A stretch of DNA of 55,746 nucleotides from Patescibacteria group bacterium. GTDB lineage: Bacteria; Patescibacteriota; Saccharimonadia; Saccharimonadales; JANWIN01. Under the pieces are notes generated by a model. The model was not told the origin of the DNA, did no database searches, and saw only the letters and a program-made list of their open reading frames with translations. Numbering within the stretch: the stretch's first letter is position 1; the number at the start of each line of letters is the position of its first letter. A program made the position numbers and the translations under genes. The stretch is taken from assembly GCA_035480855.1 (NCBI GenBank), contig DATIHJ010000026.1, forward strand, positions 1-55,746, in the 5' to 3' direction. This document shows, in pieces, positions 1 to 55,746 of the stretch.

Positions 1-2
1 TT

Positions 3-740
3 GTCTTAAATGATACAGCTAGCCTAAGTGGTGGCAGTGCTCCGACTGGAAGTGTAACGTTCAATCTCTTTGCTCCAACAGACCAGAGTTGTACTGGTAC
101 CCCAGCATACACAAATACAGATCCAACTGCTCCATACGCTACCAGCCCAGGCTTTACTTCGAACGCAGTAGGTGTTTGGCACTGGACCGCACACTATGCA
201 GGCGACAGCGATAACAACTCAGCTGACAGTGCCTGTAGTGCTGAGGCGGTGACGGTGACAGCCCCCCCAATAACCCGCACCTTAGGCTTCTGGCAAACTC
301 ACTTTACTTTTACCAATAGCGTATATGCCTCTAGCGGCGGTAGCAGCAATCCCATCTGGACTTTTTGTGGGACGAGAATAGTAACGGATATTACCAGCAG
401 CAACATGTCTATGCTCTACGGCGGCTTCTACGCTAGTATTCCAAAGACGACAATTGGTACGAAAAGATCAGCCCTTGACCAAGCCAGAATGCAACTAATG
501 CAACAATTGCTAGCTGCAATTCTTAACAATATTGCCTTCGGTGGTGGAACTTCCCTGATCGCACCGGCTAAATCAGCCTACTGCGGGACAAGTGTGTCAG
601 ATATTCTTAACCAAGTTACAATACTAGATAACTTCAATGGTAGTGGTGACTCGCTTTCAACGTCACAAAATACCGGTAGTGCCGAACCCAAAACTTCTAG
701 TGCAGACGCCAATCTTGTTGCGTGGGATGTACTACCCTAA
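3..740 (+). CDS. Surface/secreted protein, C-terminal fragment (5' end lies outside the window)
   Basis: Frame 3 is open from base 3 to the TAA at 738-740, so the GTG at 249 in the ORF track is internal. The upstream residues read ...SVTFNLFAPTDQSCTGTP...GVWHWTAHYAGDSDNNSADSACSAEAVTV, which resembles Ig-like adhesin repeats. I do not recognise a family for the C-terminal ~160 aa. Confidence 0.6.
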   Translation, partial: VLNDTASLSGGSAPTGSVTFNLFAPTDQSCTGTPAYTNTDPTAPYATSPGFTSNAVGVWHWTAHYAGDSDNNSADSACSAEAVTVTAPPITRTLGFWQTHFTFTNSVYASSGGSSNPIWTFCGTRIVTDITSSNMSMLYGGFYASIPKTTIGTKRSALDQARMQLMQQLLAAILNNIAFGGGTSLIAPAKSAYCGTSVSDILNQVTILDNFNGSGDSLSTSQNTGSAEPKTSSADANLVAWDVLP

Positions 741-853
741 GATCAACCGCCTCGACGAGGTCAGCTTAGCTACCGATGGTAGTCTTAAATAATATCGGGA
801 TTTGGTACAACTCGTATAACATGGCGAAGCAAATCTAATTGGCCAGCCAGATT

Positions 854-882
854 TTGACAATCTCATTTTTTAGTTGTATAGT
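854..882 (+). promoter_or_regulatory. Sigma-70-type promoter, TTGACA-17 nt-TATAGT, 7 nt upstream of ATG 890 (leaderless)
   Basis: TTGACA at 854-859, a 17-nt spacer, TATAGT at 877-882, then tttattt and ATG at 890. Confidence 0.6.
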
Positions 883-889
883 TTTATTT

Positions 890-1627
890 ATGTCCGAGTT
901 CTTTTTTGCACAACACGCAGCACTTTTGGAACAAGCCATAATTAGACGGCAGCAAGCTGCTTCCCAAATTGTACGTATGCGGCTTTTAGAACATACTGAG
1001 CCTGAGTATGTAAAAAACTCTTCTCTTCTTGATTATTTGCAGTCCGCCAAAGGCTTGCTTACGTTTTTAACACATTCTCGTGGTAGCTCAGCACCCAACA
1101 TATTGGAAATCGGCAGCGGTACCGGGACAGCCCTAACTCAAATAGCCGAAAGCCAGTTTGGTGATGGCCTGTCGTTTATTGGCACAAACTTATTGAATCG
1201 CCCGAAACCTGGTTCTCCGCAAGTCGTTTTGCGACAAACTACAGCCGAAGTATTGCGTGGTATCGCACCTCGGTCAGTGGGCGGCGTCTTATCTATTGGC
1301 TCTATGGCATTTTCATCTGCACCAGAGCTCGTAATAGACACTATTGATCGTAAGTTGGTCAAGGGAGCTGCTATAAAAGCTACCTTCCGAGCCAAGCATA
1401 GTTATGGGCTTGAATGGGATGAAAAATACGATGCTTGGGGTTATAGACCACATGACGCATTCAGTAAAGAGTTGCGCCGCCGGCGCTTTGATGTAGCCGT
1501 AATGGAAAACGAGGGCGATGACGTATTGGTGGCTATTAAGCCTGGCGTAAGAAATATTGCCACAGCCAGAGAGCTTTTAGAGCAAGATAGCCAGACTCTG
1601 CGTGATCAAATTGCATTAGTTGTCTGA
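890..1627 (+). CDS. Class I SAM-dependent methyltransferase-like protein
   Basis: LEIGSGTGTALTQIAE matches methyltransferase motif I (ExGxGxG). Start moved from TTG 839 to ATG 890 because a consensus promoter sits inside the 839-889 extension. Confidence 0.45.
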   Translation: MSEFFFAQHAALLEQAIIRRQQAASQIVRMRLLEHTEPEYVKNSSLLDYLQSAKGLLTFLTHSRGSSAPNILEIGSGTGTALTQIAESQFGDGLSFIGTNLLNRPKPGSPQVVLRQTTAEVLRGIAPRSVGGVLSIGSMAFSSAPELVIDTIDRKLVKGAAIKATFRAKHSYGLEWDEKYDAWGYRPHDAFSKELRRRRFDVAVMENEGDDVLVAIKPGVRNIATARELLEQDSQTLRDQIALVV

Positions 1628-1689
1628 TATGAGCGTACAGGTGGTTTTTATTTCGCTTATGTTTATAATAAAAACAATAAAGTTACGAC

Positions 1690-3171
1690 ATGCTAAAATT
1701 ATTTTCGTTTAAATCGTTAAAAGCGCGCACTGTACGGAACAAATTTAATTTAATAATAAGCCTAATCATTTTCATACTCTTGTTTGGGCTAGTAAACTTT
1801 TGGTTTGGCACAAAAGTATTGTCAGGAATTCGTGCATATGTCGGTGGTGAAGGTCTGTGGTCAAAAGCTCAAAAAGAAGCTGTTAATAACCTCGTAAAAT
1901 ACTCTTATTCTCATGACGAATCGGACTATCGGAACTATCAGAAGTTTACCTTGGTTCAAAAGGGAGATATGCAAGCTCGGCTTGAGCTGAACAAACCTCA
2001 TCCGAATATCGCTATAGTTCAACAAGGATTCGTACAAGGAGGCAATAATCCTAAGGACGTCAACGACCTAATTTTTCTCTATAGACGCTTCCAGCGTGTA
2101 AAATACATGAGTGCTGCCATACAAATCTGGACACAGGCTGATAAAGAATATGCAAACCAGCTAGCTGTTGGTAATCAAATCCACGAGCTTGTATCAACAC
2201 CTCTAAAAGTTAATACCGTACAGGCACGAAGTATCCAAGCGTCAGAGCTTTCATCGCTGTTAAAACAAACATATACAACTGACACCAAGCTAACTGTGCT
2301 TGAAAACCAGTTTTCTGCGACACTGGGTACTGGTTCGCGTAATATTGCTGCTAATTTAATCGAACTAACAATAATAGTCACGACTGTTTTGGGCATACTG
2401 ACGATCGTCATCGCGATACTTATCGCCAAAGCTATTATACGTTTAGATAAACTGAAGACCGAGTTTGTGTCTCTAGCATCACACCAGCTCAGAACTCCGC
2501 TAACTACTATAAACTGGTATGCGGAAACATTACTTTCAGAATCGGTAGGCAAATTAAATGAAGAACAGAAAAAGTATTTAAAAGAGCTCTATGGTGGCGC
2601 CCAGAGGATGGATAGCCTTACAAGTGATCTATTAAAAGTGTCGAGTCTCGATTTGGGTACTTATGCATCAGATATAAAGACTATAAACGTTGGCGAAACG
2701 CTCAAGACTACTATCAAGGACCAGCAACTGAGCATAGATCAAAAAGGTATCACCCTTACCACAAACATAGACCCTAATCTGCCAACAATGCAGCTGGACG
2801 AACATTTACTGGGCGTTGTATTCCAGAATCTTTTATCAAATAGTGTGAAATATACTCCTAAGGGAGGGCAAATAAACATTAATGTACAAAGCAAGAAACC
2901 AAACGTACTCATACATATATCTGACAATGGAATAGGTATACCTAGATCACAGCAGTCACAAGTATTTGCAAAATTATTCAGAGCAGACAACGCCCAAAAC
3001 CTAAGTGCCAATGGTACAGGTCTTGGACTATACATAGTTAAAGCTATGGTGCAGAGAATGGGAGGCTCTATTTGGTTTGACTCTACCGAAAATCAAGGCA
3101 CTAATTTTTATGTTAAAATACCACTGTATGACAGACATAGAGCTAAACGAACCGGCCAAAAAAATGTCTAA
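1690..3171 (+). CDS. Sensor histidine kinase (membrane-bound, large N-terminal sensor region)
   Basis: H-box SLASHQLRTPLT, N-box LLSNSVKYTP, G-boxes DNGIGIP and GTGLGLYIVK. Hydrophobic segments near residues 20-40 and 225-250. Confidence 0.85.
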   Translation: MLKLFSFKSLKARTVRNKFNLIISLIIFILLFGLVNFWFGTKVLSGIRAYVGGEGLWSKAQKEAVNNLVKYSYSHDESDYRNYQKFTLVQKGDMQARLELNKPHPNIAIVQQGFVQGGNNPKDVNDLIFLYRRFQRVKYMSAAIQIWTQADKEYANQLAVGNQIHELVSTPLKVNTVQARSIQASELSSLLKQTYTTDTKLTVLENQFSATLGTGSRNIAANLIELTIIVTTVLGILTIVIAILIAKAIIRLDKLKTEFVSLASHQLRTPLTTINWYAETLLSESVGKLNEEQKKYLKELYGGAQRMDSLTSDLLKVSSLDLGTYASDIKTINVGETLKTTIKDQQLSIDQKGITLTTNIDPNLPTMQLDEHLLGVVFQNLLSNSVKYTPKGGQININVQSKKPNVLIHISDNGIGIPRSQQSQVFAKLFRADNAQNLSANGTGLGLYIVKAMVQRMGGSIWFDSTENQGTNFYVKIPLYDRHRAKRTGQKNV

Positions 3172-3541
3172 GAAAGTCTTGATTGTTGAGGATGATGCTT
3201 CCCTGCTGGATATCTTAGCAACTAAAGTTTCAGCTGAGGGTTTTGAGGTTCTCAAGGCACACGATGGAGAAGAAGGTCTAGCGGTGGCACTGCGTGAATA
3301 TCCAGATCTTATATTACTTGATCTGCTTTTACCGAAACTATCTGGCCTTGATATGCTCACAGAACTACGCAAAGATGAAAAAGGTAAGCAAATTCCAGTT
3401 TTTGTCCTTACTAATTTAAGTGAAAACAGCAATATTTATAAGTCTATTGCTCTTGACTCCTCGGCCTATTTTATAAAAAGCAACAGTTCTCTTGAACTCA
3501 TAGCCACCGAAGTCAAGAATAAGCTCTCCCCTGTCAAATAG
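3164..3541 (+). CDS. Stand-alone response-regulator receiver protein (CheY-like, no output domain)
   Basis: MSKKVLIVEDD...ILLDLLLPKLSG...VFVLTN...FIKS receiver signature. ATG 3164 overlaps the kinase stop by 8 nt (ATGTCTAA). The track start at 3077 lies inside the kinase gene. Confidence 0.85.
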   Translation: MSKKVLIVEDDASLLDILATKVSAEGFEVLKAHDGEEGLAVALREYPDLILLDLLLPKLSGLDMLTELRKDEKGKQIPVFVLTNLSENSNIYKSIALDSSAYFIKSNSSLELIATEVKNKLSPVK

Positions 3542-3585
3542 TTCTTCATTATCTTAAAGAACCATAATATAGAGCAATTAAATAC

Positions 3586-3614
3586 TTGACTAGTTTTAGT
3601 ATATATGATAATAT
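3586..3614 (+). promoter_or_regulatory. Promoter TTGACT-17 nt-TAATAT (with TG extension), 7 nt upstream of ATG 3622
   Basis: TTGACT at 3586-3591, TGaTAATAT at 3606-3614, ATG at 3622. Confidence 0.55.
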
Positions 3615-3621
3615 ATGACTC

Positions 3622-4002
3622 ATGGAAACACTCACTGACCCTTTGAGAAAATTAGTCCGTTTAGGAATGACGGCTGGTATAGTTTTTGGAGCATTTGCGG
3701 TTCATGCAGAACTTAATGCACATTCTGCAGCCCATGAAGCTAAAGCCGCTAGAACAACGCTAGAGCATTATAATAATAAATATAATGCGTTAAACGCTAA
3801 AGGTCATGTTGACCTTCAATCAAAAGATATAGTTCTAGGTCCAGGCGAAGATCACCTTAGCGAAGTTAGTCAAACTAGCAATCATGAGCAACATAATAGA
3901 AACGTTTTTCTCGTTGCTTCTGGCGCAGAATTTGCAATAGTTGGCACCGCAATGTTTCTGAATCGAAGGCGTGAAGTTGCCTCTCCAATTTCTCGTATAT
4001 AA
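3622..4002 (+). CDS. Hypothetical membrane protein (two predicted TM segments)
   Basis: An ORF directly behind a consensus promoter, with hydrophobic stretches GMTAGIVFGAFAV and VFLVASGAEFAIVGTAMFL. No recognisable family. Confidence 0.5.
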   Translation: METLTDPLRKLVRLGMTAGIVFGAFAVHAELNAHSAAHEAKAARTTLEHYNNKYNALNAKGHVDLQSKDIVLGPGEDHLSEVSQTSNHEQHNRNVFLVASGAEFAIVGTAMFLNRRREVASPISRI

Positions 4003-4094
4003 ATAACCTGGTTAGCTAGCTTTTTTAGCGAAAATAACTTAGAAACTATTGTCCAAATAATGGCTAGTATATTTGGTATTACTTAAATATATAT

Positions 4095-4790
4095 CTACAG
4101 TAGCTGCCAGGATGTTCGCCATATTCTGAAATCGTTATTTAACCCATTAACACTAGAGAAGCTATCTGAGCCGACAGATATTGGTTGTACACGAAATTCC
4201 ACAGCGCCATATACATCTCGATTATCCAACTGCTTGGTAATACAGTAGGGGGGATTAGGTTGAGGACTTTCAGCGTATAGATTCGCTGGGTCTAAAGGAA
4301 CATGGGGTATTGTCTTGGTAACACGATTAACGTTCCAGAGTGGATGAGTTACGCCGGGTGTGTGGTATACAACATCAAAAATCATTGTAGCGTCCTTAGT
4401 AGTGCCTGCATAATATTCCCAACAAACTTTTAGAATATGATTGTGCCCAGGTATATTGACGTATGGGCCAAACCACATTGCACTTCCGTTCACTTGGTTA
4501 CTATTGACTGCCCAGACATTTACATTTACTAATTGATCAGTAGCTAAAATTAAATTACCTGAGGGCATTACCTGATGGTTACCAGTATGATGAAAACCAA
4601 GACCATTATTCCCTGTATTATAATAATAGTAATGGATTGAAGAAGCGGCAAAACTTTTTAATAACACCGCTAGTCCAATAACCCCAAAAGCTAAACCAAA
4701 TATCAAACCACGTTTCCAACTCATTGACTTGCCATATTTGGAATATATCTTTACCTTATTGTTCTTTTTTTGCTTTGATTTTGCTGCCAT
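4095..4790 (-). CDS. Hypothetical N-terminally anchored or secreted protein
   Basis: A basic N-terminus followed by the TM/signal segment GLIFGLAFGVIGLAVLLKSFAA. The remainder is Asn/Val/His-rich with no recognised domain. Confidence 0.55.
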   Translation of the reverse strand: MAAKSKQKKNNKVKIYSKYGKSMSWKRGLIFGLAFGVIGLAVLLKSFAASSIHYYYYNTGNNGLGFHHTGNHQVMPSGNLILATDQLVNVNVWAVNSNQVNGSAMWFGPYVNIPGHNHILKVCWEYYAGTTKDATMIFDVVYHTPGVTHPLWNVNRVTKTIPHVPLDPANLYAESPQPNPPYCITKQLDNRDVYGAVEFRVQPISVGSDSFSSVNGLNNDFRIWRTSWQLL

Positions 4791-4992
4791 TTTAAAGAAG
4801 CCTTTATTTTAATCAGTAACTGTTATAAGCGTAACCATATAAACCAATGATGTCAACTATGTCACAGACTAAATTATACTTCGTGTGCTTTAGCAGCTGT
4901 TGTACTTATATTATAAAACGCTAGATTAGTAATGCCGATGATATCCCAGAAGAGGGTTTCCTTAAAACATAACTCCTTGTGCCTGTTTTTAG

Positions 4993-5001
4993 TGTTAACA
5001 T
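4993..5001 (+). promoter_or_regulatory. Extended -10 element TGtTAACAT, 6 nt upstream of ATG 5008
   Basis: TG at 4993-4994, TAACAT at 4996-5001, then tgtttt and ATG at 5008. No Shine-Dalgarno sequence is present. Confidence 0.4.
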
Positions 5002-5007
5002 TGTTTT

Positions 5008-5406
5008 ATGACTGGTCAAAAGCACGATTCTCGCATCGATCAATATATTAAGGGTCTCCCCGTATGGCAACAAGACATATGCATTAAAGTAAGAAAGCTA
5101 GTACACTCTGCCGATTCTGATGTATCAGAAGCAATAAAACGAACAGACCGGCCTTATTTTATACTCAACGGCAATATTTGTGCGCTGCTAGAAACTAAAG
5201 ATCACGTTAACGTCTTTATATACGACCCAATTGCACCTGATCCAGAAAAAATCATTAACCAAGGACAAGGTAACTTAACTGCTCGCTCAATCCAAATTTA
5301 TAAGGGTGACAAAATTAATGAGACTGCACTAATTAACCTTTTTAAAGCTATAATCGCCAACAACCGTGCAGGTGGCTGGAGGAAAGTTAAACAGAACCGA
5401 GTGTAA
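5008..5406 (+). CDS. DUF1801 (YdhG-like) domain protein
   Basis: IDQYIKGLPVWQQDICIKVRKLVHSADSDVSEAIK...PYF...GNICAL is the typical DUF1801 pattern. Confidence 0.7.
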   Translation: MTGQKHDSRIDQYIKGLPVWQQDICIKVRKLVHSADSDVSEAIKRTDRPYFILNGNICALLETKDHVNVFIYDPIAPDPEKIINQGQGNLTARSIQIYKGDKINETALINLFKAIIANNRAGGWRKVKQNRV

Positions 5407-5411
5407 ATTAT

Positions 5412-5696
5412 ATGAACAAGTTAGTCTCATCTAATTCAAAAAAAGCGATCTCCGGTGGTGTAGTACATAAAATGCCATTGGATTTACGAAAGGCCCTGGT
5501 TTCTGATGAATCTGCTCTTAAGCGTTGGGAAGACCTTACGCCTCTGGCGCGTAATGAATGGATTTGTTGGACTGTCACTAACAAAAAACTTGAGACTAGA
5601 AAAAATCATATTGAGCGGACTGTATCAGAGCTACTAGAAGGAAAACGTCGCCCCTGCTGCTGGGTTGGTTGCTTGCATCGCACTAAGTCGTCATAA
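5412..5696 (+). CDS. YdeI/OmpD-associated family protein
   Basis: DLRKAL...ALKRWEDLTPLARNEWICWTV..KK.ETR..HIERTVSELLEGKRRPCCW matches the C-terminal YdeI/OmdA pattern. Confidence 0.65.
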   Translation: MNKLVSSNSKKAISGGVVHKMPLDLRKALVSDESALKRWEDLTPLARNEWICWTVTNKKLETRKNHIERTVSELLEGKRRPCCWVGCLHRTKSS

Positions 5697-5725
5697 CAAT
5701 ATTTGTTATATATTACACATGCTTA

Positions 5726-5755
5726 TTGACAACTAGTTGTAATTGGTAGCATAAT
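5726..5755 (+). promoter_or_regulatory. Promoter TTGACA-18 nt-CATAAT with a leadered mRNA (SD AAGGAGG)
   Basis: TTGACA at 5726-5731, CATAAT at 5750-5755, aaaggaggg at 5781-5789, ATG at 5794. Confidence 0.45.
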
Positions 5756-5793
5756 CGAATCATAATTAACTGGTGGGTTAAAAGGAGGGACGG

Positions 5794-6198
5794 ATGGCAA
5801 CTCAAAATAACACACCAACAGGTTGGGTAGGTTGGGCTTACTTTGCAGGCTTCATGATGATGCTTGTAGGTGGAATGCAGGCAATCGCAGGATTGGCTGC
5901 AATTTTTAAGAGCGGATTTTACGTAGTAAGCCAGAGCCATTTACTGGTACTGGATTACAAGCAATGGGGATGGGTAGCACTTCTGCTAGGCATCATAATC
6001 TTTTTTGCAGGCTTGGAATTGTTCCGCGGCGCACTATGGGCTAGGATTGTAGCCATCATTCTAGTTGGAATGAGCTTCTTGGCTAACATGGCCTTTGTGA
6101 ATGCATACCCAATTTGGGCAATAACAATCATGACTGTTGACGTGTTTGTTATCTACGCACTGCTAGTACATGGCGGTGAGCTACGCGACGACGCTTAG
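5794..6198 (+). CDS. DUF7144-like small integral membrane protein
   Basis: Four hydrophobic helices with GWVGWAYFAGFMMML.G..Q...GL and the ending WAR...AYPIW...VD..VIYAL.VHG. Clear paralog of 49180-49581. Confidence 0.65.
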   Translation: MATQNNTPTGWVGWAYFAGFMMMLVGGMQAIAGLAAIFKSGFYVVSQSHLLVLDYKQWGWVALLLGIIIFFAGLELFRGALWARIVAIILVGMSFLANMAFVNAYPIWAITIMTVDVFVIYALLVHGGELRDDA

Positions 6199-6212
6199 CT
6201 GATAGATATTGG

Positions 6213-6695
6213 TTAGCCTTTTGCAGCGCGCTCTAGTCCTGCTACGTCAATCTTGACCATCTTAAGCATGGCATCAGTTACTCGCTTGGATACTTCAGCG
6301 TCTTTGCTGCTCAAAAGATCTTCTAGCTGTTTTGGAATAATCTGCCAGGAAAGCCCGAATTTGTCTGTAAGCCAGCCACACTGGACTTCTTTACCACCAT
6401 CAGCTGTTAATGCTTCCCAGTATTTATCAACATCTGCTTGGCCATCACATAGTACATATATTGAGACCTGTGAGTTAAACGGAAAAAGTGGTCCACCGTT
6501 TAGAAAAATATACTCCTGTCCCATAATTTTAAGCTCTACAATAAAAACGCTCCCCGGCTTTGTGCCAGGGATTCCTTCCGGCGCCTTAATAACCCTGGTA
6601 ATTTTGGAATCTTCAAACAAACTGGTGTAGAGTTTGGCGGCTTCCTCTGCTTTGTCATTAAACCATAGATGCGTAGCTATTTTACTGACTGACAT
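6213..6695 (-). CDS. VOC-superfamily protein (PhnB / 3-demethylubiquinone-9 3-methyltransferase-domain type)
   Basis: THLWFNDKAEEAAKLYTSLF...ELKIMGQEYIFLNGGP.F.FN...S..V.C..Q.EVD.YW..L...G.E.QCGWL.DKFG.SWQI.P. A strong SD (aaggagga) precedes the ATG. Confidence 0.75.
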   Translation of the reverse strand: MSVSKIATHLWFNDKAEEAAKLYTSLFEDSKITRVIKAPEGIPGTKPGSVFIVELKIMGQEYIFLNGGPLFPFNSQVSIYVLCDGQADVDKYWEALTADGGKEVQCGWLTDKFGLSWQIIPKQLEDLLSSKDAEVSKRVTDAMLKMVKIDVAGLERAAKG

Positions 6696-6807
6696 ATTAT
6701 CCTCCTTTTACTTCAATACTACCTATAAATAATAGCAGTTTCCTAGGGCTCGTACACTTATAACTCTGATTAGAGTGTTATAATAAACCTATAAACAAAG
6801 GGGATAT

Positions 6808-7035
6808 ATGGCAGCAGGAGACCAGGTACGAGATGCAGCTCAAAAAGCGCGTTTACAGGCTAGACAACACCGCGACCAAGCTGCAAATATGCATAAGTCT
6901 GCTCTTGATATGGAAAGAGTAGCGACGCAGCTTGAGAATGAGGCCTCTAACCTAGAGCGGCAAGCCAAAGATTCGGATAACGCTGAGCACCGAGCAAATG
7001 ACGCTATGGCTAAATTTAAGAACCAGAATTTATAG
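6808..7035 (+). CDS. Hypothetical small coiled-coil protein
   Basis: An SD (aaagggga) precedes the ATG. The charged, alanine/glutamine-rich heptad-like sequence has no recognised family. Confidence 0.4.
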   Translation: MAAGDQVRDAAQKARLQARQHRDQAANMHKSALDMERVATQLENEASNLERQAKDSDNAEHRANDAMAKFKNQNL

Positions 7036-7043
7036 GAGTTAAT

Positions 7044-7403
7044 ATGAAACTAAGTGGCATAATGCTTGGATCCCAAAACGCAAAAAAGCTTGCAGATTTT
7101 TATACCAAAATTCTTGGCAAACCAGGCTGGCATGATGGTGATTGGTTTGGGTATAGCGCTGGAGCTAATCTAATAATTGGGCCTCATAGCGAAGTAAAGG
7201 GCATGAATGATACACCTGGACGAATTATGGTGGCTTTTGATGTTACTGACGTTCCTAAAGAGTTTGATCGTATCAAGGCCCTGGGCGCCAAAGTTATTGC
7301 CAAACCCTACAATCCAAACAAAGACAACCCAGATGTTTGGATCGCTACATTTGCCGACACTGACGGCAATTACTTCCAACTAGCCACACCCTGGAAAGAA
7401 TAA
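7044..7403 (+). CDS. VOC/glyoxalase-family protein
   Basis: Single-domain ~120 aa with the beta-alpha-beta-beta-beta style pattern (MLGSQNAKKLADFYTKILG...FDV.D....F.R.K.LGAKV...P......W.A.F.D.DGN.F.L). Confidence 0.7.
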   Translation: MKLSGIMLGSQNAKKLADFYTKILGKPGWHDGDWFGYSAGANLIIGPHSEVKGMNDTPGRIMVAFDVTDVPKEFDRIKALGAKVIAKPYNPNKDNPDVWIATFADTDGNYFQLATPWKE

Positions 7404-7413
7404 GTTTTAGTAG

Positions 7414-8844
7414 TTACAGATTTATAGCTTGCGACATTTTAGTGGCAGATGCTGGACCGTTGGATCCGGCTAAATAAGTACTAAGCGGCACCCTATCTGC
7501 GTTCCAGGCTTCCAATATAGGGGTTATGATGCGCCAGCTGCTTAGGATTTCTTGCTTGGTTGCAAATAAGGTTTTATCCCCTCTTAACACGTCTACAACT
7601 ACCCGCTCATAAGCGTCTGGGTGGCCTGCTTGCAACTGATTTCCATAGAAAAAGTCCATCGGTACTTCTTGCACATGATCATCAAAACCAGGTTTTTTAA
7701 CTCTAATACTTAGCGTTATTCCTTCCTTGGGTTGTATACGTATGGTCAAATAATTGCGCTGCCCGGGATGGGCTTTATCTTCGAAAACTATGCAAATCTC
7801 TGTAGATTTCTCTGCCAGTTTTTTGCCTGTACTCAAAACTATAGGAACATTGCGCCAACGATCATTGTCTATTTGTAATTTCAAGGCGGCAAAGGTCTCG
7901 ACGCTAGATTCAGGATTATTTACCTCTTCTTTATAGCCATCGTATTGTCCCCGCACTGTTTCCTTTGTTATAACGTCAGGTGAAGGTGCCGGAATTGCAT
8001 CTAGCAAGGCAAGTTTGGCGCTATGGATAGCTTCTGCAGAAAAATCTTTAGGCCGCTCCATAGTTACGAGTGAAAGTAGCTGCAATAAATGGCTTTGGAC
8101 CAAATCACGCAGAGCCCCCATTTGCTCGTAAAAAACCACCCTGCCCTCTATGCCAATGGTCTCGGCTGCTGTGATCATAATCTGACCAATGTGTTTGTTG
8201 TCCCAGTCTGATTCAAATAGCGGGTTTTGAAAACGGAATGTTAGAATGTTTTGGACTGTTTCTTTTGCCAGATAATGATCTATTCGATAAACCTGTTTTT
8301 CCGGGAACGAACCAGAGATTATCTCTATAAGCTCCTCCGCGGACTCAAGGTCGTAGCCGAAAGGCTTTTCTACCAGCAAGCGGCTCTCGCTAGTACCGTG
8401 TTGACAGCCGCTATTGAGCCGGCTGGTACCTAGTTGTCGAACCACTGGTGTAAACATTTGTGAAGGGATGGCTAGATAAAACAGGCGGTTTAGACAAACA
8501 CCGAGTTCGTCTTCGACCTTGTCTAGTTCAACTTTGAGCCTGACATATTCGGCGGGGTCGGTTATATCCATTTTGATTATCGATATCGACTGTTCTATAT
8601 GCTTCATGGTGGAGGGGTTTGGCGTCTCACCCTCAAGCTCTACTGCAGACCGAATATTTTCAATAACCTGGGAGACTGTTGTCCCACGGCGAGTAACACC
8701 AATAATCTTAACCGAGGGTGGCAACAAGTTATCGTTGGCAAGAAAATATAATGCTGGCAACAGTTTGCGTTTTGCCAGATCGCCTGTAATGCCAAAAATG
8801 GTTAGGATTGCTGGAGGGAGATCAAGCATGTTTGCCTCAGCCAT
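7414..8844 (-). CDS. zwf: Glucose-6-phosphate 1-dehydrogenase
   Basis: N-terminal FGITGDLAKRKLLPALY dinucleotide motif, EKPFG, and the active-site signature RIDHYLAKE. Confidence 0.95.
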   Translation of the reverse strand: MAEANMLDLPPAILTIFGITGDLAKRKLLPALYFLANDNLLPPSVKIIGVTRRGTTVSQVIENIRSAVELEGETPNPSTMKHIEQSISIIKMDITDPAEYVRLKVELDKVEDELGVCLNRLFYLAIPSQMFTPVVRQLGTSRLNSGCQHGTSESRLLVEKPFGYDLESAEELIEIISGSFPEKQVYRIDHYLAKETVQNILTFRFQNPLFESDWDNKHIGQIMITAAETIGIEGRVVFYEQMGALRDLVQSHLLQLLSLVTMERPKDFSAEAIHSAKLALLDAIPAPSPDVITKETVRGQYDGYKEEVNNPESSVETFAALKLQIDNDRWRNVPIVLSTGKKLAEKSTEICIVFEDKAHPGQRNYLTIRIQPKEGITLSIRVKKPGFDDHVQEVPMDFFYGNQLQAGHPDAYERVVVDVLRGDKTLFATKQEILSSWRIITPILEAWNADRVPLSTYLAGSNGPASATKMSQAINL

Positions 8845-9745
8845 CTTTATTTATCGCGTGGCCGCCAAATTTATTACGCATAGCAGACAATAGCTTGGTG
8901 CCAAAGTTTGTCTGGCCTTTTTGGCTGGCAAGCCTTACCTCAAAAGCTGAGCGAATAGCAGGCATAGGTATGTTCATCTCCTTAGCCACTTCAAGTGTCC
9001 ATCGGGCTTCGCCTGTTTCTGCCACGGCTCCATCTATGCCCTCAAGATTTGGGTTTTCAGCCACACTCTGGGCTGCTAGCTCATTTAGCCATGAGGTAAT
9101 AACGCTCTTTTTTTGCCAAACATTGCCGGCTTTGGCCAAATCTATATCTTTATATGGTCCGTCCTTGAGCATTAGGTAGCCGTCGGCTAGGCTCTGCATC
9201 ATGCCATATTCGATAGCATTATGAACCATCTTTACAAAATGGCCTGCCCCATTTGGTCCAAAATATTCATAACCACCGGTTGGTGCGGCAAGGGATTTTA
9301 GAGCAGGCTCTATCTTTTTAAAATCTTCCTCGCGGCCACCAGCCATCATGCAAAATCCGTTCTGATAACCCCATACCCCGCCACTAGTTCCCACGTCTAC
9401 TAGGGTACTCCCGGCTGCACTGACTTTTGTCTCGCGTTTTTTGTCTAGCCTAAAGTCGGAGTTGCCACCATCAATTATTAAACTTCCTTTGGGTACAAGG
9501 GCGAGCCACGTATCTAGCTCTTCATCGATAACTTCTGCCGGGATCATGAGCCAAAGTACTAACTGCTCACCTTCAAACGCCTTAACTACATCTTCTTTTT
9601 TGTAGGCTGCTTTGGCGCCATAAGCCACTACTGCATCGACTTTGTCTGAGTGTCGGTTGTGGGCAATTACATCGTGTCCAGACTCGCTAAGTTTACGTGC
9701 AATCTGTGCGCCCATCCGGCCTAGTCCAGCTATTGCTATCTTCAT
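8837..9745 (-). CDS. gnd: 6-phosphogluconate dehydrogenase (decarboxylating, short ~300-aa form)
   Basis: MKIAIAGLGRMGAQIA Rossmann motif, GGNS, GTSGGVWG, and GAGHFVKMVHNAIEYGMMQ. It overlaps zwf by 8 nt and pgl by 4 nt. Confidence 0.9.
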   Translation of the reverse strand: MKIAIAGLGRMGAQIARKLSESGHDVIAHNRHSDKVDAVVAYGAKAAYKKEDVVKAFEGEQLVLWLMIPAEVIDEELDTWLALVPKGSLIIDGGNSDFRLDKKRETKVSAAGSTLVDVGTSGGVWGYQNGFCMMAGGREEDFKKIEPALKSLAAPTGGYEYFGPNGAGHFVKMVHNAIEYGMMQSLADGYLMLKDGPYKDIDLAKAGNVWQKKSVITSWLNELAAQSVAENPNLEGIDGAVAETGEARWTLEVAKEMNIPMPAIRSAFEVRLASQKGQTNFGTKLLSAMRNKFGGHAINKDG

Positions 9746-10416
9746 GCCTCATCTCCTTTATAGTCATTATAAATTATAACCTTTCTTAGCGTTTTGAGGA
9801 GCTGGGCTGGCTGAACGTTTGGATCCAGTGTTTTATCAAGTGCATCCCACTGAGGCCACTTTTCTTTGCCAATAGCATATATTACAACTTCATCAAGTTT
9901 TTTAAGCGCGTTGATGGTCGATGTAATCCTGGTAAAATCTTGCCATTTATAGCCAACCGCCAATTTACTACTACCAACCGCTGAGCTGCCTGGTTTGATG
10001 CCTGCGATATGCCCGTCCGGGCCCATACCTACTAGAGCAATCCTAAAATCTGCCTCTTCAAAATCTTTCTCAAGTGTATGAGCAAACTCATCTACCGTTT
10101 GCTGTAAATCTTTGCCTACGAGAACTGGCTGTGTTGTTGCTGTACCTACCCTAAAGCCGGCATCTACAAGCTGTGGCCAGTTTGAGTCAGTATGGCCAGG
10201 TGGGCCGTATCTTTCATCCGTTAGAGTTAGAGTTAGGTTACTTATGTGTGCAGCTGGAAGGCTCTTACTAATCGCTACCGCGACTTTTATGGCTGAACCA
10301 CCCGGCAGAAGCCACAATACCTTTTTGCCAGACTCGAGCAGTGGGGAAATAACATCTGCAATATACTTCTCTACCGGCGCTGACGATGAAATCTTTCGAA
10401 AAATAATGTTTGACAT
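9742..10416 (-). CDS. pgl: 6-phosphogluconolactonase (SugarP isomerase family)
   Basis: LPGGS...L.DERY.....DSN...LVGMGPDGH.A pattern, positioned first in the zwf-gnd operon. Confidence 0.8.
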   Translation of the reverse strand: MSNIIFRKISSSAPVEKYIADVISPLLESGKKVLWLLPGGSAIKVAVAISKSLPAAHISNLTLTLTDERYGPPGHTDSNWPQLVDAGFRVGTATTQPVLVGKDLQQTVDEFAHTLEKDFEEADFRIALVGMGPDGHIAGIKPGSSAVGSSKLAVGYKWQDFTRITSTINALKKLDEVVIYAIGKEKWPQWDALDKTLDPNVQPAQLLKTLRKVIIYNDYKGDEA

Positions 10417-10457
10417 AAGTACCTTGCATTCATCATATCAAATGACTTCCTCGCTGA

Positions 10458-10466
10458 TGATATAAT
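10458..10466 (+). promoter_or_regulatory. Extended -10 promoter TGaTATAAT, 6 nt upstream of rpiA ATG (leaderless)
   Basis: TG at 10458-10459, TATAAT at 10461-10466, tcagcc, ATG at 10473. It lies in a 56-nt divergent region that also carries TGaTATGAT on the minus strand for pgl. Confidence 0.5.
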
Positions 10467-10472
10467 TCAGCC

Positions 10473-11174
10473 ATGAAGTGGACCAAGCTGCAAACTGCCG
10501 ACGGTGTTTGGGGACGGGAGATTACCAACCTTGCCGAGAAAGAGCGTGCAGCAGCCATTATGGCCAAAAAGCTAAAGAAGGGCGATGTAATCGGTGTAGG
10601 TAGTGGTTCTACCAGCTTTGTAACCTTAAAGGCTTTGGTCTCACGACGGGAGTCAGAGGGTTTAGATTTTATTGCAATTGTGACATCTATAGAGATGGAA
10701 CTAGTATGTGCAGCTCTGTCTGTTCCCACAACTTCACTTAAAGTAATGCGCCCAGATTGGTCGTTTGATGGGGCTGATGAGGTGGACGGTAAAGGAAACA
10801 TGATAAAAGGTCGAGGCGGAGCTCTACTTCGAGAAAAGTTAGTGATAGTGGCCAGCAAAAAACCCTACATAGTTATAGACCAGAGCAAGCTAGTAAAACG
10901 GTTGGGACAAAATTTCCCTGTACCTGTAGAAATCTATCCTGACGCCATACAAATAGTTCTTAAAGCTTTAAAGGTGTTTGACACCATTACAGATGTTGAA
11001 CTGCGCCAAGCAGAGGGCAAAGATGGTCCTATCATAACCGAAAATGGAAACCTGATATTAGATGTCAAGTTTAGCAAAATTAGTAATGGCATGGAGCAAA
11101 AACTTAAGTCCATAGTAGGAGTGGTAGATACCGGGCTATTCATGGGCTACAAAACAACTGTTGTTATGTCTTAA
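10473..11174 (+). CDS. rpiA: Ribose-5-phosphate isomerase A
   Basis: GVGSGSTSF, DGADEVD..GN.IKGRGGALLREK and DTGLF motifs. Confidence 0.9.
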   Translation: MKWTKLQTADGVWGREITNLAEKERAAAIMAKKLKKGDVIGVGSGSTSFVTLKALVSRRESEGLDFIAIVTSIEMELVCAALSVPTTSLKVMRPDWSFDGADEVDGKGNMIKGRGGALLREKLVIVASKKPYIVIDQSKLVKRLGQNFPVPVEIYPDAIQIVLKALKVFDTITDVELRQAEGKDGPIITENGNLILDVKFSKISNGMEQKLKSIVGVVDTGLFMGYKTTVVMS

Positions 11175-11342
11175 ACGTCTTTATATTTTTGATAATTTTA
11201 CAACACGTCTTTCTCACTGTAGCCACAAGCATTGTGGGTAACCAGACTTGTAAGCTCACAGATATGCGCCTAAGATAGTTAATAGATAGCAAGAGTATGG
11301 CCCAGCGGGCTGGCGTTAACTAAAAAGCGAGGGTTTAGCACT

Positions 11343-13490
11343 ATTCTACCCACCAATACCAGAAACCAGCTGAGAGAAAAATGTGCTGTCTTCGGCGTCT
11401 TTGGAGCTGGTGCAGAAGCTGCTAGAACAACCTTTTATGGCTTGTGGGCATTGCAGCACCGCGGCCAGGAAAGCTCAGGAATAGTCAGTTCTGACGGCAA
11501 GCAACTATTTGGACACACGGGAGCAGGACTAGTAGCCACAGTCTACCGCGAAGAAGATTTGGAACAACTGCCCGGATCAATGGCTATAGGCCATAATCGC
11601 TACTCAACATCGGGTGGCAGCGATAACCGTTACAACCAACCATTTTTAGATTACGATCGCCAATTTGCTTTTGCCCATAACGGTAACCTGCCCGACACCT
11701 CTAAAATAGAGGTGTTTTTGAATAAACGCGGCGTGAAGCTTGATGGGCTAAATGACTCGGCCATGATGTCTGCAGCCATCGGCTGCTATATAGACGATGG
11801 ATTACCGCTAGCTAAAGCTGTTAAAAAAGCTTATCCACTATTTACTGGTGTGTTTTCTGCTGTGGCTATGGACCAAACAACTCTCGTAGCATTCCGGGAT
11901 AGATGTGGAATACGCCCACTTTCTATTGCCAGTCTAGGCAAGGGATATGTAGTAGCCTCAGAAACCTGTGCGTTTGACACCATTGGGGCCACTTTTTTGC
12001 GTGATGTACGGCCTGGTGAATTAGTAGTAGTTAATAATGACGGCTTTACTTCTCACCAAATAGTTCGAGGACAGCAAAAACTTGATATTTTTGAGCTAGT
12101 CTATTTTGCCCGACCAGATAGCTTACTACTAGGCAAGCGTGTCAGCGATGTCCGTAAAAACTTTGGTATACAGATGGCAAAGGAATTCCCAATAGATGCG
12201 GATATAGTTATGCCTGTGCCAGATTCTGGAATACCAGCGGCACTAGGTTACTCGCAAGCTGCGGGACTGAGATTCGAAAACGGGTTAATTAAGAATCGCT
12301 ACATCCACCGTACATTCATTCGACCAACTGCACAGTTGCGCGAACGAGATCTAAAAATGAAGCTAAATCCCGTGATTGAAACTGTACAAGGGCAGCGTGT
12401 TATTTTAGTTGATGATTCAATTGTACGTGGCAGCACTATGCGCCAGGTAGTAACTATGCTCTATGAGGCAGGAGCTAAAGAAGTTCATTTGCTCATAACT
12501 TCCCCTCCTGTGCGTTATCCCGATTTTTATGGAATTAACACTCCTCAGCAATCAGAGCTTATTGCTACCCAAATGAATAATGAAGAGCTGTGTGAATATA
12601 CGGGTGCTACCTCGCTAAACTTTTTGTCTTATAAGGGCATGATAACGGCCACAGGTTTGGCGGCTAGTAAGTTTTCTACTTCTTGTTTTAACGGTATATA
12701 TCCTATTCCAATTGGCAAGCGTGCCAAAGAAATATCTCCCAATTCACTAAAAGATTTTTTACGCAAAAAAGCTCCAACAAAAGCACCAACTAATAATCAA
12801 CCTCGTATAGCCGTTCTGGCTTCTGGTGAGGGCACAACTGCTGAGGCATTTATACGCGCAACCCTGAATGGTCGCATAGGCAGTACCGTAGGTTTAGTTA
12901 TTACAAACCGTAAAAATGCTGGTGTGCTAGAGCGCATAGCCCGGCTTAATAAAAAGTTTGGGCTGAATATTGATTATAAGGTTATTAACGGAATTACTCA
13001 CCCCGCACGAAAAAACGAGCAAGTGGGCCCAGGCGAGCAGACTGCTGCCGAACAAAATGCCATTGCGGCGGCAATTGAAAAAGGCAAGTTTGATTTGGTG
13101 GTTCTAATGGGCTACATGAAGCGGGTAGGCCCAAAACTAGTACAGAACTTTGGTTGGCAACCTAATCATAGCAGTATTTATGAGTCCCGGATGCTCAATA
13201 CCCACCCAGGTTTGCTGCCTGAAACCAAGGGTCTATATGGTGTCTACGTACAAGATCACGTGCTGAACAAACACCTTCCATATGCTGGGCAAACATTGCA
13301 TGTAGTTGCTGAGGAGTACGACCGTGGACCAAAAATTGCCGAACACCGCGTGCACGTAAAGTCCGAAGATACTAATGACAGTCTCTTTAAGCGCGTCAAA
13401 GCAGCCGAAAAACGGTTTTTACCAACAGATATTGACAGCTTTATTCTGGCTCGCCGGAGCTACTTGGGTAAACGTAGCCAGGGAATATAG
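11343..13490 (+). CDS. purF: Fusion protein: amidophosphoribosyltransferase (PurF) + phosphoribosylglycinamide formyltransferase (PurN)
   Basis: PurF part: catalytic-Cys motif KCAVFGVFG, YGLWALQHRGQESSGI, and PRT loop VILVDDSIVRGST. PurN part (from ~12798): IAVLASGEGT, NTHPGLLP, D.GPKI. The track start (TTG 11442) removes the nucleophile Cys at 11382-11384. The frame is open back to 11286 with no ATG/GTG/TTG, so I place the start at ATT 11343, 9 nt after a GAGGG SD. The exact start is uncertain. Confidence 0.85.
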   Translation: MLPTNTRNQLREKCAVFGVFGAGAEAARTTFYGLWALQHRGQESSGIVSSDGKQLFGHTGAGLVATVYREEDLEQLPGSMAIGHNRYSTSGGSDNRYNQPFLDYDRQFAFAHNGNLPDTSKIEVFLNKRGVKLDGLNDSAMMSAAIGCYIDDGLPLAKAVKKAYPLFTGVFSAVAMDQTTLVAFRDRCGIRPLSIASLGKGYVVASETCAFDTIGATFLRDVRPGELVVVNNDGFTSHQIVRGQQKLDIFELVYFARPDSLLLGKRVSDVRKNFGIQMAKEFPIDADIVMPVPDSGIPAALGYSQAAGLRFENGLIKNRYIHRTFIRPTAQLRERDLKMKLNPVIETVQGQRVILVDDSIVRGSTMRQVVTMLYEAGAKEVHLLITSPPVRYPDFYGINTPQQSELIATQMNNEELCEYTGATSLNFLSYKGMITATGLAASKFSTSCFNGIYPIPIGKRAKEISPNSLKDFLRKKAPTKAPTNNQPRIAVLASGEGTTAEAFIRATLNGRIGSTVGLVITNRKNAGVLERIARLNKKFGLNIDYKVINGITHPARKNEQVGPGEQTAAEQNAIAAAIEKGKFDLVVLMGYMKRVGPKLVQNFGWQPNHSSIYESRMLNTHPGLLPETKGLYGVYVQDHVLNKHLPYAGQTLHVVAEEYDRGPKIAEHRVHVKSEDTNDSLFKRVKAAEKRFLPTDIDSFILARRSYLGKRSQGI

Positions 13491-13491
13491 G

Positions 13492-14769
13492 GTGAGTCAA
13501 AAAGTTTTGGTAATTGGTGGTGGCGCCCGCGAGCAAGCCCTAGCCTGGAAGCTGGCCCAATCGTCCAAAGTAGATAAAGTTTTTGTTGCCCCGGGCAATG
13601 GTGGTAGCAACGGGATAATTGAAAACGTGGATATTGCATTTGATGATGTAGCCAGTCTGTTGAAGTTTGCTCAAGAGAACAAGATTGACCTTACAGTAGT
13701 AGGCCAGGAGGCCGCCTCGGCTGCGGGTGCGGTTGATGCTTTCAATGCGGCCGGAATGACTATTTTTGGACCGTCTAAGGCTGCAGTAAGAATTGAAACT
13801 TCCAAAACGTTCTCTAAAGACCTGATGAAGATTGCCAAGATTCCAACGGCAAAATACCAGAATTTTACAAACCCCAGTATGGCGCGGACTTATGCCAAGA
13901 GCCGTCCACTCCCAGTTGTAATAAAGGCTGATGGTCTAGCAACTGGTAAGGGTGTAATTATTGCGAGTAGTGCTAGTGAAATTGATGCTGCGATTGATGA
14001 GATTATGGTCAATAAGGCTTTTGGCGATTCTGGTAATAAGGTAGTTGTAGAAGATTTTCTGAAGGGACAGGAAGCCTCTATGCATGCACTTTGTGATGGT
14101 ACTCGAACTGTCATGTTTCCTCCGTCACAGGACCACAAACAAGTTTTTGACGGTGACAAGGGACCAAACACAGGTGGTATGGGTGCGTTCGCTCCCGTGG
14201 ACTGGATTTCAGGTGCAGATACTAAATTTGTTAAGGAGCATGCAGTAATACCGGCTTTGGAAGCCTTAAAACAAGATGGAGCCGAGTTTAGAGGCTGTCT
14301 ATACCCAGGGCTTATGATTGACGGTAATGCTATCAAGCTTTTGGAATTTAATGCTCGCTTTGGTGACCCAGAGGCAGAAGTCTACATGCGCCTATTAGAT
14401 GGTGACTTGTATGATATTTTGAAGGCCTGTGCAAACGGCAAACTTAATCCAGCTAATGTAAAATGGAAGGCTGGCTATGCAGTTAGTGTAGTTTTAGCAT
14501 CGCCCGGATATCCAGGAACATATCCTAAAAGTCTTCCAATTACAGGTATTGATGATGCCCAGAAACTTAAAGATATAGTTGTTTTTCATGCTGGAACCGC
14601 CCTAAAAAATGGCAATCTTGTTACAAGCGGTGGACGCGTACTAAACGTTACAGCTTATGGTTCGACACTTAGCAATGCATTAGATAAGGCCTACAGAGCT
14701 ATTAAATTGATTCACTTTGAAGGTATGCACTACCGCACCGACATAGGACGTAGATCCTTAAAGTTGTAG
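13492..14769 (+). CDS. purD: Phosphoribosylamine-glycine ligase
   Basis: VLVIGGGAREQALAWKL, PGNGG, an ATP-grasp core, and NARFGDPE. GTG 13492 follows the purF/N stop by 1 nt. The longer track ORF overlaps purF/N in another frame. Confidence 0.92.
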   Translation: MSQKVLVIGGGAREQALAWKLAQSSKVDKVFVAPGNGGSNGIIENVDIAFDDVASLLKFAQENKIDLTVVGQEAASAAGAVDAFNAAGMTIFGPSKAAVRIETSKTFSKDLMKIAKIPTAKYQNFTNPSMARTYAKSRPLPVVIKADGLATGKGVIIASSASEIDAAIDEIMVNKAFGDSGNKVVVEDFLKGQEASMHALCDGTRTVMFPPSQDHKQVFDGDKGPNTGGMGAFAPVDWISGADTKFVKEHAVIPALEALKQDGAEFRGCLYPGLMIDGNAIKLLEFNARFGDPEAEVYMRLLDGDLYDILKACANGKLNPANVKWKAGYAVSVVLASPGYPGTYPKSLPITGIDDAQKLKDIVVFHAGTALKNGNLVTSGGRVLNVTAYGSTLSNALDKAYRAIKLIHFEGMHYRTDIGRRSLKL

Positions 14770-14821
14770 TTTTAGATAAATCTAGACCTTGGATGCTTAA
14801 TCCACTACACTTGGAACTAAT

Positions 14822-15796
14822 ATGATCAATGTAGCGCCTAGGCGCCTGCAGATTATGAGCGGGAGGGTTCATCCGGGGCTTGCCAAAGAAGTTGCCAAGC
14901 TACTAGGTGTGCCCATTCATACTGTCCAGCTTTCTAACTTTGCTAATGGTGAGATAAGCTGCACCTTGGGCGAATCAGTACGCGATAGCGATGTGTTTAT
15001 CATTCAAACCCATGGCGGCAATGTAAACGATGCACTTATGGAGCAAGCCATTATGATTGATGCCGCCAAGCGTGCCTCTGCACGTTCTATTACAGCCGTT
15101 ACTCCGTTTTTAGGCTACGCTCGCCAAGACCGTAAATCTAATGGGCGCGAGCCCATAACAGCCCGCCTAGTCGTAGACCTGCTTGCCCAGGCAGGTGCTG
15201 ATAGAATCATGAGCGTTGACCTTCATGCTGGGCAAATCCAGGGATTCTTTAACGGGCCGTTTGATCATCTTATTGCCCGCCCTATCTTATGCGAATACAT
15301 CAAAAAGCATTTCAGCACTAAGAACCTGGTTATTGTCTCGCCCGACGCGGGACGAGTGAAGTCTACTGAGCGTTATGGGTCAGACCTGGGCTGTGATATT
15401 GCCATTATTCACAAGCAACGTTCCACTACTAAAAAGAACAGTGTAGAGGCCCGTTATCTAATTGGTGATGTCACGGGTAAAACCTGTCTAATCGTAGACG
15501 ATATGGTAGATACGGCTGGTACAATTTGTGCAGCTGCCGATCTTCTGGCACAGAACAAAGTCAAAGCTATTTACGGAGTGGCAACGCACGGTGTGCTATC
15601 TGACCCCGCCTTGCAGCGGATTAACGATTCCTCGTTCACCAAAGTAATTGTGACTAACACCTTAGCGCCTGAAAACACCATTAAATCTAAAAAGATTGTG
15701 ACATTATCTATTGCTCCTCTCATTGCCGATGCCATCGGTGCTGTTTTTGCTGGGAACTCCGTCTCAGCGCTATTTGATGGCAAAAATCAATTCTAG
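14822..15796 (+). CDS. prs: Ribose-phosphate pyrophosphokinase (PRPP synthetase)
   Basis: FANGE, YARQDRK, DLHA.QIQGFF, and the PRPP loop LIVDDMVDTAGT. Confidence 0.92.
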   Translation: MINVAPRRLQIMSGRVHPGLAKEVAKLLGVPIHTVQLSNFANGEISCTLGESVRDSDVFIIQTHGGNVNDALMEQAIMIDAAKRASARSITAVTPFLGYARQDRKSNGREPITARLVVDLLAQAGADRIMSVDLHAGQIQGFFNGPFDHLIARPILCEYIKKHFSTKNLVIVSPDAGRVKSTERYGSDLGCDIAIIHKQRSTTKKNSVEARYLIGDVTGKTCLIVDDMVDTAGTICAAADLLAQNKVKAIYGVATHGVLSDPALQRINDSSFTKVIVTNTLAPENTIKSKKIVTLSIAPLIADAIGAVFAGNSVSALFDGKNQF

Positions 15797-15797
15797 T

Positions 15798-16853
15798 CTA
15801 AATGGCCAGAGGCTCTGTGAGTAGTGACGGGATCAGATCAGACTCAAGTTCATTAATTACCAAGTTAGGCGTACGTGTAAAAGCCAGGTCAATTATACAA
15901 AAAATCATCTGCTCGTATCCAATGCCCTTGTTTAGCATGCAAGCTTTAGGAAAATTACCGTACCCATTAATTAAACTAGGTATAAGGTTGGCTTCTAAAA
16001 ACTGGGGTACTCCTGAGCTATCGAGACGGATATCTATTCTACCGTAATCTCGCGCACCTAAGGCATTAAAAACATTGATTGCGAGTGTATTAATTTTAGC
16101 CCGTAGAATTCTATCCGTGACTTCCTGGTTACTTTCTGTGTCTGCCATTTTTACCTGTGAACTTAGTATTCGTTCGCCGTGAATATCTTTAGGTGCAATC
16201 AGCTCGATAGGCATTACAAAATAATTAGTAGAGCTGCTATCTGCAAGGATTGCCACACTAAATTCGCGGCCAGGCAAATACTCTTCTATCAGTGAGTCCG
16301 CGTTTAAGTTAGTGGCAATGTGACCAATCTTTTTGAGCATTTGCTCCTCATTATGAGCCACGGAGTCGCTATCAATCCCCTGCCCTCCACCTCTATTAGA
16401 AGGCTTAATGAAAATAGGATAAGATAGGGGCATGTTGCTCCAGGTTTGTGGCTGATCGCACTTTGCAACGTAAAAATTTGATGTATTTAGCCCAGCTTCT
16501 AATACTTTTTGTTTTGCCATATGCTTGTTTAGCTCATGCACGTGCGCTGTATGGTTTGATCCTGTATATGAAATGTTATGCAGATCTAAATAATCAGCTA
16601 GCCATATCTTGTTGGGATCATGGAAGCCTAATGCGGGATTTTTAGGAACGAATTTCATACCTAAAAACACCAGGTCTGGCTGGCGCTCTATTAGTGCGTT
16701 GAGATCGTCCAAACAATTTATTATAGTTATGCGCACATTGGAGTAACGCAGTCTTAGAACCTCTAATAGAGGCTCTGCGGATCTAGAGCTCATAGAACTT
16801 AATCCACGTTTTGTAGAGCGGACAATTTCAATATGTTGATCTGTTTTACTCAT
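15798..16853 (-). CDS. ATP-grasp enzyme of the D-alanine-D-alanine ligase family (atypical N-terminus)
   Basis: ATP-grasp core: PIFIKPSNRGGGQGI, EEYLPGREFSVAIL, RIDIRLD..G.P.FLEAN..P. The usual Ddl N-terminal GGxSxE motif is not visible. Start is ATG 16853, with TTG 16865 as an alternative. Confidence 0.7.
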   Translation of the reverse strand: MSKTDQHIEIVRSTKRGLSSMSSRSAEPLLEVLRLRYSNVRITIINCLDDLNALIERQPDLVFLGMKFVPKNPALGFHDPNKIWLADYLDLHNISYTGSNHTAHVHELNKHMAKQKVLEAGLNTSNFYVAKCDQPQTWSNMPLSYPIFIKPSNRGGGQGIDSDSVAHNEEQMLKKIGHIATNLNADSLIEEYLPGREFSVAILADSSSTNYFVMPIELIAPKDIHGERILSSQVKMADTESNQEVTDRILRAKINTLAINVFNALGARDYGRIDIRLDSSGVPQFLEANLIPSLINGYGNFPKACMLNKGIGYEQMIFCIIDLAFTRTPNLVINELESDLIPSLLTEPLAI

Positions 16854-16920
16854 AGTACCTAACAATCTTTAACAGATCTGATCTAATGACCAGTTCTTTA
16901 TGAATTCTAAATTTATATGT

Positions 16921-17211
16921 TTAGTAAGACTTACGGAAACTGCCGCCACCGGAGCTGCGGTCTTCCTGTGGGCGGGCTTGGTTAACCATAATAGAACGGC
17001 CACTTACTTCTTTGCCGTTGAGTTCTTTGATGGCGTTTTGGGCTTCTTTGACATCTGCCATTTCCACAAAGCCAAAGCCTTTGGATTGGCCACTATCTCG
17101 GTCCTTGATAACTACAGCGCTAACTACTTGGCCTTGCGCTGCAAATAATTCTTCAAGCTCTTTGTCTGAGACACTGTAGGCGAGTCCGCCTACATATAGT
17201 TTCATTGCCAT
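16921..17211 (-). CDS. RRM-type RNA-binding protein with glycine-rich tail
   Basis: RNP2 KLYVGGL and RNP1 KGFGFVEM, with C-terminal SSGGGSFRKSY. An SD (aaagga) lies upstream. Confidence 0.85.
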   Translation of the reverse strand: MAMKLYVGGLAYSVSDKELEELFAAQGQVVSAVVIKDRDSGQSKGFGFVEMADVKEAQNAIKELNGKEVSGRSIMVNQARPQEDRSSGGGSFRKSY

Positions 17212-17444
17212 TTTTATTATCCTTTCATTAGCTAATATCGCCCGCGTTTAGTACTGTCTGACCGAGGGTGATAGTGAGCCTTGTAAGGACAAATTATGAC
17301 AACGGAGAGGTTATAGTAACCACTTGCTTAGGTTTATCTTAACATAGTTTTATAATAGAACCAATCAGTTCGCAAGCTTTAGCGGTCTTTCTATCATCGC
17401 TATTTTAGCCACTTTAGCGTATACTACAAGATAAGAAGACTTAT

Positions 17445-17942
17445 ATGTATAGATATGTGATGCGTGAACCGGCTAGTGGCCCTGAGGTGTATGTAAACCT
17501 TATAACATCTTCTGCTGGGCATTATCTAAGTCGCCATCCCTATCTAATCAACATGATTAAAGAAGTCCTATCTACTTCTAAACTAAGTGGCGCAGAAGTG
17601 GTTATAGAGCGTGACATGGGTCGTACTATTGGCAATACTGATATTGTTGAAACAAGTGAAAAAGACACCATATTCTATGCTCAACCTTACAAAAAGAGCG
17701 TGTTTGCCCGTTATGCAAAAAACCGTTACCCCTCACCCAGCCACAAGCTGACAATTATTCTAGACAAAGATTCTGATGGCAATTACGAATTGACTGATAC
17801 ATGGATTGGCGCCTGCAGTCCACCCTTCCCAGGCGACGAGAAAGCCACTTCCAAAAGCAAGACATATTGGGAAACCCATGCATTAGTCCAAGACGCTCAG
17901 GTTATCCAGTCCAAGACCATCACCAAAGTCTGTCCATACTAA
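17445..17942 (+). CDS. Hypothetical protein
   Basis: A 165-codon ORF with no overlapping alternative and no recognised domain. Confidence 0.5.
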   Translation: MYRYVMREPASGPEVYVNLITSSAGHYLSRHPYLINMIKEVLSTSKLSGAEVVIERDMGRTIGNTDIVETSEKDTIFYAQPYKKSVFARYAKNRYPSPSHKLTIILDKDSDGNYELTDTWIGACSPPFPGDEKATSKSKTYWETHALVQDAQVIQSKTITKVCPY

Positions 17943-17943
17943 T

Positions 17944-17970
17944 AACGGTTGCATAGCTGAACCGTTTGTG
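17944..17970 (+). terminator. Possible terminator hairpin after 17445-17942
   Basis: AACGGTT (17944-17950) / AACCGTT (17960-17966), a 7-bp stem with a 9-nt loop, followed only by TTTGTG (a weak U-tract). Confidence 0.3.
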
Positions 17971-18077
17971 CTAAAATAAGCATATTGTTTTGATGAATCC
18001 GGGATAGTTTGCACGTACTCGATTTCATTACCTCAATCGATTACATAAAGTAAACTAACCAAAAGGATTCATTTTTT

Positions 18078-19274
18078 ATGTCTTATTCCCAACATTCACG
18101 TCCGCACACGCGCGGGCGTACTCAACACACAAACTACTCACGGCCAGCAAGCCGTGGGCCCAAAAAAGAGTATATAAACCCTTCGCGCTTTATACGACCA
18201 GTGACAGTCAGTGCCGGGCAAGAAATATATGAGCCAACCCATGTATTTAGTGACTTTGCAGTGCACCCACTGCTTATGACCAATTTACTAGCTATGGGCT
18301 TTGCAGCCCCTTCAGCCATTCAGGATCAAACAATCCCTGTTGGACTAAGTGGCAAAGATGTAGTGGGTATTGCCAATACGGGCACTGGTAAAACTATTGC
18401 ATTTGCACTACCAGTGTTAGATAAACTCCTCAACAACCCAAATACTAACGCTATTATTATGGCGCCGACCCGTGAACTCGCTCAGCAGATCGAAGTAGAA
18501 TGCCGCAGCCTAGCCCGTGGTAGCGGAATAAGAGGAGCCATCTTAATTGGTGGCGTGGCGATGGGCCCGCAGTTACGCGACCTTAGGGCACGACCACGAA
18601 TTGTTATAGGTACACCGGGCCGCATCAAGGATCATCTAGAGCAAGGTACCCTTAAGCTAGATAATTTCAACATCATAGTTCTAGACGAAGTTGACCGTAT
18701 GCTAGATATGGGCTTCATTGTAGATATCCGCCATATACTGGGTAGGGCCGCAGCCGTACGCCAATCATTCTTTTTCTCCGCAACCATGGATGCACGGGTT
18801 ACAGCAATCATCGAAAGTTTTGCTAACGACCCAGTTAATATAATGGTCAAGACCGGAGACACCAGTGAGAATGTTGATCAAAACATTGTTCGCTACTCGG
18901 CTAAAAGCGAAAAAATTGGCAAGCTTCATGATCTTCTTGTAAAAGATGACGTGGTCAAGACATTAGTTTTTGACGATACGCATCGTAGCGTAGAGCGACT
19001 CTGCAAAGAGCTACAAGCCAGAGGCTTTGAGGCTGACGCTATTCACGGCGGTAAAAGCCAGTCACAGCGTCAACGGGCGCTGAAGCGTTTCAAAGATAAT
19101 AACGTCAACGTGCTAGTTGCTACAGACGTAGCCGCTCGGGGCATAGACATTACTGATATTTCACACGTCATCAACTACTCCACACCTCAATCGTATGGAG
19201 ACTATGTGCACCGAATTGGACGTACTGGCCGGGCTGGCAAACAGGGCTACGCCCTAACCTTTATTGAAGCTTAA
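18078..19274 (+). CDS. DEAD-box ATP-dependent RNA helicase
   Basis: Q-motif region F..F....L......G...PS.IQ, motif I NTGTGKT, Ia PTRELA, II DEVD, III SAT, VI HRIGRTGRAG. Confidence 0.92.
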   Translation: MSYSQHSRPHTRGRTQHTNYSRPASRGPKKEYINPSRFIRPVTVSAGQEIYEPTHVFSDFAVHPLLMTNLLAMGFAAPSAIQDQTIPVGLSGKDVVGIANTGTGKTIAFALPVLDKLLNNPNTNAIIMAPTRELAQQIEVECRSLARGSGIRGAILIGGVAMGPQLRDLRARPRIVIGTPGRIKDHLEQGTLKLDNFNIIVLDEVDRMLDMGFIVDIRHILGRAAAVRQSFFFSATMDARVTAIIESFANDPVNIMVKTGDTSENVDQNIVRYSAKSEKIGKLHDLLVKDDVVKTLVFDDTHRSVERLCKELQARGFEADAIHGGKSQSQRQRALKRFKDNNVNVLVATDVAARGIDITDISHVINYSTPQSYGDYVHRIGRTGRAGKQGYALTFIEA

Positions 19275-19279
19275 GTAAA

Positions 19280-19741
19280 TTAGTTAATTTGTTGGATAGA
19301 AAGAGCTTGGTGTAATACCGCATCAAGGTGCTCTCCACCCAGGTGTGCGCGAGCTATTGCTTGAGCCTCGTCGTTGCATGTAAGCACACCAAAACCAATT
19401 GGCATATTTTGTGATAACTGGACCTTCAAAACACCATCTGTCACAAATGAGCATACGTAGTCAAAATGGGTAGTTTCACCCTTTATGACGCAACCTACCG
19501 CAAGTAGCACATTGTACTTTCGTGTTTTGGCCATGGTCTGAAGTATAAGTGGAATCTCAATGGCGCCCGCTACGTGCATAACATCAATATTACTTTTAGA
19601 AATATTATAGTCCTTGGCCCGAGCGAGTGCGCTATCCAGTAACTGGCTTGTAATGTGCGCGTTAAAATCTGCCACTACAACACCCAGTTTCCAGTGAGAA
19701 GCATCAAATGGCTTGGCTACTATTGTTTTAGGCTGCTGCAT
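19280..19741 (-). CDS. ribH: 6,7-dimethyl-8-ribityllumazine synthase
   Basis: VVVADFNAHIT..LL..A, V.GA.EIP, GCVIKGET.HFDYV, GVLT. Start set at ATG 19741 (MQQPK...) to give a typical length. It overlaps ribE by 14 nt. Confidence 0.9.
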   Translation of the reverse strand: MQQPKTIVAKPFDASHWKLGVVVADFNAHITSQLLDSALARAKDYNISKSNIDVMHVAGAIEIPLILQTMAKTRKYNVLLAVGCVIKGETTHFDYVCSFVTDGVLKVQLSQNMPIGFGVLTCNDEAQAIARAHLGGEHLDAVLHQALSIQQIN

Positions 19742-20327
19742 TACCGCTATGCTCCATAACATTTACTACGTACTTGCCTATCATATCAAACTCTAGGTTC
19801 ACTTGATCTCCCTTAGTCAGGTTTCCTAGTGTTGTGTGCTCTATGGTGTAGGGCACTAGTGTCACACTTAGTTTTCCAGTGCTAGGGTCTATTACAGTTA
19901 GTGATGCTCCGTCAATAACGATTGCTCCTTTGTCTATAACTAGTTTTTGATACTTGGGCTCAAACGCTATGCTGATCCTGTATCCGTCAGACTTATCTAC
20001 TTCCAAAACTTTACCTGTACTATCAATATGCCCCTCTACAAAATGTCCACCAAATCTACTAGCTGCCGGGAGCGCACGCTCTATGTTTACTTTTTGTGGT
20101 ACCCTTTGGCCAAATGTTGTTTTCTGCAAAGTTTCTGGTACGAGTTCAACCTCATATTCCCTACCTTCAATCTTAGACACAGTTAAACATACACCGCTAA
20201 CAGAAATAGATTCACCAAGCTCTAAATCGTCCCAAGACTTGGGCATTTTAAGTCTAAGCCTTAGGTTATCTGCAAGTAGTTTGCTTTCAACTACAGGCGT
20301 AACCGCAGTGATAATTCCGGTAAACAT
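19728..20327 (-). CDS. ribE: Riboflavin synthase (alpha chain)
   Basis: N-terminal MFTGII, a duplicated lumazine-binding repeat (SI.VSGVCLTV / GA.VIDGASLTV), and VNLE.D. Confidence 0.9.
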   Translation of the reverse strand: MFTGIITAVTPVVESKLLADNLRLRLKMPKSWDDLELGESISVSGVCLTVSKIEGREYEVELVPETLQKTTFGQRVPQKVNIERALPAASRFGGHFVEGHIDSTGKVLEVDKSDGYRISIAFEPKYQKLVIDKGAIVIDGASLTVIDPSTGKLSVTLVPYTIEHTTLGNLTKGDQVNLEFDMIGKYVVNVMEHSGNAAA

Positions 20328-20357
20328 TGTCTCTTCAGTATCTGTTAAAAGCCTGGT

Positions 20358-20768
20358 CTAAGCAAGCTTATGACGATTAAACCATTCCCGTCCAGCAACT
20401 TCATCAGCGCGTATGGCTATAAGTAGTTCGTCTAAAGACGCAAACTTTTTATTAGGTCGAAAGAATCTATGCACCCGGATGTTTAGATGCTGGCCATAAT
20501 AGTCTTTATCAATAATGTCTAGTAGGTGAGCCTCCACGCGGCGCTTAGTATCACCAACTGTGGTGGGCACACCAACGAAAATTAGTGCAGGATTGTTTTG
20601 GTACTTATCTAAATCCGCGTATCCAAAATATACACCGTCCTTTAGTGTTGTGATCGATGTAAGATTAGCAGTTGGGTACCCCAAACTACGGCCGTTGCCA
20701 GAAAAGGCAGTCACTGTTCCTTCTAGTTGTGTTACGTCAGATTGTTTGTTCACAAACTTAGTATACAT
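20358..20768 (-). CDS. Monofunctional riboflavin kinase (no FAD-synthetase domain)
   Basis: G.V..G.G.GRSLGYPTANL, GVY, GVPT, EAHLLD...D.YG..L.....FRP..KF.S...L...I..D, matching the RibF C-terminal domain only. Start set at ATG 20768. Confidence 0.8.
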   Translation of the reverse strand: MYTKFVNKQSDVTQLEGTVTAFSGNGRSLGYPTANLTSITTLKDGVYFGYADLDKYQNNPALIFVGVPTTVGDTKRRVEAHLLDIIDKDYYGQHLNIRVHRFFRPNKKFASLDELLIAIRADEVAGREWFNRHKLA

Positions 20769-20853
20769 CTGATAACAAAACATATTTATAAGAATAAGTA
20801 TGTGAGATATCTCTAAGCTAAGTCTAAGCAAAAAGCCTTATACTTAGAACTAT

Positions 20854-21522
20854 ATGAGAGTTTTAGTAGTAGAGGATGAGCACAAAATTGCCAATGCCAT
20901 TAAGCGTGGACTTGAGCTAGAGACCTATGCTGTTGATGTAAGTTACGATGGCGATGAGGGACTTCGCACCGCCCTTGCTGATGATTACGACCTAATAATT
21001 CTAGATAGAATGCTCCCAGGATCAAAAGATGGCATAGATATATGTAAACAACTGAGGGATGAAGGCAAGCACATGCCTATATTGATGTTAACTGCAAAAG
21101 ACCAAATTCGTGACCGAGTAAGCGGCTTAAATGCAGGCGCCGATGATTACCTAGTTAAACCATTCGCGTTTGAAGAATTACTAGCTCGCATGAGAGCTTT
21201 GATGCGCCGGCCGCAGGATACTAACAGTACTATATTAAAGGTAGGCGACCTATCACTCGACCCTGTTACCTACGAAGTTAAGAGAGGCAGCACAAACATA
21301 CAACTATCTCGTCGTGAGTTTGCCCTTTTGGAATACCTTATGCGTAACCCAGGCAGGATTATCCCAAAAGAGACTATAATAAATCACGTGTGGAACTTTG
21401 ATGCAGATATTTTGCCAAATACGGTGGAAGTATATATGGGCTACCTTCGCAATAAAATAGACAAGCCTTTCAAAACACCCTTATTACAAACAGCCCGTGG
21501 TTTTGGCTATAAACTTGGTTAA
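20854..21522 (+). CDS. OmpR/PhoB-family DNA-binding response regulator
   Basis: Receiver MRVLVVEDE...LIILD..LPG.DG...LTAK, plus a winged-helix output domain (L.LD......V.R.......L..REF.LLEYLM...G......I...VW.......NTVEVY...LR.K.D.......TARG.GY). Confidence 0.92.
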   Translation: MRVLVVEDEHKIANAIKRGLELETYAVDVSYDGDEGLRTALADDYDLIILDRMLPGSKDGIDICKQLRDEGKHMPILMLTAKDQIRDRVSGLNAGADDYLVKPFAFEELLARMRALMRRPQDTNSTILKVGDLSLDPVTYEVKRGSTNIQLSRREFALLEYLMRNPGRIIPKETIINHVWNFDADILPNTVEVYMGYLRNKIDKPFKTPLLQTARGFGYKLG

Positions 21523-21531
21523 GCAGACGTC

Positions 21532-22530
21532 ATGATTCGCTCTGCAGTACTTAGACTTACTCTATCTTACCTGAGTATTATTATGGTGCTGAGTATTGGG
21601 TTTAGCCTGTGGCTTTATCATGTTTCGTCAACTGAGCTTAGGGATGATCTGCGCCGACCAATAGTTTTTGAAGAGATAAGTCCGGGCTCATTTGTGAATT
21701 TTGACCAATTCCGTCAAGACCGCTTGGCAGAAAATGCCCGCCACCTGCAGCAAAATCTTGTTTTACTCAATATTGCAACATTAGTGTTAGGTAGCCTGGC
21801 GAGTTACGCTTTGGCCCAGCGAACACTAAGACCTATAGAAGACGCTCTAGAGTCACAAACGCGTTTTACGGCTGATGCTTCCCATGAGCTCAGAACTCCT
21901 CTGACCGCTATGCAGACTGAGATTGAGGTTGCACTAAGGGACAATACTCTAGACAAAAACGAGGCCAAACAGCTACTGAGTAGCAATTTAGAAGAAGTAA
22001 TTAAGTTACAGGCTCTGTCTGACAGTTTACTTAGGCTTGCACAGCAGAATGACCATGACGTTGCCATGAAGAGCCTATCACTCAAAACGGTAGCTACAAA
22101 TGCAACCAAACAACTTAGTACTGCCGCTAGTGCAAAAAATATTAAGCTAGAAAACCGGGTATCCGATATAAAGGTTTTAGGTGACAGTGTAAGCCTGACA
22201 GAGCTAGTAGTTATTTTAGCCGATAACGCCATTAAATATAGTCCGCGGGGAACTGCCATAACTTTGTCTACGGCCAAGCACGGCAACCATGGGCATTTAA
22301 TAGTTAAAGACCGAGGCATAGGCATAAAAGCGTCTGACCTTCCGAATATTTTTGAGCGTTTCTACAGGGTTGATAGTGCACGCGCCAAAACAAATAGTGG
22401 CGGATATGGCTTGGGTCTTGCTATTGCAAAGCAAATTATTGAACTGCATAGTGGTACGATTGAAGTTACTAGTACCGTGGGCAAAGGAACTACTTTTACC
22501 ATTAAGTTACCCTTGGCAAAAACGATATAA
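21532..22530 (+). CDS. Sensor histidine kinase (partner of 20854-21522)
   Basis: Two TM segments, H-box FTADASHELRTPLT, N-box LADNAIKYSP, DRGIGI, and GGYGLGLAIAK. Confidence 0.9.
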   Translation: MIRSAVLRLTLSYLSIIMVLSIGFSLWLYHVSSTELRDDLRRPIVFEEISPGSFVNFDQFRQDRLAENARHLQQNLVLLNIATLVLGSLASYALAQRTLRPIEDALESQTRFTADASHELRTPLTAMQTEIEVALRDNTLDKNEAKQLLSSNLEEVIKLQALSDSLLRLAQQNDHDVAMKSLSLKTVATNATKQLSTAASAKNIKLENRVSDIKVLGDSVSLTELVVILADNAIKYSPRGTAITLSTAKHGNHGHLIVKDRGIGIKASDLPNIFERFYRVDSARAKTNSGGYGLGLAIAKQIIELHSGTIEVTSTVGKGTTFTIKLPLAKTI

Positions 22531-22568
22531 GTCAGTGCTACAATAGTTATATAAGAGGAGGGTTACAT

Positions 22569-22826
22569 ATGTATATTACTGCTAAAAATAAGGAGTTGGC
22601 TGGGAAGCCGCTTGCTGTAAAACGAGGACTGCATCTTAAAGCACTAGTACTTGCATTTTCTGTAGTTTTGACCTTGATTGGCATTTTTGCAATATCCGGG
22701 TGGGCAGAAGCATCGGCCTTTAACCATGGCGTTCAACACGTAATTATTTTTGTATCAGGCGCCGGTTTTGGCGGCTCGCTGCTGGCTGGATACTTTGATC
22801 GGAAAGTGAGCTCTGATGAAAGTTGA
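22569..22826 (+). CDS. Small two-TM membrane protein, hypothetical
   Basis: A strong SD (gaggaggg) sits 6 nt upstream. It has two hydrophobic helices and overlaps sodC by 11 nt. Confidence 0.5.
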   Translation: MYITAKNKELAGKPLAVKRGLHLKALVLAFSVVLTLIGIFAISGWAEASAFNHGVQHVIIFVSGAGFGGSLLAGYFDRKVSSDES

Positions 22827-23337
22827 TTTACAAGCTGACTCTAAGAAGATTACCGCACGAGCCAAGGCTAGTGTGGCTGGCCCCGACGTGTCTGGTGTTG
22901 CGGAGTTTACGGAGTACGACGTTGACGGTTGGAAATACGTTCATATACGCCTTACCATAAAAGGTGACCCAAAAACACTAAAAGTCGGTAAGCACGCAGT
23001 TCACATTCACGAAAAAGGCGACTGCGAATGCGATGGCTTTAAATGTGCCGGTGGGCACTTTGACCCAGGCCCCAGTGGCAACAGTGACCCAGATGCCAAC
23101 CATGGTTTTCATGCCGGCGATTTGCCTAGCATTACCGTGGATGATACCGGAAACGGTGAGCTAGAAGCAATTACCTCCCGAGTTACTCTTTCAAATGGTC
23201 CCGTTTCTATTCTTGAGCCCGAGGAAGGTACATCACTTATGGTTCATGCCAATCCAGACCCTTATAATCCTGGCGAAACTGGTTCAGGTCATAGCGGTGG
23301 CCCACGGCTGGCTTGCGGCCGTATAGAAAAGGCCTAA
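22816..23337 (+). CDS. sodC: Cu,Zn superoxide dismutase
   Basis: Metal ligands are present: HAVHIHEKGDC, GGHFDP, HGFHAGDLP, VHANPD, plus C-terminal GGPRLACGRI. No N-terminal signal peptide is visible. Confidence 0.9.
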   Translation: MKVDLQADSKKITARAKASVAGPDVSGVAEFTEYDVDGWKYVHIRLTIKGDPKTLKVGKHAVHIHEKGDCECDGFKCAGGHFDPGPSGNSDPDANHGFHAGDLPSITVDDTGNGELEAITSRVTLSNGPVSILEPEEGTSLMVHANPDPYNPGETGSGHSGGPRLACGRIEKA

Positions 23338-23399
23338 CACTTCAACAGGGGTATATGCTACCATTATTGCTAGTGGTTAAAACAAAGGTTTAGAGACGT

Positions 23400-24578
23400 A
23401 TGCACAAAGTATTAATTGTTGGTGGAGGATTTGGTGGAGTCAAAGCTGCATTAGAACTAGCAGACAATAGCCAATTTCACATTACTCTCTTAAGTGATCA
23501 CTTGGATTTCAGATATTATCCAAGCCTATACCGTACTGCCACTGGTGGCAAAAAATTGGCCTCAAGCATACCGCTAAAAGAAATCTTTAAAGGTAAAGAT
23601 GTGCACTTAGTGGAAGACAAAGCCACTAAACTTGACCGCCAAAAACATACAATTTTTACAGCCAAGCATGAAATTATTGAATATGACGCGTTAATACTTG
23701 CGCTCGGGGTACGAACAAATTATTTCCATATAGAAGGACTCGAAGAGTTCTCGTATGGTATAAAAACTAATGCTGAGGCCACACGGCTCAAGCAGCATTT
23801 GCACCAACAACTTATTGATGAACATAAGCCAGATTTAAACTATGTAGTGATTGGTGGAGGCCCCACTGGTGTGGAACTGGCAGGCGCATTACCCGCTTAT
23901 TTGCGCCAAATTGCTAAAAAACACGGTGTAAGACACCGGGCTATACGAGTAGAGCTAGTTGAGGCTATGCCACGCCTTGTACCACGTATGCCTACGGATA
24001 TAGGCAAAACTACGGCTCGCCATCTAAGACGGCTTGGCGTTAGGGTTTACCTAAATACCTCCGTTAAAGCAGAAACAGCAGAAGCCCTAACGCTAAACAA
24101 CAAAAAGCTGGCTAGTCATAGCGTTATCTGGACAGCTGGTGTAGCTAACCAGCCATTTTTAGCAGACAACGTTTTTCAAATGACTAAAAACGGCAAGGTA
24201 CGAGTTAACCAGTTTTTGGAGGCAGAGCCAAGCATTTATGTCATTGGCGATAATGCCGATACACCATATAGCGGTCTAGCCCAAACTGCTCTTTATGACG
24301 GGGCATATGTTGCGGGGAACCTCAAGCGCCTAGCTAATAAGCAAGATGCTAAGCCGTATGTGGCTAAAAAACCAATCTATGTGATCCCCGCTGGGCCTCA
24401 CTGGGCAGCAGTGCTATGGGGCAATTTACGTATGTACGGACGCTTGGGTTCCTCGCTGCGCCGGTTAGCAGACCTTGTTGCCTATCATGATTATGAGCCT
24501 TGGCAGCTAGCTACCAAACACTGGGCGGCAGAAGAAGACAGCGAAGAGTCCTGCCCTATCTGTGCACAAACTCTATGA
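23400..24578 (+). CDS. ndh: Type II NADH dehydrogenase (NDH-2)-like FAD-dependent oxidoreductase
   Basis: Two dinucleotide folds, VLIVGGGFGG and VVIGGGPTGVE, plus the GD..D motif VIGDNAD. Confidence 0.85.
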   Translation: MHKVLIVGGGFGGVKAALELADNSQFHITLLSDHLDFRYYPSLYRTATGGKKLASSIPLKEIFKGKDVHLVEDKATKLDRQKHTIFTAKHEIIEYDALILALGVRTNYFHIEGLEEFSYGIKTNAEATRLKQHLHQQLIDEHKPDLNYVVIGGGPTGVELAGALPAYLRQIAKKHGVRHRAIRVELVEAMPRLVPRMPTDIGKTTARHLRRLGVRVYLNTSVKAETAEALTLNNKKLASHSVIWTAGVANQPFLADNVFQMTKNGKVRVNQFLEAEPSIYVIGDNADTPYSGLAQTALYDGAYVAGNLKRLANKQDAKPYVAKKPIYVIPAGPHWAAVLWGNLRMYGRLGSSLRRLADLVAYHDYEPWQLATKHWAAEEDSEESCPICAQTL

Positions 24579-24586
24579 AGCAAACC

Positions 24587-25231
24587 TTAAGATTTAGATT
24601 GTTGTTGTCGCCATTTAGCAATTTCAGCATGGTGACCACTTAAAAGTACATCTGGTACTTTGTCTCCTCTGAAATCTTCTGGGCGCGTGTATTGAGGAAA
24701 TTCAATCGTAACATCGTCTGCCTGGAAAGATTCTATTTCTGCTGAAGATTCACCGCCGAGTACTCCTGGGAGCAGACGTACAACACTGTCAACTATTACC
24801 ATAGCTGGCAGTTCTCCACCTGTCAGAACATAGTTGCCAATGCAATATTGCCGGTCCACAAAACTTGTAATACGCTCATCATATCCCTCATAACGTGGGC
24901 AGACCAATATAAGTCCTGACCTCTTTGCAAGCTGCTTGGCTTCAGATTGTTTATATAACTTGCCTCTGGGTGTAGGCAAAATAACCGTAGCTTTAGGATC
25001 TATTTTTTTAGCTTTCTCAATTGCCTCTACTACAGGTCCGGGCATAAGCAACATACCGTCGCCACCACCATATGGAGTGTCATCTACTTGTTTACGTGGA
25101 CCCAAGCCAAAGTCACGCAAGTTTATGTAGCTAATTTCTACAATTTTACGTTCCTGCGCCTTCCAGAGCATACTGGTATCCAGCACACCGGGAAACATAT
25201 CTGGAAAAAGGGTAATTATTTGAATTTTCAT
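24587..25231 (-). CDS. trmD: tRNA (guanine37-N1)-methyltransferase
   Basis: MKIQIITLFPDMF, DFG....R.VDD.PYGGG.GM, CGRYEG.D-like PRYEGYDER, GNYVLTGGE, and SGHH..I..WR. The track's 28-codon N-terminal extension runs through a terminator hairpin and a promoter. Confidence 0.92.
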   Translation of the reverse strand: MKIQIITLFPDMFPGVLDTSMLWKAQERKIVEISYINLRDFGLGPRKQVDDTPYGGGDGMLLMPGPVVEAIEKAKKIDPKATVILPTPRGKLYKQSEAKQLAKRSGLILVCPRYEGYDERITSFVDRQYCIGNYVLTGGELPAMVIVDSVVRLLPGVLGGESSAEIESFQADDVTIEFPQYTRPEDFRGDKVPDVLLSGHHAEIAKWRQQQSKS

Positions 25232-25238
25232 GATTATT

Positions 25239-25247
25239 ATTGTATCA
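25239..25247 (-). promoter_or_regulatory. Extended -10 promoter TGaTACAAT, 7 nt upstream of trmD ATG (leaderless)
   Basis: The minus strand reads ttgtttgTGaTACAATaataatcATG. TACAAT corresponds to 25239-25244. Confidence 0.45.
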
Positions 25248-25274
25248 CAAACAAAATATCCGCCTGAGCGGATA
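25248..25274 (-). terminator. Intrinsic terminator downstream of the rpsP-KH unit
   Basis: The minus strand reads TATCCGC-tcag-GCGGATA (25274-25257) followed by TTTTGTTTGT. Confidence 0.55.
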
Positions 25275-25385
25275 ATTCTGTCACATAAAGCTCCCATCTT
25301 TTGGATGGCTCGCAATGAGCTTTTTTAGACTTTTTGTTGTTCTAACCTCTTAATTATATCTGTTACGGCGTACTTTATCAAGAGC

Positions 25386-25904
25386 CTACAAATCTAAATC
25401 GTCAAATTCTTCTAGCTCTTTACGTGTCTTGCTTATTACACTGTCGTGGTCGCGTTCCTCTTCTTCTGGTGTCTCGTCTGGTAAGTCTTCTTCAGCTGGC
25501 TGAGCCTCTTCTATACTCTCCTCTGTCTGTTCGTTCTCAGGGTCCTGCTTGCCCTCTTCTTTTTTGTTGTTCTCCTCTGGTTTCTTGTCTTCTTTTTCTG
25601 ATTCCTGCCTGGTTTGATCATGAGCTTCATCTTCACGCGGTCGGCGCTCATAGGGTTCACCGTTATCTATAATCTTTAGGTTGTAACGGGCATCGTTTTT
25701 AGTACCTAGGGCACGAAGTAGTGTGCGTAAGCTCTGGGCAGTAGCGCCACGCTTGCCAATAACCCTACCTAGATCTTCAGGGTCAACGGTTAACTCTAGT
25801 AATACGCCCTTCTCATCAATTCGGCGTTCTATCTTGACTGCATCTGGCTTACTTACTAGTGATTTAACAATAAATTCAACGAACTGTTGGTCAATACTAC
25901 TCAT
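25386..25904 (-). CDS. KH-domain RNA-binding protein (KhpA/YlqC type) with a long acidic C-terminal tail
   Basis: VEFIVKSLVSKPDAV.....E.G.LLEL.V.PEDLGRVIGKRGATAQSLRTLL, then ~90 residues of E/D/K-rich low complexity. It follows rpsP as in many bacteria. Confidence 0.85.
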   Translation of the reverse strand: MSSIDQQFVEFIVKSLVSKPDAVKIERRIDEKGVLLELTVDPEDLGRVIGKRGATAQSLRTLLRALGTKNDARYNLKIIDNGEPYERRPREDEAHDQTRQESEKEDKKPEENNKKEEGKQDPENEQTEESIEEAQPAEEDLPDETPEEEERDHDSVISKTRKELEEFDDLDL

Positions 25905-25968
25905 GCTCAGAAACTCCTCCTGTGTAGGTTATTGGTCAAGTTTTATTATATCAGATTCTGTTATTGGT

Positions 25969-26481
25969 CTAAGACTGTGCTTCTGTCTCGGGTGGTGACT
26001 CTTCTGTTTGGGACGTTGGCTCTTCCTCTACAGCTTCAGTCGTTTGCTCTGCCTCTGGTGCTGCTTCTACTGGCGTTTCGACAACTTCTTCACTAGTAAC
26101 CTCGTGCTCTGCAACTTCTTCTTCTGAAGTAGTAGTTTCAGGAGCCGCTACCTTTGGCTCAGCATCAGCTGGGCGGTTACGGCGAAGTTTGTCTGGATTG
26201 CGAATCTTACCTGTCTTTTTAGTGGCAACTGCTGCCCATTCTGGCAGTTTAATGCCTTCCTGCTTAAGTAATCGTGCTACTCGCTCTGAAGGCTGGGCAC
26301 CGTGTTCAAGATAAAACGTAGTCTTTTCTTTTACGAGAGTAGTAGCACGCGTATGTGGGTCATAACTACCAAGCAAGGCCACAAACTTACCGCTGGTCGG
26401 TGATTGGCGTGAATCTTGTACTACCACACGGAAACTTGCGTGACCGCTACGGCCAGTACGTTGCATACGAATAGCTAACAT
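25969..26481 (-). CDS. rpsP: 30S ribosomal protein S16 with a long acidic C-terminal extension
   Basis: MLAIRMQRTGRSGHASFRVVV.DSR..P.SGKF...LG.YDP, then a ~70-residue E/T/A/P-rich tail. Confidence 0.92.
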   Translation of the reverse strand: MLAIRMQRTGRSGHASFRVVVQDSRQSPTSGKFVALLGSYDPHTRATTLVKEKTTFYLEHGAQPSERVARLLKQEGIKLPEWAAVATKKTGKIRNPDKLRRNRPADAEPKVAAPETTTSEEEVAEHEVTSEEVVETPVEAAPEAEQTTEAVEEEPTSQTEESPPETEAQS

Positions 26482-26562
26482 ATATCTGTTGACTCTCTTT
26501 TCTCACTACTTCTTACATTTCTAAAACAGTCTAGGTAATTTTACAGATAACCACCCCTTATG

Positions 26563-27270
26563 TCAAGATTGGGAAGTTTCGTAATGTTTAAGCGCGTCTT
26601 CGGCTGCGCCCTGCTGGCCTGCCTGTTTGCTAGGTCCAGTACCTGTGCCCTTTTGTGCACCGTTTACAAATACGCCCACGCTAAATATTTTGTCGTGGTC
26701 TGGACCTTCCTCACTCAAAACTTTGTAAACGGGGGTAAATCCATCCTTACTTTGTACTAGTTCCTGTAAATGAGACTTGGCATCCATCCATGACCCTGTC
26801 TTTAAAATATCTTCGAATGTTGCTAGAACGCTTTGCTCGATAAATTTTTTAGCTGGCTCATAGCCTTGATCCAAATACAAAGCGCCAATTACCGCCTCAT
26901 AGGTGTTGGCCAATATTTGTGCCCTGGCCCGATCCGTGCCGCGTTTTTCTCCCTTGCTCAGCCGCAATAATGCTTCAAACTCTAACTTTGCTGCGGCAGC
27001 ACTAATACTCTCTGTGCGCACTAGGGCACTGCGCCAATTAGTCAGGATGCCTTCTGGCTCTGTGTAGTGTGTGTACAAATATTCGGTAGCCACTAGCTCA
27101 AGTACAGCATCACCTAAAAACTCCAGCCGCTCGTTGTGCTGTTTGACGGTTTTGCGGTGCTCATTAACATAAGACCGGTGAGTAAAGGCCGTGACTAGTA
27201 AATCTATATCTGCAAAAGTCACTCCTAACGTGTCTTTAGCAAACTGTTTGTAGCTATTTGTGTCTTGCAT
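26563..27270 (-). CDS. rnc: Ribonuclease III
   Basis: Signature NERLEFLGDAVLE, a second acidic cluster (YEAVIGALYLD), and a C-terminal dsRBD (K..LQE......G..P.Y.......GPDH...F.V.V). Confidence 0.92.
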   Translation of the reverse strand: MQDTNSYKQFAKDTLGVTFADIDLLVTAFTHRSYVNEHRKTVKQHNERLEFLGDAVLELVATEYLYTHYTEPEGILTNWRSALVRTESISAAAAKLEFEALLRLSKGEKRGTDRARAQILANTYEAVIGALYLDQGYEPAKKFIEQSVLATFEDILKTGSWMDAKSHLQELVQSKDGFTPVYKVLSEEGPDHDKIFSVGVFVNGAQKGTGTGPSKQAGQQGAAEDALKHYETSQS

Positions 27271-27275
27271 AGCTG

Positions 27276-27785
27276 TTATTTCCCTGGTCCCTGTATATTT
27301 CGTATTTGCTTTAAGGCCAGCAATATAATTTTGCTGATGTCTTCATATTCTATTTTATCAAGTGCATCGTTAGCGCTAAACCATTTAATGCCATTCATCC
27401 AGTCTTCTGGTTTTAGTTTGTTGGTATCTCCTTGGGCCTGAATTAGAAATATTTCTGTGGTCATAAGCACCAGGCTTTGCTGTCGACGGTACTGGAAGTT
27501 TATTTTGCCAAGCCAGTTAAGCACCTTCACCTGCATCAGTCCTGTTTCCTCACCAATCTCGCGCTCTGCTGTATCCTTAGCAGATTCACCTTCCTCAATA
27601 TGCCCTTTTGGAATAGTCCATCTGTCTTTGGCATCCTGAATTAGTAAAATTTCTACTGCTTTAGACTTGGGATTATGGCGGTATACAATACCGCCTGCCG
27701 TTGGTTCGCGAACCACTTCATTTATAGCCGGAGCACGGCGGTGGACAAATTTCTTGAAACCTTGGATGGGCTTTGGTCGTTTCAT
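27276..27785 (-). CDS. NUDIX hydrolase
   Basis: Nudix box GHIEEGESAKDTAEREIGEETGL. Confidence 0.85.
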   Translation of the reverse strand: MKRPKPIQGFKKFVHRRAPAINEVVREPTAGGIVYRHNPKSKAVEILLIQDAKDRWTIPKGHIEEGESAKDTAEREIGEETGLMQVKVLNWLGKINFQYRRQQSLVLMTTEIFLIQAQGDTNKLKPEDWMNGIKWFSANDALDKIEYEDISKIILLALKQIRNIQGPGK

Positions 27786-27787
27786 TA

Positions 27788-28252
27788 TTATTTCTTTACT
27801 TTCTTCTTAGGAGTTTTCGTAGCAACTTTATCCTTTTGTTTTAGAGCTGTTCCAAGCACACCATTGATAAATTTAGAGCTGTTATCGCCTCCAAAGGCTT
27901 TGGCCAGCTCGACTGCTTCATTTATTACCACCTTAGGCGGCACGTTAGTTTCATACAGCAGCTCATACAGCCCCATACGTAAAGTTATTCGGTCCATACG
28001 GGCAATCTGATCAATAGGCCATTCTGGAGCAATAGGTTGAAGTTTGGCATCAAGGTCAGCTTGCTTGGCATCTACACCTCGTACAAGTGCCTCTATGAAG
28101 TCGTGGTCGTCAACAGTCTGCTTATAACGACTAATATTACGCTTTAGTACCTCAGCCAAGTCAAATGTACTATCGCCACACTCTCGACGGAACTCTTGCT
28201 CGTAAAGAGTTTGGAGGGCGATGATGCGGCCGAGGTGACGGTTTGAAGCCAT
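27788..28252 (-). CDS. nusB: Transcription antitermination factor NusB
   Basis: [11 protein letters not shown], ...A.W..D....DR..LR...YEL.....[14 protein letters not shown]...S.KFINGVL. Start at ATG 28252, with GTG 28267 possible. Confidence 0.88.
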
Positions 28253-28290
28253 ATTGTTAAATTCCACTTAGCTGACAAAGTGTCAGCTGT

Positions 28291-28440
28291 TTACTTTACT
28301 GCTGCTTTGCCGGATTCACGACGTGTGGTGTAAACCTTGACTGGTGATTTAGCATTGACCACTCGCGCCAGCTTAAGCTTAAGGTGACTGCGGCGTGTAC
28401 CTGTTCGGCGGGGACTAGTGCGTTTCTTGGGTTTACCCAT
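28291..28440 (-). CDS. rpmF: 50S ribosomal protein L32 (missed by the ORF track, 49 aa)
   Basis: The minus-strand ORF translates to MGKPKKRTSPRRTGTRRSHLKLKLARVVNAKSPVKVYTTRRESGKAAVK, which carries the L32 N-terminal signature (P-K-K-R-T-S..R....R-S-H). An SD (taggagtg) lies upstream. Confidence 0.8.
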   Translation of the reverse strand: MGKPKKRTSPRRTGTRRSHLKLKLARVVNAKSPVKVYTTRRESGKAAVK

Positions 28441-28489
28441 GGTATTACTACAGCACTCCTATCTGTGATTATACTGATATCTTACCTGT

Positions 28490-28518
28490 ATTATAGCGTT
28501 TTAAGTAGCTTTATTCAA
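28490..28518 (-). promoter_or_regulatory. Promoter TTGAAT-17 nt-TATAAT upstream of rpmF
   Basis: The minus strand has TTGAAT (28518-28513), a 17-nt spacer, and TATAAT (28495-28490). The leader carries a second TATAAT and the SD. Confidence 0.5.
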
Positions 28519-28539
28519 TGGTAGGAAATGGTGAGAAAG

Positions 28540-31005
28540 TTATACTACGAAGTTAACTAGTTTACCTGGAACGTAAATAGTTTTGCGAATTGGCTTATCT
28601 AAATAGGTTTTGGCCTTGTCGCTTGATTTGGCAGCCTTCACGACTTCGTCTTCGCTACTTCCAGTTGCCACCTCAATATTCGCCCGAACCTTACCGTTGA
28701 CTTGAACGACTATGGTAATTGTTTCTGTGGATAGATATTTAGTGTCATGTGTGGGCCAATGATCAACATGGACACTATCTTCATGGCCTAGTTCATGCCA
28801 AAGCTCTTCGGCAATGTGTGGTCCAAACGGAGCGATGAGCATTACCAGACTCTCAAGCGTAAATTTCCAAGTATTTTCATCGCTAAAGCCCCCGGTTTTA
28901 AGCTTATAGAGATCATTTGTGCACTGCATCATGGCAGCAATAGCGGTGTTATATTTTTGTGTTTCTAAGTCATCGGAAACCTTTTTAATAGTTCTGTGAA
29001 TGATCGGTAAAATATCTGCGGCCTGGTCTTTCTTGTCAGTGTGACTATTGGTTGATGCCAAAAACTCTTGGGTTAAATTCCAAACACGTGACAAAAAGCG
29101 GTGTGTTGCTGGCACACCTTGTGCATCCCAACGCACCCACAGCTCTAACGGCGCAGCAAACATTAAGTAAGTTCGAAGTGCATCCGCCCCATAACCATCG
29201 TTAATGATCTCCAAGGGATCAATGCCGTTGCCTTTGCTCTTACTAAACATCCGACCGTCACTAGCCGTAACTTTACCGTTGAATAAAAATTTCTTAAAAG
29301 GTTCTGGCTTATCTACGAGCCCCTGCTTATGCAGGAACCGTGTAACAAAACGAGCATAAATCATATGGGCAGTGGCATGATCAGCACCATTGTAGAAATC
29401 TATGGGAATCCACTTGTTAACAATGTCGCTATTAAATATCCTTTTTTCATTATCTGGATCAAAGTAGCGCAACATGTACCAACTGCTGCATATATATGTA
29501 TCAAGCGTATCAGTTTCGCGCTCTGCTGGTTTACCGCATGTTGGACATGTTGTATGCAGCCAATCAGCTGCACGAGCTAAGGCACTACGACCATTGTCGG
29601 TTGATGCATAATCTTTAATTTCGGGCAAAATGACAGGTAGTTCTGCGTCGGGCAAAAGAACAGCTCCGTGGTCAGGACAATACACAATCGGAATTGGTGC
29701 ACCCCAGTAGCGCTGCCGCGATACACTCCAGTCTCGCATCTTGAAATTTACCTTTTCAACTGCAGCATCCTTTTTAGCTAGCCAGGCAGTAATTTTATCG
29801 CGGGCTTCTTCACTGCGCATGCCAGTAAATTCACCAGAGTCGATTAAAATACCTTCGCTAGTGTAGGGATATTCCTGAGCCTTAACTGCTTCAGCAGCCT
29901 TTTTATTCTCTGGAATAATTGTCACGCGGGCTGGAATTTTAAACTTCTTCAGAAATTCAAAGTCGCGTTCATCATGAATGTCACCGAAAACTGCGCCAGT
30001 GCCGTAACTCGCAATAACAAAATCTCCAACCCAAATTGGAACTTTCTCATTATTGGCTGGGTTAATGGCGTAAGCACCGGTAAAAACACCTGTTTTTTCT
30101 TTGTCGGCCTGGCGTTCAATATCGGTCTTTTTTAGGCTGTCAGCAACATAATCTTTAACAACCTTTTGATGTTCTTTAGTTGTTAGTTTATCTACGAGCG
30201 AGTGTTCTGGAGCAAGCACCATAAAAGCTGCGCTAAAGATGGTGTCAGCACGTGTTGTAAATACTGTGATTTCTTGCTTTTGGCCGTGTACTTTAAACCG
30301 TATCTCGGCGCCTATTGACCTACCGATCCAGTTCTTTTGTGCCAGCTTAACGCTTTCAGTCCAATCCAGATCGTCAATCGCTTCGAGTAATTCATCTGCG
30401 TAGTCGGTAATTTTAAAGAACCATTGCTTGACTTCACGCTGGGTAACCAGAGGGTCGTCAGGACCATCATGGCGCCAACACTTGCCGTCAATAACCTGCT
30501 CATTGGCAAGCACTGTATTATCTATTGAGCACCACCATTGCATGCGTGAATCTTGATAAGCAAGCCCGGCCCGATACATTTCACTAAAAATCCACTGTGT
30601 CCATTTGTAATACTTTGGCTCATGGGTAGCAATTTCCTTGGACCAGTCATTGCTCCAACCCATAGCCTTATACTGTTTGTGATAGCTCGGGATTATAGTA
30701 GCCATTGATTTTTGAGGAGACACACCAGCTTTAAGAGCGTAGTTTTCTGCTGGCAAGCCGAATGAATCCCAGCCAACTGGATGGTAGCTTTCATACCCTT
30801 GTTGTCGCTTAAATCGTGCCAACACATCACTAATGGTGTAGTTCATAGCATGGCCTATATGAATACCAGCACCACTAGGATAATTAAACATGCTCATAGC
30901 AATATACTTGGTTTTATTGCTAGTCAGATCAGCCTTGTAGGTTTGATCATCGTCCCACTTTTTTTGCCACTTGGGTTCAATCTCTTTGGGGTTGTATCGC
31001 CTCAT
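28540..31005 (-). CDS. leuS: Leucyl-tRNA synthetase
   Basis: An 821-aa class I synthetase with HIGHAMNY (HIGH), a CP1 editing region, an FSKSKGN (KMSKS-like) loop, and a typical LeuRS N-terminus MRRYNPKEIEPKWQKKW. Confidence 0.97.
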   Translation of the reverse strand: MRRYNPKEIEPKWQKKWDDDQTYKADLTSNKTKYIAMSMFNYPSGAGIHIGHAMNYTISDVLARFKRQQGYESYHPVGWDSFGLPAENYALKAGVSPQKSMATIIPSYHKQYKAMGWSNDWSKEIATHEPKYYKWTQWIFSEMYRAGLAYQDSRMQWWCSIDNTVLANEQVIDGKCWRHDGPDDPLVTQREVKQWFFKITDYADELLEAIDDLDWTESVKLAQKNWIGRSIGAEIRFKVHGQKQEITVFTTRADTIFSAAFMVLAPEHSLVDKLTTKEHQKVVKDYVADSLKKTDIERQADKEKTGVFTGAYAINPANNEKVPIWVGDFVIASYGTGAVFGDIHDERDFEFLKKFKIPARVTIIPENKKAAEAVKAQEYPYTSEGILIDSGEFTGMRSEEARDKITAWLAKKDAAVEKVNFKMRDWSVSRQRYWGAPIPIVYCPDHGAVLLPDAELPVILPEIKDYASTDNGRSALARAADWLHTTCPTCGKPAERETDTLDTYICSSWYMLRYFDPDNEKRIFNSDIVNKWIPIDFYNGADHATAHMIYARFVTRFLHKQGLVDKPEPFKKFLFNGKVTASDGRMFSKSKGNGIDPLEIINDGYGADALRTYLMFAAPLELWVRWDAQGVPATHRFLSRVWNLTQEFLASTNSHTDKKDQAADILPIIHRTIKKVSDDLETQKYNTAIAAMMQCTNDLYKLKTGGFSDENTWKFTLESLVMLIAPFGPHIAEELWHELGHEDSVHVDHWPTHDTKYLSTETITIVVQVNGKVRANIEVATGSSEDEVVKAAKSSDKAKTYLDKPIRKTIYVPGKLVNFVV

Positions 31006-31047
31006 TGAGCTGTATTATAAGATATTCACCTCTTATCTGCTACTACG

Positions 31048-31950
31048 CTAACGTCCAAAATAGATACCGCGACTGGTTAGATTAAGGCCTAACAGTTGGC
31101 TTACTGTTACGAGACGGTATTTGCTTTTTAGGTCGGTAACGATTTTATCAACCGCTGCCGCAGTTAGTGGTTTATCGTGCATAACTATAATGCCTCCTGG
31201 CTTGGCCTGGGACTCTACAATTTGGGCTACGGCGTTTGGGTCTTTTTGTGCCCAGTCTTTGGGGTCAACATTCCACATGATAATGGGCATGTTTATACGA
31301 CTAGCAATGGCCTCGTTTATTGACCCGTACGGTGGGCGAAGTAGATACGGTGCCGGCACACCAATAGCCGCAATCGCAGCCTGTGTCATATCAACTTGCT
31401 GCTGGACTTGGGCAGCTGGAATTTTAGTAAAATCTGGATGTGTCCAACTATGGTTACCAATATCACTGCCATCAGCATGAATCCTCTGCAAAATTGCTGC
31501 ACTTGGAGCAACTTTGTAGCCAAGTACAAAAAAGCTAGCGTGAACTTGAGCCTTTTCCAACGCACTTAGGATTATTGGAGTTGAGTCAGCATTAGGGCCG
31601 TCATCAAATGTTAGAGCCAAGCACTGTTCGACCTGGCAATCTGCCGGAGGTGGCGGGGGTGGAGTAGCTAACTTTTGGAGCAAAAAGGTTGATAGATTGT
31701 CTTGTTCTGGTGTAAGTTCTTGCTCTAGTTTTGAGACTGTCTTTAGATTGTCTGTCTGTTTTGCGCTAGATACTGTGATGTGCCTAACAGAAGTTGCACC
31801 AACTTGGCGGTGAACCTGTATATCTACTACCATTAGCACACCTATTATCAATGCCGCCAGCATACCTAAGTAAGCCTGCCCAAAATGTTTTGAGCGATAA
31901 GCAGCTTTTACCCGGTTATCCCATAACTCGGGCGTATTTACTATCCTCAC
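31048..31950 (-). CDS. Membrane-anchored polysaccharide (peptidoglycan) deacetylase, CE4 family
   Basis: N-terminal TM, a poly-Pro linker (PPPPPP), then NodB motifs TFDDGP, HSWTHP and LRPPYG. GTG start. Confidence 0.85.
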   Translation of the reverse strand: MRIVNTPELWDNRVKAAYRSKHFGQAYLGMLAALIIGVLMVVDIQVHRQVGATSVRHITVSSAKQTDNLKTVSKLEQELTPEQDNLSTFLLQKLATPPPPPPADCQVEQCLALTFDDGPNADSTPIILSALEKAQVHASFFVLGYKVAPSAAILQRIHADGSDIGNHSWTHPDFTKIPAAQVQQQVDMTQAAIAAIGVPAPYLLRPPYGSINEAIASRINMPIIMWNVDPKDWAQKDPNAVAQIVESQAKPGGIIVMHDKPLTAAAVDKIVTDLKSKYRLVTVSQLLGLNLTSRGIYFGR

Positions 31951-31994
31951 AGTCTTACTAACATACCCCGTCTACCTGATAAGGTCAATTACCG

Positions 31995-33020
31995 CTAGAG
32001 ATGTCTGAGTTTTCGGCGCGCCGTTTCGAACACAAACGTAGCCGGATATTTAATAGGGCTAATGATTAGATCCCGGGCAGGCAAGTAGGCCACATCTTCA
32101 CCACCAAAGCCACGCTTAAAGATGGAGACTCCATGAAAGCGGTGTTTAGTCTGTCCGTGTTCTGTAACACCCCAGAAGTTATAGCGAGTACAGCCACGAC
32201 GGCGGGCTTCACTAATTGCCTGCCACTGTATAGCATAGGCACCAGGAAACTCCCGTGCCAGCTCAGTACTAGCACCATAATGATAGGCTGCCTCTTTCCC
32301 GTAAAATATTACAAAAGCCATAGCCAGAAGCTTGCCTTGATGAGTTGAGCGGTATAGCAATACTTTATCTACCTCAGCAAAAGTCTTGAACTGTTCAGTC
32401 AAAAACTTCTTAGAAAAAGGCACAAAATTTTGCCGTTTGGCGGTTTCCATCTGTAACTGGCAAAACTCTTCTATATAGCTATCGTCTTTGCTGGCCTCTA
32501 CTTTTATGTCAAGCTTCTGGGCACGGTTTAGTTCATAACGTGTGCCCTTACGCATCATCTTTCTTAATTCGTCATCAGGTTTTGTCAAATCTAGCTGGCT
32601 AGTAAGGTCTGCAGTTACATGCATAGGTGATTTGTGAAATCCAAGTTTTTTAAAAAGCTGGCTATTCTGGGGATTATCCAATAGTTGAGGTCTTACCCTA
32701 ACAAATAAGCAATTGTTTGCATGGGCAACACGGCGAATAGTCTCTACCCAAGAAGTTATTAACTGTGAGTTTTGCCAGTCTATTATTGGTCCACCAGCCA
32801 CTACCAAATGGCGGCCGCGTCGGGCAGGCTCAACTACTGCTTGGACAACACCAACAAGCATATTGCCATCATAAAAACCATGGCGCTCCACAGTGTGGCC
32901 GAGACGCTGGTGGAACACGCCCCAGTACCAGGAATGCAAGAAGTTGGCCTCAGGTCGCTGGGCCAAAAACCCTTCCCATTCATCTTTATTGTCTACTATT
33001 TTGGTTGTGATTTGAGCCAT
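31995..33020 (-). CDS. FemAB-family aminoacyl-tRNA-dependent peptidoglycan branch-peptide transferase
   Basis: FLHSWYWG..........G.......GV.Q........R.L....GP, C-terminal YHYGAS.......GAYA.QW.AI..A...G...Y.FWG. Overall FemX/FemA-like length of 341 aa. Confidence 0.85.
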   Translation of the reverse strand: MAQITTKIVDNKDEWEGFLAQRPEANFLHSWYWGVFHQRLGHTVERHGFYDGNMLVGVVQAVVEPARRGRHLVVAGGPIIDWQNSQLITSWVETIRRVAHANNCLFVRVRPQLLDNPQNSQLFKKLGFHKSPMHVTADLTSQLDLTKPDDELRKMMRKGTRYELNRAQKLDIKVEASKDDSYIEEFCQLQMETAKRQNFVPFSKKFLTEQFKTFAEVDKVLLYRSTHQGKLLAMAFVIFYGKEAAYHYGASTELAREFPGAYAIQWQAISEARRRGCTRYNFWGVTEHGQTKHRFHGVSIFKRGFGGEDVAYLPARDLIISPIKYPATFVFETARRKLRHL

Positions 33021-34189
33021 TCGTTCACCTTTATTGCTATAAGTTTTGCTTTTTCGCCAGTTACATGGACATGAGTAGGTAAGTTAACTATATGCTTAGA
33101 CAATTCCTCCGCATTTGGGCAAGTACCAGCCTTGTAATCCGTTTTAGCTAAATATTTTATGGGTCCTATTGGCGCATCATACCAAGTATCTCCAATATGT
33201 ATGCCGTCCTTCCTTAGGTAGCTAACCAGTGAGTCCCGCTGGTCAACCCAAATAGGAAAACGCAAGTAAGTAGGTATGCCAGCTGGTTGGATTGATCTCA
33301 ATTGGGCTGGAAGTTGCTCATTATAAATAGCTGCTATCTCACGCCTATGGGCAAGCTCAGTTGCAAGTTGTTGCCAGCGCTGCAAAATTAAGCCCGCAGT
33401 AGAACTGCTCATTTGATGCAAGCCTTCCAGGTCATCACTCATTGGCGTGGCCATTAGGTTAAGTTTCTTGAGTATAAAGTGCACATAACGGCCCAGGCCT
33501 ATAGGGTATGTGCCACGTATAATAGCTGTCCAGAAAGGATACATGCGATTTTTAAGTCGTTGGCTGCTGCCAATTATGGGCAATTCGCTAGCCGGTTGTG
33601 CCGCTTGTCCTCGTCTGTCAATCATGGCACCACCAGCCACTACGTCGAGCGGCTTATCTTGGCTAAAAGACAGCATGGAAAATGCGCCTACTGTGCCAGC
33701 TTCGCGCCCATCCAGGTAAGTAAGCCCAGTGCTATGGGCCAGATCCTCAATAAGTAAAATAGCTGATTGTTGGCAATAGGCAGCAATGCTTTGCATGTCA
33801 GCGGGATATCCTAGTGTATTTTGTATTATTAGTGCCTTGATCTCTGGATGTTTAGCGTGGGCATGCTTTAGCTCTGTGATGCCAAAGTTTAGTTGGCCCG
33901 GCATAACGTCTATTGGCAGGCTTTTGTAGCCGGCATTTTCTACCGCTTTATAAACCGCATAGCATGTAAAGCCATTGATGCCTACCACACTACCAGCAGG
34001 TAATCCGCTGGCTTTCAGCGCAATCTCTAAAGCCTCCCTGCCCTTGTATGTTAGGATTGCCTGCCCGCCATAATGTTGCCCGAGGAGTTGAGCTAACTTG
34101 ATGTTTGAATCTTTGGATCCGCGTGCAAATAAATGTTGCCAAACATCTTTACTTAAATAGTTAGATCCTAGTGAGTTAAAAATGGCCAT
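32996..34189 (-). CDS. DegT/DnrJ/EryC1/StrS-family PLP-dependent aminotransferase
   Basis: The fold-type I sugar aminotransferase pattern includes the PLP-lysine region SFSQDKPL, and EDLAHS. It overlaps the upstream gene by ATGA and femAB by 25 nt. Confidence 0.85.
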   Translation of the reverse strand: MAIFNSLGSNYLSKDVWQHLFARGSKDSNIKLAQLLGQHYGGQAILTYKGREALEIALKASGLPAGSVVGINGFTCYAVYKAVENAGYKSLPIDVMPGQLNFGITELKHAHAKHPEIKALIIQNTLGYPADMQSIAAYCQQSAILLIEDLAHSTGLTYLDGREAGTVGAFSMLSFSQDKPLDVVAGGAMIDRRGQAAQPASELPIIGSSQRLKNRMYPFWTAIIRGTYPIGLGRYVHFILKKLNLMATPMSDDLEGLHQMSSSTAGLILQRWQQLATELAHRREIAAIYNEQLPAQLRSIQPAGIPTYLRFPIWVDQRDSLVSYLRKDGIHIGDTWYDAPIGPIKYLAKTDYKAGTCPNAEELSKHIVNLPTHVHVTGEKAKLIAIKVNEWLKSQPK

Positions 34190-34878
34190 CAGTTATCCAA
34201 GGCTTTCACAATTATTTCTGCCACTCTATCTGGGTGATTAAAAAATGGTGCATGGCGGGCATCATCAACAATGTTCAGGCTTGAGCCGGCTATACCTGCA
34301 TGGATTTTTTTGCCATCGTCCAGTGGTGTGATGCTGTCTTCCCTACCCCAAATAATCGTAACCGGTAATTTGACGAGGCTAAAATCTATCTTTTGGTCGG
34401 CAGCCAGCATGTTTCGCATTGTCTCCTTCATATTTGGCGGAGCATTGTTATAGTCCTGGGCACCAATAATTTTATAAAAAGCTTTTTTAATAGGTGGAAC
34501 GTGCGACAGGCCTTTTCCTACTTTGGATAAGTACTTCAGTGTTTTGAGTTTTATAGCGGCTTTAGTTTCGTTATGAGCCACACCGGCACTATCAATAAGT
34601 ATTAGTTGGTCCAGTTTGCCTGGATATTTTTGAACATAAGATAATGCAATTCTTCCGCCGTTGGAGTGACCTATGACTACTGGGTTTGGGGTATCCTTAA
34701 TTTTGCCATCAAGCCAACCTATGTAGCCATCTATGTCCCATACTTTGTCACTAGGCTCAGTTAGCCCAGGCACTTTTAGAAGCACGGGCTCAATTCCGCG
34801 CTTTTTTAGCTCATCTTGTAGTCCAGTCCACTTGTCTAGGTTATACGTCCAGCCGTGAATTATAAAAACCTGTTTCAC
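34189..34878 (-). CDS. Alpha/beta-fold hydrolase
   Basis: VFIIHGW, nucleophile elbow GHSNGG, and C-terminal D..H. GTG 34878 overlaps the MurF-like stop as GTGA. TTG 34893 in the track is less likely. Confidence 0.8.
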   Translation of the reverse strand: MKQVFIIHGWTYNLDKWTGLQDELKKRGIEPVLLKVPGLTEPSDKVWDIDGYIGWLDGKIKDTPNPVVIGHSNGGRIALSYVQKYPGKLDQLILIDSAGVAHNETKAAIKLKTLKYLSKVGKGLSHVPPIKKAFYKIIGAQDYNNAPPNMKETMRNMLAADQKIDFSLVKLPVTIIWGREDSITPLDDGKKIHAGIAGSSLNIVDDARHAPFFNHPDRVAEIIVKALDN

Positions 34879-36155
34879 CTTGGTAACCCCCAAGCTTGGC
34901 GACGTTTAGTCCATGTAGTGCCCCGGCGTACTAGCTGCTTTGCATCCTTTGGATCGGCCAGGAGTTGCTCAATCACACCCTCGAGCCCCTGCGCACCTTT
35001 AAATAATATAGTTTCGCCTCCCTTCAATTCTTTTTGCAGATAATCTAAGACTTCCCCAGCTAGCACAAAGCTTACTACCGTGCCTTCAGGTAGCTTATCT
35101 TTTAGGGTGGGATAGGAGTATTCGTGTGTGCGCTTACCAAGTAACACAACCCTGTCCACACTTATTTTGCTTATTTCCTCGGCAAGTCGTTTGTGTTCAT
35201 CGCTCTCTAAACTTCCCTGCTCTAAAATGTCTGCTATCACCAGCCATTTATGCTCTGCAGGATACGCTTTATATAGTTCCAGAATCGCCTTTACAGCCCC
35301 GAGCCCATTGTTGTAGGTACTATCAATAATTGTAGTGTTTTTTATGCCTTTTAAAATATTACTCCGCCCGGGAGGTAATTTTAGCTGGGTATAGCTTGTT
35401 TCAGATGGGAGATCAAAGTATTTGGTTAACTCACTTATCATCTGAAGACCAATTCCTACCTCTTTAGGGTGCAGACCTGGTACAGTAAATTTTTGGCCGC
35501 CAATTGTAAATATAGTTTGACTGGAAGTTAGCTCATAGTTTGTTACCGCTTTTGTAGACAACTGCTTGACTTCCACCCCTCTTTTGGCCCGTGCAAGTTC
35601 TCGTACCAGTTCTGGTTGGTCGCCATTGGCTAGCACTAGCTTAGTGGTGGCAGCTACAAAATCACTAAACTCTTTGGCAATTGCTGCTTCGTGAGAAGGA
35701 AATGTGCCGTTTTTGACAAGACTATCAAAGTTCATGCTATGTGTGTGCGAAAGGCTAACCCAAATTGTAACCTCTGGTTTTAAAAAGTTGGCAATAAAAT
35801 TCCCCTCATGAGGACGGTCACTATCTGCCTCAACCACATAGAGTTTTTGTGGCGGCAGGCTGCGGAATATGTTAAATGGAGCAGCGACCAAACGCACTAA
35901 CCAATCAGCCTTGGAGCTCACATTTGGCTCCATACCCAGGACATGAAATGGGATGCCTATGGCGCTATTAGCATGATGGCTATAGATTGCTTGTGTACCC
36001 ATCTGTGCTTCTGCTATGTGTAGTACGCTAGTTTTGCCACTGCTGCCAGTTATAACAACAATGCGTGGTTTCCAACGTCGTAAAACAAATTTAGCCCAAA
36101 AGGCAAAATAAGCAGCAACTACAAAGTACAGGCGCTTTTTAAGCGTATGAAGCAT
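34875..36155 (-). CDS. Mur ligase family protein, MurF-like but lacking the MurF N-terminal domain
   Basis: P-loop ITGSSGKTS about 35 aa from the N-terminus after a hydrophobic segment, DSTYNN (compare MurF DxxYNANP), and ADILEQG..S...H (compare GDMLELG). Confidence 0.8.
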   Translation of the reverse strand: MLHTLKKRLYFVVAAYFAFWAKFVLRRWKPRIVVITGSSGKTSVLHIAEAQMGTQAIYSHHANSAIGIPFHVLGMEPNVSSKADWLVRLVAAPFNIFRSLPPQKLYVVEADSDRPHEGNFIANFLKPEVTIWVSLSHTHSMNFDSLVKNGTFPSHEAAIAKEFSDFVAATTKLVLANGDQPELVRELARAKRGVEVKQLSTKAVTNYELTSSQTIFTIGGQKFTVPGLHPKEVGIGLQMISELTKYFDLPSETSYTQLKLPPGRSNILKGIKNTTIIDSTYNNGLGAVKAILELYKAYPAEHKWLVIADILEQGSLESDEHKRLAEEISKISVDRVVLLGKRTHEYSYPTLKDKLPEGTVVSFVLAGEVLDYLQKELKGGETILFKGAQGLEGVIEQLLADPKDAKQLVRRGTTWTKRRQAWGLPR

Positions 36156-36200
36156 ACGCCTATTTTACCCCATATAGGGGTTTAGAAGTAATCACAAGGA

Positions 36201-36230
36201 TTAAAAAAGCTCCGGCTAAAGCAGGAGCTT
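36201..36230 (-). terminator. Intrinsic terminator (minus strand) after the minihelix, before the Mur-ligase operon
   Basis: The minus strand reads AAGCTCC-t-GC-ttta-GC-c-GGAGCTT followed by TTTTTTAATCC. Confidence 0.65.
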
Positions 36231-36240
36231 CAAAATTTAC

Positions 36241-36277
36241 TGGTGGAGCAATTGTAGGCGTAAACCTACAATGCCCC
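36241..36277 (-). ncRNA. tRNA-Ala-like acceptor-arm minihelix with encoded ACCA end
   Basis: The minus strand is GGGGCATTGTAGGTTTACGCCTACAATTGCTCCACCA. It folds as G1-C33, G2-C32, G3:U31, G4-C30, C5-G29, A6-U28, a U27 bulge, seven further pairs and a 6-nt loop, ending in single-stranded ACCA. The first 9 nt and last 10 nt are identical to tRNA-Ala(GGC) at 37274-37350. Expression has not been shown. Confidence 0.5.
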
Positions 36278-36328
36278 ATAGCAAATGTATAGTAACAAAC
36301 AAATAAGCGATGTAAAAGACTGGCCGTA

Positions 36329-37243
36329 TTAGCGAATATTTTGAACTTTACTTTGCAGCTGAGCTAAAGGAATAGTCTGGGTTGGCACCGAAATCGGTTG
36401 CTCTTGTCCCTGGGAGCTATATGTCTGGCTCTGTCCACCATCAGGATACGACACCTTAACCAACTGACGGGATACTTTATCCACCGTGAATTCGGCTTTA
36501 AGAGGCTGGCTACCGTTATATTGGCTTGGGTCAAGCCCTATATCGCCAAGGCCTATATCTTTTACGAACTGCTGAAGCATACTAATGTATGCTTTAGGGT
36601 TAATGTTAACCGTATATACAAACACTTGACGCCCAGATTGTTTAACACTTTTAGCAGGCTCAGAAGTAATGGTATATACGTTGTTGTTCTTTATTAAATT
36701 AATCAGGTCATGGCGCGGGCCACTGGCCAAGTTAGCATATGGCACAATACCTAGTAAGCTCTGCTGCAAATATTGTATGGGTGGTCTTTGGCCTTTTTTA
36801 GCATCTGGGGTTTTGCCCCACACTCCAATAATTTGGGCAGTATTTAACGGCTTGCCCTGGGCGTTTTTTTGATCAGTCTTGATAGCAACATAACGACTAT
36901 AGTCATTGTCTTTTGTACCGATGGTTTCGGACTTTACCACCGCATGGCTGCCACTAATATTCTGGCTTATGGTCACTACGTTTCGAGCCGCGTTTACAGC
37001 ACCTAGTTGCAACTGTATGTACTGATCTGTTGTCTGTCCCGCAGCGGTTTGGGTTGTGTGGCGAGTGATGCTTTCTGTAGCCAAGTTATTGCTTATCATG
37101 CCCCAAAAGACATTTTCTGAACTGGTATACACCTTGCTCCACCATAGCCAGCCACCGCCGATAATACCAGCAATCACCAGAATAATTAGCCACCTGAAAG
37201 CAGCTTTCTTATCTATACTAATGCTCTCTTCCGCCTTGGACAT
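36329..37243 (-). CDS. Hypothetical N-terminally anchored extracytoplasmic protein
   Basis: A single TM (WLIILVIAGIIGGGWLWW), then a ~260-aa polar domain with no recognised family. Confidence 0.6.
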   Translation of the reverse strand: MSKAEESISIDKKAAFRWLIILVIAGIIGGGWLWWSKVYTSSENVFWGMISNNLATESITRHTTQTAAGQTTDQYIQLQLGAVNAARNVVTISQNISGSHAVVKSETIGTKDNDYSRYVAIKTDQKNAQGKPLNTAQIIGVWGKTPDAKKGQRPPIQYLQQSLLGIVPYANLASGPRHDLINLIKNNNVYTITSEPAKSVKQSGRQVFVYTVNINPKAYISMLQQFVKDIGLGDIGLDPSQYNGSQPLKAEFTVDKVSRQLVKVSYPDGGQSQTYSSQGQEQPISVPTQTIPLAQLQSKVQNIR

Positions 37244-37249
37244 GTCACT

Positions 37250-37258
37250 ATTGTATCA
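37250..37258 (-). promoter_or_regulatory. Extended -10 element TGaTACAAT, 6 nt upstream of ATG 37243
   Basis: The minus strand reads acTGaTACAATagtgacATG. It is identical to the trmD element. The -35 position would fall inside the tRNA-Ala 3' end. Confidence 0.4.
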
Positions 37259-37273
37259 GTATGTAATCAAAAC

Positions 37274-37350
37274 TGGTGGAGCATGAGGGATTCGAACCCT
37301 CGACCTCTTGCCTGCCAGGCAAGCGCGCTAGCCAACTGCGCCAATGCCCC
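37274..37350 (-). tRNA. tRNA-Ala (anticodon GGC), CCA encoded
   Basis: Manual fold: GGGGCAT/ATGCTCC acceptor with G3:U70, D-arm GCGC-AGTTGGCTA-GCGC, anticodon arm CTTGC-CTGGCAG-GCAAG, T-arm GAGGG-TTCGAAT-CCCTC, A73, CCA. Confidence 0.95.
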
Positions 37351-37378
37351 TTATAAAACAGAGAAATTTTATACTAAT

Positions 37379-37678
37379 TTAGGCTCGTTTACTAGTTCTA
37401 GTTCCCCGGCCTCTTTGCCTGACAATCTGACGCCTCTCAAAAGATGTTCGTCCGCCACGTATACCTTCTTTTTCGCGACTTGCAATGGCCCACTCCAAAC
37501 ATTCAACCTGGACACGACAAAGATCACATATTGCTTTAGCTTCTTTTATTGCCGGCGAGTCCTGCTCTGCTTTATCGTTTTCTCCCTCAGGGAAAAACAC
37601 ATCTGGATCAACTCCAAGACAACGGCCACGTGAAACTATTGAATTTAACCCGTTATCTACCATGCTATTAGACTCCAT
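37379..37678 (-). CDS. whiB: WhiB-like (Wbl) Fe-S transcription factor
   Basis: Four Cys in the Wbl arrangement C-x(n)-C-x2-C-x5-C (GRC...AICDLCRVQVEC), a G-I-R-G-G turn (compare GVWGG), and a basic C-terminal tail. Start is ATG 37678 or ATG 37663. Confidence 0.85.
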   Translation of the reverse strand: MESNSMVDNGLNSIVSRGRCLGVDPDVFFPEGENDKAEQDSPAIKEAKAICDLCRVQVECLEWAIASREKEGIRGGRTSFERRQIVRQRGRGTRTSKRA

Positions 37679-37689
37679 AACCTGTTGAG

Positions 37690-37716
37690 AGTATAGCTGA
37701 TATGACTATTTTGCAA
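37690..37716 (-). promoter_or_regulatory. Candidate whiB promoter TTGCAA-15 nt-TATACT
   Basis: The minus strand has TTGCAA (37716-37711) and TATACT (37695-37690), 11 nt before ATG 37678. The spacer is short, so confidence is low. Confidence 0.35.
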
Positions 37717-37730
37717 CCACTTATGCGATT

Positions 37731-37806
37731 TGGTGGAGTCGGGGAGACTTGAACTCCCTACCTCAGCAATGCGAATGCTGCGCTCTACCAGGTGAGCTAC
37801 GACCCC
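37731..37806 (-). tRNA. tRNA-Ala (anticodon CGC), CCA encoded
   Basis: GGGGTCG/CGACTCC acceptor with G3:U70, D-arm GCTC-ACCTGGTA-GAGC, anticodon arm CAGCA-TTCGCAT-TGCTG, T-arm GGGAG-TTCAAGT-CTCCC, A73, CCA. Confidence 0.95.
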
Positions 37807-37819
37807 TAGTTAAGGCTAA

Positions 37820-37828
37820 ATTATAACA
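37820..37828 (-). promoter_or_regulatory. Extended -10 promoter TGtTATAAT for tRNA-Ala(CGC)
   Basis: The minus strand reads tttTGtTATAATttagccttaacta followed by the tRNA 5' end at 37806, 13 nt after the -10. Confidence 0.4.
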
Positions 37829-37865
37829 AAAACTACCCCTTATAGAGTAGCTTTGTTTCGTGCGC

Positions 37866-37905
37866 GCCCACCCGCGACGGGTGGCTTTTGTTTTTATTTT
37901 TGTTT
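37866..37905 (+). terminator. Terminator-like hairpin plus U-tract on the plus strand with no upstream plus-strand gene
   Basis: CCACCCG-cga-CGGGTGG (37868-37884) followed by CTTTTGTTTTTATTTTTGTTT. It is embedded in a GC-rich palindromic patch (CGTGCGCGC ... CGTGCGCACG). Confidence 0.5.
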
Positions 37906-37986
37906 CACGCGCCGCGTGCGCACGAGTTACTCATATAGCATAACCGAAATACACTTCTTGTCAAGTAAGCGTGGGTCAGCTAATAA

Positions 37987-38015
37987 TTGACTGTATACTA
38001 AATTTATAGTATAAT
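37987..38015 (+). promoter_or_regulatory. Near-consensus promoter TTGACT-17 nt-TATAAT, 7 nt upstream of ATG 38023 (leaderless)
   Basis: TTGACT at 37987-37992, TATAAT at 38010-38015, attttat, ATG at 38023. Confidence 0.6.
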
Positions 38016-38022
38016 ATTTTAT

Positions 38023-38937
38023 ATGTACACTGTTGAGGCTGGAAGTATTCCTGTTCCCGCTATTGAATTTATTGATGATAAACCTAACAGACCCGGATTC
38101 AGGTCTGGGACTGTAAAGCGTTTTGCCGGTGTGATTGCGCTCACTCTTGTTGCAAATTTAGCTGCGTGTAGTGCAGATAAAAAAGTTACCCCTGCAAAAG
38201 TCAAACCTACAATTACCAATTCTCAGACAACAACTACAATAAGGCCAACAATAGTCGCAGAGCCCCGCACTTCTGGCTATAACTCAGAGCATTTTATACA
38301 AGCTGGTGCTGCACAGTATGGTTTGCAGGCTTCAGGTGCTAGTGTAGAACTGGATCAGACAAAACCAAAAGTAAATCGTATTGACGAACATTCCCTGATG
38401 GAACTTGCCGTTGAGTCTGCAGATGGTAGGCAGGCTGTAGAAGTGGGCTGGATTAAGTCAGATACAGATCCCAGTACGCCTCCCAAACTATTTGTTTATC
38501 ACTGGGTTGATGGTAAACCTGCATGCTATGATGGCTGCGGATTTGTACCTGAGTCAAATGGGCACTTTGCAGTTGGAGATCCTGTTGAAGTAGGAACAAC
38601 TGGGAGATATGCTATAGAGTACTCAAAAATTGGCTGGACAGTAGATTATAACGGCTATGGACTAGGGCATTTTCCAGAAAAGTTATGGAAGAATTTTAAA
38701 AAAGTTGGATTGGTTCAAGCTTTTGGAGAAGTTGCCTCATCTTCATTAAAACCTTGCACTGATATGGGGAATGGTAAATTTGGAAGCTCGTCCGGTTCTG
38801 CTAAAATCAAATACTTTAAGTTAAATAATTCAGATACACCCGTTTCATTTCAACCTTTTGAAATATATCCAAGTCTTTATAATGTTGGATTTGCGACACC
38901 TACAAGCGTGAATATTGGTGGCCCGGGTGCATGCTAA
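38023..38937 (+). CDS. Lipoprotein with neprosin-like (DUF239) glutamic-peptidase domain
   Basis: Lipobox LVANLAAC. The domain pattern SLMELAV.S.DG...VEVGW.......P.LFVYHW.DG...CYDGCGFV......AVGD.V......Y.IEY....W.V.YNG..LGHFPEKLW........VQAFGEV matches plant and bacterial neprosin, including both candidate catalytic Glu positions (VEVGW, FGEV). Confidence 0.6.
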   Translation: MYTVEAGSIPVPAIEFIDDKPNRPGFRSGTVKRFAGVIALTLVANLAACSADKKVTPAKVKPTITNSQTTTTIRPTIVAEPRTSGYNSEHFIQAGAAQYGLQASGASVELDQTKPKVNRIDEHSLMELAVESADGRQAVEVGWIKSDTDPSTPPKLFVYHWVDGKPACYDGCGFVPESNGHFAVGDPVEVGTTGRYAIEYSKIGWTVDYNGYGLGHFPEKLWKNFKKVGLVQAFGEVASSSLKPCTDMGNGKFGSSSGSAKIKYFKLNNSDTPVSFQPFEIYPSLYNVGFATPTSVNIGGPGAC

Positions 38938-38939
38938 CG

Positions 38940-39647
38940 TTAGATGCCTCTAACCTGAGTCTTCGTGGCCTGTCTAGGTAAAATGCCAAAAACCAATATT
39001 ATTGCGTATAGCACAGCAAAGCCACACAAAATACTCGGTAGGCCATCAATTGTAGACGGTTTTAGGGTGTTAGTTATAGCAGTGGGCAGCACAAACACCA
39101 GATACCCTACCGCCTGTAGTATTAGCGATTCCTGAACAGTGGCTTTCTTGGCTTGAAAAGCAAAGAATAATGCTAAGCCCAGACCCACAAACAGCCAAAA
39201 ATAGTAGTACAAAAAGTAAGCGCCACCGTAATGACTAGCCAGTTGGAAGATGGCGTAGTTGCCTGCACACTCGTGTCCACTAAATGTGGAAGGGTGTATA
39301 AAAAGAACCATCCAGGGTGCTGCCGTGGCGTAGGCAGCCCAGTGTAACAACTTAGGTCCGCGGTTGCTTATAACTTGTATTAGGTGAATTGCCAGAGGTG
39401 GTAAAAGAGTAATGGCCGCAAAACCAATGGATGACCACGCTGCCGCCTGCAGCCCAAAACGATCACAGGTGTTATACTCAGCCAGCTGAAAAACTGCCAG
39501 CAAAACTAGCAAAGCAATACTTAGATTTCGCGCTATGTTTGATTTATAACGAATCAAAGCATATAGAGCCAGTGCAAGTTCAATTATAAAAGTGGCCAGC
39601 ATGGCTGGAGGAGAAAAACAATATAATGTATTAGGACGTCTTTTCAC
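38940..39647 (-). CDS. Hypothetical polytopic membrane protein (about 7 TM)
   Basis: Hydrophobic throughout. It overlaps the upstream gene by 17 nt. No recognised family. Confidence 0.55.
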   Translation of the reverse strand: MKRRPNTLYCFSPPAMLATFIIELALALYALIRYKSNIARNLSIALLVLLAVFQLAEYNTCDRFGLQAAAWSSIGFAAITLLPPLAIHLIQVISNRGPKLLHWAAYATAAPWMVLFIHPSTFSGHECAGNYAIFQLASHYGGAYFLYYYFWLFVGLGLALFFAFQAKKATVQESLILQAVGYLVFVLPTAITNTLKPSTIDGLPSILCGFAVLYAIILVFGILPRQATKTQVRGI

Positions 39648-40128
39648 GACTACTTTCTTTAACTATGTAGCCGAGTACATCGCTATCGTTGTCGCGGAGC
39701 TCTATGATAGGTGTGCCACTCGCGCTATATATCTCAGTAATACCGCGGTTATTTAATTGCAATGTTTTGTATTGCTTGTAGCCACTATCGCTAACTGGAA
39801 AATCAACATAGCCCACTTGAGGTCTATCAGGATCTGGAACCCGAACACCGAGTAGCTTAATCCGGTGATCTCTTACTATAAGATTTCTCGGCTTCACATA
39901 AAGGGTAGATTCGTGGCTCAAAGTAGATACATTGCCAAGATTTCGCACAACGCTATCTATAAATTCATGCTCAGGATTATAGTGCGCAAACAATGTTAGA
40001 GTATCAAATGGCAATTTTACGCCGACTAGGTGCTTCGAGAGAGCACCAGCACTATCTGCAATATAGTCTAATGCCTCGTATAAAGTCCCTCTTTCTTGAA
40101 TGGGACTAAATCTATGTGCCTCTGCCAT
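39631..40128 (-). CDS. Hypothetical protein downstream of ligA
   Basis: A 165-codon ORF 4 nt after the ligA stop. No recognised domain. Confidence 0.55.
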   Translation of the reverse strand: MAEAHRFSPIQERGTLYEALDYIADSAGALSKHLVGVKLPFDTLTLFAHYNPEHEFIDSVVRNLGNVSTLSHESTLYVKPRNLIVRDHRIKLLGVRVPDPDRPQVGYVDFPVSDSGYKQYKTLQLNNRGITEIYSASGTPIIELRDNDSDVLGYIVKESSREKTS

Positions 40129-40132
40129 AGCG

Positions 40133-43080
<2,948 letters not shown>

Positions 43081-43099
43081 ACTATTACTTTACAGGAAT

Positions 43100-43987
43100 T
43101 TAGGCGTGTGTTTCCATGTCGCGTAAACGGCGGATGCGTTCCTCTATTGGAGGATGAGTGCTAAAAAGGTTAGATACACTGTGACCACGAAGCGGGTTGG
43201 CAAAGAAAAAGTGGGCCGTAGAGGTATTTTGATGCTGCATGACACTACCCGTTTTTTCTATTTTGGCCAGAGCGCTTTCTAGACCCTCGGGGTAACGTGT
43301 AGTTAATGCGCCAGTGGCATCAGCCAAGAATTCACGTTTTCGCGATACAGCTAGCTGGATAAGAGTGGCAATAATGGGGGCAAGAATTGCGGCCGCGATA
43401 CCAAGTATAAAAAACAATTGGTTAGAGTCATTATTGCTATCGTTATTGCCCCTGCCACCAAACCAGCTCATACGCAACATAATGTCGGCTAGGATTCCGA
43501 CCACTGCAACCATTGCAAAAGCTATCATTGCTACCCGTATATCGTAGTTTTTGACATGCCCCATTTCATGAGCAATGACTCCCTCTAGCTCTTGATCGTT
43601 CATAATCTCAAGCAGACCACTAGTGACACAAACAGCTGAATTGTTTGGATCACGACCGGTTGCAAAGGCGTTTGGTGCTGGGTCGTTAATTATGTATACC
43701 TTGGGTGTGGGCAGGCCATCAGTTATAGCCAGGTTTTCTACGATTCGATACAGTCTGGGATTGTCACGTTTGGCAACTTCCTTGGCCCGGTTGACAGAAA
43801 GCGATAATTTACCACCGGTAAAATACATTATCGTGGCATAGATAAGAGCAGCTATTAATACAAAAGGAGTTATGGACGGATTGCCGGTATATTTACTAAA
43901 AAGCCAGCCTAGCGCACTCACAAATACTACAAAACCAAGCATTATAAAAACGGTTTTACGTTTGTTTGAGGCTATTTCGCTATACAT
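43100..43987 (-). CDS. htpX: Zinc metalloprotease HtpX (M48)
   Basis: HEMGHV zinc motif, NAFATG, E..AD, and a four-TM layout typical of HtpX. Confidence 0.92.
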   Translation of the reverse strand: MYSEIASNKRKTVFIMLGFVVFVSALGWLFSKYTGNPSITPFVLIAALIYATIMYFTGGKLSLSVNRAKEVAKRDNPRLYRIVENLAITDGLPTPKVYIINDPAPNAFATGRDPNNSAVCVTSGLLEIMNDQELEGVIAHEMGHVKNYDIRVAMIAFAMVAVVGILADIMLRMSWFGGRGNNDSNNDSNQLFFILGIAAAILAPIIATLIQLAVSRKREFLADATGALTTRYPEGLESALAKIEKTGSVMQHQNTSTAHFFFANPLRGHSVSNLFSTHPPIEERIRRLRDMETHA

Positions 43988-44035
43988 CTTTTAATACAAC
44001 CTTGCGTAAGTTATCTGTAATCTCCACTAAAATTC

Positions 44036-44596
44036 TTAGAACTTTACGTCAACTGGTTCAGCCGCAGCGGCCTGGCCAGCAGCATCTAGCTCAAAGAATT
44101 CGCGGTCGGTGTGAAAGCCAAGCATATTGGCAAAAACGCTGGTTGGAAAAACTTTTCGCTTGGTGTTAAAGTCGCGTGCTACACCATTGTAAAACCGGCG
44201 AGATGCCTGGATTTTATCTTCTGTATCAACTAGCTCAGCTTGTAGCTCTTGGAAATTCTGGCTTGCTTTTAGATCAGGATAATTCTCGGCGACCGCGAAT
44301 AAACTCTTTAGTGTTTGGCTAAATTGATTCTCGGCCTTGGCAGTTTCGGCTGGACCTTGGGCATTTAATGCGTTGGCCCGGGCTTTTGTGACATCTTCAA
44401 AGACAGTCTTTTCGTGAGAGGCATAACCCTTGACGGTATTTACCAGGTTTGGGATTAAGTCATAGCGACGCTTTAGCTGCACGGTTATATCGCTCCAGGC
44501 TTCGTCGGCACGTACATTAAGCCGTACCAGACCGTTGTACAAAGCGGCAATAACCACTCCTACAACTACAATTATTCCAATAATTATCCACAACAT
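44036..44596 (-). CDS. lemA: LemA family protein
   Basis: An N-terminal TM, then YN.LV........W.....QL.RR.DLIPNLV..VK.Y..HE......V...R and AENYPDLKA...F..LQ.EL...E..I...R..YN. Confidence 0.9.
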   Translation of the reverse strand: MLWIIIGIIVVVGVVIAALYNGLVRLNVRADEAWSDITVQLKRRYDLIPNLVNTVKGYASHEKTVFEDVTKARANALNAQGPAETAKAENQFSQTLKSLFAVAENYPDLKASQNFQELQAELVDTEDKIQASRRFYNGVARDFNTKRKVFPTSVFANMLGFHTDREFFELDAAGQAAAAEPVDVKF

Positions 44597-44701
44597 TAGC
44601 TGCTTGTCCTCCCTATTATTTGCTCTATTAATTATACCACTACCGCTAAAAAATAACTGGATAAATAAGGTGTGATTCTACATTACTTTTGATTAGTAGG
44701 T

Positions 44702-44789
44702 TGGTGGGCAAGGAGGGACTCGAACCCTCAAGGCTTATGCAGCCAACAGATTTTAAGTCTGTCGCGTATACCAATTCCGCCACTCGCCC
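44702..44789 (-). tRNA. tRNA-Leu (anticodon TAA), type II with long variable arm, CCA encoded
   Basis: Acceptor GGGCGAG/CTTGCCC, anticodon arm ACAGA-CTTAAAA-TCTGT, a long variable arm (TGGCTGCATAAGCCTTG region), T-arm GAGGG-TTCGAGT-CCCTC, A73, CCA. Confidence 0.93.
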
Positions 44790-44793
44790 AAAT

Positions 44794-44867
44794 TGGAGGC
44801 GCGTACGGGTAATGCTCCCGTCTACCAGCTTTTGCAGAGCTGTGCCTAACTTCTCGGCCAACGCGCC
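44794..44867 (-). tRNA. tRNA-Cys (anticodon GCA) with a non-canonical T-loop and D-loop
   Basis: The minus strand is GGCGCGT-TG-GCC-GAGAAGTTA-GGC-A-CAGCT-CTGCAAA-AGCTG-GTAG-ACGGG-AGCATTA-CCCGT-ACGCGCC-T-CCA. The 7-bp acceptor, 5-bp anticodon stem and 5-bp T stem are all perfect, with U73 and GCA. The T-loop is AGCAUUA instead of UUCRANY, and the D-loop has no GG. Confidence 0.7.
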
Positions 44868-44957
44868 ATACTCGCCTATTCTACTAGTAAAAACGCCTTG
44901 CGTAAAAAGTATAGACTATTTTAGGATAATAATTTTGATACACCTATACCAAGTCTG

Positions 44958-45305
44958 TTAGTGCGACGAGTTTTTAGACATAGTCTCAGAATCACTTGAA
45001 CCAATATCAAGTTGTCTATACCCTCGCTCAAACTCATACATTTGATCCCTGAACAAAAACCACTCATCTGGAGCATCGGCTGGTATTATTGAGCTATCAG
45101 TTGCTAGTTCTCCTAATATAACCTCGAGATGATTAAGCTCTTCCAGAAGTGCTATTTGTCTATCCTGTTCTTTTTTGGTTTCTTCCGCCACAAGAATTAT
45201 ATGTTCTAGATAGCCTCGATTGAGAACATTGCGCATGACCCACCTATAAGCTTCGGTCGCTCTAATTTCTGTTTGCCCTAGTCGGTCGGATATTACCTCT
45301 AACAA
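44958..45305 (-). CDS. Hypothetical protein
   Basis: A 115-codon ORF with a TTG start, acidic and helical, with no recognised domain. Confidence 0.4.
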   Translation of the reverse strand: MLEVISDRLGQTEIRATEAYRWVMRNVLNRGYLEHIILVAEETKKEQDRQIALLEELNHLEVILGELATDSSIIPADAPDEWFLFRDQMYEFERGYRQLDIGSSDSETMSKNSSH

Positions 45306-45382
45306 AAACCACCTCTATTAACAGTGGCTATTTTAATAAATTTGCCCAACTGATGATGTTAGATTGCTAATTGCAACAGATG

Positions 45383-46348
45383 TCAGGCTGACCAAAGCAT
45401 ATTTACGTAAGCTTTTACCACTTCTCTTTGTACGGTGTCACCTCTGGAGTGTCCTGCCATTACCATGTGTAATATAGTTTTATCGTTTAAGGCATTTTTA
45501 AGATCATATGCCGCGGATGGCATGCAAATAAAATCATAACGCCCATGCACTATAACTGTTGGAATATTACGCAGTTTAGATGCATTTTTGAGAATATAGT
45601 TTTCTTCTATGAAGCAATTATTAAGAATATAATGAGCTTCTAAGTACGCTAGTGATTCGGAAGCAAAGTCTTTTACATCTTTCTCTACACTCGAGGGGAC
45701 ATAGTCTAGCTTGGCAATAGATGACTCGTAAAGCATCCACTCCCTGACAAAACGTTGGCGGTCAGATTTATTCTTACTTTCCATCATCTTGCTATAGTAA
45801 GCTCCTATGTTGGCCTGTTGTGCTTTAGGAACAGGGGATGAGAATCTTTCCCACACTTCTGGAAAGTGGGATGCTATGCGCCCATGCAAATAAAAGTCAG
45901 AATCTGTTTGTCTAGCTAAGAAGATACCGCCTATAAGCATTTTGTTTACATTTTGTGGACTATCAATTGCGTAAAGCAAAGATAGGGTTGAGCCCCAGGA
46001 AAAGCCATATAGGGATATTTTGTCAAAACCTAGTTTATTTTTAAGCTTGGTGATATCACTTACTAAATCTTGTGATGTATTGTTTTTTAGTGATGCAAAA
46101 GGCGTGCTTCGTCCTGAACCTCTTTGATCATGAAAAATTACACGGTGTTTTTTAGGATCAAATATAGCAAAATCTCTTTGCTCAAACCCACCTCCTGGCC
46201 CACCGTGCAGATAGAATATGGGATCTTTTATGTCCTTGTTGCCCCAATCTACCCAGTACAGCTCATGGCCGTCGCCCACATCCAACCTTCCGGAGCGAAT
46301 TATATTTGTATCTTCGATTGGTTTTAGTTCTTCTCCTAGTTTTGCCAT
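45383..46348 (-). CDS. pip: Proline iminopeptidase (S33 alpha/beta hydrolase)
   Basis: HGGPGGG oxyanion motif, nucleophile elbow GFSWGS, and C-terminal GHS. Confidence 0.85.
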   Translation of the reverse strand: MAKLGEELKPIEDTNIIRSGRLDVGDGHELYWVDWGNKDIKDPIFYLHGGPGGGFEQRDFAIFDPKKHRVIFHDQRGSGRSTPFASLKNNTSQDLVSDITKLKNKLGFDKISLYGFSWGSTLSLLYAIDSPQNVNKMLIGGIFLARQTDSDFYLHGRIASHFPEVWERFSSPVPKAQQANIGAYYSKMMESKNKSDRQRFVREWMLYESSIAKLDYVPSSVEKDVKDFASESLAYLEAHYILNNCFIEENYILKNASKLRNIPTVIVHGRYDFICMPSAAYDLKNALNDKTILHMVMAGHSRGDTVQREVVKAYVNMLWSA

Positions 46349-47016
46349 TATTTGCCCTTTTTTGTAGACTTACGGTTTATGATAACTTCTGAGACCTCCA
46401 TGTTTTTGGGCAAATCCAGTATCTGCTTTATGAACATGGCTATGTCCTCTGGTCGCATCCAATCCTCTTGGCTAGTGTCACGTCCTAAAGCCTTTTCAAA
46501 AAATTTAGTCCTGATGCCACCCGGGCAAAAACTTATTACCCTACACTGAGTATCTTTTAGCTCTTCTTTAAGGCTAGCCGTAAACCCGCGCTCAGCCCAC
46601 TTAGAAGCAGAGTAGAGTGGGTTGTCTTTTTTGCCAACTGTCCCAGCCGTGGATACCATATTTAAAATATCTGCTTCATCTTTTTTAATACGCTCAATTA
46701 GCAGAGAGACTAATAGCATAGGAGCTTTAACATTTGTAGACATTACCTTTTTTATTTCTGTTTCAGTTATTTCACCAAGTTTTTGCTCACTATAAACACC
46801 GACACAATTAATGACAGCTTCTACAGTTCCATCTAGCTTTTTAACTTGCTGTGCAGCCTTATTTATTTCTGGACCTTTACTCAGGTCCAACACTATATTC
46901 TCGTTGGCATATTCACAGTCGTGCAGAGATATATTAACAACCTGTTTGCCTGCCGATTTGTAGAGTTTAGCAAGTTGCAGCCCCACACCGTCACTTGCCC
47001 CAGTTATCACGATCAT
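46348..47016 (-). CDS. Short-chain dehydrogenase/reductase (SDR)
   Basis: TGASDGVG cofactor motif, an NNAG-like region, and catalytic YSASK. Confidence 0.88.
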   Translation of the reverse strand: MIVITGASDGVGLQLAKLYKSAGKQVVNISLHDCEYANENIVLDLSKGPEINKAAQQVKKLDGTVEAVINCVGVYSEQKLGEITETEIKKVMSTNVKAPMLLVSLLIERIKKDEADILNMVSTAGTVGKKDNPLYSASKWAERGFTASLKEELKDTQCRVISFCPGGIRTKFFEKALGRDTSQEDWMRPEDIAMFIKQILDLPKNMEVSEVIINRKSTKKGK

Positions 47017-47022
47017 GAAACT

Positions 47023-47031
47023 ATAATAACA
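47023..47031 (-). promoter_or_regulatory. Extended -10 element TGtTATTAT, 6 nt upstream of the SDR ATG (leaderless)
   Basis: The minus strand reads tttGTtATTAT context: catttgTtATTATagtttcATG. TATTAT corresponds to 47028-47023 and TGT to 47031-47029. Confidence 0.45.
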
Positions 47032-47080
47032 AATGACTAGCTATATTGAGACTTGCCTTAGCCAGTTTATCGCTAATGTG

Positions 47081-47644
47081 CTAAGCTCGTTTTAGTTGTT
47101 GGCCGCCAGAGTTCTTGACATCTAGTGCCATTGCAATCAGCAGCGGCCCAGTTATCAGTGCATAGAGCCCAAGGATCCATACAAAAGCTACGCCTGAAGC
47201 GGCAGGCTGGAACAGCACAACTATGCCCACTAATCCTGCCAACAGTCCGCCTAGAATTGTTAGAAGCTTGTTTGTAGCTCCGTGGCCACCAAATAGTCCG
47301 CCGACAATATCAAAGATGCCTCTAATAATTAAGATGAAGCCAACTAGAAGTATTAGGGTAGAAAAGGTTACAAGTGGATGTCTAAGTAGATATACTCCAA
47401 CGCCTATTTCTAGAACACTCAAAAGAATTACAAGCATCCGCATGCCAAAGGATTCATCACCAGCTGCTATGCCACCTATAAGGCTGATAATCCCGTTTAT
47501 TAAAATAAATGTACTAAACAAGTACACTAATGTTACTAGTGTTAAGCCAGGCCAAAATACAGCGGCAACTCCAAATAATAGCGCGGCAATTCCACGCATG
47601 AGCATTATGCCCCATAAGTTTTTTACCATTTGCTGTTCTGCCAT
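47081..47644 (-). CDS. HdeD/DUF308 family membrane protein
   Basis: Six TM helices with repeated G....L.G....F.P motifs (LMRGIAALLFGVAAVFWPG). An SD (ggaggtg) lies upstream. Confidence 0.8.
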   Translation of the reverse strand: MAEQQMVKNLWGIMLMRGIAALLFGVAAVFWPGLTLVTLVYLFSTFILINGIISLIGGIAAGDESFGMRMLVILLSVLEIGVGVYLLRHPLVTFSTLILLVGFILIIRGIFDIVGGLFGGHGATNKLLTILGGLLAGLVGIVVLFQPAASGVAFVWILGLYALITGPLLIAMALDVKNSGGQQLKRA

Positions 47645-47708
47645 TACACACCTCCATAAGATTTTAATTAATAATTTGTTGTTTAATTCGCCAAAAGAGA
47701 TTGTGACG

Positions 47709-47781
47709 GAGGGGTATCAATATTTGCTGCTATTTATCAAAGCAGCAAAATACCCTCAGTCAACCCACCCTGATGGTTGAC
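47709..47781 (-). other. Two adjacent stem-loops in the 197-nt spacer upstream of hdeD (possible terminator or structured leader)
   Basis: TTTGCTGCT (47723-47731) / AGCAGCAAA (47741-47749), extendable by GAGGG(G)TA / TACCCTC. GTCAACC (47759-47765) / GGTTGAC (47775-47781). On the minus strand, an outer GGAGGG...CCCTCC pairing could enclose both. Confidence 0.4.
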
Positions 47782-47841
47782 CTAGAGCCATCGAACCCTC
47801 CTATTTATATAGGTTTAGCATCCTACTCATTAACAGAAATG

Positions 47842-49131
47842 TCAAGCCGCTGGTTCTCGCCTGTTTTTATTGTTTGGAGCTGCCAAAAATTCAATTGCTA
47901 GTACTAGTACAAGCATAACCAGTCCATAGATCACGACAAGTTTTGGCGATAATTTTACTAGTACCATTATTAGCGCAATTAATGCTATGCTCCCCCACTG
48001 TAGTTGTCGTTTAAATTTGCCTACCCATATAGTAAAGGCGTTATCGTGTTGACCAAATAGCGTCTGGTGCAAACGACCTGATAGCAAAGCCACGGTTCGC
48101 GCCTTAATAGCAGTTGCAGACTTATACGGACCGCTAAGCCAGGCTATGATCACTACCAGCGCTCCCAGAAGTAGAATGGCGATAGTTTGAGTGACAAAGG
48201 CGCTAAACACGGTGTTGTAGGCCACCTGTACAGCCGATTGATAGGTAGGGTCAACTTTTGATACCACAATGCTGCCTGCAATTTTTATAGCAATCAATGT
48301 AGCCATCATTGCAAGCGCAAAGAATACACCGAGTCTAATAACCATTTTTCGTTTTTTAGTGGAAAGAGCAATTGCTGCAGCTACTAAGCCAACAAGCAGG
48401 AGTGTTGCTAAGGTTTGGTATAGACCAATGTTTTTAGCAAGTTTATGTACAACTGGTAACCACCCAGCGGTAGCTACTTTTATAGAACCAACATTATTTG
48501 GTAATTGTTTATTGGCTAGGAAAGACAACTTGGTATCAACAAGGCGTTTACTCAGCTGGTTATAGATATCCGACACCTCAATGGTGCCATTGCCTTCATA
48601 ATTTTTAGTAAAACTTATGATGGCCTCATGCCGCCTAGCAAGTGAAGAATACCAATATGACTGAACCTTAGGATTGGCTAGCAGTGACTGTATGCTTGTT
48701 TGAGTATAAGTTTTTAGCTGAGAAGTAAGCTGGGGTGCTAGAACATCTGCTCTTGGCGGAAGAATAGACTGTACGTATCCTTGTACATCTACGTTATTGA
48801 ATAACTGTGTGGTGGTATAGCTTGCTATCGCTGTTTGAATCTCAGGCTTTTGGATTAGCGGCCCAACTGCCGATACGTACCTATCTGTATTAACTAAAGT
48901 GTTGCCAGTCCAAAAGAATATATTGCCAACAACAAGTAAAGCCGTAGCTAACGCTACACAAAACCAAGCTGCTATCTTGCGCCAATAATTTTTCTTTTTT
49001 GCGGTTTTAGTTTTTGTGCCAGCCTTTTGGCTGTCTATATTTTTTTGCAAACTTGCAATTTCTGCTTTTAAATCGGCCACTTCTTTTTTTAGGGCCGCCG
49101 GACTTTGATTCTGTTGGCTGGGTTTAGGCAT
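47842..49131 (-). CDS. Hypothetical integral membrane protein with N-terminal coiled coil
   Basis: N-terminal AALKKEVADLKAEIASLQK, a first TM, a ~170-aa loop and then at least five TMs. No recognised family. Confidence 0.6.
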   Translation of the reverse strand: MPKPSQQNQSPAALKKEVADLKAEIASLQKNIDSQKAGTKTKTAKKKNYWRKIAAWFCVALATALLVVGNIFFWTGNTLVNTDRYVSAVGPLIQKPEIQTAIASYTTTQLFNNVDVQGYVQSILPPRADVLAPQLTSQLKTYTQTSIQSLLANPKVQSYWYSSLARRHEAIISFTKNYEGNGTIEVSDIYNQLSKRLVDTKLSFLANKQLPNNVGSIKVATAGWLPVVHKLAKNIGLYQTLATLLLVGLVAAAIALSTKKRKMVIRLGVFFALAMMATLIAIKIAGSIVVSKVDPTYQSAVQVAYNTVFSAFVTQTIAILLLGALVVIIAWLSGPYKSATAIKARTVALLSGRLHQTLFGQHDNAFTIWVGKFKRQLQWGSIALIALIMVLVKLSPKLVVIYGLVMLVLVLAIEFLAAPNNKNRREPAA

Positions 49132-49179
49132 ATACTATCTGGCTTCATACAAACGCCGTACTCTGGTACGTCTTGTAAA

Positions 49180-49581
49180 TTAACTGTCTTTAAGTTCAGC
49201 TCCGTGAACAACAAGCGCATGAATAACCACTACATCGATGGTGATGACTATAACTGACCAAATTGGATATGCACTTATAAATGCCAGAGCACCAATTGCG
49301 CTCAATACTGCAAGGACAACACCAACAATCCGCGCCCAAGTAGAGCCGTGAAGCACAGAGAAACCAGCCATTAATACTAGAAAACCGATGGCAAGATCTA
49401 TCCAACCCCAGGCAGGATAGTTAAATACTAGTAGATTGCTAGAAGTTACTGCGTACCAAGTGGGTCGTAGCAATGATGTTAGACCAGCGAGAACTTGGAA
49501 AAATCCTGACATGATCATCATGATACCTGCAAAGAAAATCCAACCAACTCCCTTGCTTAGTTCTTTGTTATTAGTAGCCAC
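49180..49581 (-). CDS. DUF7144-like small integral membrane protein (paralog of 5794-6198)
   Basis: It aligns end to end with 5794-6198 (GVGWIFFAGIMMIM.G..Q.LAGL...; WARIV...L...S......AYPIW...I.T.DV.VI.AL.VHG.EL.D). GTG start 9 nt after GGAGGG. Confidence 0.65.
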   Translation of the reverse strand: MATNNKELSKGVGWIFFAGIMMIMSGFFQVLAGLTSLLRPTWYAVTSSNLLVFNYPAWGWIDLAIGFLVLMAGFSVLHGSTWARIVGVVLAVLSAIGALAFISAYPIWSVIVITIDVVVIHALVVHGAELKDS

Positions 49582-49748
49582 AACGCACTCCCTCCGTTTA
49601 TATATACCTAACTATTTACCCAGACTATATATTTGTCAAGATTTAAATAAAGTTTTAATAGTGCTTATGCTTATACTTACGTTTTTAGCGGAAAACAAAT
49701 TGTTTCAGGTAAATGCTTCGGTATTAATTAGGAGTATAATAGGCTCAA

Positions 49749-50060
49749 ATGATGGAAAGCGTCTCGAGGCATGTGTACCGGTTACTTATATTGCTTGTAT
49801 TGCTCACAATCGCAACAGGCACAATTGTTTACCACCTTGTGGAGAAATTTTCTTGGCTTAACTCCTACTATTTCAGTGTCATTACATTGGCCACGGTCGG
49901 CTATGGCGATCTCACTCCTCATACTAATTTTGGCAAACTGTTCACGACATTTTATATTTTTGTAGGAGTGGGAATTATTACTACGTTTATTAGTCTTAGC
50001 ATGCGTCGACGCGCAGCCAGAATGCAAGAGCGCCATGACAACAGAAACAAAAAGAAATAA
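49749..50060 (+). CDS. Minimal two-TM potassium channel (no cytoplasmic gating domain)
   Basis: An M1 helix, a pore helix plus the selectivity filter TVGYGD, an M2 helix and a short basic tail, totalling 103 aa. Confidence 0.85.
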   Translation: MMESVSRHVYRLLILLVLLTIATGTIVYHLVEKFSWLNSYYFSVITLATVGYGDLTPHTNFGKLFTTFYIFVGVGIITTFISLSMRRRAARMQERHDNRNKKK

Positions 50061-50143
50061 GCAAATTACTAACATTAGCAGTTTGACATAGTCAAGTTGT
50101 AGGCAGACAATTAGAATATTAACAATAAAAGCTGAGGTGTATC

Positions 50144-50350
50144 ATGCATATATTTACTGGTTTTTTCTGGGTTCTAGGTGTAATTATTTGGATTGCTCTA
50201 GCGTTTTGGCCAGCCCGCGTTGCTGCACGCAAAGGTCACAGCTTTTTGGGATACTTTATATTCAGCTTAGTTTTCTTCTTTGCAGCGCTAATAGTAGCTT
50301 ATATGGTGCCAGACCGCACAGCTTCAGCACCAAGTAAGCCAAGCGAATAA
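50144..50350 (+). CDS. Small two-TM membrane protein, hypothetical
   Basis: An SD (gaggtg) sits 6 nt upstream, and there are two hydrophobic helices. No confident family. Confidence 0.5.
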   Translation: MHIFTGFFWVLGVIIWIALAFWPARVAARKGHSFLGYFIFSLVFFFAALIVAYMVPDRTASAPSKPSE

Positions 50351-50367
50351 ATTAGTATTTTAAAAGA

Positions 50368-51078
50368 TTAGGCTCTAGACACCACTTGCACTAACCCAAA
50401 GCAAGCAATTGCTGTTCCTAATGCCCCAAGACCAATCATCAGATAGAGCTGTATATTATCAGTCAGTATATTGTCTATTTTATTTTGCAACCGTATTAAA
50501 TATTGCCGGCGGTTTTTCTGATAATAAATAATTATGAGAAATGGAATTATGCCGACTGCAATAGTCCAAAATAAAATTAGTAGAGCTAATAGTGGATCAA
50601 GCTTATTGCTAGTTATTAATTTAGTTACAAATAAAATTGCGAAAATATTCGTAACACTAAGTAGTGTTTTAAAAAAGCCAAACATAAATAGTGGCATTAA
50701 CTTGGATGGCGGGGCTTTGCCAATTTTGGCTGTTTTGACGGAATCGGGAGAGTGATATTTGAACCGGCGGAACCGCTTAATTGCATAAATTATAAGTGTT
50801 ATCCCTATTAGTATATCCACAAGTGGAGGCAAAGAAATTTTTTCTGCAAGTCCACGTAAACTAATATCTGAATCTGGTTTGATAAATATAGCCGCCACTA
50901 AACTTAAAAGTAAAAGTGGAAGGGCTACACTTCCAAGTAATACCACTGTGTGCAATAGTGGGCGTTTAGACTTAAGCACAATCAGCAGGTCTGTAATAAT
51001 AAGCATAGGGCTAAAAGCAATAAGTAGTCCGGCTATAGAAATAAGCACAAAATCAAACACTAGTTCGAAAATATTCAT
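50368..51078 (-). CDS. Hypothetical polytopic membrane protein (possibly GAP/Sap-like)
   Basis: Six hydrophobic helices with a central basic loop. The family assignment is tentative. Confidence 0.5.
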   Translation of the reverse strand: MNIFELVFDFVLISIAGLLIAFSPMLIITDLLIVLKSKRPLLHTVVLLGSVALPLLLLSLVAAIFIKPDSDISLRGLAEKISLPPLVDILIGITLIIYAIKRFRRFKYHSPDSVKTAKIGKAPPSKLMPLFMFGFFKTLLSVTNIFAILFVTKLITSNKLDPLLALLILFWTIAVGIIPFLIIIYYQKNRRQYLIRLQNKIDNILTDNIQLYLMIGLGALGTAIACFGLVQVVSRA

Positions 51079-51103
51079 AGTATTGGCTAATACATACTTA
51101 TCG

Positions 51104-52240
51104 CTAAGCGGCTTTCTGCTTCCAGAACTTTAATTTGTTTAAAAACTTGTTACCATGCTTTTCATATTTATTCTTGTCAACGGATTCAATATCACGGAAT
51201 ACCTCCATATAAACCTGGACGGTAGTTACAATTACTATCATGATTACCGGGCCAATCACTATACCTAAAAATCCAAAGAATTTAATTCCTGAAAATACTG
51301 ACAGAAGGGTAAGCGCCGGGTCTAGTCTTGCATCTTTGGGAACAAGTCGCGGACGCAAAACATTGTCTATGTTAGTAACAATTAGCAGGTGACCAGCAAT
51401 CACCAAAACTCCTTGCCAAACATTGCCGGTTAGAATCATGATAACGCCTATTGGCATAGCAATGATACCGCCGCCAAGTGGAATAACAGATAAGGCTGTA
51501 AGTAAAACAAAGAAGAAAAAGAATGTGTTGTGCAGACCCGCCAGATAAAGAAGCAGTGCATCAGTAAAACCTTGAGCAGCGGCAATAATGAACTGGCCTT
51601 TTACCATGGCCTTAGTCATTGAAGCTACCCTTTTGGTATACAACTTACTAATATCACGGCCTAGGGGGTTTAGCTGATGGATAGTTTCTAAAATTTTATC
51701 TTGGTTGATAATCATAGACAAAAATACAAATATGTAAATAATGGCTGTGCTAAAGAAATCAAAAAACCCACCAAGCGTGGACTTTAGGTTAGCTAGTAAA
51801 CCTTCAGCAAAAGTTTTAAGTGCATTTCCTAAGTTTGCAATAATTGTAGAAACCGAAAATTGATACGGTATGTGGAGTGACGATAGAAAACTGTTTAGTG
51901 CATTAACTAGTCTCTGTAATAAATCATTCAAGTTTGTACTTGTACCACTGTTTTTTATAGCATCAACTAGTTGGATAATTTGATGTACGCAAATGACAAG
52001 GACCAAAACCAAGGGAATAACAATAGCTAGCAGCGAACAAATAAGCGTTATTGCAGCTGCTTTGCCTGGTTTTTGTCCGCGCCTAAGTAGCCGCCTATAT
52101 AGCGGGGTAAAAGAAAATGAAACAATAGCTGCAAAGACAAGCATTAGAAAGTAATGCCTTAGAAAAAATGCACCACCTAAAATGGCAATTGTAGTAGCAA
52201 TCGCCAAAGCGCGCTTTTGTGATCCGCTTACTACTATCAC
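51104..52240 (-). CDS. AI-2E family (PerM/UPF0118) transporter
   Basis: About 8 TMs, with the family-typical central region (...ALSVIPLGGGIIAMPIGVIMILTGN.WQG...) and overall length. Confidence 0.8.
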   Translation of the reverse strand: MIVVSGSQKRALAIATTIAILGGAFFLRHYFLMLVFAAIVSFSFTPLYRRLLRRGQKPGKAAAITLICSLLAIVIPLVLVLVICVHQIIQLVDAIKNSGTSTNLNDLLQRLVNALNSFLSSLHIPYQFSVSTIIANLGNALKTFAEGLLANLKSTLGGFFDFFSTAIIYIFVFLSMIINQDKILETIHQLNPLGRDISKLYTKRVASMTKAMVKGQFIIAAAQGFTDALLLYLAGLHNTFFFFFVLLTALSVIPLGGGIIAMPIGVIMILTGNVWQGVLVIAGHLLIVTNIDNVLRPRLVPKDARLDPALTLLSVFSGIKFFGFLGIVIGPVIMIVIVTTVQVYMEVFRDIESVDKNKYEKHGNKFLNKLKFWKQKAA

Positions 52241-52377
52241 CTTGCCGGCTCCCTATTGCATGCACAATATTATCAAAAACAGTATAACACCTATAGATAT
52301 GGCTTGGCGTTAGTATAGGTACTATCGTCTATTTATAAAAATCTGTTACTCTTAGATTATATAAAGCGAGTGGTATC

Positions 52378-54036
52378 ATGGCGAAATCTACTAAGGCTAA
52401 GAAATCTAAAATAGTAAAATATTTTGATTCTTATAATTTCCTTGGCACTGTGCCTGGCATGATTTTTGTTTATCTTGGGTTTCTACCAACGCTTTTGCCA
52501 CGTGGTTGGATACTTCAAGGAGTTTTAAGTGGCATTTTATTTACAATAGGTTACGGAATTGGACTTATTGTTAGCCACTTTATTCGCAGATTTTCCCCCA
52601 ATGAAAAACCAGCGGCTAAAAAGCAAAAGATTAAAAAGTACACTTACCTTGTGCTCGCAGGTTTATACATAATTGCTGTAGTTGTTGGCTATAACTGGCA
52701 AGAAGAAGTAAGGAAATTAGTTGGTCAATCTCCGAAGTATTCGTACTCAATTATAGGTACAATTATTGTGAGTGTATTATTAATAGCGTTTATTTTATTA
52801 GTCAGCCGCAGCATACATAGTCTTTACGTATGGTTAAAGCGACTGATAAATAAACATATCCCCAGGCCAGTTGCCTACACAGCGGCTTGGCTTGTTACGG
52901 CACTGCTAGTTATCGGCGTGTTAAATGGCGTTATTTTTTCTAGTGCAATGGGGGCACTTAACGAAGCTTTTAGCGTTAGGAACGGAACTACTGACGCGGG
53001 TATTGTGCAGCCAACTGCTCCTGAGCTTAGTGGTAGTAGCCATTCACTGATACCCTGGAGTACGCTCGGCCGCCAAGGTAGAAACTTTATAGGTAGAGCT
53101 AATACTGCAGACACTCTAAGCAAATTTAGTCATTCGCCTGCAATGCAGCCAATTAGAATTTATGCCGGCCTTGATTCTGCCTCTAACACAAAGGAGCGGG
53201 CAGATTTGGCTACAGCAGACCTAAAAAGAGCTGGCGGATTTAACAGAAAAGTAATTGTAGTAGTGACTACTACCGGTACCGGATGGGTAGACGAAGAAGG
53301 TGTAGCTCCTATGGAATATATGTATAACGGGGATTCAGCGATAGTCTCAATGCAGTATTCGTTTCTGCCTAGCTGGCTATCATTTTTGGTTGACCAGCAA
53401 AAAGCCAAGGATGCCGGTCAGGAGCTATATAATTCTGTATATAACCAGTTGCTAAATATATCGGCAGAGAGCCGTCCAAAGATTGTTGTATTTGGTGAAA
53501 GTCTTGGCAGTTATGGAGGGGAGTCAGCATTTTCTAATTTAGCATCCTTCAAAGCATCGTCTAATGGTGTAGTGTGGGCAGGCCCGCCGAATTTTAACGT
53601 CCTAAGAAAAACTGCTACTGCTGAGCGTGAACCAGGATCGCCAGAGATTTTGCCAATATTCCAAAATGGCCAGAATGTCAGGTTTGCAGCTAAACCTGCA
53701 GATTTCAATAATCCACATAAACCATGGGGAAGCCCACGGGCCGTTTACTTAGAAAATCCGTCAGATCCAATTGTTTGGTGGTCACCATCACTTCTCTTCC
53801 ATAAACCAGATTGGCTTAACGAACCTCGTGGCGCAGATGTAAGCACTAAAACCAGATGGATTCCGATTATAACTTTCTGGGGTGTTACGGGTGATATGGT
53901 GTTTTCTACAAACGCTCCGGACGGACATGGTCATAAATACGGAAAACTTCCTACAGACGCCTGGAGTTACGTAGCCCCACCAGACGGTTGGACGCAGCAA
54001 AAGACAGATGCTCTAAAAGTTGAGCTAAGTAAGTAG
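52378..54036 (+). CDS. Membrane-anchored alpha/beta hydrolase (Abhydrolase_9 type)
   Basis: An N-terminal ~200 aa with five TMs, then a hydrolase domain with VVVTTTGTGWVD and the nucleophile region VVFGESLGSYGGE. Confidence 0.75.
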   Translation: MAKSTKAKKSKIVKYFDSYNFLGTVPGMIFVYLGFLPTLLPRGWILQGVLSGILFTIGYGIGLIVSHFIRRFSPNEKPAAKKQKIKKYTYLVLAGLYIIAVVVGYNWQEEVRKLVGQSPKYSYSIIGTIIVSVLLIAFILLVSRSIHSLYVWLKRLINKHIPRPVAYTAAWLVTALLVIGVLNGVIFSSAMGALNEAFSVRNGTTDAGIVQPTAPELSGSSHSLIPWSTLGRQGRNFIGRANTADTLSKFSHSPAMQPIRIYAGLDSASNTKERADLATADLKRAGGFNRKVIVVVTTTGTGWVDEEGVAPMEYMYNGDSAIVSMQYSFLPSWLSFLVDQQKAKDAGQELYNSVYNQLLNISAESRPKIVVFGESLGSYGGESAFSNLASFKASSNGVVWAGPPNFNVLRKTATAEREPGSPEILPIFQNGQNVRFAAKPADFNNPHKPWGSPRAVYLENPSDPIVWWSPSLLFHKPDWLNEPRGADVSTKTRWIPIITFWGVTGDMVFSTNAPDGHGHKYGKLPTDAWSYVAPPDGWTQQKTDALKVELSK

Positions 54037-54066
54037 ATTTCCTAAACTACTGGCTGGAGTTAATTG

Positions 54067-54768
54067 ATGAACAAATACTCTGAATTTAAATTCACCAGCC
54101 GCACCACGCAGGGTTTACTTTTATTTGTTTTGACACTTATTGTTTTTAATATTGCCTTTATATCGTCTAATGGCTGGGCTAGACTTTTTTGGAACATATC
54201 TGGCTACGCTATTTTATTTATGGTTTACAAGTTTACACGGTTGAGCCTTGATTCAATTGGTTTATCAAGAAGAAGTATAAAACCAGGACTAAAATACGGC
54301 TGTTATATCGTATTAGTTATTTTATTTGTAATGTTGGTAGCGTTTTTTATAGACAAAACTATCTATAAAGACCCCAGATATCATCGCAATCTATCAACCG
54401 CACTATATTCTGTCCTAATTTTACTGCCACTAAAAACTGTGATTTTTGAAGAAATTGCATTCCGGGGAATACTTCCAGCAATTCTATTGAAGATAAGAAA
54501 TGAGCGGAGGTTTGCAGCCATTGTCGCCTCACTGGCATTTGGACTGTGGCATGTATTTTCTGCTACCAAGATTGGCAATTATCATATCGGAGGTAATGTA
54601 AACATACCGGGTATAGCCGTTATTGGAGGTGTTTTTATAGCAACTTCTTTGTTTGGATATCTGCTATGTGAGCTTAGATTGCGAAGCAACAGCTTAGTGG
54701 CACCAATTATCGTACACTGGTTTCTTAACGGGTTTGGAATAGTCCTCGCATCTCTTAGCTGGTTATGA
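54067..54768 (+). CDS. CPBP-family intramembrane glutamic endopeptidase (CAAX protease-like)
   Basis: Motif 1 EEIAFRG, motif 2 FGLWH, motif 3 HWFLN, and a polytopic layout. ATG 54067 is preferred to TTG 54064. Confidence 0.85.
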   Translation: MNKYSEFKFTSRTTQGLLLFVLTLIVFNIAFISSNGWARLFWNISGYAILFMVYKFTRLSLDSIGLSRRSIKPGLKYGCYIVLVILFVMLVAFFIDKTIYKDPRYHRNLSTALYSVLILLPLKTVIFEEIAFRGILPAILLKIRNERRFAAIVASLAFGLWHVFSATKIGNYHIGGNVNIPGIAVIGGVFIATSLFGYLLCELRLRSNSLVAPIIVHWFLNGFGIVLASLSWL

Positions 54769-54791
54769 GACTGGAAAATTTACTAACAGTC

Positions 54792-55385
54792 CTACTCTCC
54801 AACGGTTCCAGTCTTAACTTTTCCGGCCCGCTTGTAGTTGGCAAAAATAACTCCGGTTGGTGTGATAGAAGTCTTTGTTAGTGTAAATGCCGCCGGAATT
54901 GTACCACCTGCAAACAACTTTTTCCCCTTGCCTATTGTCAACGGAAATATTTTGAGCCATAGTTCATCCACTAAATCATTTTCTAGTAGTGTCTGGATGA
55001 GTTTACCGCTACCATGAACTTGAAGGTCAGAGCCCTTTGAGTTTTTAAGTTTTTTAATTTCTGTCACACTTTTTAAGACTACTGAGTTTTTCCAATCCGA
55101 TTTCTTCATGGTCCTACTCATAACGTATTTTGTGACATCATTAATACCGGGCCACATGTCTGCATGCTTAGGCCAGTAGCCCGCAAAAATCTTGAATGTT
55201 TTTCTGCCCAAAAGGAGGTCCGCGGATTTCATCTGTTTTTGCATGACTTTACCGGCAGCTTCGTCAAAATACGGAGCAGTCCAACCACCATATTTAAAGC
55301 CTCCCGAGGTGTCTTCTTCTGGTCCTCCAGGTGCCTGCATGACACCATCAAGACTGATAAAAGATAGTACGACTATTTTTCTCAT
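54792..55385 (-). CDS. Dihydrofolate reductase-family protein (RibD C-terminal domain type)
   Basis: MRKIVVLSFISLDGVMQAPGGPEED..GGF..GGW, and VHGSG.L...L....LVDEL.L...P...G.GK.LF. Start set at ATG 55385, 6 nt after an extended -10. Confidence 0.85.
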   Translation of the reverse strand: MRKIVVLSFISLDGVMQAPGGPEEDTSGGFKYGGWTAPYFDEAAGKVMQKQMKSADLLLGRKTFKIFAGYWPKHADMWPGINDVTKYVMSRTMKKSDWKNSVVLKSVTEIKKLKNSKGSDLQVHGSGKLIQTLLENDLVDELWLKIFPLTIGKGKKLFAGGTIPAAFTLTKTSITPTGVIFANYKRAGKVKTGTVGE

Positions 55386-55391
55386 ACTCAT

Positions 55392-55400
55392 ATAATATCA
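55392..55400 (-). promoter_or_regulatory. Extended -10 element TGaTATTAT, 6 nt upstream of ATG 55385
   Basis: The minus strand reads tttGaTATTATatgagtATGAGAAAA context: TGA = 55400-55398, TATTAT = 55397-55392. Confidence 0.45.
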
Positions 55401-55461
55401 AATTACAGCAAATATGGCTTCTTTTTACAGAGGTCATAATGCCTAATTACAAATATATTTT

Positions 55462-55737
55462 TTAATAACTAAAATTTATACTAGTAGGTGAAGCTGTAGA
55501 GCCTATACAATGCGTGGTGACGCTGCTTGAAGATGTTTCCAACCCATATAAAATAACTATATTTTTGGGATCACTAGTGGGATCTGCAGCTGATCCATCA
55601 ACAGTGCATTTTGCAAAGTCTGATAAGATTAATTGATCATTTGTGGGTAGCGGGGGCCACTGGGGAGGAGGCGCGCTAATAGCACCATACGCCAGAATGT
55701 TATTTTCGCGTTGGCTAAACGCGGACTTTAGTGTCAT
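55462..55737 (-). CDS. Hypothetical protein (Pro/Ser/Thr-rich), close to the window edge
   Basis: A 91-codon ORF with ATG at 55737. No recognised domain, and the upstream context is truncated by the window end. Confidence 0.35.
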   Translation of the reverse strand: MTLKSAFSQRENNILAYGAISAPPPQWPPLPTNDQLILSDFAKCTVDGSAADPTSDPKNIVILYGLETSSSSVTTHCIGSTASPTSINFSY

Positions 55738-55746
55738 ACAAAACGT

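Follow-up and report, generated by a model that had tools for sequence, protein, structure and literature searches.

In the order Saccharimonadales, a compact cell-wall cassette occupies the genomic position at which relatives carry ddl, and the genomes that harbor it lack Ddl. The first-pass annotation of the window (the whole 55,746-nucleotide stretch analysed here) missed this main feature. The location of the cassette at the D-Ala-D-Ala gene position points to an undescribed, probably alanyl-tRNA-dependent finishing of the peptidoglycan building block. From gene neighbourhood and co-occurrence, we tentatively suggest, at somewhat below an even chance, that its hydrolase, DegT-fold enzyme and FemX-type transferase (the trio) supply the terminal unit of MurF without Ddl. 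The relevant features are listed in Table 1.

Table 1. Features of the window considered in this analysis
Feature	Coordinates	Strand	Basis
Short MurF-type ligase, 426 aa	34875..36155	(-)	Pfam Mur_ligase_M + Mur_ligase_C
Alpha/beta-fold serine hydrolase, 229 aa from GTG	34189..34878	(-)	Abhydrolase_1, Hydrolase_4 (S33), Abhydrolase_6
DegT/DnrJ/EryC1-fold PLP enzyme, 397 aa	32996..34189	(-)	PF01041, 135.5 bits
FemX-type aminoacyl-tRNA-dependent transferase (Fem), 341 aa	31995..33020	(-)	PF02388 FemAB, 135.9 bits
Membrane-anchored PgdA/NodB-type polysaccharide deacetylase, 300 aa	31048..31950	(-)	PF01522 Polysacc_deac_1, 107 bits
leuS (LeuRS, 821 aa), downstream slot border	28540..31005	(-)	ORF and synteny
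304-aa membrane protein	36329..37243	(-)	Syntenic neighbour upstream of murF-type genes
tRNA-Ala(GGC)	37274..37350	(-)	ARAGORN; Rfam tRNA 68.5 bits
Second tRNA-Ala, tRNA-Ala(CGC)	37731-37806		ARAGORN; Rfam tRNA 62.3 bits
tRNA-Ala acceptor minihelix, 37 nt, GGGGCAUUGUAGGUUUACGCCUACAAUUGCUCCACCA	36241..36277	(-)	Sequence, fold, covariance model R1 35.8 bits
Terminator-like hairpin and U-run between minihelix and cassette	36203..36231	(-)	Fold and sequence
Promoter-like site TTTACA-16-TGnTACTAT	36289..36316	(-)	Consensus scan; ends 12 nt before minihelix
ATP-grasp protein distantly Ddl-like, 355 aa	15798..16865	(-)	Dala_Dala_lig_C only, 73 bits

All five minus-strand reading frames are present with clear family matches, and the tight coupling and gene content agree with the earlier description. 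Inspection of the sequence evidenced the GTGA overlap between the ligase and hydrolase genes, the 25-nt overlap between the DegT and Fem genes and the 44-nt gap preceding the deacetylase gene, whereas the hydrolase/DegT junction, previously given as ATGA, reads TGATG with a 1-nt overlap. The hydrolase start was placed at the GTG at 34878, from which its relatives align, rather than at an upstream TTG at 34893 (ORF 34189-34893). The order ligase-hydrolase-DegT-Fem recurs in 25/25 related Saccharimonadales loci and in 66 of the best 80 loci among GTDB species genomes (genome_contigs), 8 further ones being cut by contig ends; the arrangement is therefore far beyond chance. These best 80 loci bear Saccharibacteria, Levy-, Gottesman-, Roizman-, Doudnabacteria or generic CPR names, and genes one to four make up an operon with deep conservation in Patescibacteria (CPR). 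A literature search retrieved no published description of this combination, in keeping with the first-pass annotation, which did not recognise it as a characterised pathway. The deacetylase is a lineage add-on, accessory to this conserved core. Only roughly half of the loci in Saccharimonadales have it after the cassette, and no locus elsewhere does. It displays TFDDG and HSWTH motifs in its translation and scores 154.7 bits with the PgdA model, below the cut-off. A promoter-like site (31988-31960) lies in the gap before its gene, and this PgdA-type enzyme would be an ordinary wall-modifying addition with a separate promoter.

The host is a Saccharimonadales genome of 838 kb (95.9% complete) with five Mur-family genes, coding for MurC, MurD, MurE, FolC and the cassette ligase. 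The latter is its only MurF candidate, an outcome that the first-pass annotation had itself listed as refuting its proposal; it is not an extra MurF-like enzyme, and it thus carries out the last of the cytoplasmic ligations that build the peptidoglycan stem peptide. It scores highest with murF TIGR01143 among NCBIfam models, although 100.6 bits fall short of the 288.6 cut-off; its sequence matches in the PDB are all MurF, and so are the top 10 Foldseek hits of its AlphaFold model (pLDDT 93). HMM and structural comparison thus settled for MurF over MurT or CapB relatives, and a MurT/CapB-like identity was rejected on HMM, PDB matches and fold alike. As anticipated, the P-loop (TGSSGKT) maps close to the start, at residues 36-42, behind a single 27-residue helix (2-28; model pLDDT 93) that replaces the UDP-binding N-terminal domain of MurF. 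This truncation, however, is typical of the lineage rather than a peculiarity of the ligase; the N-terminal domain is likewise absent from MurE of the same genome, and relatives have ddl-linked MurFs that are just as short. The ligase also carries a conserved basic C-terminal tail.

We assessed the distribution of the cassette in an order-wide sample of 151 Saccharimonadales genomes, 27 with and 124 without it. True Ddl occurs in 0/27 cassette genomes and in 104/124 of the others (Fisher p = 2e-17, a value that overstates independence because the sampled genomes are related). No Alr was found in any of the 27 cassette genomes either, and the ddl-linked Dat type, a class IV aminotransferase, is missing from 25/27 and present in 2/27. 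This alternation with Ddl also holds within the mixed families f1, f10, f32 and f64, and 44 of 48 further cassette genomes outside the order sample are devoid of Ddl; 3 of the 48 carry both the cassette and a Ddl-like gene (E 1e-49 to 1e-61). In Saccharimonadales, the cassette is flanked by leuS and a conserved gene for a membrane protein, and relatives hold murF-ddl, often murF-ddl-dat, in the same slot before leuS, with arrangements such as murF-ddl-leuS (G031), murF-hyd-mur2-ddl-dat-leuS (G029) or murF-leuS (G098). The 304-aa membrane protein yielded no Pfam or NCBIfam match; its orthologs stand upstream of the cassette in 18 Saccharimonadales loci and also precede regular murF in three genomes (G036, G038 and G134). 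It is a neighbour of murF-type genes in this order, whichever module comes next. At two loci (L133 and L147), a cassette-type ligase occurs alone with ddl directly downstream (true Ddl, E about 1e-113 to 1e-115), and both ligases nest among trio-linked ones in the tree, which indicates that this ligase type works with the product of Ddl. The genome under study also encodes a class B PBP (PF00905, 188 bits) and a Peptidase_S11 DD-carboxypeptidase (82 bits), which constitute a demand for a D-Ala-D-Ala end; a search of this genome for a YkuD motif was negative. The distantly Ddl-like ATP-grasp paralog is a caveat for the claim of a Ddl-free genome. Ddl models, whose cut-offs lie at about 243 bits, give it 84-97 bits; it shares 21% identity with the true Ddl of a relative, and the DYxAKY loop is missing. 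A class IV aminotransferase in the same genome likewise counts against the proposed role of the trio.

The cassette shares with the canonical Alr/Dat-Ddl-MurF branch (e.g., the ddl-murF operon, or murF-ddl-dat in relatives) the final step, carried out by a sole MurF-fold ligase, as well as the slot and the downstream users, PBP transpeptidase and S11 DD-carboxypeptidase. Instead of Ddl, Alr and ddl-linked Dat, however, the cassette genome has the hydrolase, the DegT-fold PLP enzyme and Fem, and a single helix stands in for the N-terminal UDP-binding domain of canonical MurF. In the reading that we favor, the trio would supply or complete a D-Ala-D-Ala-type unit for MurF with no ATP-grasp ligase involved. 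Fem would make the peptide bond using alanine activated on tRNA-Ala, possibly loaded on a dedicated acceptor mimic in part of Saccharimonadales; the PLP enzyme might contribute an amine or stereochemical step, the job of Dat or Alr elsewhere, and the hydrolase might free or proofread an intermediate. Residues HGW, GHSxGG (Ser72), Asp181 and His209 of the hydrolase, and Asp149 and the Schiff-base Lys179 (SFSQDK) of DegT, are invariant among 22 orthologs each, and the invariant K302 of Fem aligns with the catalytic Lys305 of Weissella viridescens FemX (FemX_Wv). Judging from these alignments, all three enzymes appear to keep their catalytic residues. G3:U70 acceptor mimics adjoin the ligase gene, and they are the alanine link of this proposal. 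On the other hand, aminoacyl-tRNA carries L-alanine, we know of no DegT-fold enzyme that epimerises or makes D-amino acids, and two loci (L131 and L137) display ligase-hydrolase-Fem-Fem without DegT and also without Ddl. In the MurD2/MurL system of Xanthomonas, the L-form of a D-residue is reportedly added first and epimerised afterwards, and DhpH of the dehydrophos pathway is said to prepare its acceptor with an N-terminal PLP-dependent domain. MurD2/MurL offers a precedent for an alternative early stem-peptide route (PMC8788868), but it concerns D-Glu at position 2, another epimerase family and no tRNA, unlike the route proposed here. [quoted passage not shown]

Fem is the single FemAB locus of the genome. 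A profile of 23 orthologs matched FemX of S. aureus, FemA and FemX_Wv (PDB 1NE9, 4II9) over the full length, and Fem resembles the latter in size (341 vs 335 aa), absence of a coiled-coil insert and conservation of the catalytic Lys, yet the match with the family profile reaches only ~71 bits. Lys36 and Arg211, which we take to be the acceptor-binding residues of FemX_Wv, are not clearly kept in Fem, the alignment being ambiguous there. FemX_Wv is a UDP-MurNAc-pentapeptide:L-Ala transferase that takes acylated RNA helices as donors (PMC2655667, PMC2175331). Unlike FemX_Wv, the cassette Fem shares an operon with MurF, and it and Ddl exclude each other. As in FemX_Wv, the amino acid is probably alanine, in view of the tRNA-Ala mimics next to the cassette.

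A possible, albeit doubtful, alternative is that a plain MurF adds D-Ala-D-Ala in an ordinary pathway, with Fem acting like FemX_Wv, MurM and BppA1 and placing L-Ala from Ala-tRNA on the side-chain amine of residue three. Unrelated roles in the wall or in precursor editing would then fall to the hydrolase and DegT, and the organism would either scavenge D-Ala-D-Ala from its host or make it with an unrecognised ligase, e.g., the ATP-grasp paralog present in the window. The closeness of Fem to peptidoglycan Fem enzymes, including NCBIfam FemX matches, fits this branch, and tandem Fem pairs (L058-L061, L131 and L137) are reminiscent of the Ala-Ala bridges that BppA1/BppA2 and MurM/MurN make in two steps. 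Moreover, 20 genomes of the order, including the closed one-contig G046, have a regular MurF while lacking both true Ddl and the cassette, so there are other ways to do without Ddl (e.g., scavenging, unrecognised ligases), and the few genomes with both cassette and Ddl point in the same direction. The branch, however, leaves unexplained that trio and ddl are near-perfect alternatives in one slot, and that ddl comes right after the ligase at precisely those loci that lack the trio (L133 and L147). Many genomes encode the ATP-grasp paralog in addition to true Ddl, and at least 11 cassette genomes lack this paralog. Finally, MurE matches meso-DAP-type models much better than Lys-type ones (369 vs 223 bits), with the Arg of the DNPR motif retained in its sequence, and DAP-type walls seldom carry Fem bridges.

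The nearest relatives of DegT in the PDB, all NDP-sugar or inosose aminotransferases, suggest another scenario, which we deem improbable. DegT would make an amino sugar, either nucleotide-linked or on a wall glycopolymer precursor, the hydrolase would strip a protecting acyl group, and Fem would add alanine from Ala-tRNA to the amine, the trio merely sharing an operon with murF. The Fem-like Orf11 indeed glycylates an amino sugar in BD-12 biosynthesis (PMC12945691), and a deacetylase gene comes next in the window. Nevertheless, the matches of DegT cover only its N-terminal half (residues ~32-212, E 1e-17 or weaker), the cassette has no dehydratase, dehydrogenase or glycosyltransferase to make or use a keto sugar, and DegT is lost where ligase-hydrolase-Fem-Fem persists. 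The exclusion of Ddl, accommodated by a trio that supplies the terminal unit, is left unexplained by amino-sugar alanylation.

The minihelix combines G3:U70, A73 and an encoded CCA. Its adjacency to the cassette, pointed out in the first-pass annotation, was corroborated, but a shared transcript was not; the cassette begins 85 nt on, behind a terminator-like hairpin and U-run, and is hence transcribed separately. The region 36195-36300 folds at -39.4 kcal/mol (z = -6.0). Promoter-like sites here do not exceed shuffled expectation, so the one upstream is weak evidence for a minihelix promoter, and some relatives carry the minihelix on the opposite strand. Could this RNA be a dedicated, non-ribosomal alanyl donor for Fem? 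Such an add-on would fit either role of Fem and, as far as sequence comparison can tell, seems rather unlikely. In its favor, G3:U70, A73 and CCA are kept across many compensatory stem changes (16 distinct sequences), and a second mimic form, a 59-63-nt cloverleaf with a tetraloop replacing the anticodon loop, is confined to cassette genomes (8/8). Co-occurrence bears out the suspected association, with either mimic in 19/27 cassette genomes vs 5/124 others in Saccharimonadales, usually 50-150 nt from the ligase gene. AlaRS is present without the C-Ala domain, and FemX_Wv accepts acylated RNA helices (PMC2655667). Against it, the cassette is widespread in the absence of a minihelix, which the first-pass annotation had listed as a refuting outcome; mimics are absent from 8/27 cassette genomes of the order and from every placed locus outside Saccharimonadales. 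Conversely, 5 genomes devoid of the cassette have genuine minihelices, and one of these genomes (G116) gave no Fem match. Minihelices were also located ahead of regular murF-ddl (G116 and G001), lie between tRNA-Ala(UGC) and tRNA-Ile (G033, G146 and G064) or are unlinked (G023 and G087). The minihelix cannot be an obligatory donor. Staphylococci encode non-proteinogenic tRNA-Gly species, acceptor RNAs that probably supply Fem enzymes and not the ribosome. These tRNAs, the theme of PMC2175331, are full-length and have anticodons, whereas the mimics described here are either helices of 34-38 nt or cloverleaves of 59-63 nt that lack an anticodon loop. In the window, a whiB-like gene separates tRNA-Ala(GGC) from tRNA-Ala(CGC).

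The genome under study (837,804 bp in 27 contigs, 95.9% complete) holds the window as its contig C26. All five minus-strand ORFs proposed in the first-pass annotation lie where it had placed them and have clear family matches. The GTGA junction, the 25-nt overlap and the 44-nt gap were likewise recovered, while the junction read as ATGA is actually TGATG, i.e., a 1-nt overlap. The first four genes (ligase, hydrolase, DegT and Fem) are hereafter the cassette, and the last three of them the trio. The Ala minihelix, a short mimic of the tRNA-Ala acceptor, is followed by a strong hairpin and a U-run on the same strand as the cassette. With its own promoter-like site and terminator, it implies that transcription of the cassette is not simple read-through from the minihelix. 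The fifth gene encodes a NodB domain (PF01522, 107 bits) with the metal motifs TFDDG and HSWTH in its translation. It trails the cassette in only about half of the loci from Saccharimonadales and in none from other groups, a distribution that, together with the preceding gap and a separate promoter-like site, marks the deacetylase as an add-on.

Features of the window, of other contigs of the same genome (C) and of loci fetched from other genomes (L; source genomes as G)
Feature	Position	Strand	Remarks
Ligase		-	426 aa; Mur ligase family match
Hydrolase		-	alpha/beta hydrolase family match
DegT		-	DegT-family PLP enzyme match
Fem		-	FemAB-family transferase match
Deacetylase		-	NodB/PgdA-type with membrane anchor
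Minihelix	36241-36277	-	37 nt, tRNA-Ala type; upstream of cassette, same strand; G3:U70, A73, CCA
Membrane protein		-	304 aa, matching no known family; upstream of cassette, same strand
tRNA-Ala(GGC), whiB-like gene, tRNA-Ala(CGC)		-	upstream of cassette, same strand
tRNA-Leu(UAA)	44702-44789		
ATP-grasp protein	15798-16865	-	C-terminal Ddl domain only
AlaRS	C11:22805-24745	+	646 aa
MurE	C13:8151-9458	-	435 aa
Mini-cloverleaf tRNA-Ala-like genes	L048:3646-3704, L050:3615-3677, L052:13171-13233, L055:8051-8110, L057:13248-13310, L134:7676-7738		
Ala minihelix between tRNA-Ala(UGC) and tRNA-Ile(GAU)	L155:1501-1536, L156:1501-1536, L158:939-974		G033, G146, G064; cassette-free
Minihelix unlinked to cassette	L159:1501-1537, L160:1501-1537		G023, G087; cassette genomes
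murF-leuS interval with class I/II aminotransferase	L191:4573-6726, L193:7395-9492		G038, G134; Ddl-less and cassette-free
Module with two MurF-like ligases	L064:2889-8523; also L153		G029; G001
leuS downstream of cassette, matched in pieces	L044:4597-7482, L046:11826-15221, L045:5063-7945, others		

The ligase matched PF08245 (26.7 bits) and PF02875 (39.3 bits), each above its cut-off, and its P-loop, TGSSGKT, is invariant in 22 orthologs. All five NCBIfam matches were MurF-type models and all four PDB sequence matches were MurF. Its AlphaFold model (pLDDT 93) retrieved MurF at Foldseek ranks 1-10 and MurT only from rank 19, CapB being absent among the 50 matches listed. The score against the curated MurF model TIGR01143 (100.6 bits) falls below the cut-off of 288.6 bits, as do those of the ddl-linked MurFs of relatives (202-223 bits). 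The protein lacks the N-terminal UDP-binding domain of about 80 aa, with the match beginning at model position 114 of 418, and a single conserved helix (residues 2-28) precedes the P-loop strand in the structure model. This short N-terminus is not cassette-specific, since ddl-linked MurFs of relatives are equally short (420-445 aa), and MurE of the same genome also lacks its N-terminal domain (match from model position 73). This MurE has EDDR in place of the E. coli DNPR, with the Arg retained. The genome encodes five Mur-family genes, namely MurC, MurD, MurE, FolC and the cassette ligase, and a murF-model search returned no candidate besides the latter. The cassette ligase is thus the only MurF of its genome. 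HMM searches and structure prediction, envisaged in the first-pass annotation for choosing between MurF, MurT and CapB, both led to MurF; MurT, CapB and an extra MurF paralog were ruled out by HMM, PDB sequence search, fold search and gene census. The outcome that the first-pass annotation had set against its own reading, a ligase that is the sole MurF of the organism, is the one that the analysis found.

For a survey of the cassette, 151 genomes were sampled evenly across the order. A Fem ortholog (at least 38% identity) occurs in 26 of them, and a ligase ortholog in the same 26 plus G144 and G044; the remaining genomes with a ligase match at E <= 1e-10 have one MurF-like gene each, 23-35% identical. 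Ligase, hydrolase, DegT and Fem follow one another in this order, on a single strand, in all 25 fetched Saccharimonadales loci, and do so in G144 up to the contig end. With one genome per GTDB species, relatives of the ligase were found at no fewer than 542 loci, the best 80 of which carry the record labels Saccharibacteria, Levy-, Gottesman-, Roizman- and Doudnabacteria, Microgenomates and Paceibacterota or generic CPR names. The full four-gene order was present in 66 of these 80 best loci and eight were cut by contig ends; the other arrangements were ligase-hydrolase-Fem-Fem, DegT-Fem-ligase-hydrolase and the ligase alone (two loci each). The four-gene core is ancient and widespread. Tandem Fem duplicates characterize one cassette clade (L058-L061, L131 and L137), in which DegT was lost in L131 (labelled goat jejunum) and L137, leaving ligase-hydrolase-Fem-Fem; Ddl was not found in either genome.

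The most important fact is that the cassette alternates in situ with ddl, the gene for the ATP-grasp D-Ala-D-Ala ligase. Ddl was searched for with a model in the 151 genomes and counted as present at E < 1e-40, or when split or truncated by a contig end. Full-length Ddl was detected in 104 of the 124 cassette-free genomes vs none of the 27 cassette genomes (Fisher p = 2e-17, a value that overstates independence, as the genomes are related). The alternation recurs within the mixed families f1 (which includes the genome under study), f10, f32 and f64. In relatives, the murF slot is flanked upstream by the 304-aa membrane protein ortholog and downstream by leuS, and murF is trailed there by ddl, in many cases together with a class IV aminotransferase. 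Beyond the order sample, we searched for Ddl in 50 further genomes with a cassette-type ligase. It was missing from 44 of the 48 that carry the trio or a variant of it; three others have a Ddl-like gene (E 1e-49 to 1e-61) and one is a 4.8-Mb mixed bin. Both L133 and L147, where the ligase stands alone, encode a high-scoring true Ddl directly 3' of it, and their ligases nest among trio-linked ligases in a FastTree phylogeny. The same tree places G044, which has the ligase alone and encodes Ddl and alanine racemase (Alr) elsewhere, basal to the cassette-type clade. The location of the L133 and L147 ligases within the trio-linked clade and beside ddl points indirectly to a cassette-type ligase that works with the product of Ddl. 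It favours a trio that supplies this substrate, or one like it, over a ligase that has another job.

Among other wall enzymes, the genome still has PBPs of classes A and B, an S11 DD-carboxypeptidase and a MurI-like racemase, and a YkuD-type motif was not found in it. With PBPs and the DD-carboxypeptidase kept and no such motif, a D-Ala-D-Ala-like terminus is still expected. The class IV aminotransferase of the ddl-linked type (Dat) occurs in about 40 Ddl genomes vs 2 of the 27 cassette genomes. Alr, found in none of the cassette genomes, is uninformative as a discriminator because only 11 of the 151 genomes carry it. The ATP-grasp paralog of the window is an unlikely candidate for the missing Ddl: it shares 21% identity with a true Ddl and is devoid of the DYxAKY loop, many Saccharimonadales carry the same paralog alongside true Ddl, and at least 11 cassette genomes lack it.

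Other arrangements were observed at the murF locus. In two genomes with neither Ddl nor cassette, the interval between a regular murF and leuS encodes a class I/II aminotransferase and a protein of 264-282 aa that matches no known family, which may represent a third murF-partner module. In two further genomes, the gene series runs from a short murF and an alpha/beta hydrolase through another MurF-like ligase, whose 474 aa include a long N-terminus, to ddl, a class IV aminotransferase and leuS; hence, the hydrolase accompanies MurF even alongside Ddl, and some genomes have two MurF-like ligases.

All three enzymes of the trio retain their catalytic residues. Fem matches the FemAB family across both halves (PF02388, 135.9 bits, model positions 3-231 and 307-401), and its profile aligns to residues 8-310 of FemX from Weissella viridescens. 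Its invariant K302, within the motif FKxxF, aligns with VFKHVF of that enzyme, i.e., with the catalytic Lys305 whose role has been described (PMC12945691), and the alignment is ambiguous around the acceptor-binding residues Lys36 and Arg211. In DegT (PF01041, 135.5 bits), the PLP lysine K179 and the pyridine-binding D149 are invariant; its NCBIfam matches reach 80 bits at most vs cut-offs of at least 375 and cover the N-terminal half only, and relatives recovered with it as query bear automatic names only. The catalytic triad and oxyanion motif of the hydrolase are invariant across orthologs.

We consider it possible, though short of probable, that the trio replaces Ddl, with Fem (via alanine activated on tRNA-Ala), the PLP enzyme and the hydrolase jointly furnishing the terminal unit for MurF. 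Fem would form the peptide bond in place of Ddl, DegT would stand in for Dat or Alr in an amine or stereochemical step, and the hydrolase would release or proofread. The MurD2/MurL route reportedly adds L-Glu, which is epimerised afterwards. In Xanthomonas, these two proteins provide an alternative early stem-peptide route (PMC8788868), and the Fem-like DhpH-C makes a dipeptide from aminoacyl-tRNA and a free amino-acid-like acceptor (PMC12945691). We do not rate the replacement of Ddl by the trio any higher because several facts oppose it: some lineages are devoid of DegT, 20 genomes of the order (the closed genome G046 included) have neither Ddl nor the cassette and a few have both, and a distant Ddl-like ATP-grasp paralog exists in the genome under study. 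Besides, tRNA delivers L-Ala, and we know of no DegT-fold epimerase or D-amino-acid transaminase. The main rival is that an ordinary MurF uses scavenged D-Ala-D-Ala while Fem makes a classical L-Ala branch, a reading that we regard as possible yet rather doubtful. A third reading, in which an amino sugar is alanylated, as in the precedent of Orf11 (PMC12945691), appears quite improbable.

On the RNA side, sequence and fold place the G3:U70 pair, A73 and the CCA end of the minihelix on a continuous helix, and these features are retained in 16 distinct homologs despite covariation of the stem. Six equal-length sequences of these 16 served to build a covariance model (36-nt form), which recovered minihelices beside the ligase gene in relatives; weak matches (E about 0.1) were discarded as 3' halves of real tRNA-Ala genes. 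The same model also uncovered a second form of mimic, cloverleaves of 59-63 nt that look like intermediates between tRNA-Ala and a 35-nt minihelix. They combine a G3:U70 acceptor stem of 7 bp and ACCA with three tiny hairpins, and a tetraloop replaces the anticodon loop. The minihelix lies beside the ligase gene in nine cassette genomes, in an orientation that varies among genomes, and elsewhere in two, whereas the cloverleaf form is present in eight genomes of the 151-genome sample, all eight with the cassette. Either mimic thus occurs in 19 of the 27 cassette genomes vs 5 of the 124 cassette-free ones (odds ratio 57). No mimic was found in eight cassette genomes of the order nor at any locus placed outside Saccharimonadales. 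The minihelix of G116 and G001 stands before a regular murF or a hyd-mur2-ddl module, and G116, which has a minihelix and no cassette, yielded no Fem match. The co-occurrence anticipated in the first-pass annotation is therefore a strong association within the order, but the link is obligatory in neither direction. Its broader reading was upheld as to an uncharacterised enzyme combination linked to alanine acceptor RNAs, and needs amending in that the ligase is the sole MurF and the minihelix an accessory confined to this order.

In three cassette-free genomes, the minihelix sits between two tRNA genes at what looks like an rRNA-operon spacer position. In two cassette genomes, it lies between rsmA-like and YfiH/PgeF-like genes, as identified by eye from N-terminal residues only. 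Full tRNA-Ala(GGC), often with tRNA-Leu(UAA), is found 0.2-6.6 kb upstream of the cassette ligase in L123, L126, L138, L145 and L101 (labelled Levy- or Doudnabacteria, two labels being uninformative), and the window likewise has both tRNA genes near its cassette.

AlaRS of the genome comprises the catalytic domain plus the tRNA_SAD editing motif and lacks the C-Ala (DHHA1) domain, so that recognition probably relies on the acceptor stem alone. The D-aminoacyl-tRNA deacylase DTD (PF02580) was detected in none of the 151 Saccharimonadales genomes by a search that was positive in 8 of 14 control genomes; being absent from all 151, it is uninformative as a test of a D-Ala-tRNA route. The missing C-Ala domain and the missing DTD are permissive rather than decisive.

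At its widest, and unlikely as a whole, the proposal would be that a large part of Patescibacteria finishes the stem peptide without an ATP-grasp D-Ala-D-Ala ligase. From alanyl-tRNA, a FemX-type enzyme would make the terminal unit that MurF adds, the amine or D-configuration would be set by a DegT-fold PLP enzyme, and release or proofreading would fall to a serine hydrolase, with alanine in Saccharimonadales carried outside translation on dedicated anticodon-less tRNA-Ala mimics. To our knowledge, the D-Ala-D-Ala branch (Alr, Ddl, MurF) is regarded as universal among wall-bearing bacteria; D-cycloserine targets it, and vancomycin acts via its product. Here, a whole radiation of ultra-small bacteria retains MurF, PBPs and a DD-carboxypeptidase, and the operon slot of ddl is taken over by genes for a hydrolase, a PLP enzyme and a transferase predicted to be tRNA-dependent. 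If functional, this swap would constitute a new primary-metabolic use of aminoacyl-tRNA, give a function to natural anticodon-less tRNA-Ala mimics and change the genome-based prediction of CPR wall chemistry, antibiotic sensitivity and host dependence. Even if it is not, the annotation is corrected, in that the ligase is the real MurF of these genomes and not an additional ligase. The cassette is an uncharacterised enzyme combination, and our literature search found no paper describing it, i.e., on this operon, on its alternation with ddl or on Ddl-less CPR.

Downstream of the cassette, leuS was matched by tblastn in many relatives as two to three pieces, 0.45-1.1 kb apart, a pattern that points to a split gene or a large insertion around residues 365-380; in the window, leuS is continuous.

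Follow-up and report, generated by a model that had tools for sequence, protein, structure and literature searches.

The window, by which we mean the whole stretch of DNA analysed (55,746 nucleotides), contains a group of genes on the minus strand that starts with two canonical alanine tRNA genes, tRNA-Ala(CGC) (37731..37806) and tRNA-Ala(GGC) (37274..37350). They are followed by the gene for a membrane-anchored hypothetical protein of 304 amino acids with no family match (hyp304; 36329..37243) and by a hairpin element of 37 nt (36241..36277), which we designate minihelix RNA on the basis of its fold, a covariance model and the covariation of its family. Downstream lies a four-gene cassette coding for a MurF-like Mur ligase (34875..36155; Pfam Mur_ligase_C and Mur_ligase_M), an alpha/beta hydrolase (34189..34893), a DegT/DnrJ/EryC1-type aminotransferase (32996..34189) and a FemAB-family aminoacyl-tRNA-dependent transferase (31995..33020; Pfam FemAB, 2.2e-39), after which comes a gene for a polysaccharide (peptidoglycan-type) deacetylase (31048..31950). 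Literature searches did not retrieve any description of this Mur-ligase/hydrolase/aminotransferase/Fem cassette.

The MurF-like ligase gene starts 85 nt downstream of the minihelix. A hydrophobic helix replaces the N-domain of MurF in its product, which matches the NCBIfam murF subfamily below the cutoff and the PDB MurF structure 1gg4 (3.6e-12) through the C-terminal domain only. The product of the fourth gene, 3.2 kb downstream of the minihelix, matches the PDB structures of FemA (1lrz, 2.5e-15), FmhB (6snr, 2.9e-14) and Weissella viridescens FemX (1ne9/4ii9, 1.6e-5) and, as judged from its sequence, is a true Fem-family protein. Besides FemAB, no enzyme using aminoacyl-tRNA was found in the 55.7-kb window.

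An alanine acceptor stem without a tRNA body

The minus strand from 36277 to 36241 reads GGGGCATTGTAGGTTTACGCCTACAATTGCTCCACCA. Its acceptor stem comprises 6 bp (G1-C72, G2-C71, G3·U70, G4-C69, C5-G68 and A6-U67) and is followed by a bulged U, an 8-bp inner stem with U·G as the last pair, and a 4-nt UUAC loop; the 3' end consists of A73 plus an encoded CCA, with the four nucleotides ACCA left single-stranded by RNAfold. None of 200 shuffled sequences was as stable as the RNAfold structure (−20.3 kcal/mol, z = −5.92), and covariance model R1 scored the element with 37 bits (E = 2e-7). Likewise, a single match to the pattern GGGGCATTG-N(5-35)-TGCTCCACCA exists in the window, versus 0 expected by chance. 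The element was not called by ARAGORN and did not match any Rfam tRNA model at E ≤ 10.

A first-pass annotation of this DNA had described a minus-strand hairpin with alanine acceptor identity and an encoded CCA, which is confirmed by the sequence and RNAfold; the 7 bp and 6-nt loop that it gave for the inner part correspond to the RNAfold helix minus the closing U·G pair. We also found, as it had stated, a gap of 51 nt between the stop codon of the hyp304 gene and the minihelix, and the same first 9 and last 10 nt in the minihelix as in tRNA-Ala(GGC), whose acceptor identity set is the same. Beyond positions 1–4 and 69–76, this match is in part a coincidence, with positions 5–9 of the minihelix being unlike those of the local tRNA-Ala genes in other genomes. 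For this reason, and because the family is old (see below), we rejected a recent deletion of the adjacent tRNA-Ala(GGC) as the origin of the element; nevertheless, tRNA-Ala(GGC) is likely to be its evolutionary source family. Canonical tRNA-Ala (RF00005), encoded by neighbouring genes, has the same first four acceptor pairs, discriminator and encoded CCA, but it also has a D arm, an anticodon arm with a 7-nt loop and a T loop, all of which are absent from the minihelix.

The minihelix belongs to a conserved family

Related loci were gathered with a protein-anchored search using the MurF-like protein. A minihelix of 34–38 nt appeared in 24 further loci (19 distinct sequences) and a relative of 59–63 nt in another seven (six distinct sequences), in all 31 related loci with 25 distinct sequences from at least 20 species. 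The hosts are soil and freshwater Saccharibacteria; no copy of the element was found in the close relatives L012–L015 and L050. The same 37 nt are present in L083, L084, L085 and L106, embedded in 60-nt flanks that are just 50–68% identical, and lineages with a 100% identical 37-nt minihelix have MurF-like proteins with 65–68% identity.

MAFFT misplaced the 5' ends of the sequences, and its alignment was replaced by a hand-made structural alignment with N for gaps. Among the 19 distinct sequences of 34–38 nt, 87.8% of the cells are paired and two-sided changes occur in 10 of 14 pairs; the covariation score was 0.502, as compared to 0.169 after shuffling (0 of 500 shuffles reached it) and to no more than 0.129 with partners slid. 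In such an alignment the structure is partly derived from the sequences, but both the control with slid partners and the changes on both sides of pairs remain in its favour. Pairs 1–4, including G3·U70, as well as A73 and CCA, do not change in any of the 25 sequences, whereas pairs 5–14 vary freely. The G3·U70 pair is G·U in 19/19 and 6/6 distinct sequences, never G-C or A-U; A73, G2-C71, G1-C72 and G4-C69 are likewise invariant columns in both family alignments, and every local tRNA-Ala gene has these nucleotides too. Loops differ freely from member to member (UUAC, GCAA, GAAA, UAU, CUUAAA; 3–6 nt) and many members show an internal loop or bulge at steps 7–11. An alignment of relatives had been proposed in the first-pass annotation, and it shows compensatory changes that keep the helix, with no loss of G3·U70 or ACCA.

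The 59–63-nt relatives have the same alanine acceptor stem, here placed around three short hairpins. The middle hairpin is capped by a tetraloop, located where the anticodon loop of a canonical tRNA belongs, and these RNAs therefore lack an anticodon; with this 4-nt middle loop, they received no tRNA call from Rfam. Their six distinct sequences have 98.4% paired cells and 10 double-change pairs in four helices, and none of 500 shuffles reached their score. The inner stem of the minihelix matches the third hairpin of these relatives, in the T-arm position, as exemplified by GTAGGTTACACCTAC, common to L086 and L028. This does not agree with the initial description of an unrelated stem-loop within the tRNA ends, which was made on a single element and missed the conserved family, its 59–63-nt form and the downstream Fem-family cassette.

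That the element is a functionless relic, be it a tRNA-Ala pseudogene in decay, a leftover of an integration site or a hairpin that arose by chance, is barely credible. Its ends are indeed common to the nearby tRNA-Ala(GGC), and tRNA fragments are known near such clusters, as in L067, but a relic would not be expected to show compensatory changes and invariant identity nucleotides across 25 distinct sequences from at least 20 species, full conservation amid diverged flanks and a conserved promoter, against a chance expectation of 0. Neither an integrase nor a direct repeat was found in the neighbourhood of the minihelix; moreover, the acceptor stem is complete at both ends and at least 20 species have the element in the same position, unlike what a remnant of integration into a tRNA gene would show. 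The minihelix is therefore a conserved gene family and not a remnant.

Other sequences resembling the minihelix were also evaluated. Hairpins followed by NCCA, which would indicate minihelices of other amino-acid identity, were scanned for near the cassette in distant Patescibacteria, yielding only scattered matches in coding regions. Weak covariance-model or regex candidates in L042 (9512–9564), L115 (9407–9461) and L070 (7766–7820) run antisense within DegT or FemAB genes, fold weakly and are AT-rich; they were attributed to chance, as was one in L092 (507–550) located inside a coding region. Separately, L067 contains a 44-nt fragment (4276–4319) with G3·U70 and ACCA amid tRNA debris, which is a single unexplained case.

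The minihelix is a gene of its own

A promoter scan identified a putative minihelix promoter at 36289..36316 on the minus strand (9/12 matches, with TG), composed of a −35 TTTACA (36316–36311) and an extended −10 TGtTACTAT (36297–36289). Transcription would start at G 36282, so that the leader has 5 nt (GCUAU) and U(−1) is its final nucleotide. The motif TGnTAnnnT is found 8–12 nt upstream of G1 in 26 of the 31 related loci, and position −1 is U in 30 of them versus 21 of 39 tRNA genes from the same loci. Ten nucleotides after the CCA, where the first-pass annotation had placed a terminator, there is an intrinsic terminator on the minus strand (36231..36203; GAAGCUCC...GGAGCUU hairpin then a U-run), and similar terminators follow the minihelix in at least 12 of the 31 loci. 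The minihelix hairpin is not itself an intrinsic terminator, as it is followed by ACCA and unrelated sequence with no U-run. Transcription of the element had been predicted from its position between the upstream gene and the terminator; the terminator was confirmed, and the predicted promoter makes read-through from the upstream gene unnecessary.

The minihelix lies on the strand opposite to both neighbours in L007, L052, L082 and L106 and, for this reason, it is a gene of its own. The gene upstream is different or distant in L002, L005, L008, L011 and L085, and hyp304 is thus a frequent but not a constant neighbour. These data bear on the suggestion, made originally as one of two possible functions, that the element acts in cis on the upstream mRNA, as a module for 3' processing or stability at which RNase P or 3' exonucleases would stop and set the mRNA end. 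Such a cis-acting role would fit its location in the window, 51 nt past the upstream stop codon and ahead of the terminator, and the several loci without a terminator between the minihelix and the MurF-like gene. We nonetheless consider it very unlikely, because of the conserved promoter at a fixed distance, the four copies in opposite orientation and the varying upstream neighbour, and because a processing signal does not need strict invariance of G3·U70 and A73. Likewise, mascRNA-type elements, tRNA-linked repeats and viral tRNA-like structures also mimic tRNA outside decoding and are possible RNase P substrates; however, all of these are portions of longer RNAs whose host transcript defines them, whereas the minihelix has its own predicted promoter and often a terminator, and flips independently.

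A small open reading frame starting at A(−2)U(−1)G1 was also considered and rejected. The frame is not conserved, as lengths of 34–38 nt shift it among members; L003 and L004 (ATG/ACG GGG CTN GTG TAG) stop at codon 5, and the variation is compensatory in the helix instead of synonymous.

Association with a Fem-family cassette

The cassette lies downstream of the minihelix in 31 of 31 related loci, a co-localisation that is partly built into this cassette-anchored sample; the distance is 8–130 nt in 27 of them, with a maximum of 2.5 kb. An association with a Fem-family transferase was thus found in these loci: FemAB is encoded wherever the locus extends far enough, and no other cassette protein is as well conserved (65–75% identity in the closest relatives). 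Among the tRNA genes around this cassette, tRNA-Ala(GGC) leads by a wide margin, also in distant Patescibacteria (26 of 80 loci), which we count in favour of the linkage. Insertions at L010 and L064 leave the minihelix by the hyp304 gene and away from the cassette, and a hyp-like gene is found between minihelix and cassette in L024 and L037.

The adjacency may be a consequence of local tRNA-Ala duplication and not of function, because synteny is generally conserved in this region, including hyp304, the tRNA-Ala genes and LeuRS. In addition, many Patescibacteria contain this widespread cassette with no minihelix within 4.5–7 kb, and the minihelix is therefore not required for the cassette. Taken with the invariant alanine identity set and with the tRNA-Ala genes found 1–3.5 kb away in most loci, from which duplication could explain the position, these observations leave room for a minihelix that is alanylated but serves an aminoacyl-tRNA-dependent enzyme encoded elsewhere, such as a lipid or protein aminoacyl transferase or a peptide synthase, its location being an accident of origin. 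We regard this as unlikely, considering that the window yielded no further enzyme of this kind and that in 27 of 31 loci no more than 130 nt separate the minihelix from the cassette, whereas the tRNA-Ala genes change both position and strand.

Discussion

The chances are about even, in our estimation, that the minihelix is charged by alanyl-tRNA synthetase (AlaRS), does not decode, and is used by the Fem enzyme of the cassette, a proposal derived from sequence and genomic context. A chargeable, non-decoding alanine carrier was the other function suggested in the first-pass annotation, and it is favoured by the invariant identity set, the covariation and the gene-like signals, from which we infer charging. 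We consider possible, with a probability somewhat short of even, the broader proposal that in some Saccharibacteria a tRNA was cut to its acceptor half and kept as a gene, its product being charged by AlaRS purely through the "operational code" of the acceptor stem and serving only a Fem-type transferase in envelope synthesis, never the ribosome.

Under this proposal, the minihelix would be the product of a free-standing small RNA gene that descends from tRNA-Ala and has lost the D and anticodon arms as well as the T loop. Its own extended −10 promoter would drive transcription, giving a leader of ca. 5 nt; the transcript would be trimmed at G1, presumably by RNase P, and at the encoded CCA, and then alanylated by AlaRS via G3·U70, A73, G2-C71, G1-C72 and G4-C69. 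Lacking an anticodon and an elbow, the minihelix would be unable to decode, and it would probably be excluded from EF-Tu and the ribosome. EF-Tu can bind aminoacylated minihelices in vitro, and escape from translation factors is therefore not guaranteed. The Ala-minihelix would act as the aminoacyl donor for the FemAB of the adjacent cassette, resulting in a cell-envelope pathway with a supply of alanine apart from translation.

The closest known RNAs are synthetic. Reportedly, Francklyn and Schimmel worked with a synthetic minihelix-Ala in 1989. Like the 34–38-nt element, this RNA and the minihelices of Villet et al. 2007 (PMC2175331) are single hairpins of the same size with G3·U70, A73 and a single-stranded ACCA, and the helical length of the natural element (13–14 steps) is comparable to the 12-bp acceptor/T stack. 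In the laboratory, the synthetic versions serve as substrates of both AlaRS and FemX: 35- and 36-nt synthetic tRNA-Ala minihelices function in a coupled assay of AlaRS and FemX(Wv), and so do a 24-nt microhelix and an acceptor-stem duplex (PMC2175331). The main determinant for FemX is G2-C71 (PMC2655667). However, synthetic minihelices are laboratory deletions of tRNA, whereas the natural element is encoded in genomes, has its own predicted promoter and is conserved; it also differs from them in a loop without the T-loop motif and, in many members, in a bulge or internal loop.

In Staphylococcus aureus, non-proteogenic tRNA-Gly species evade EF-Tu and are preferred by FmhB (PMC7826273). These are likewise extra tRNA-derived genes for Fem transferases (FmhB/FemA/FemB), a role that we here propose for the minihelix; they are, however, full-length cloverleaves with an anticodon, which escape EF-Tu by changes in the T stem and carry glycine (PMC7826273). 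In the minihelix, the tRNA body is deleted outright, the identity is that of alanine, and function is deduced from its context alone.

The conservation of the identity nucleotides would also fit a regulatory or titrating decoy, sensing or buffering AlaRS, alanine supply, RNase P or EF-Tu without donating alanine, and tuning in this way the expression of cell-wall genes or translation. Artificially expressed alanine minihelices are said to alter growth of E. coli (Hipps and Schimmel 1995), which points to an interaction with AlaRS in vivo. Even so, a decoy is improbable: there is no conserved target-pairing region, the loops vary freely, the MurF-like mRNA has almost no leader to regulate, and the invariant CCA and A73 suit a substrate that is actually charged.

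The transfer-messenger RNA, tmRNA (SsrA), is a known natural Ala-accepting RNA without an anticodon; its tRNA-like domain also contains G3·U70, A73 and CCA, and AlaRS attaches alanine to it. The similarity, extending to the G3·U70 pair and the GGGG...CUCCACCA ends of tmRNA (PMC3985003 in part), raises the idea of a minimal ribosome-directed RNA, which, once charged with alanine, would go to stalled ribosomes or affect the translation machinery in some other way. We deem this highly improbable, in that tmRNA has ca. 350 nt, a T arm, pseudoknots and an mRNA-like domain with a tag reading frame, and works with the ribosome and SmpB, whereas the members of the minihelix family, of 34–63 nt, have none of these parts; a 37-nt hairpin is too small for a tag reading frame and has no T loop, ARAGORN found no tmRNA, and the Rfam tmRNA models had no match on the minihelix.

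Searches of the literature, Rfam and ARAGORN did not retrieve any description of a natural minihelix gene, in agreement with the initial remark that no such bacterial chromosomal gene has been described. As a laboratory construct, the alanine minihelix has served for 35 years to argue that the acceptor stem alone can hold the identity of a tRNA and that the acceptor/T half may once have worked alone. Minihelix RNAs are missed by ARAGORN and Rfam, and our two alignments and covariance models define a new searchable family. The proposal also provides a testable donor, and hence a likely amino acid (alanine), for a four-gene cassette that is widespread in Patescibacteria. If true, it would make this RNA the first aminoacyl carrier of minihelix form in nature, and genomes would preserve a stepwise series from tRNA to a mini-cloverleaf (60 nt, in sister lineages) and to the minihelix (36 nt). 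It would also constitute a clean natural split of the aminoacyl pools for envelope synthesis and translation, going beyond the staphylococcal tRNA-Gly case. A conserved, separately promoted minihelix gene would show that cells do use this minimal form.

The minihelix and its surroundings

On the minus strand of the window, positions 36277..36241 read GGGGCATTGTAGGTTTACGCCTACAATTGCTCCACCA and fold into a single hairpin in which stems of 6 and 8 bp are separated by a bulged U, the loop is UUAC and ACCA stays single-stranded. The fold energy is −20.3 kcal/mol, with z = −5.9 against dinucleotide shuffles, and none of 200 shuffles equalled it. A gap of 51 nt separates it from the stop codon of the upstream ORF (36329-37243, minus strand), which encodes a 304-aa membrane protein, and a terminator hairpin with a U-run (36231..36203) begins 10 nt past its CCA. 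The first-pass annotation had described the sequence, hairpin, ACCA end and both spacings accurately, as well as the identity of 9 nt at its 5' end and 10 nt at its 3' end to tRNA-Ala(GGC) (37274-37350). The end-to-end pattern of the element occurs once in the window, where chance expectation is zero. It is not among the four tRNA calls made by ARAGORN in the window, and Rfam gave no match at the site even at E <= 10.

The window comes from the chromosome of a Saccharimonadales (Saccharibacteria/TM7, Patescibacteria) MAG, and contig CAZLPX010000007.1 of GCA_964561555.1 carries the same genes. Downstream of the element, a tight row of genes on the same strand begins with one for a MurF-like Mur ligase (34875-36155), a divergent protein that has a hydrophobic helix at its N-terminus and resembles MurF only in the C-terminal domain. 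The other genes of the row encode an alpha/beta hydrolase (34189-34893), a DegT-type aminotransferase (32996-34189), a FemAB-family protein (31995-33020; Pfam FemAB, 2.2e-39), a polysaccharide deacetylase (31048-31950) and LeuRS. PDB matches of the FemAB protein include FemA, FmhB, FemX of Weissella viridescens and an aminoacyl-tRNA-dependent peptide synthase. Fem enzymes draw their amino acid from aminoacyl-tRNA, at its acceptor end, and femAB is therefore the only nearby gene whose product has a plain use for a charged acceptor helix; no other aminoacyl-tRNA-using enzyme was found in the window, the remainder of which consists of ordinary housekeeping genes.

Several other features of the window deserve mention. 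A 682-aa ORF (11442-13490, plus strand) with PurF-like glutamine amidotransferase and phosphoribosyltransferase domains and a PurN-like formyltransferase domain looks like a PurF-PurN fusion, and overlaps the listed start of the next ORF, PurD (13375-14769). A gene for a transcription factor of the WhiB family, which is characteristic of Actinobacteria (the hosts on which cultivated Saccharibacteria usually live), lies between the two tRNA-Ala genes (37379-37678, minus strand). Two paralogous DUF7144 genes (5794-6198, plus strand; 49180-49581, minus strand) lie 43 kb apart on opposite strands, and a 304-aa Neprosin-domain protein (Pfam PF03080, 2e-12; 38023-38937, plus strand) is encoded divergently from the tRNA-Ala(CGC) region.

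Conservation and covariation among related loci

We examined the surroundings of MurF-like homologues in one-genome-per-species contigs (loci L002-L081) and metagenomes (L082-L161), using a scan that combined a regular expression with folding, and a covariance model of the minihelix (R1). A 34-38-nt minihelix was present in 24 further loci (L002-L011, L016, L040, L082-L092 and L106), with 19 distinct sequences. It is found in all retrieved relatives in which the MurF-like protein shares at least 57% identity with that of the window; L093 and L094 (55-56%) end without upstream DNA, and no minihelix was found within the retrieved sequence of L012-L015 (54-56%) or L050. The 37-nt sequence of the window is 100% identical in L083, L084, L085 and L106, versus only 50-68% identity in the 60-nt flanks and 65-68% in the MurF-like proteins. 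Positions 5-9 differ from the acceptor stems of tRNA-Ala genes in the same loci and do not track them, indicating that the element evolves as a gene of its own; the extended identity to tRNA-Ala(GGC) in the window is thus partly coincidence.

In a structural alignment of the 19 minihelices, made by hand with N for gaps, 87.8% of cells hold standard pairs and 10 of the 14 pairs show two-sided changes. The covariation score is 0.502, compared with 0.169 for shuffled partners (reached in none of 500) and at most 0.129 with partners slid by 1-3 columns; a 13-sequence version was also analysed. The helix is thereby maintained across relatives in the way that the first-pass annotation had suggested looking for. 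Pairs 1-4 (G-C, G-C, G·U, G-C), A73 and CCA are unchanged in 25 of 25 distinct sequences, including those of the longer form described below, while the rest varies freely. A wobble kept without "repair" to G-C or A-U amid covarying neighbours is the expected mark of AlaRS recognition (Hou and Schimmel 1988; Francklyn and Schimmel 1989). Recognition of the alanine acceptor stem by AlaRS is reviewed in PMC9976931. We are highly confident that the element is a functional structured RNA gene, and its invariant end makes alanylation a likely prediction. That it should be a pseudogene, an att remnant or a chance hairpin is scarcely credible, being contradicted by the covariation, the invariance and the breadth of occurrence.

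A longer, mini-cloverleaf form

Inspection of weak R1 matches of intermediate length revealed a second form of 59-63 nt in seven loci: on the plus strand, L047:3646-3704, L071:6870-6928, L028:3615-3677, L064:5676-5738, L024:287-346 and L037:5598-5657, and on the minus strand, L052:6854-6916. Its 7-bp acceptor stem, GGGGC(A/C)C / G(U/G)GCUCC, has G3·U70, A73 and CCA, and encloses three short hairpins. The middle one, in the position of the anticodon arm, bears a tetraloop (CUUG, GCAA, UCAC, UUUG or UUUU) and no anticodon. The third matches the inner stem of the minihelices in sequence, GTAGGTTACACCTAC being common to L028 and L086, so that the 36-nt form is best read as the 60-nt form after loss of hairpins 1 and 2. 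In a MAFFT alignment of six 60-nt sequences with an RNAalifold structure, 98.4% of cells are paired and 10 of 21 pairs, across all four helices, show double changes. A covariance model of this form (R2) scores 73-83 bits for the seven loci and 19-31 bits for minihelices, and retrieved from the loci no members beyond those known. ARAGORN makes no call on it, Rfam at E <= 1 matches neither tRNA nor anything else, and none of the loci found contains both forms.

Expression signals

In 26 of 31 related loci, G1 is preceded at a distance of 8-12 nt by the end of an extended −10 motif, TGnTAnnnT; the longer form has the same type of promoter and occupies the same position as the minihelix. In the window, the promoter scan placed it at 36297-36289 (TGtTACTAT, minus strand), with TTTACA at −35. 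Position −5 is a purine, usually G, from which a transcription start at −5 and a 4-5-nt leader are predicted. U occupies position −1 in 30/31 loci and A position −2 in 28/31, versus 21 with U(−1) and six with the AU dinucleotide among 39 tRNA genes of the same loci. Given the established specificity of RNase P, so strong a preference for U(−1) would fit a substrate that lacks elbow contacts. Intrinsic terminators occur within about 40 nt after the element in at least 12 loci; elsewhere it may be co-transcribed with the MurF-like gene.

The first-pass annotation had also considered a 3' processing or stability module for the upstream mRNA. Against this, besides the promoter, both flanking genes in L007, L052, L082 and L106 run opposite to the element, which can therefore be neither the 3' end of an upstream mRNA nor the 5' leader of a downstream one; we regard any such cis module as quite improbable.

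Two further observations concern the ends of the element. In the predicted precursor of the window, leader-region bases UUUGCUA (36278-36284) can pair with the CCA and trailer CAGUAAA (36235-36241, minus strand), lengthening the helix, which may be chance. A(−2)U(−1)G1 as the start codon of a conserved peptide was rejected, since elements of different length differ in frame and those of L003 and L004 reach a stop at codon 5.

Linkage to the cassette

The element lies upstream of the cassette (MurF-like ligase, hydrolase, aminotransferase and FemAB) in 31 of 31 related loci; as loci were chosen via the cassette, these counts cover its surroundings. The distance to the MurF-like start is 8-130 nt in 27 loci and 1.3-2.5 kb in L010, L024, L037 and L064. 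In L010 and L064 inserted genes part the two, the element remaining beside a homologue of the 304-aa protein, and a similar membrane protein is what separates them in L024 and L037. This protein is often the upstream neighbour, and is distant or absent in L002, L005, L008, L011 and L085. FemAB, the best-conserved cassette protein, was found in every locus whose contig reaches far enough.

The cassette also occurs without the element. Its four-gene order (31995-36155, minus strand, in the window) is conserved across L002-L161 in Saccharibacteria, Levybacteria, Roizmanbacteria, Gottesmanbacteria and others, throughout which the Mur ligase lacks the MurF N-domain; a literature search found no description of it, which is not proof of absence. 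By far the commonest tRNA gene nearby is tRNA-Ala(GGC), within a few kb upstream of the cassette in 26 of 80 genome loci (one per species; e.g. L055, L067, L074, L079 and L081), against roughly one expected, by a rough estimate, for any given tRNA gene in a stretch of this size; the loci are not phylogenetically independent. The 26 include Levybacteria and Doudnabacteria that have no mini-RNA. Both linkages would fit an alanine-using Fem enzyme.

Between tRNA-Ala and tRNA-Pro in L067, about 280 nt ahead of the MurF-like gene, lies a 44-nt fragment (4276-4319, plus strand; ACGGGAT...ATCCTGTACCA). It has an acceptor stem of the G3·U70 type and a piece resembling a D arm, and is followed by partial repeats of the tRNA-Pro 3' end (4455-4545); this fragment may be tRNA debris or a truncated tRNA in its own right. 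Many cassette contigs are titled Gammaproteobacteria, Chlamydiae or Actinomycetes (L006, L023, L029, L030, L032, L037, L042-L046 and others), and are probably mis-binned or mislabelled MAGs.

Proposed function

We propose that the element is transcribed from its own promoter, would be trimmed at G1 and to the encoded CCA, and would be alanylated by AlaRS through its acceptor-stem determinants. Having neither anticodon nor elbow, it cannot decode, and the Ala-RNA would be used by the cassette Fem transferase, an assignment to which we give an even chance. Published biochemistry makes the last two steps plausible: in a coupled AlaRS-FemX assay, UDP-MurNAc-hexapeptide was made with 35- and 36-nt tRNA-Ala minihelices, a 24-nt microhelix and a bare acceptor-stem duplex (PMC2175331), the main FemX determinant is G2-C71 (PMC2655667), and in S. 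aureus FmhB competes with EF-Tu for proteogenic Gly-tRNA and prefers non-proteogenic tRNA-Gly species, which bind EF-Tu poorly (PMC7826273). G2-C71 is invariant in our family, and in many members internal loops or bulges interrupt the helix at steps 7-11. These steps are equivalent to the T stem contacted by EF-Tu, and it might be speculated that such irregularities weaken EF-Tu binding. The conserved identity elements would suit equally well another Ala-tRNA-dependent consumer encoded elsewhere in the genome, or an RNA that serves as a decoy or sensor for AlaRS, RNase P or EF-Tu; both have weaker support from gene context, and we consider the former unlikely and the latter no less so.

Compared with known RNAs, the element would work like a dedicated non-proteinogenic tRNA, yet lacks cloverleaf, anticodon loop and T loop. 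It resembles synthetic minihelix-Ala, from which it differs in its loop and in being genome-encoded. It shares alanine charging signals with tmRNA and no other tmRNA part, making a tmRNA-like role very improbable. Rfam 15 has no entry for it and, in keeping with the first-pass annotation, full-text literature searches and reviews yielded no natural minihelix gene, although this does not prove absence.

In all, the finding is real, and stronger than could be known from the window. As judged from sequence, the element is a conserved family of putative anticodon-less tRNA-Ala derivatives in Saccharimonadales, with 60-nt mini-cloverleaf and 36-nt minihelix forms, each with its own predicted promoter and sited at a Fem-containing envelope cassette. 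We found no described natural precedent for this architecture, and we rate the family as a candidate member of the tRNA-derived aminoacyl carriers for non-ribosomal transfer.

What the first reader, a model, noticed from the sequence alone, without database searches (positions are those of the whole stretch)
44794..44867. tRNA-Cys(GCA) with a non-canonical T-loop (AGCAUUA) and a D-loop lacking G18G19
Seen in sequence:
- There is a perfect 7-bp acceptor (GGCGCGU/ACGCGCC), a perfect 5-bp anticodon stem with loop CUGCAAA, a 4-nt variable loop and a perfect 5-bp T stem (ACGGG/CCCGU).
- The T-loop reads AGCAUUA rather than the near-universal U54-U55-C56-R-A58 pattern.
- The D-loop (GAGAAGUUA between GCC and GGC) has no GG dinucleotide.
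- Positions 54 and 58 appear swapped (A54...U58).
- It lies 4 nt from a fully canonical tRNA-Leu.

Established knowledge: U73 and the GCA anticodon are the main CysRS identity elements, and both are present. The G18/G19-psi55/C56 and T54-A58 contacts form the tRNA elbow, which is read by RNase P, EF-Tu-independent factors, T-box leaders, TrmA/TruB and the ribosome.

Inference: intact stems argue for a functional gene with a remodelled elbow rather than a pseudogene. If this is the only tRNA-Cys in the genome, it must work in translation.
Basis: partly seen in the sequence, partly recalled or inferred. Interest (0 to 1): 0.6.

Follow-up and report, generated by a model that had tools for sequence, protein, structure and literature searches.

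The report
Sole cysteine tRNA with rebuilt elbow
This is the only cysteine tRNA of a tiny Saccharibacteria genome, and it lacks four nucleotides usually treated as invariant in the tRNA "elbow". The same variant is conserved in many relatives and changes in lock-step, so it is a working alternative design and not a broken gene.

Summary
Window 44794-44867 (-) is a 74-nt tRNA-Cys(GCA) with U73, encoded CCA, perfect stems, T-loop AGCAUUA and D-loop AGAAGUU. One correction: aligned to homologues the D-loop reads A18-G19. Only G18 is lost, and the outer G19:C56 pair is kept.

It is the only tRNA-Cys among 49 tRNAs in a 96%-complete Saccharibacteria genome. That genome has one CysRS, TruB and RNase P RNA, and it uses Cys codons.

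Across the order (Saccharimonadales, judged from the titles of matching records) tRNA-Cys comes in three forms:
- A: canonical, G18 with U54-U55.
- B: A18 with G55.
- C (ours): A18 and G55, a swapped A54/U58, a purine at 48, and A16/U59/A60.

The 18/55 covariation had no exception in 150 listed genomes or in 28 sequences collected without regard to the elbow. Type C stems carry many compensatory changes while the loops stay fixed.

Within single genera the types alternate at the same syntenic locus as discrete alleles. Type B also occurs in other phyla and in archaea.

Full-text searches found no description. First readers of this scan noted the same tRNA in at least four other genomes.

Verdict: a functional translational tRNA with a remodelled elbow interior. 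It is a new variant of a known kind.

The parts
44794..44867 (-). tRNA-Cys(GCA), 74 nt with encoded CCA (44794-44796). It is a 'type C' elbow. The D-loop AGAAGUU lies at 44848-44854, with A18 at 44851 and G19 at 44850. G48 is at 44822. The T-loop AGCAUUA (A54 G55 C56 A57 U58 U59 A60) lies at 44810-44816.
   Evidence: ARAGORN. Rfam RF00005 at 42.5 bits, with the alignment. Cloverleaf minimum-free-energy fold. Homologues.
44790..44793 (-). 4-nt spacer (AUUU) between the CCA of tRNA-Cys and G1 of tRNA-Leu. This implies a dicistronic precursor.
   Evidence: Sequence. The Cys-Leu(UAA) tandem is conserved in relatives with spacers of 0-20 nt, or further apart.
44702..44789 (-). tRNA-Leu(UAA) with a canonical elbow (GG in the D-loop, UUCGAGU T-loop) and encoded CCA.
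   Evidence: ARAGORN. Rfam 60.7 bits.
44878..44906 (-). Promoter-like site TTTACG-17-TAGAAT. It ends 10 nt upstream of the tRNA-Cys 5' end.
   Evidence: Consensus scan (2 sites found against 1.5 expected, so weak on its own). A TATAAT-like box sits 7-15 nt upstream of tRNA-Cys in most of the 28 relatives, whatever the elbow type.

Best explanation
This is the single, translationally active tRNA-Cys of a Saccharibacteria (TM7) bacterium; the order Saccharimonadales is inferred from the titles of matching records. It is probably transcribed with tRNA-Leu(UAA) from its own promoter. It carries the CysRS identity set: the GCA anticodon, U73, and a 13:22 purine mismatch with a G15:G48 Levitt pair, as I recall for E. 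coli tRNA-Cys.

Its elbow has been rebuilt on the inside. G18/U55 is replaced by A18/G55. The U54/A58 intraloop pair is reversed to A54/U58. Positions 16, 48, 59 and 60 have changed with them. The outward-facing G19:C56 pair, the purine at 57 and G53:C61 are kept.

Inferred mechanism: the T-loop still forms a T-loop-like fold. A18 intercalates between R57 and U58 and contacts G55, and 54 pairs with 58. The tRNA therefore keeps its L shape and the flat G19:C56 face that the ribosome and RNase P read. CysRS and EF-Tu bind elsewhere and are unaffected.

The variant is one of three discrete tRNA-Cys alleles (A canonical, B, C). These occupy the same locus across the order and appear to be exchanged by recombination, or kept as an old polymorphism.

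Shown here: gene, uniqueness, conservation, covariation, synteny. Inferred: the three-dimensional contacts, charging, and use on the ribosome.
For: 1. Uniqueness. There is one tRNA-Cys among 49 tRNAs and Infernal adds none. The genome is 95.9% complete. One CysRS scores 307.5 bits, and TruB and RNase P RNA at 245.5 bits are present. Cys makes up 0.59% of codons.

2. Conservation. There are 28 distinct type C sequences from 41 loci, and all four stems are fully paired in every one. Many changes are compensatory: acceptor pair 6 is G:C in 18 and C:G in 10, anticodon-stem pairs 1 and 2 each use four pair types, and T-stem pairs vary. The D-loop AGAAGUU is identical in 27 of 28 and the T-loop AGCRUUA in 27 of 28.

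3. Covariation of 18 with 55. In 28 tRNA-Cys genes collected by BLAST without regard to the elbow, 18/55 is A/G in 20 and G/U in 8, with none mixed. 19/56 is G/C in all 28. In an order-wide pattern search that left positions 16, 18, 48 and 54-60 free, 345 of 401 genomes matched. In the 150 listed rows I classified by eye 64 as type A, 45 as type B and 41 as type C. There was no exception to GG with UUC or AG with xGC, and C56 was always present.

4. Further co-changes. A54/U58 always occurs with a purine at 48. The 15:48 pair is G:G, or A:A once. One lineage has G54 with G58. The 16/59/60 combination is A/U/A in all type C sequences and C/C/U in 14 of 15 type B2 sequences.

5. Same locus. In three genera, genomes with different types have collinear flanks (70-80% identity) around the tRNA-Cys. 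The tRNA alleles differ at 15-18 of 74 positions. The type A alleles of two genera are identical to each other, and the type C alleles are nearly so.

6. The G19:C56 distal face is the surface read by the ribosome (L5, the L1 stalk, the A-site finger), RNase P and T-boxes. A58-G18-G57-G19-C56 form one stack (PMC4810234).

7. A -10-like box lies just upstream in most relatives.
Against: - There is no expression, charging or structural data.
- A reversed A54/U58 pair is not isosteric with the U54/A58 trans Watson-Crick/Hoogsteen pair, so the real loop geometry may differ from a classical T-loop.
- The genome is a 27-contig assembly, so a second tRNA-Cys on unassembled DNA cannot be strictly excluded.
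- The counts of types A, B and C rest on my reading of 150 of 348 listed matches.
- Related genomes are not independent, so the Fisher p of 3e-7 overstates the evidence.
- The set of 104 distinct sequences from the GTDB-wide scan was selected for A18, G19, G55, C56, R57 and C61. Invariance at those positions in that set is by construction.
Confidence: 0.85

Rival explanations
1. Same functional tRNA, different fold. [quoted passage not shown] The pairs would be U21:A54, U20-G55, G19:C56, A18:U58 and A16:U59, with R57 bulged.
For: Every type C-specific substitution (A16, A18, A54, G55, U58, U59) creates a Watson-Crick or G-U partner for a D-loop base. U20 and U21 are invariant (direct reading of the sequence). 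In the G54 variant, a G-U pair with U21 would be kept.
Against: The nearest-neighbour duplex energy for the two loops is about 0 kcal/mol in type C, no better than in type A. Type B already shows strict 18/55 covariation, which fits the classical 18-55 contact and not this helix. The G58 variant would break A18:U58. Five pairs between two 7-nt loops may be sterically strained at the elbow.
Confidence: 0.12
2. The three elbow alleles are kept by selection and not by neutral compensated drift. For example, variant elbows could escape a nuclease, toxin or phage factor that recognises the T-loop or elbow interior of tRNA-Cys, with alleles spread by natural transformation.
For: Discrete alleles alternate within genera at one locus. 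Type B recurs in unrelated phyla and in archaea, and type C occurs in an Acetobacteraceae genome. Saccharibacteria are naturally transformable and recombine homologous DNA (PMC10633639).
Against: No candidate nuclease or phage factor was identified. Only tRNA-Cys was surveyed, so specificity to Cys outside this genome is untested. The same pattern could come from neutral allele exchange or lineage sorting.
Confidence: 0.12
3. A non-translational, specialised tRNA, like the non-proteogenic tRNA-Gly of Staphylococcus that feeds Fem transferases. Under this reading the true translational tRNA-Cys is missing from the assembly.
For: S. aureus non-proteogenic tRNA-Gly species lack G18-G19 and U55 (PMC13443448).
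Against: It is the only tRNA-Cys in a 96%-complete genome. Of the 345 matching genomes of the order, 342 have exactly one match and only three have two. Types A, B and C replace each other at the same locus next to tRNA-Leu.
Confidence: 0.03
4. A decaying pseudogene or an assembly artefact.
For: It has the lowest Rfam score in the genome (42.5 bits) and is missed by filtered searches. It violates the G18/T54/T55/A58 rule that is used to discard 'non-functional' tDNA (PMC3372374).
Against: The identical loop sequences recur in dozens of independent assemblies, with compensatory stem changes and no indels.
Confidence: 0.01

Closest known systems
E. coli-type bacterial tRNA-Cys (cysT, in the glyW-cysT-leuZ arrangement)
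   Same: GCA anticodon, U73, a 7-nt D-loop, a purine-purine 13:22 mismatch, a 4-nt variable region, the G15:G48 Levitt pair (types B2 and C), and a position directly upstream of tRNA-Leu(UAA). The identity elements are cited in PMC7609411. The E. coli sequence details are from my own knowledge.
   Different: E. coli keeps G18, T54, Psi55 and A58. Here these are A18, A54, G55 and U58, together with A16, U59 and A60.
Non-proteogenic tRNA-Gly(UCC) NP1-3 of Staphylococcus aureus
   Same: These are bacterial tRNAs that lack conserved elbow residues (G18-G19 and U55) (PMC13443448).
   Different: They are extra isoacceptors excluded from translation because their EF-Tu determinants are weak, and they serve cell-wall synthesis. 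The tRNA here is the only decoder of Cys codons, and it keeps G19:C56.
Eukaryotic initiator tRNA-Met (A54, A60)
   Same: A replaces U at position 54 with an altered 54-58 pair (A54-A58 Hoogsteen; PMC7912444). A60 is also shared (my own knowledge).
   Different: The initiator keeps G18, Psi55 and A58 and is a specialised initiator. Here the tRNA is an elongator with U58 and G55.
Type II mitochondrial tRNAs and tRNA-Pyl
   Same: They lack the G18, G19 and T-Psi-C consensus and use other D-loop/T-loop contacts (PMC7609411).
   Different: They have shrunken or irregular loops and dedicated partner enzymes. Here the loop lengths and the cloverleaf are fully canonical, the G19:C56 pair is kept, and the other 48 tRNAs of the cell are canonical.

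Membership tests
tRNA (Rfam RF00005), bacterial elongator | Cloverleaf with a 7-bp acceptor stem, a D arm, a 5-bp anticodon stem with a 7-nt loop, and a 5-bp T stem with a 7-nt loop; score above the gathering threshold | tested here: met
   ARAGORN. RF00005 at 42.5 bits against a threshold of 29. Minimum-free-energy cloverleaf. The gene is missed when the speed filters are on.
tRNA (bacterial 'strictly present' elements of the tRNomics rule set) | G18, T54, T55, A58 (and R19, Y56, D57, G53:C61), as listed in PMC3372374 | tested here: not met
   The gene has A18, A54, G55 and U58. G19, C56, A57 and G53:C61 are present.
tRNA-Cys | GCA anticodon and U73 discriminator (the main CysRS identity elements) | tested here: met
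   Sequence. Both are invariant in all 104 distinct homologues.
tRNA-Cys | Core typical of bacterial tRNA-Cys: a 13:22 purine mismatch, a 7-nt D-loop and a 15:48 Levitt pair | tested here: met
   G13:A22 in 28 of 28 relatives. G15:G48 in this gene and in type C, G15:C48 in types A and B1.
tRNA-Cys | Aminoacylation with cysteine by CysRS and use by EF-Tu and the ribosome | not testable with these tools
   The support is indirect only: it is the sole tRNA-Cys, one CysRS is present, and Cys codons are in use.
Non-proteogenic (cell-wall) tRNA, Staphylococcus type | An extra isoacceptor that coexists with a canonical proteogenic tRNA of the same amino acid | tested here: not met
   There is one tRNA-Cys in the genome. 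Of the 345 matching genomes of the order, 342 have exactly one match.
tRNA pseudogene | Unconstrained substitutions, broken stems, and no conservation among relatives | tested here: not met
   In the 28 distinct type C sequences all stems are paired with compensatory changes, and the loops are invariant.

The most novel reading that the evidence does not exclude
The tRNA elbow interior has a second viable architecture in nature: A18-G55, a reversed A54-U58 pair and a purine-purine 15:48 pair. It exists as a discrete allele that is interchangeable with the canonical one at the cysT locus. The alleles are moved between Saccharibacteria by recombination and are maintained by selection, for example to escape a nuclease, toxin or phage factor that reads the T-loop of tRNA-Cys.
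Probability: 0.12. Interest if true: 0.8.

Novelty: new variant of a known kind. Interest (0 to 1): 0.6.

Why it matters
G18, T54, Psi55 and A58 are treated as invariant in cytoplasmic tRNAs, and they are used as filters to throw away "non-functional" tRNA genes (PMC3372374). Here a bacterium decodes all of its cysteine codons with a tRNA that lacks all four.

The graded series A, B, C across hundreds of genomes is a natural mutagenesis experiment. It shows which elbow contacts must co-vary (18 with 55, 54 with 58, 15 with 48, and 16 with 59/60). It also shows which may not change (G19:C56, R57, G53:C61).

There is a practical consequence. Filtered covariance-model searches missed the gene, so such genomes can be wrongly reported as lacking tRNA-Cys.

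Saccharibacteria are now genetically tractable (PMC10633639), so allele swaps could test directly how much of the "universal" elbow is needed.

Tried and rejected
- Loop-loop kissing helix: RNAduplex energies of D-loop against T-loop are about 0 kcal/mol for type C. They give no support, so this is kept only as a minor rival.
- CysRS co-variation: the CysRS proteins of 40 relatives fall into two divergent groups (47-74% and 38-43% identity to this genome's enzyme). The groups follow neither the family labels nor the tRNA type. I built no tree and make no co-evolution claim.
One possible canonical tRNA-Cys-like match lay on a small contig of a 1.6-Mb, probably mixed, bin and was not pursued.
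- A loose-pattern survey of the Acetobacteraceae was dominated by chance matches in high-GC DNA. Only G401 (type C) and G442 (type B2-like) looked like tRNA-Cys among the listed rows.
- Literature: five full-text searches and four papers searched for relevant terms (PMC7609411, PMC7912444, PMC3372374, PMC4810234) mention no A18/G55 or A54/U58 tRNA-Cys. Subscription literature and tRNA databases were not searchable, so prior description cannot be excluded.
- Unpublished genomes: G342 and G352 are two of the 45 type B rows counted. No conclusion depends on them.

Full report
**The gene.** ARAGORN finds four tRNAs in the window. They include tRNA-Cys(GCA) at 44794-44867 (-) and tRNA-Leu(UAA) at 44702-44789 (-), 4 nt apart. 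The Cys RNA has these parts:
- Acceptor stem GGCGCGU/ACGCGCC, then U8 G9.
- D stem GCC/GGC plus a G13:A22 mismatch, and D-loop AGAAGUU.
- Anticodon stem CAGCU/AGCUG with loop CUGCAAA.
- Variable region GUAG.
- T stem ACGGG/CCCGU with T-loop AGCAUUA.
- U73 and an encoded CCA.

The cloverleaf is the minimum-free-energy fold. Rfam's tRNA model scores it 42.5 bits (threshold 29) when a 400-nt region is searched. The gene was not reported when the whole window or the whole genome was searched with the speed filters on. The other 48 tRNAs of the genome score 47.1-75.6 bits.

The Infernal alignment and gap-free alignment with canonical homologues give the numbering A16, A18, G19, U20, U21 and A54, G55, C56, A57, U58, U59, A60. 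However, G19 and its partner C56 are present, and only G18 is lost.

**The organism, and whether this is the only tRNA-Cys.** The assembly is 838 kb in 27 contigs, 44.5% GC and 95.9% complete. Titles of matching GTDB records, and earlier notes of this scan, place it in Candidatus Saccharibacteria; I infer the order Saccharimonadales from those titles.

ARAGORN finds 49 tRNAs for all 20 amino acids and only one tRNA-Cys. Infernal finds no tRNA that ARAGORN missed. All the other tRNAs have GG in the D-loop and a UUCRA-type T-loop, with one exception: tRNA-Gly(GCC).

The genome encodes one CysRS (307.5 bits), TruB and a type A RNase P RNA (245.5 bits). Cys codons make up 0.59% of codons and occur in 298 of 385 long ORFs. 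This tRNA therefore has to serve translation.

**Relatives: three forms.** A BLAST search of 40 genomes of the same order returned 28 intact tRNA-Cys genes, mostly just upstream of tRNA-Leu(UAA). All are 74 nt with no indels, and they fall into three forms:

| Type | D-loop | Position 48 | T-loop | Rfam bits |
|---|---|---|---|---|
| A (canonical) | AGUGGUU | C | UUCRANU | 65.8 |
| B | AGNAGUU | C (B1) or G (B2) | UGCRANU | 53.0 (B1), 49.8 (B2) |
| C (ours) | AGAAGUU | G | AGCRUUA | 42.5 |

In this sample, which was not selected on the elbow, the paired positions read as follows:
- 18/55 is A/G in 20 and G/U in 8, never mixed.
- 54/58 is U/A in 18 and A/U in 10.
- 19/56 is G/C in all 28.
- 13/22 is G/A in all 28.

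**Order-wide survey.** A pattern search of 401 genomes left positions 16, 18, 48 and 54-60 free, and it matched in 345. The 56 genomes without a match were not examined. Only three genomes had two matches. I classified the 150 listed rows by eye as 64 type A, 45 type B and 41 type C; one of the type C rows has GGCGGUA. There was no exception to the 18/55 rule, and C56 was always present. Two of the type B rows (G342, G352) are from unpublished genomes, and nothing rests on them.

**Evidence of constraint.** Among 28 distinct type C sequences from 41 loci, every stem position is a standard pair, and many changes are compensatory:
- Acceptor pair 6 is G:C in 18 and C:G in 10.
- Acceptor pair 3 is C:G or U:A.
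- Anticodon-stem pairs 1 and 2 each use four pair types.

Meanwhile the D-loop and the T-loop are each identical in 27 of 28.

Further linked states appear:
- A54/U58 is always accompanied by a purine at 48.
- The Levitt pair is G15:G48, with one A15:A48 (L023).
- One lineage changed both 54 and 58 to G.
- The 16/59/60 combination is A/U/A in all type C sequences and C/C/U in 14 of 15 type B2 sequences.

Part of this set came from a pattern that fixed A18, G19, G55, C56, R57 and C61. Invariance at those positions in that subset is by construction. The unselected sets above cover them.

**Same locus, discrete alleles.** Types are mixed within GTDB families and even genera. For three genera I fetched the loci:
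- G326 (type C) against G392 (type A).
- G060 (the GGCGGUA variant) against G337 (type A).
- G325 (type C) against G269 (type B1).

In each pair the flanks are collinear at 70-80% identity and the tRNA-Cys sits at the same place. Yet the two alleles differ at 15-18 of 74 positions, including compensated stem pairs. The type A alleles of G392 and G337, from different genera, are identical. The type C alleles of G326, G245 and G060 are nearly identical.

Repeated de novo evolution would not recreate the same stem sequences. Allele replacement by recombination, or an old polymorphism with sorting, is more likely. Saccharibacteria take up DNA and recombine it (PMC10633639). One consequence follows: closely related cells, presumably with near-identical translation machinery, use canonical or remodelled elbows interchangeably.

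**Beyond the order.** Titles were shown for the first 80, and most of those were Saccharibacteria. Type B genes also came from Berkelbacteria, Doudnabacteria, Parcubacteria, Omnitrophota, several Bdellovibrionales, Poseidoniales archaea and a nanohaloarchaeon.

A type C gene came from a 4.7-Mb Acetobacteraceae chromosome (L077). I found no canonical tRNA-Cys there with two patterns. In a sample of 61 genomes of that family, only this one and one type B2-like gene were seen among the listed rows (noisy). The A18/G55 solution is therefore recurrent or ancient. It is not a curiosity of the Candidate Phyla Radiation (CPR).

**How it probably works.** In the canonical elbow, A58, G18, G57, G19 and C56 form one stack, G18 makes a single hydrogen-bond pair with Psi55, and U54 pairs with A58. 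The distal face of G19:C56 is the flat surface read by ribosomal L5, the L1 stalk, the A-site finger, RNase P and T-boxes (PMC4810234; PMC7912444).

In all three types, G19:C56, R57 and G53:C61 are unchanged. What changes is the layer beneath. I infer that A18 still intercalates between R57 and residue 58 and contacts G55, and that A54 and U58 form a reversed intraloop pair. I also infer that 16, 59, 60 and the purine-purine 15:48 pair repack the junction with the core.

That would keep the L shape and the recognition face. CysRS (anticodon, U73, core) and EF-Tu (acceptor and T stems) bind elsewhere. G55 cannot be pseudouridylated by TruB, and A54 cannot be methylated.

There is an alternative. 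Every type C substitution also creates Watson-Crick or G-U complementarity between the loops: U21:A54, U20-G55, G19:C56, A18:U58 and A16:U59. A simple duplex calculation gives about 0 kcal/mol, and type B is better explained by an 18-55 contact. I therefore rank this second.

**Comparison with known cases.** PMC3372374 lists G18, T54, T55 and A58 among the elements strictly present in bacterial tRNAs, and it discards genes that lack them as probably non-functional. The known bacterial exceptions that I found are the non-proteogenic tRNA-Gly species of S. aureus (PMC13443448). These lack G18-G19 and U55, but they are extra copies kept out of translation.

Eukaryotic initiator tRNA has A54 with an A54-A58 pair. 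Mitochondrial tRNAs and tRNA-Pyl lack the consensus altogether (PMC7609411). None of these is a sole elongator tRNA of a free bacterial genome with canonical loop sizes.

Five full-text searches found no description of this variant. This does not cover subscription journals or tRNA databases. First readers of this scan noted the same AGCAUUA/AGCGUUA tRNA-Cys in at least four other genomes.

**Verdict.** This is a functional translational tRNA-Cys with a remodelled elbow interior. It is one of three alleles that circulate in the Saccharimonadales. It is a new variant of a known kind and is of moderate to high interest to tRNA structural biology and to genome annotation.

Noticed in passing
G000:C24:5054-5130 (same genome, outside the window): tRNA-Gly(GCC) has the D-loop AGUUGUUUA and the T-loop UUAGAGU. 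The outer elbow pair appears changed from G19:C56 to U19:A56, a Watson-Crick covariation. It still scores 70.8 bits. Earlier notes report A19:U56-like versions in other Saccharibacteria genomes.
   Followed up: partly
window 44794-44867; whole-window and whole-genome Infernal runs: The tRNA-Cys passes the Rfam threshold (42.5 against 29 bits) in a 400-nt search. It is dropped when the window or the genome is searched with the speed filters on. Annotation pipelines may therefore report these genomes as lacking tRNA-Cys.
   Followed up: yes
G000:C19:127977-129395 and L157-L185: The CysRS proteins of 40 genomes of the order split into two divergent groups (47-74% and 38-43% identity to this genome's enzyme). 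The groups do not follow the family labels or the tRNA-Cys type. This suggests old paralogy or transfer of cysS.
   Followed up: no
L077:3211-3284 (OZ240673.1, Acetobacteraceae MAG chromosome): A type C tRNA-Cys (D-loop AGAAGUU, G48, T-loop AGCGUUA) lies in a 4.7-Mb alphaproteobacterial genome and appears to be its only tRNA-Cys. The form is sporadic in that family.
   Followed up: partly
L023:1503-1576 (G033): A type C tRNA-Cys with A15 and A48 in place of G15 and G48. The purine-purine Levitt pair changed on both sides.
   Followed up: no
G076 contigs C40 and C83; also G140 and G327: A few genomes of the order have two tRNA-Cys matches; in G076 they are one type C and one type A. These may be mixed bins, or rare genomes that carry two alleles.
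   Followed up: no
window 44689-44961 (+): A 90-aa ORF on the plus strand lies entirely over the two tRNA genes and their promoter region. It is almost certainly spurious.
   Followed up: no
G000 contigs C20 (1748-1927) and C25 (492-670): There are two tRNA-Ile/tRNA-Ala spacer pairs in opposite gene order (Ala-Ile on C20, Ile-Ala on C25), with slightly different sequences, on two very short contigs. There are also two tRNA-Gln(UUG) genes. This points to either two rRNA operons or minor strain mixture in the assembly.
   Followed up: no
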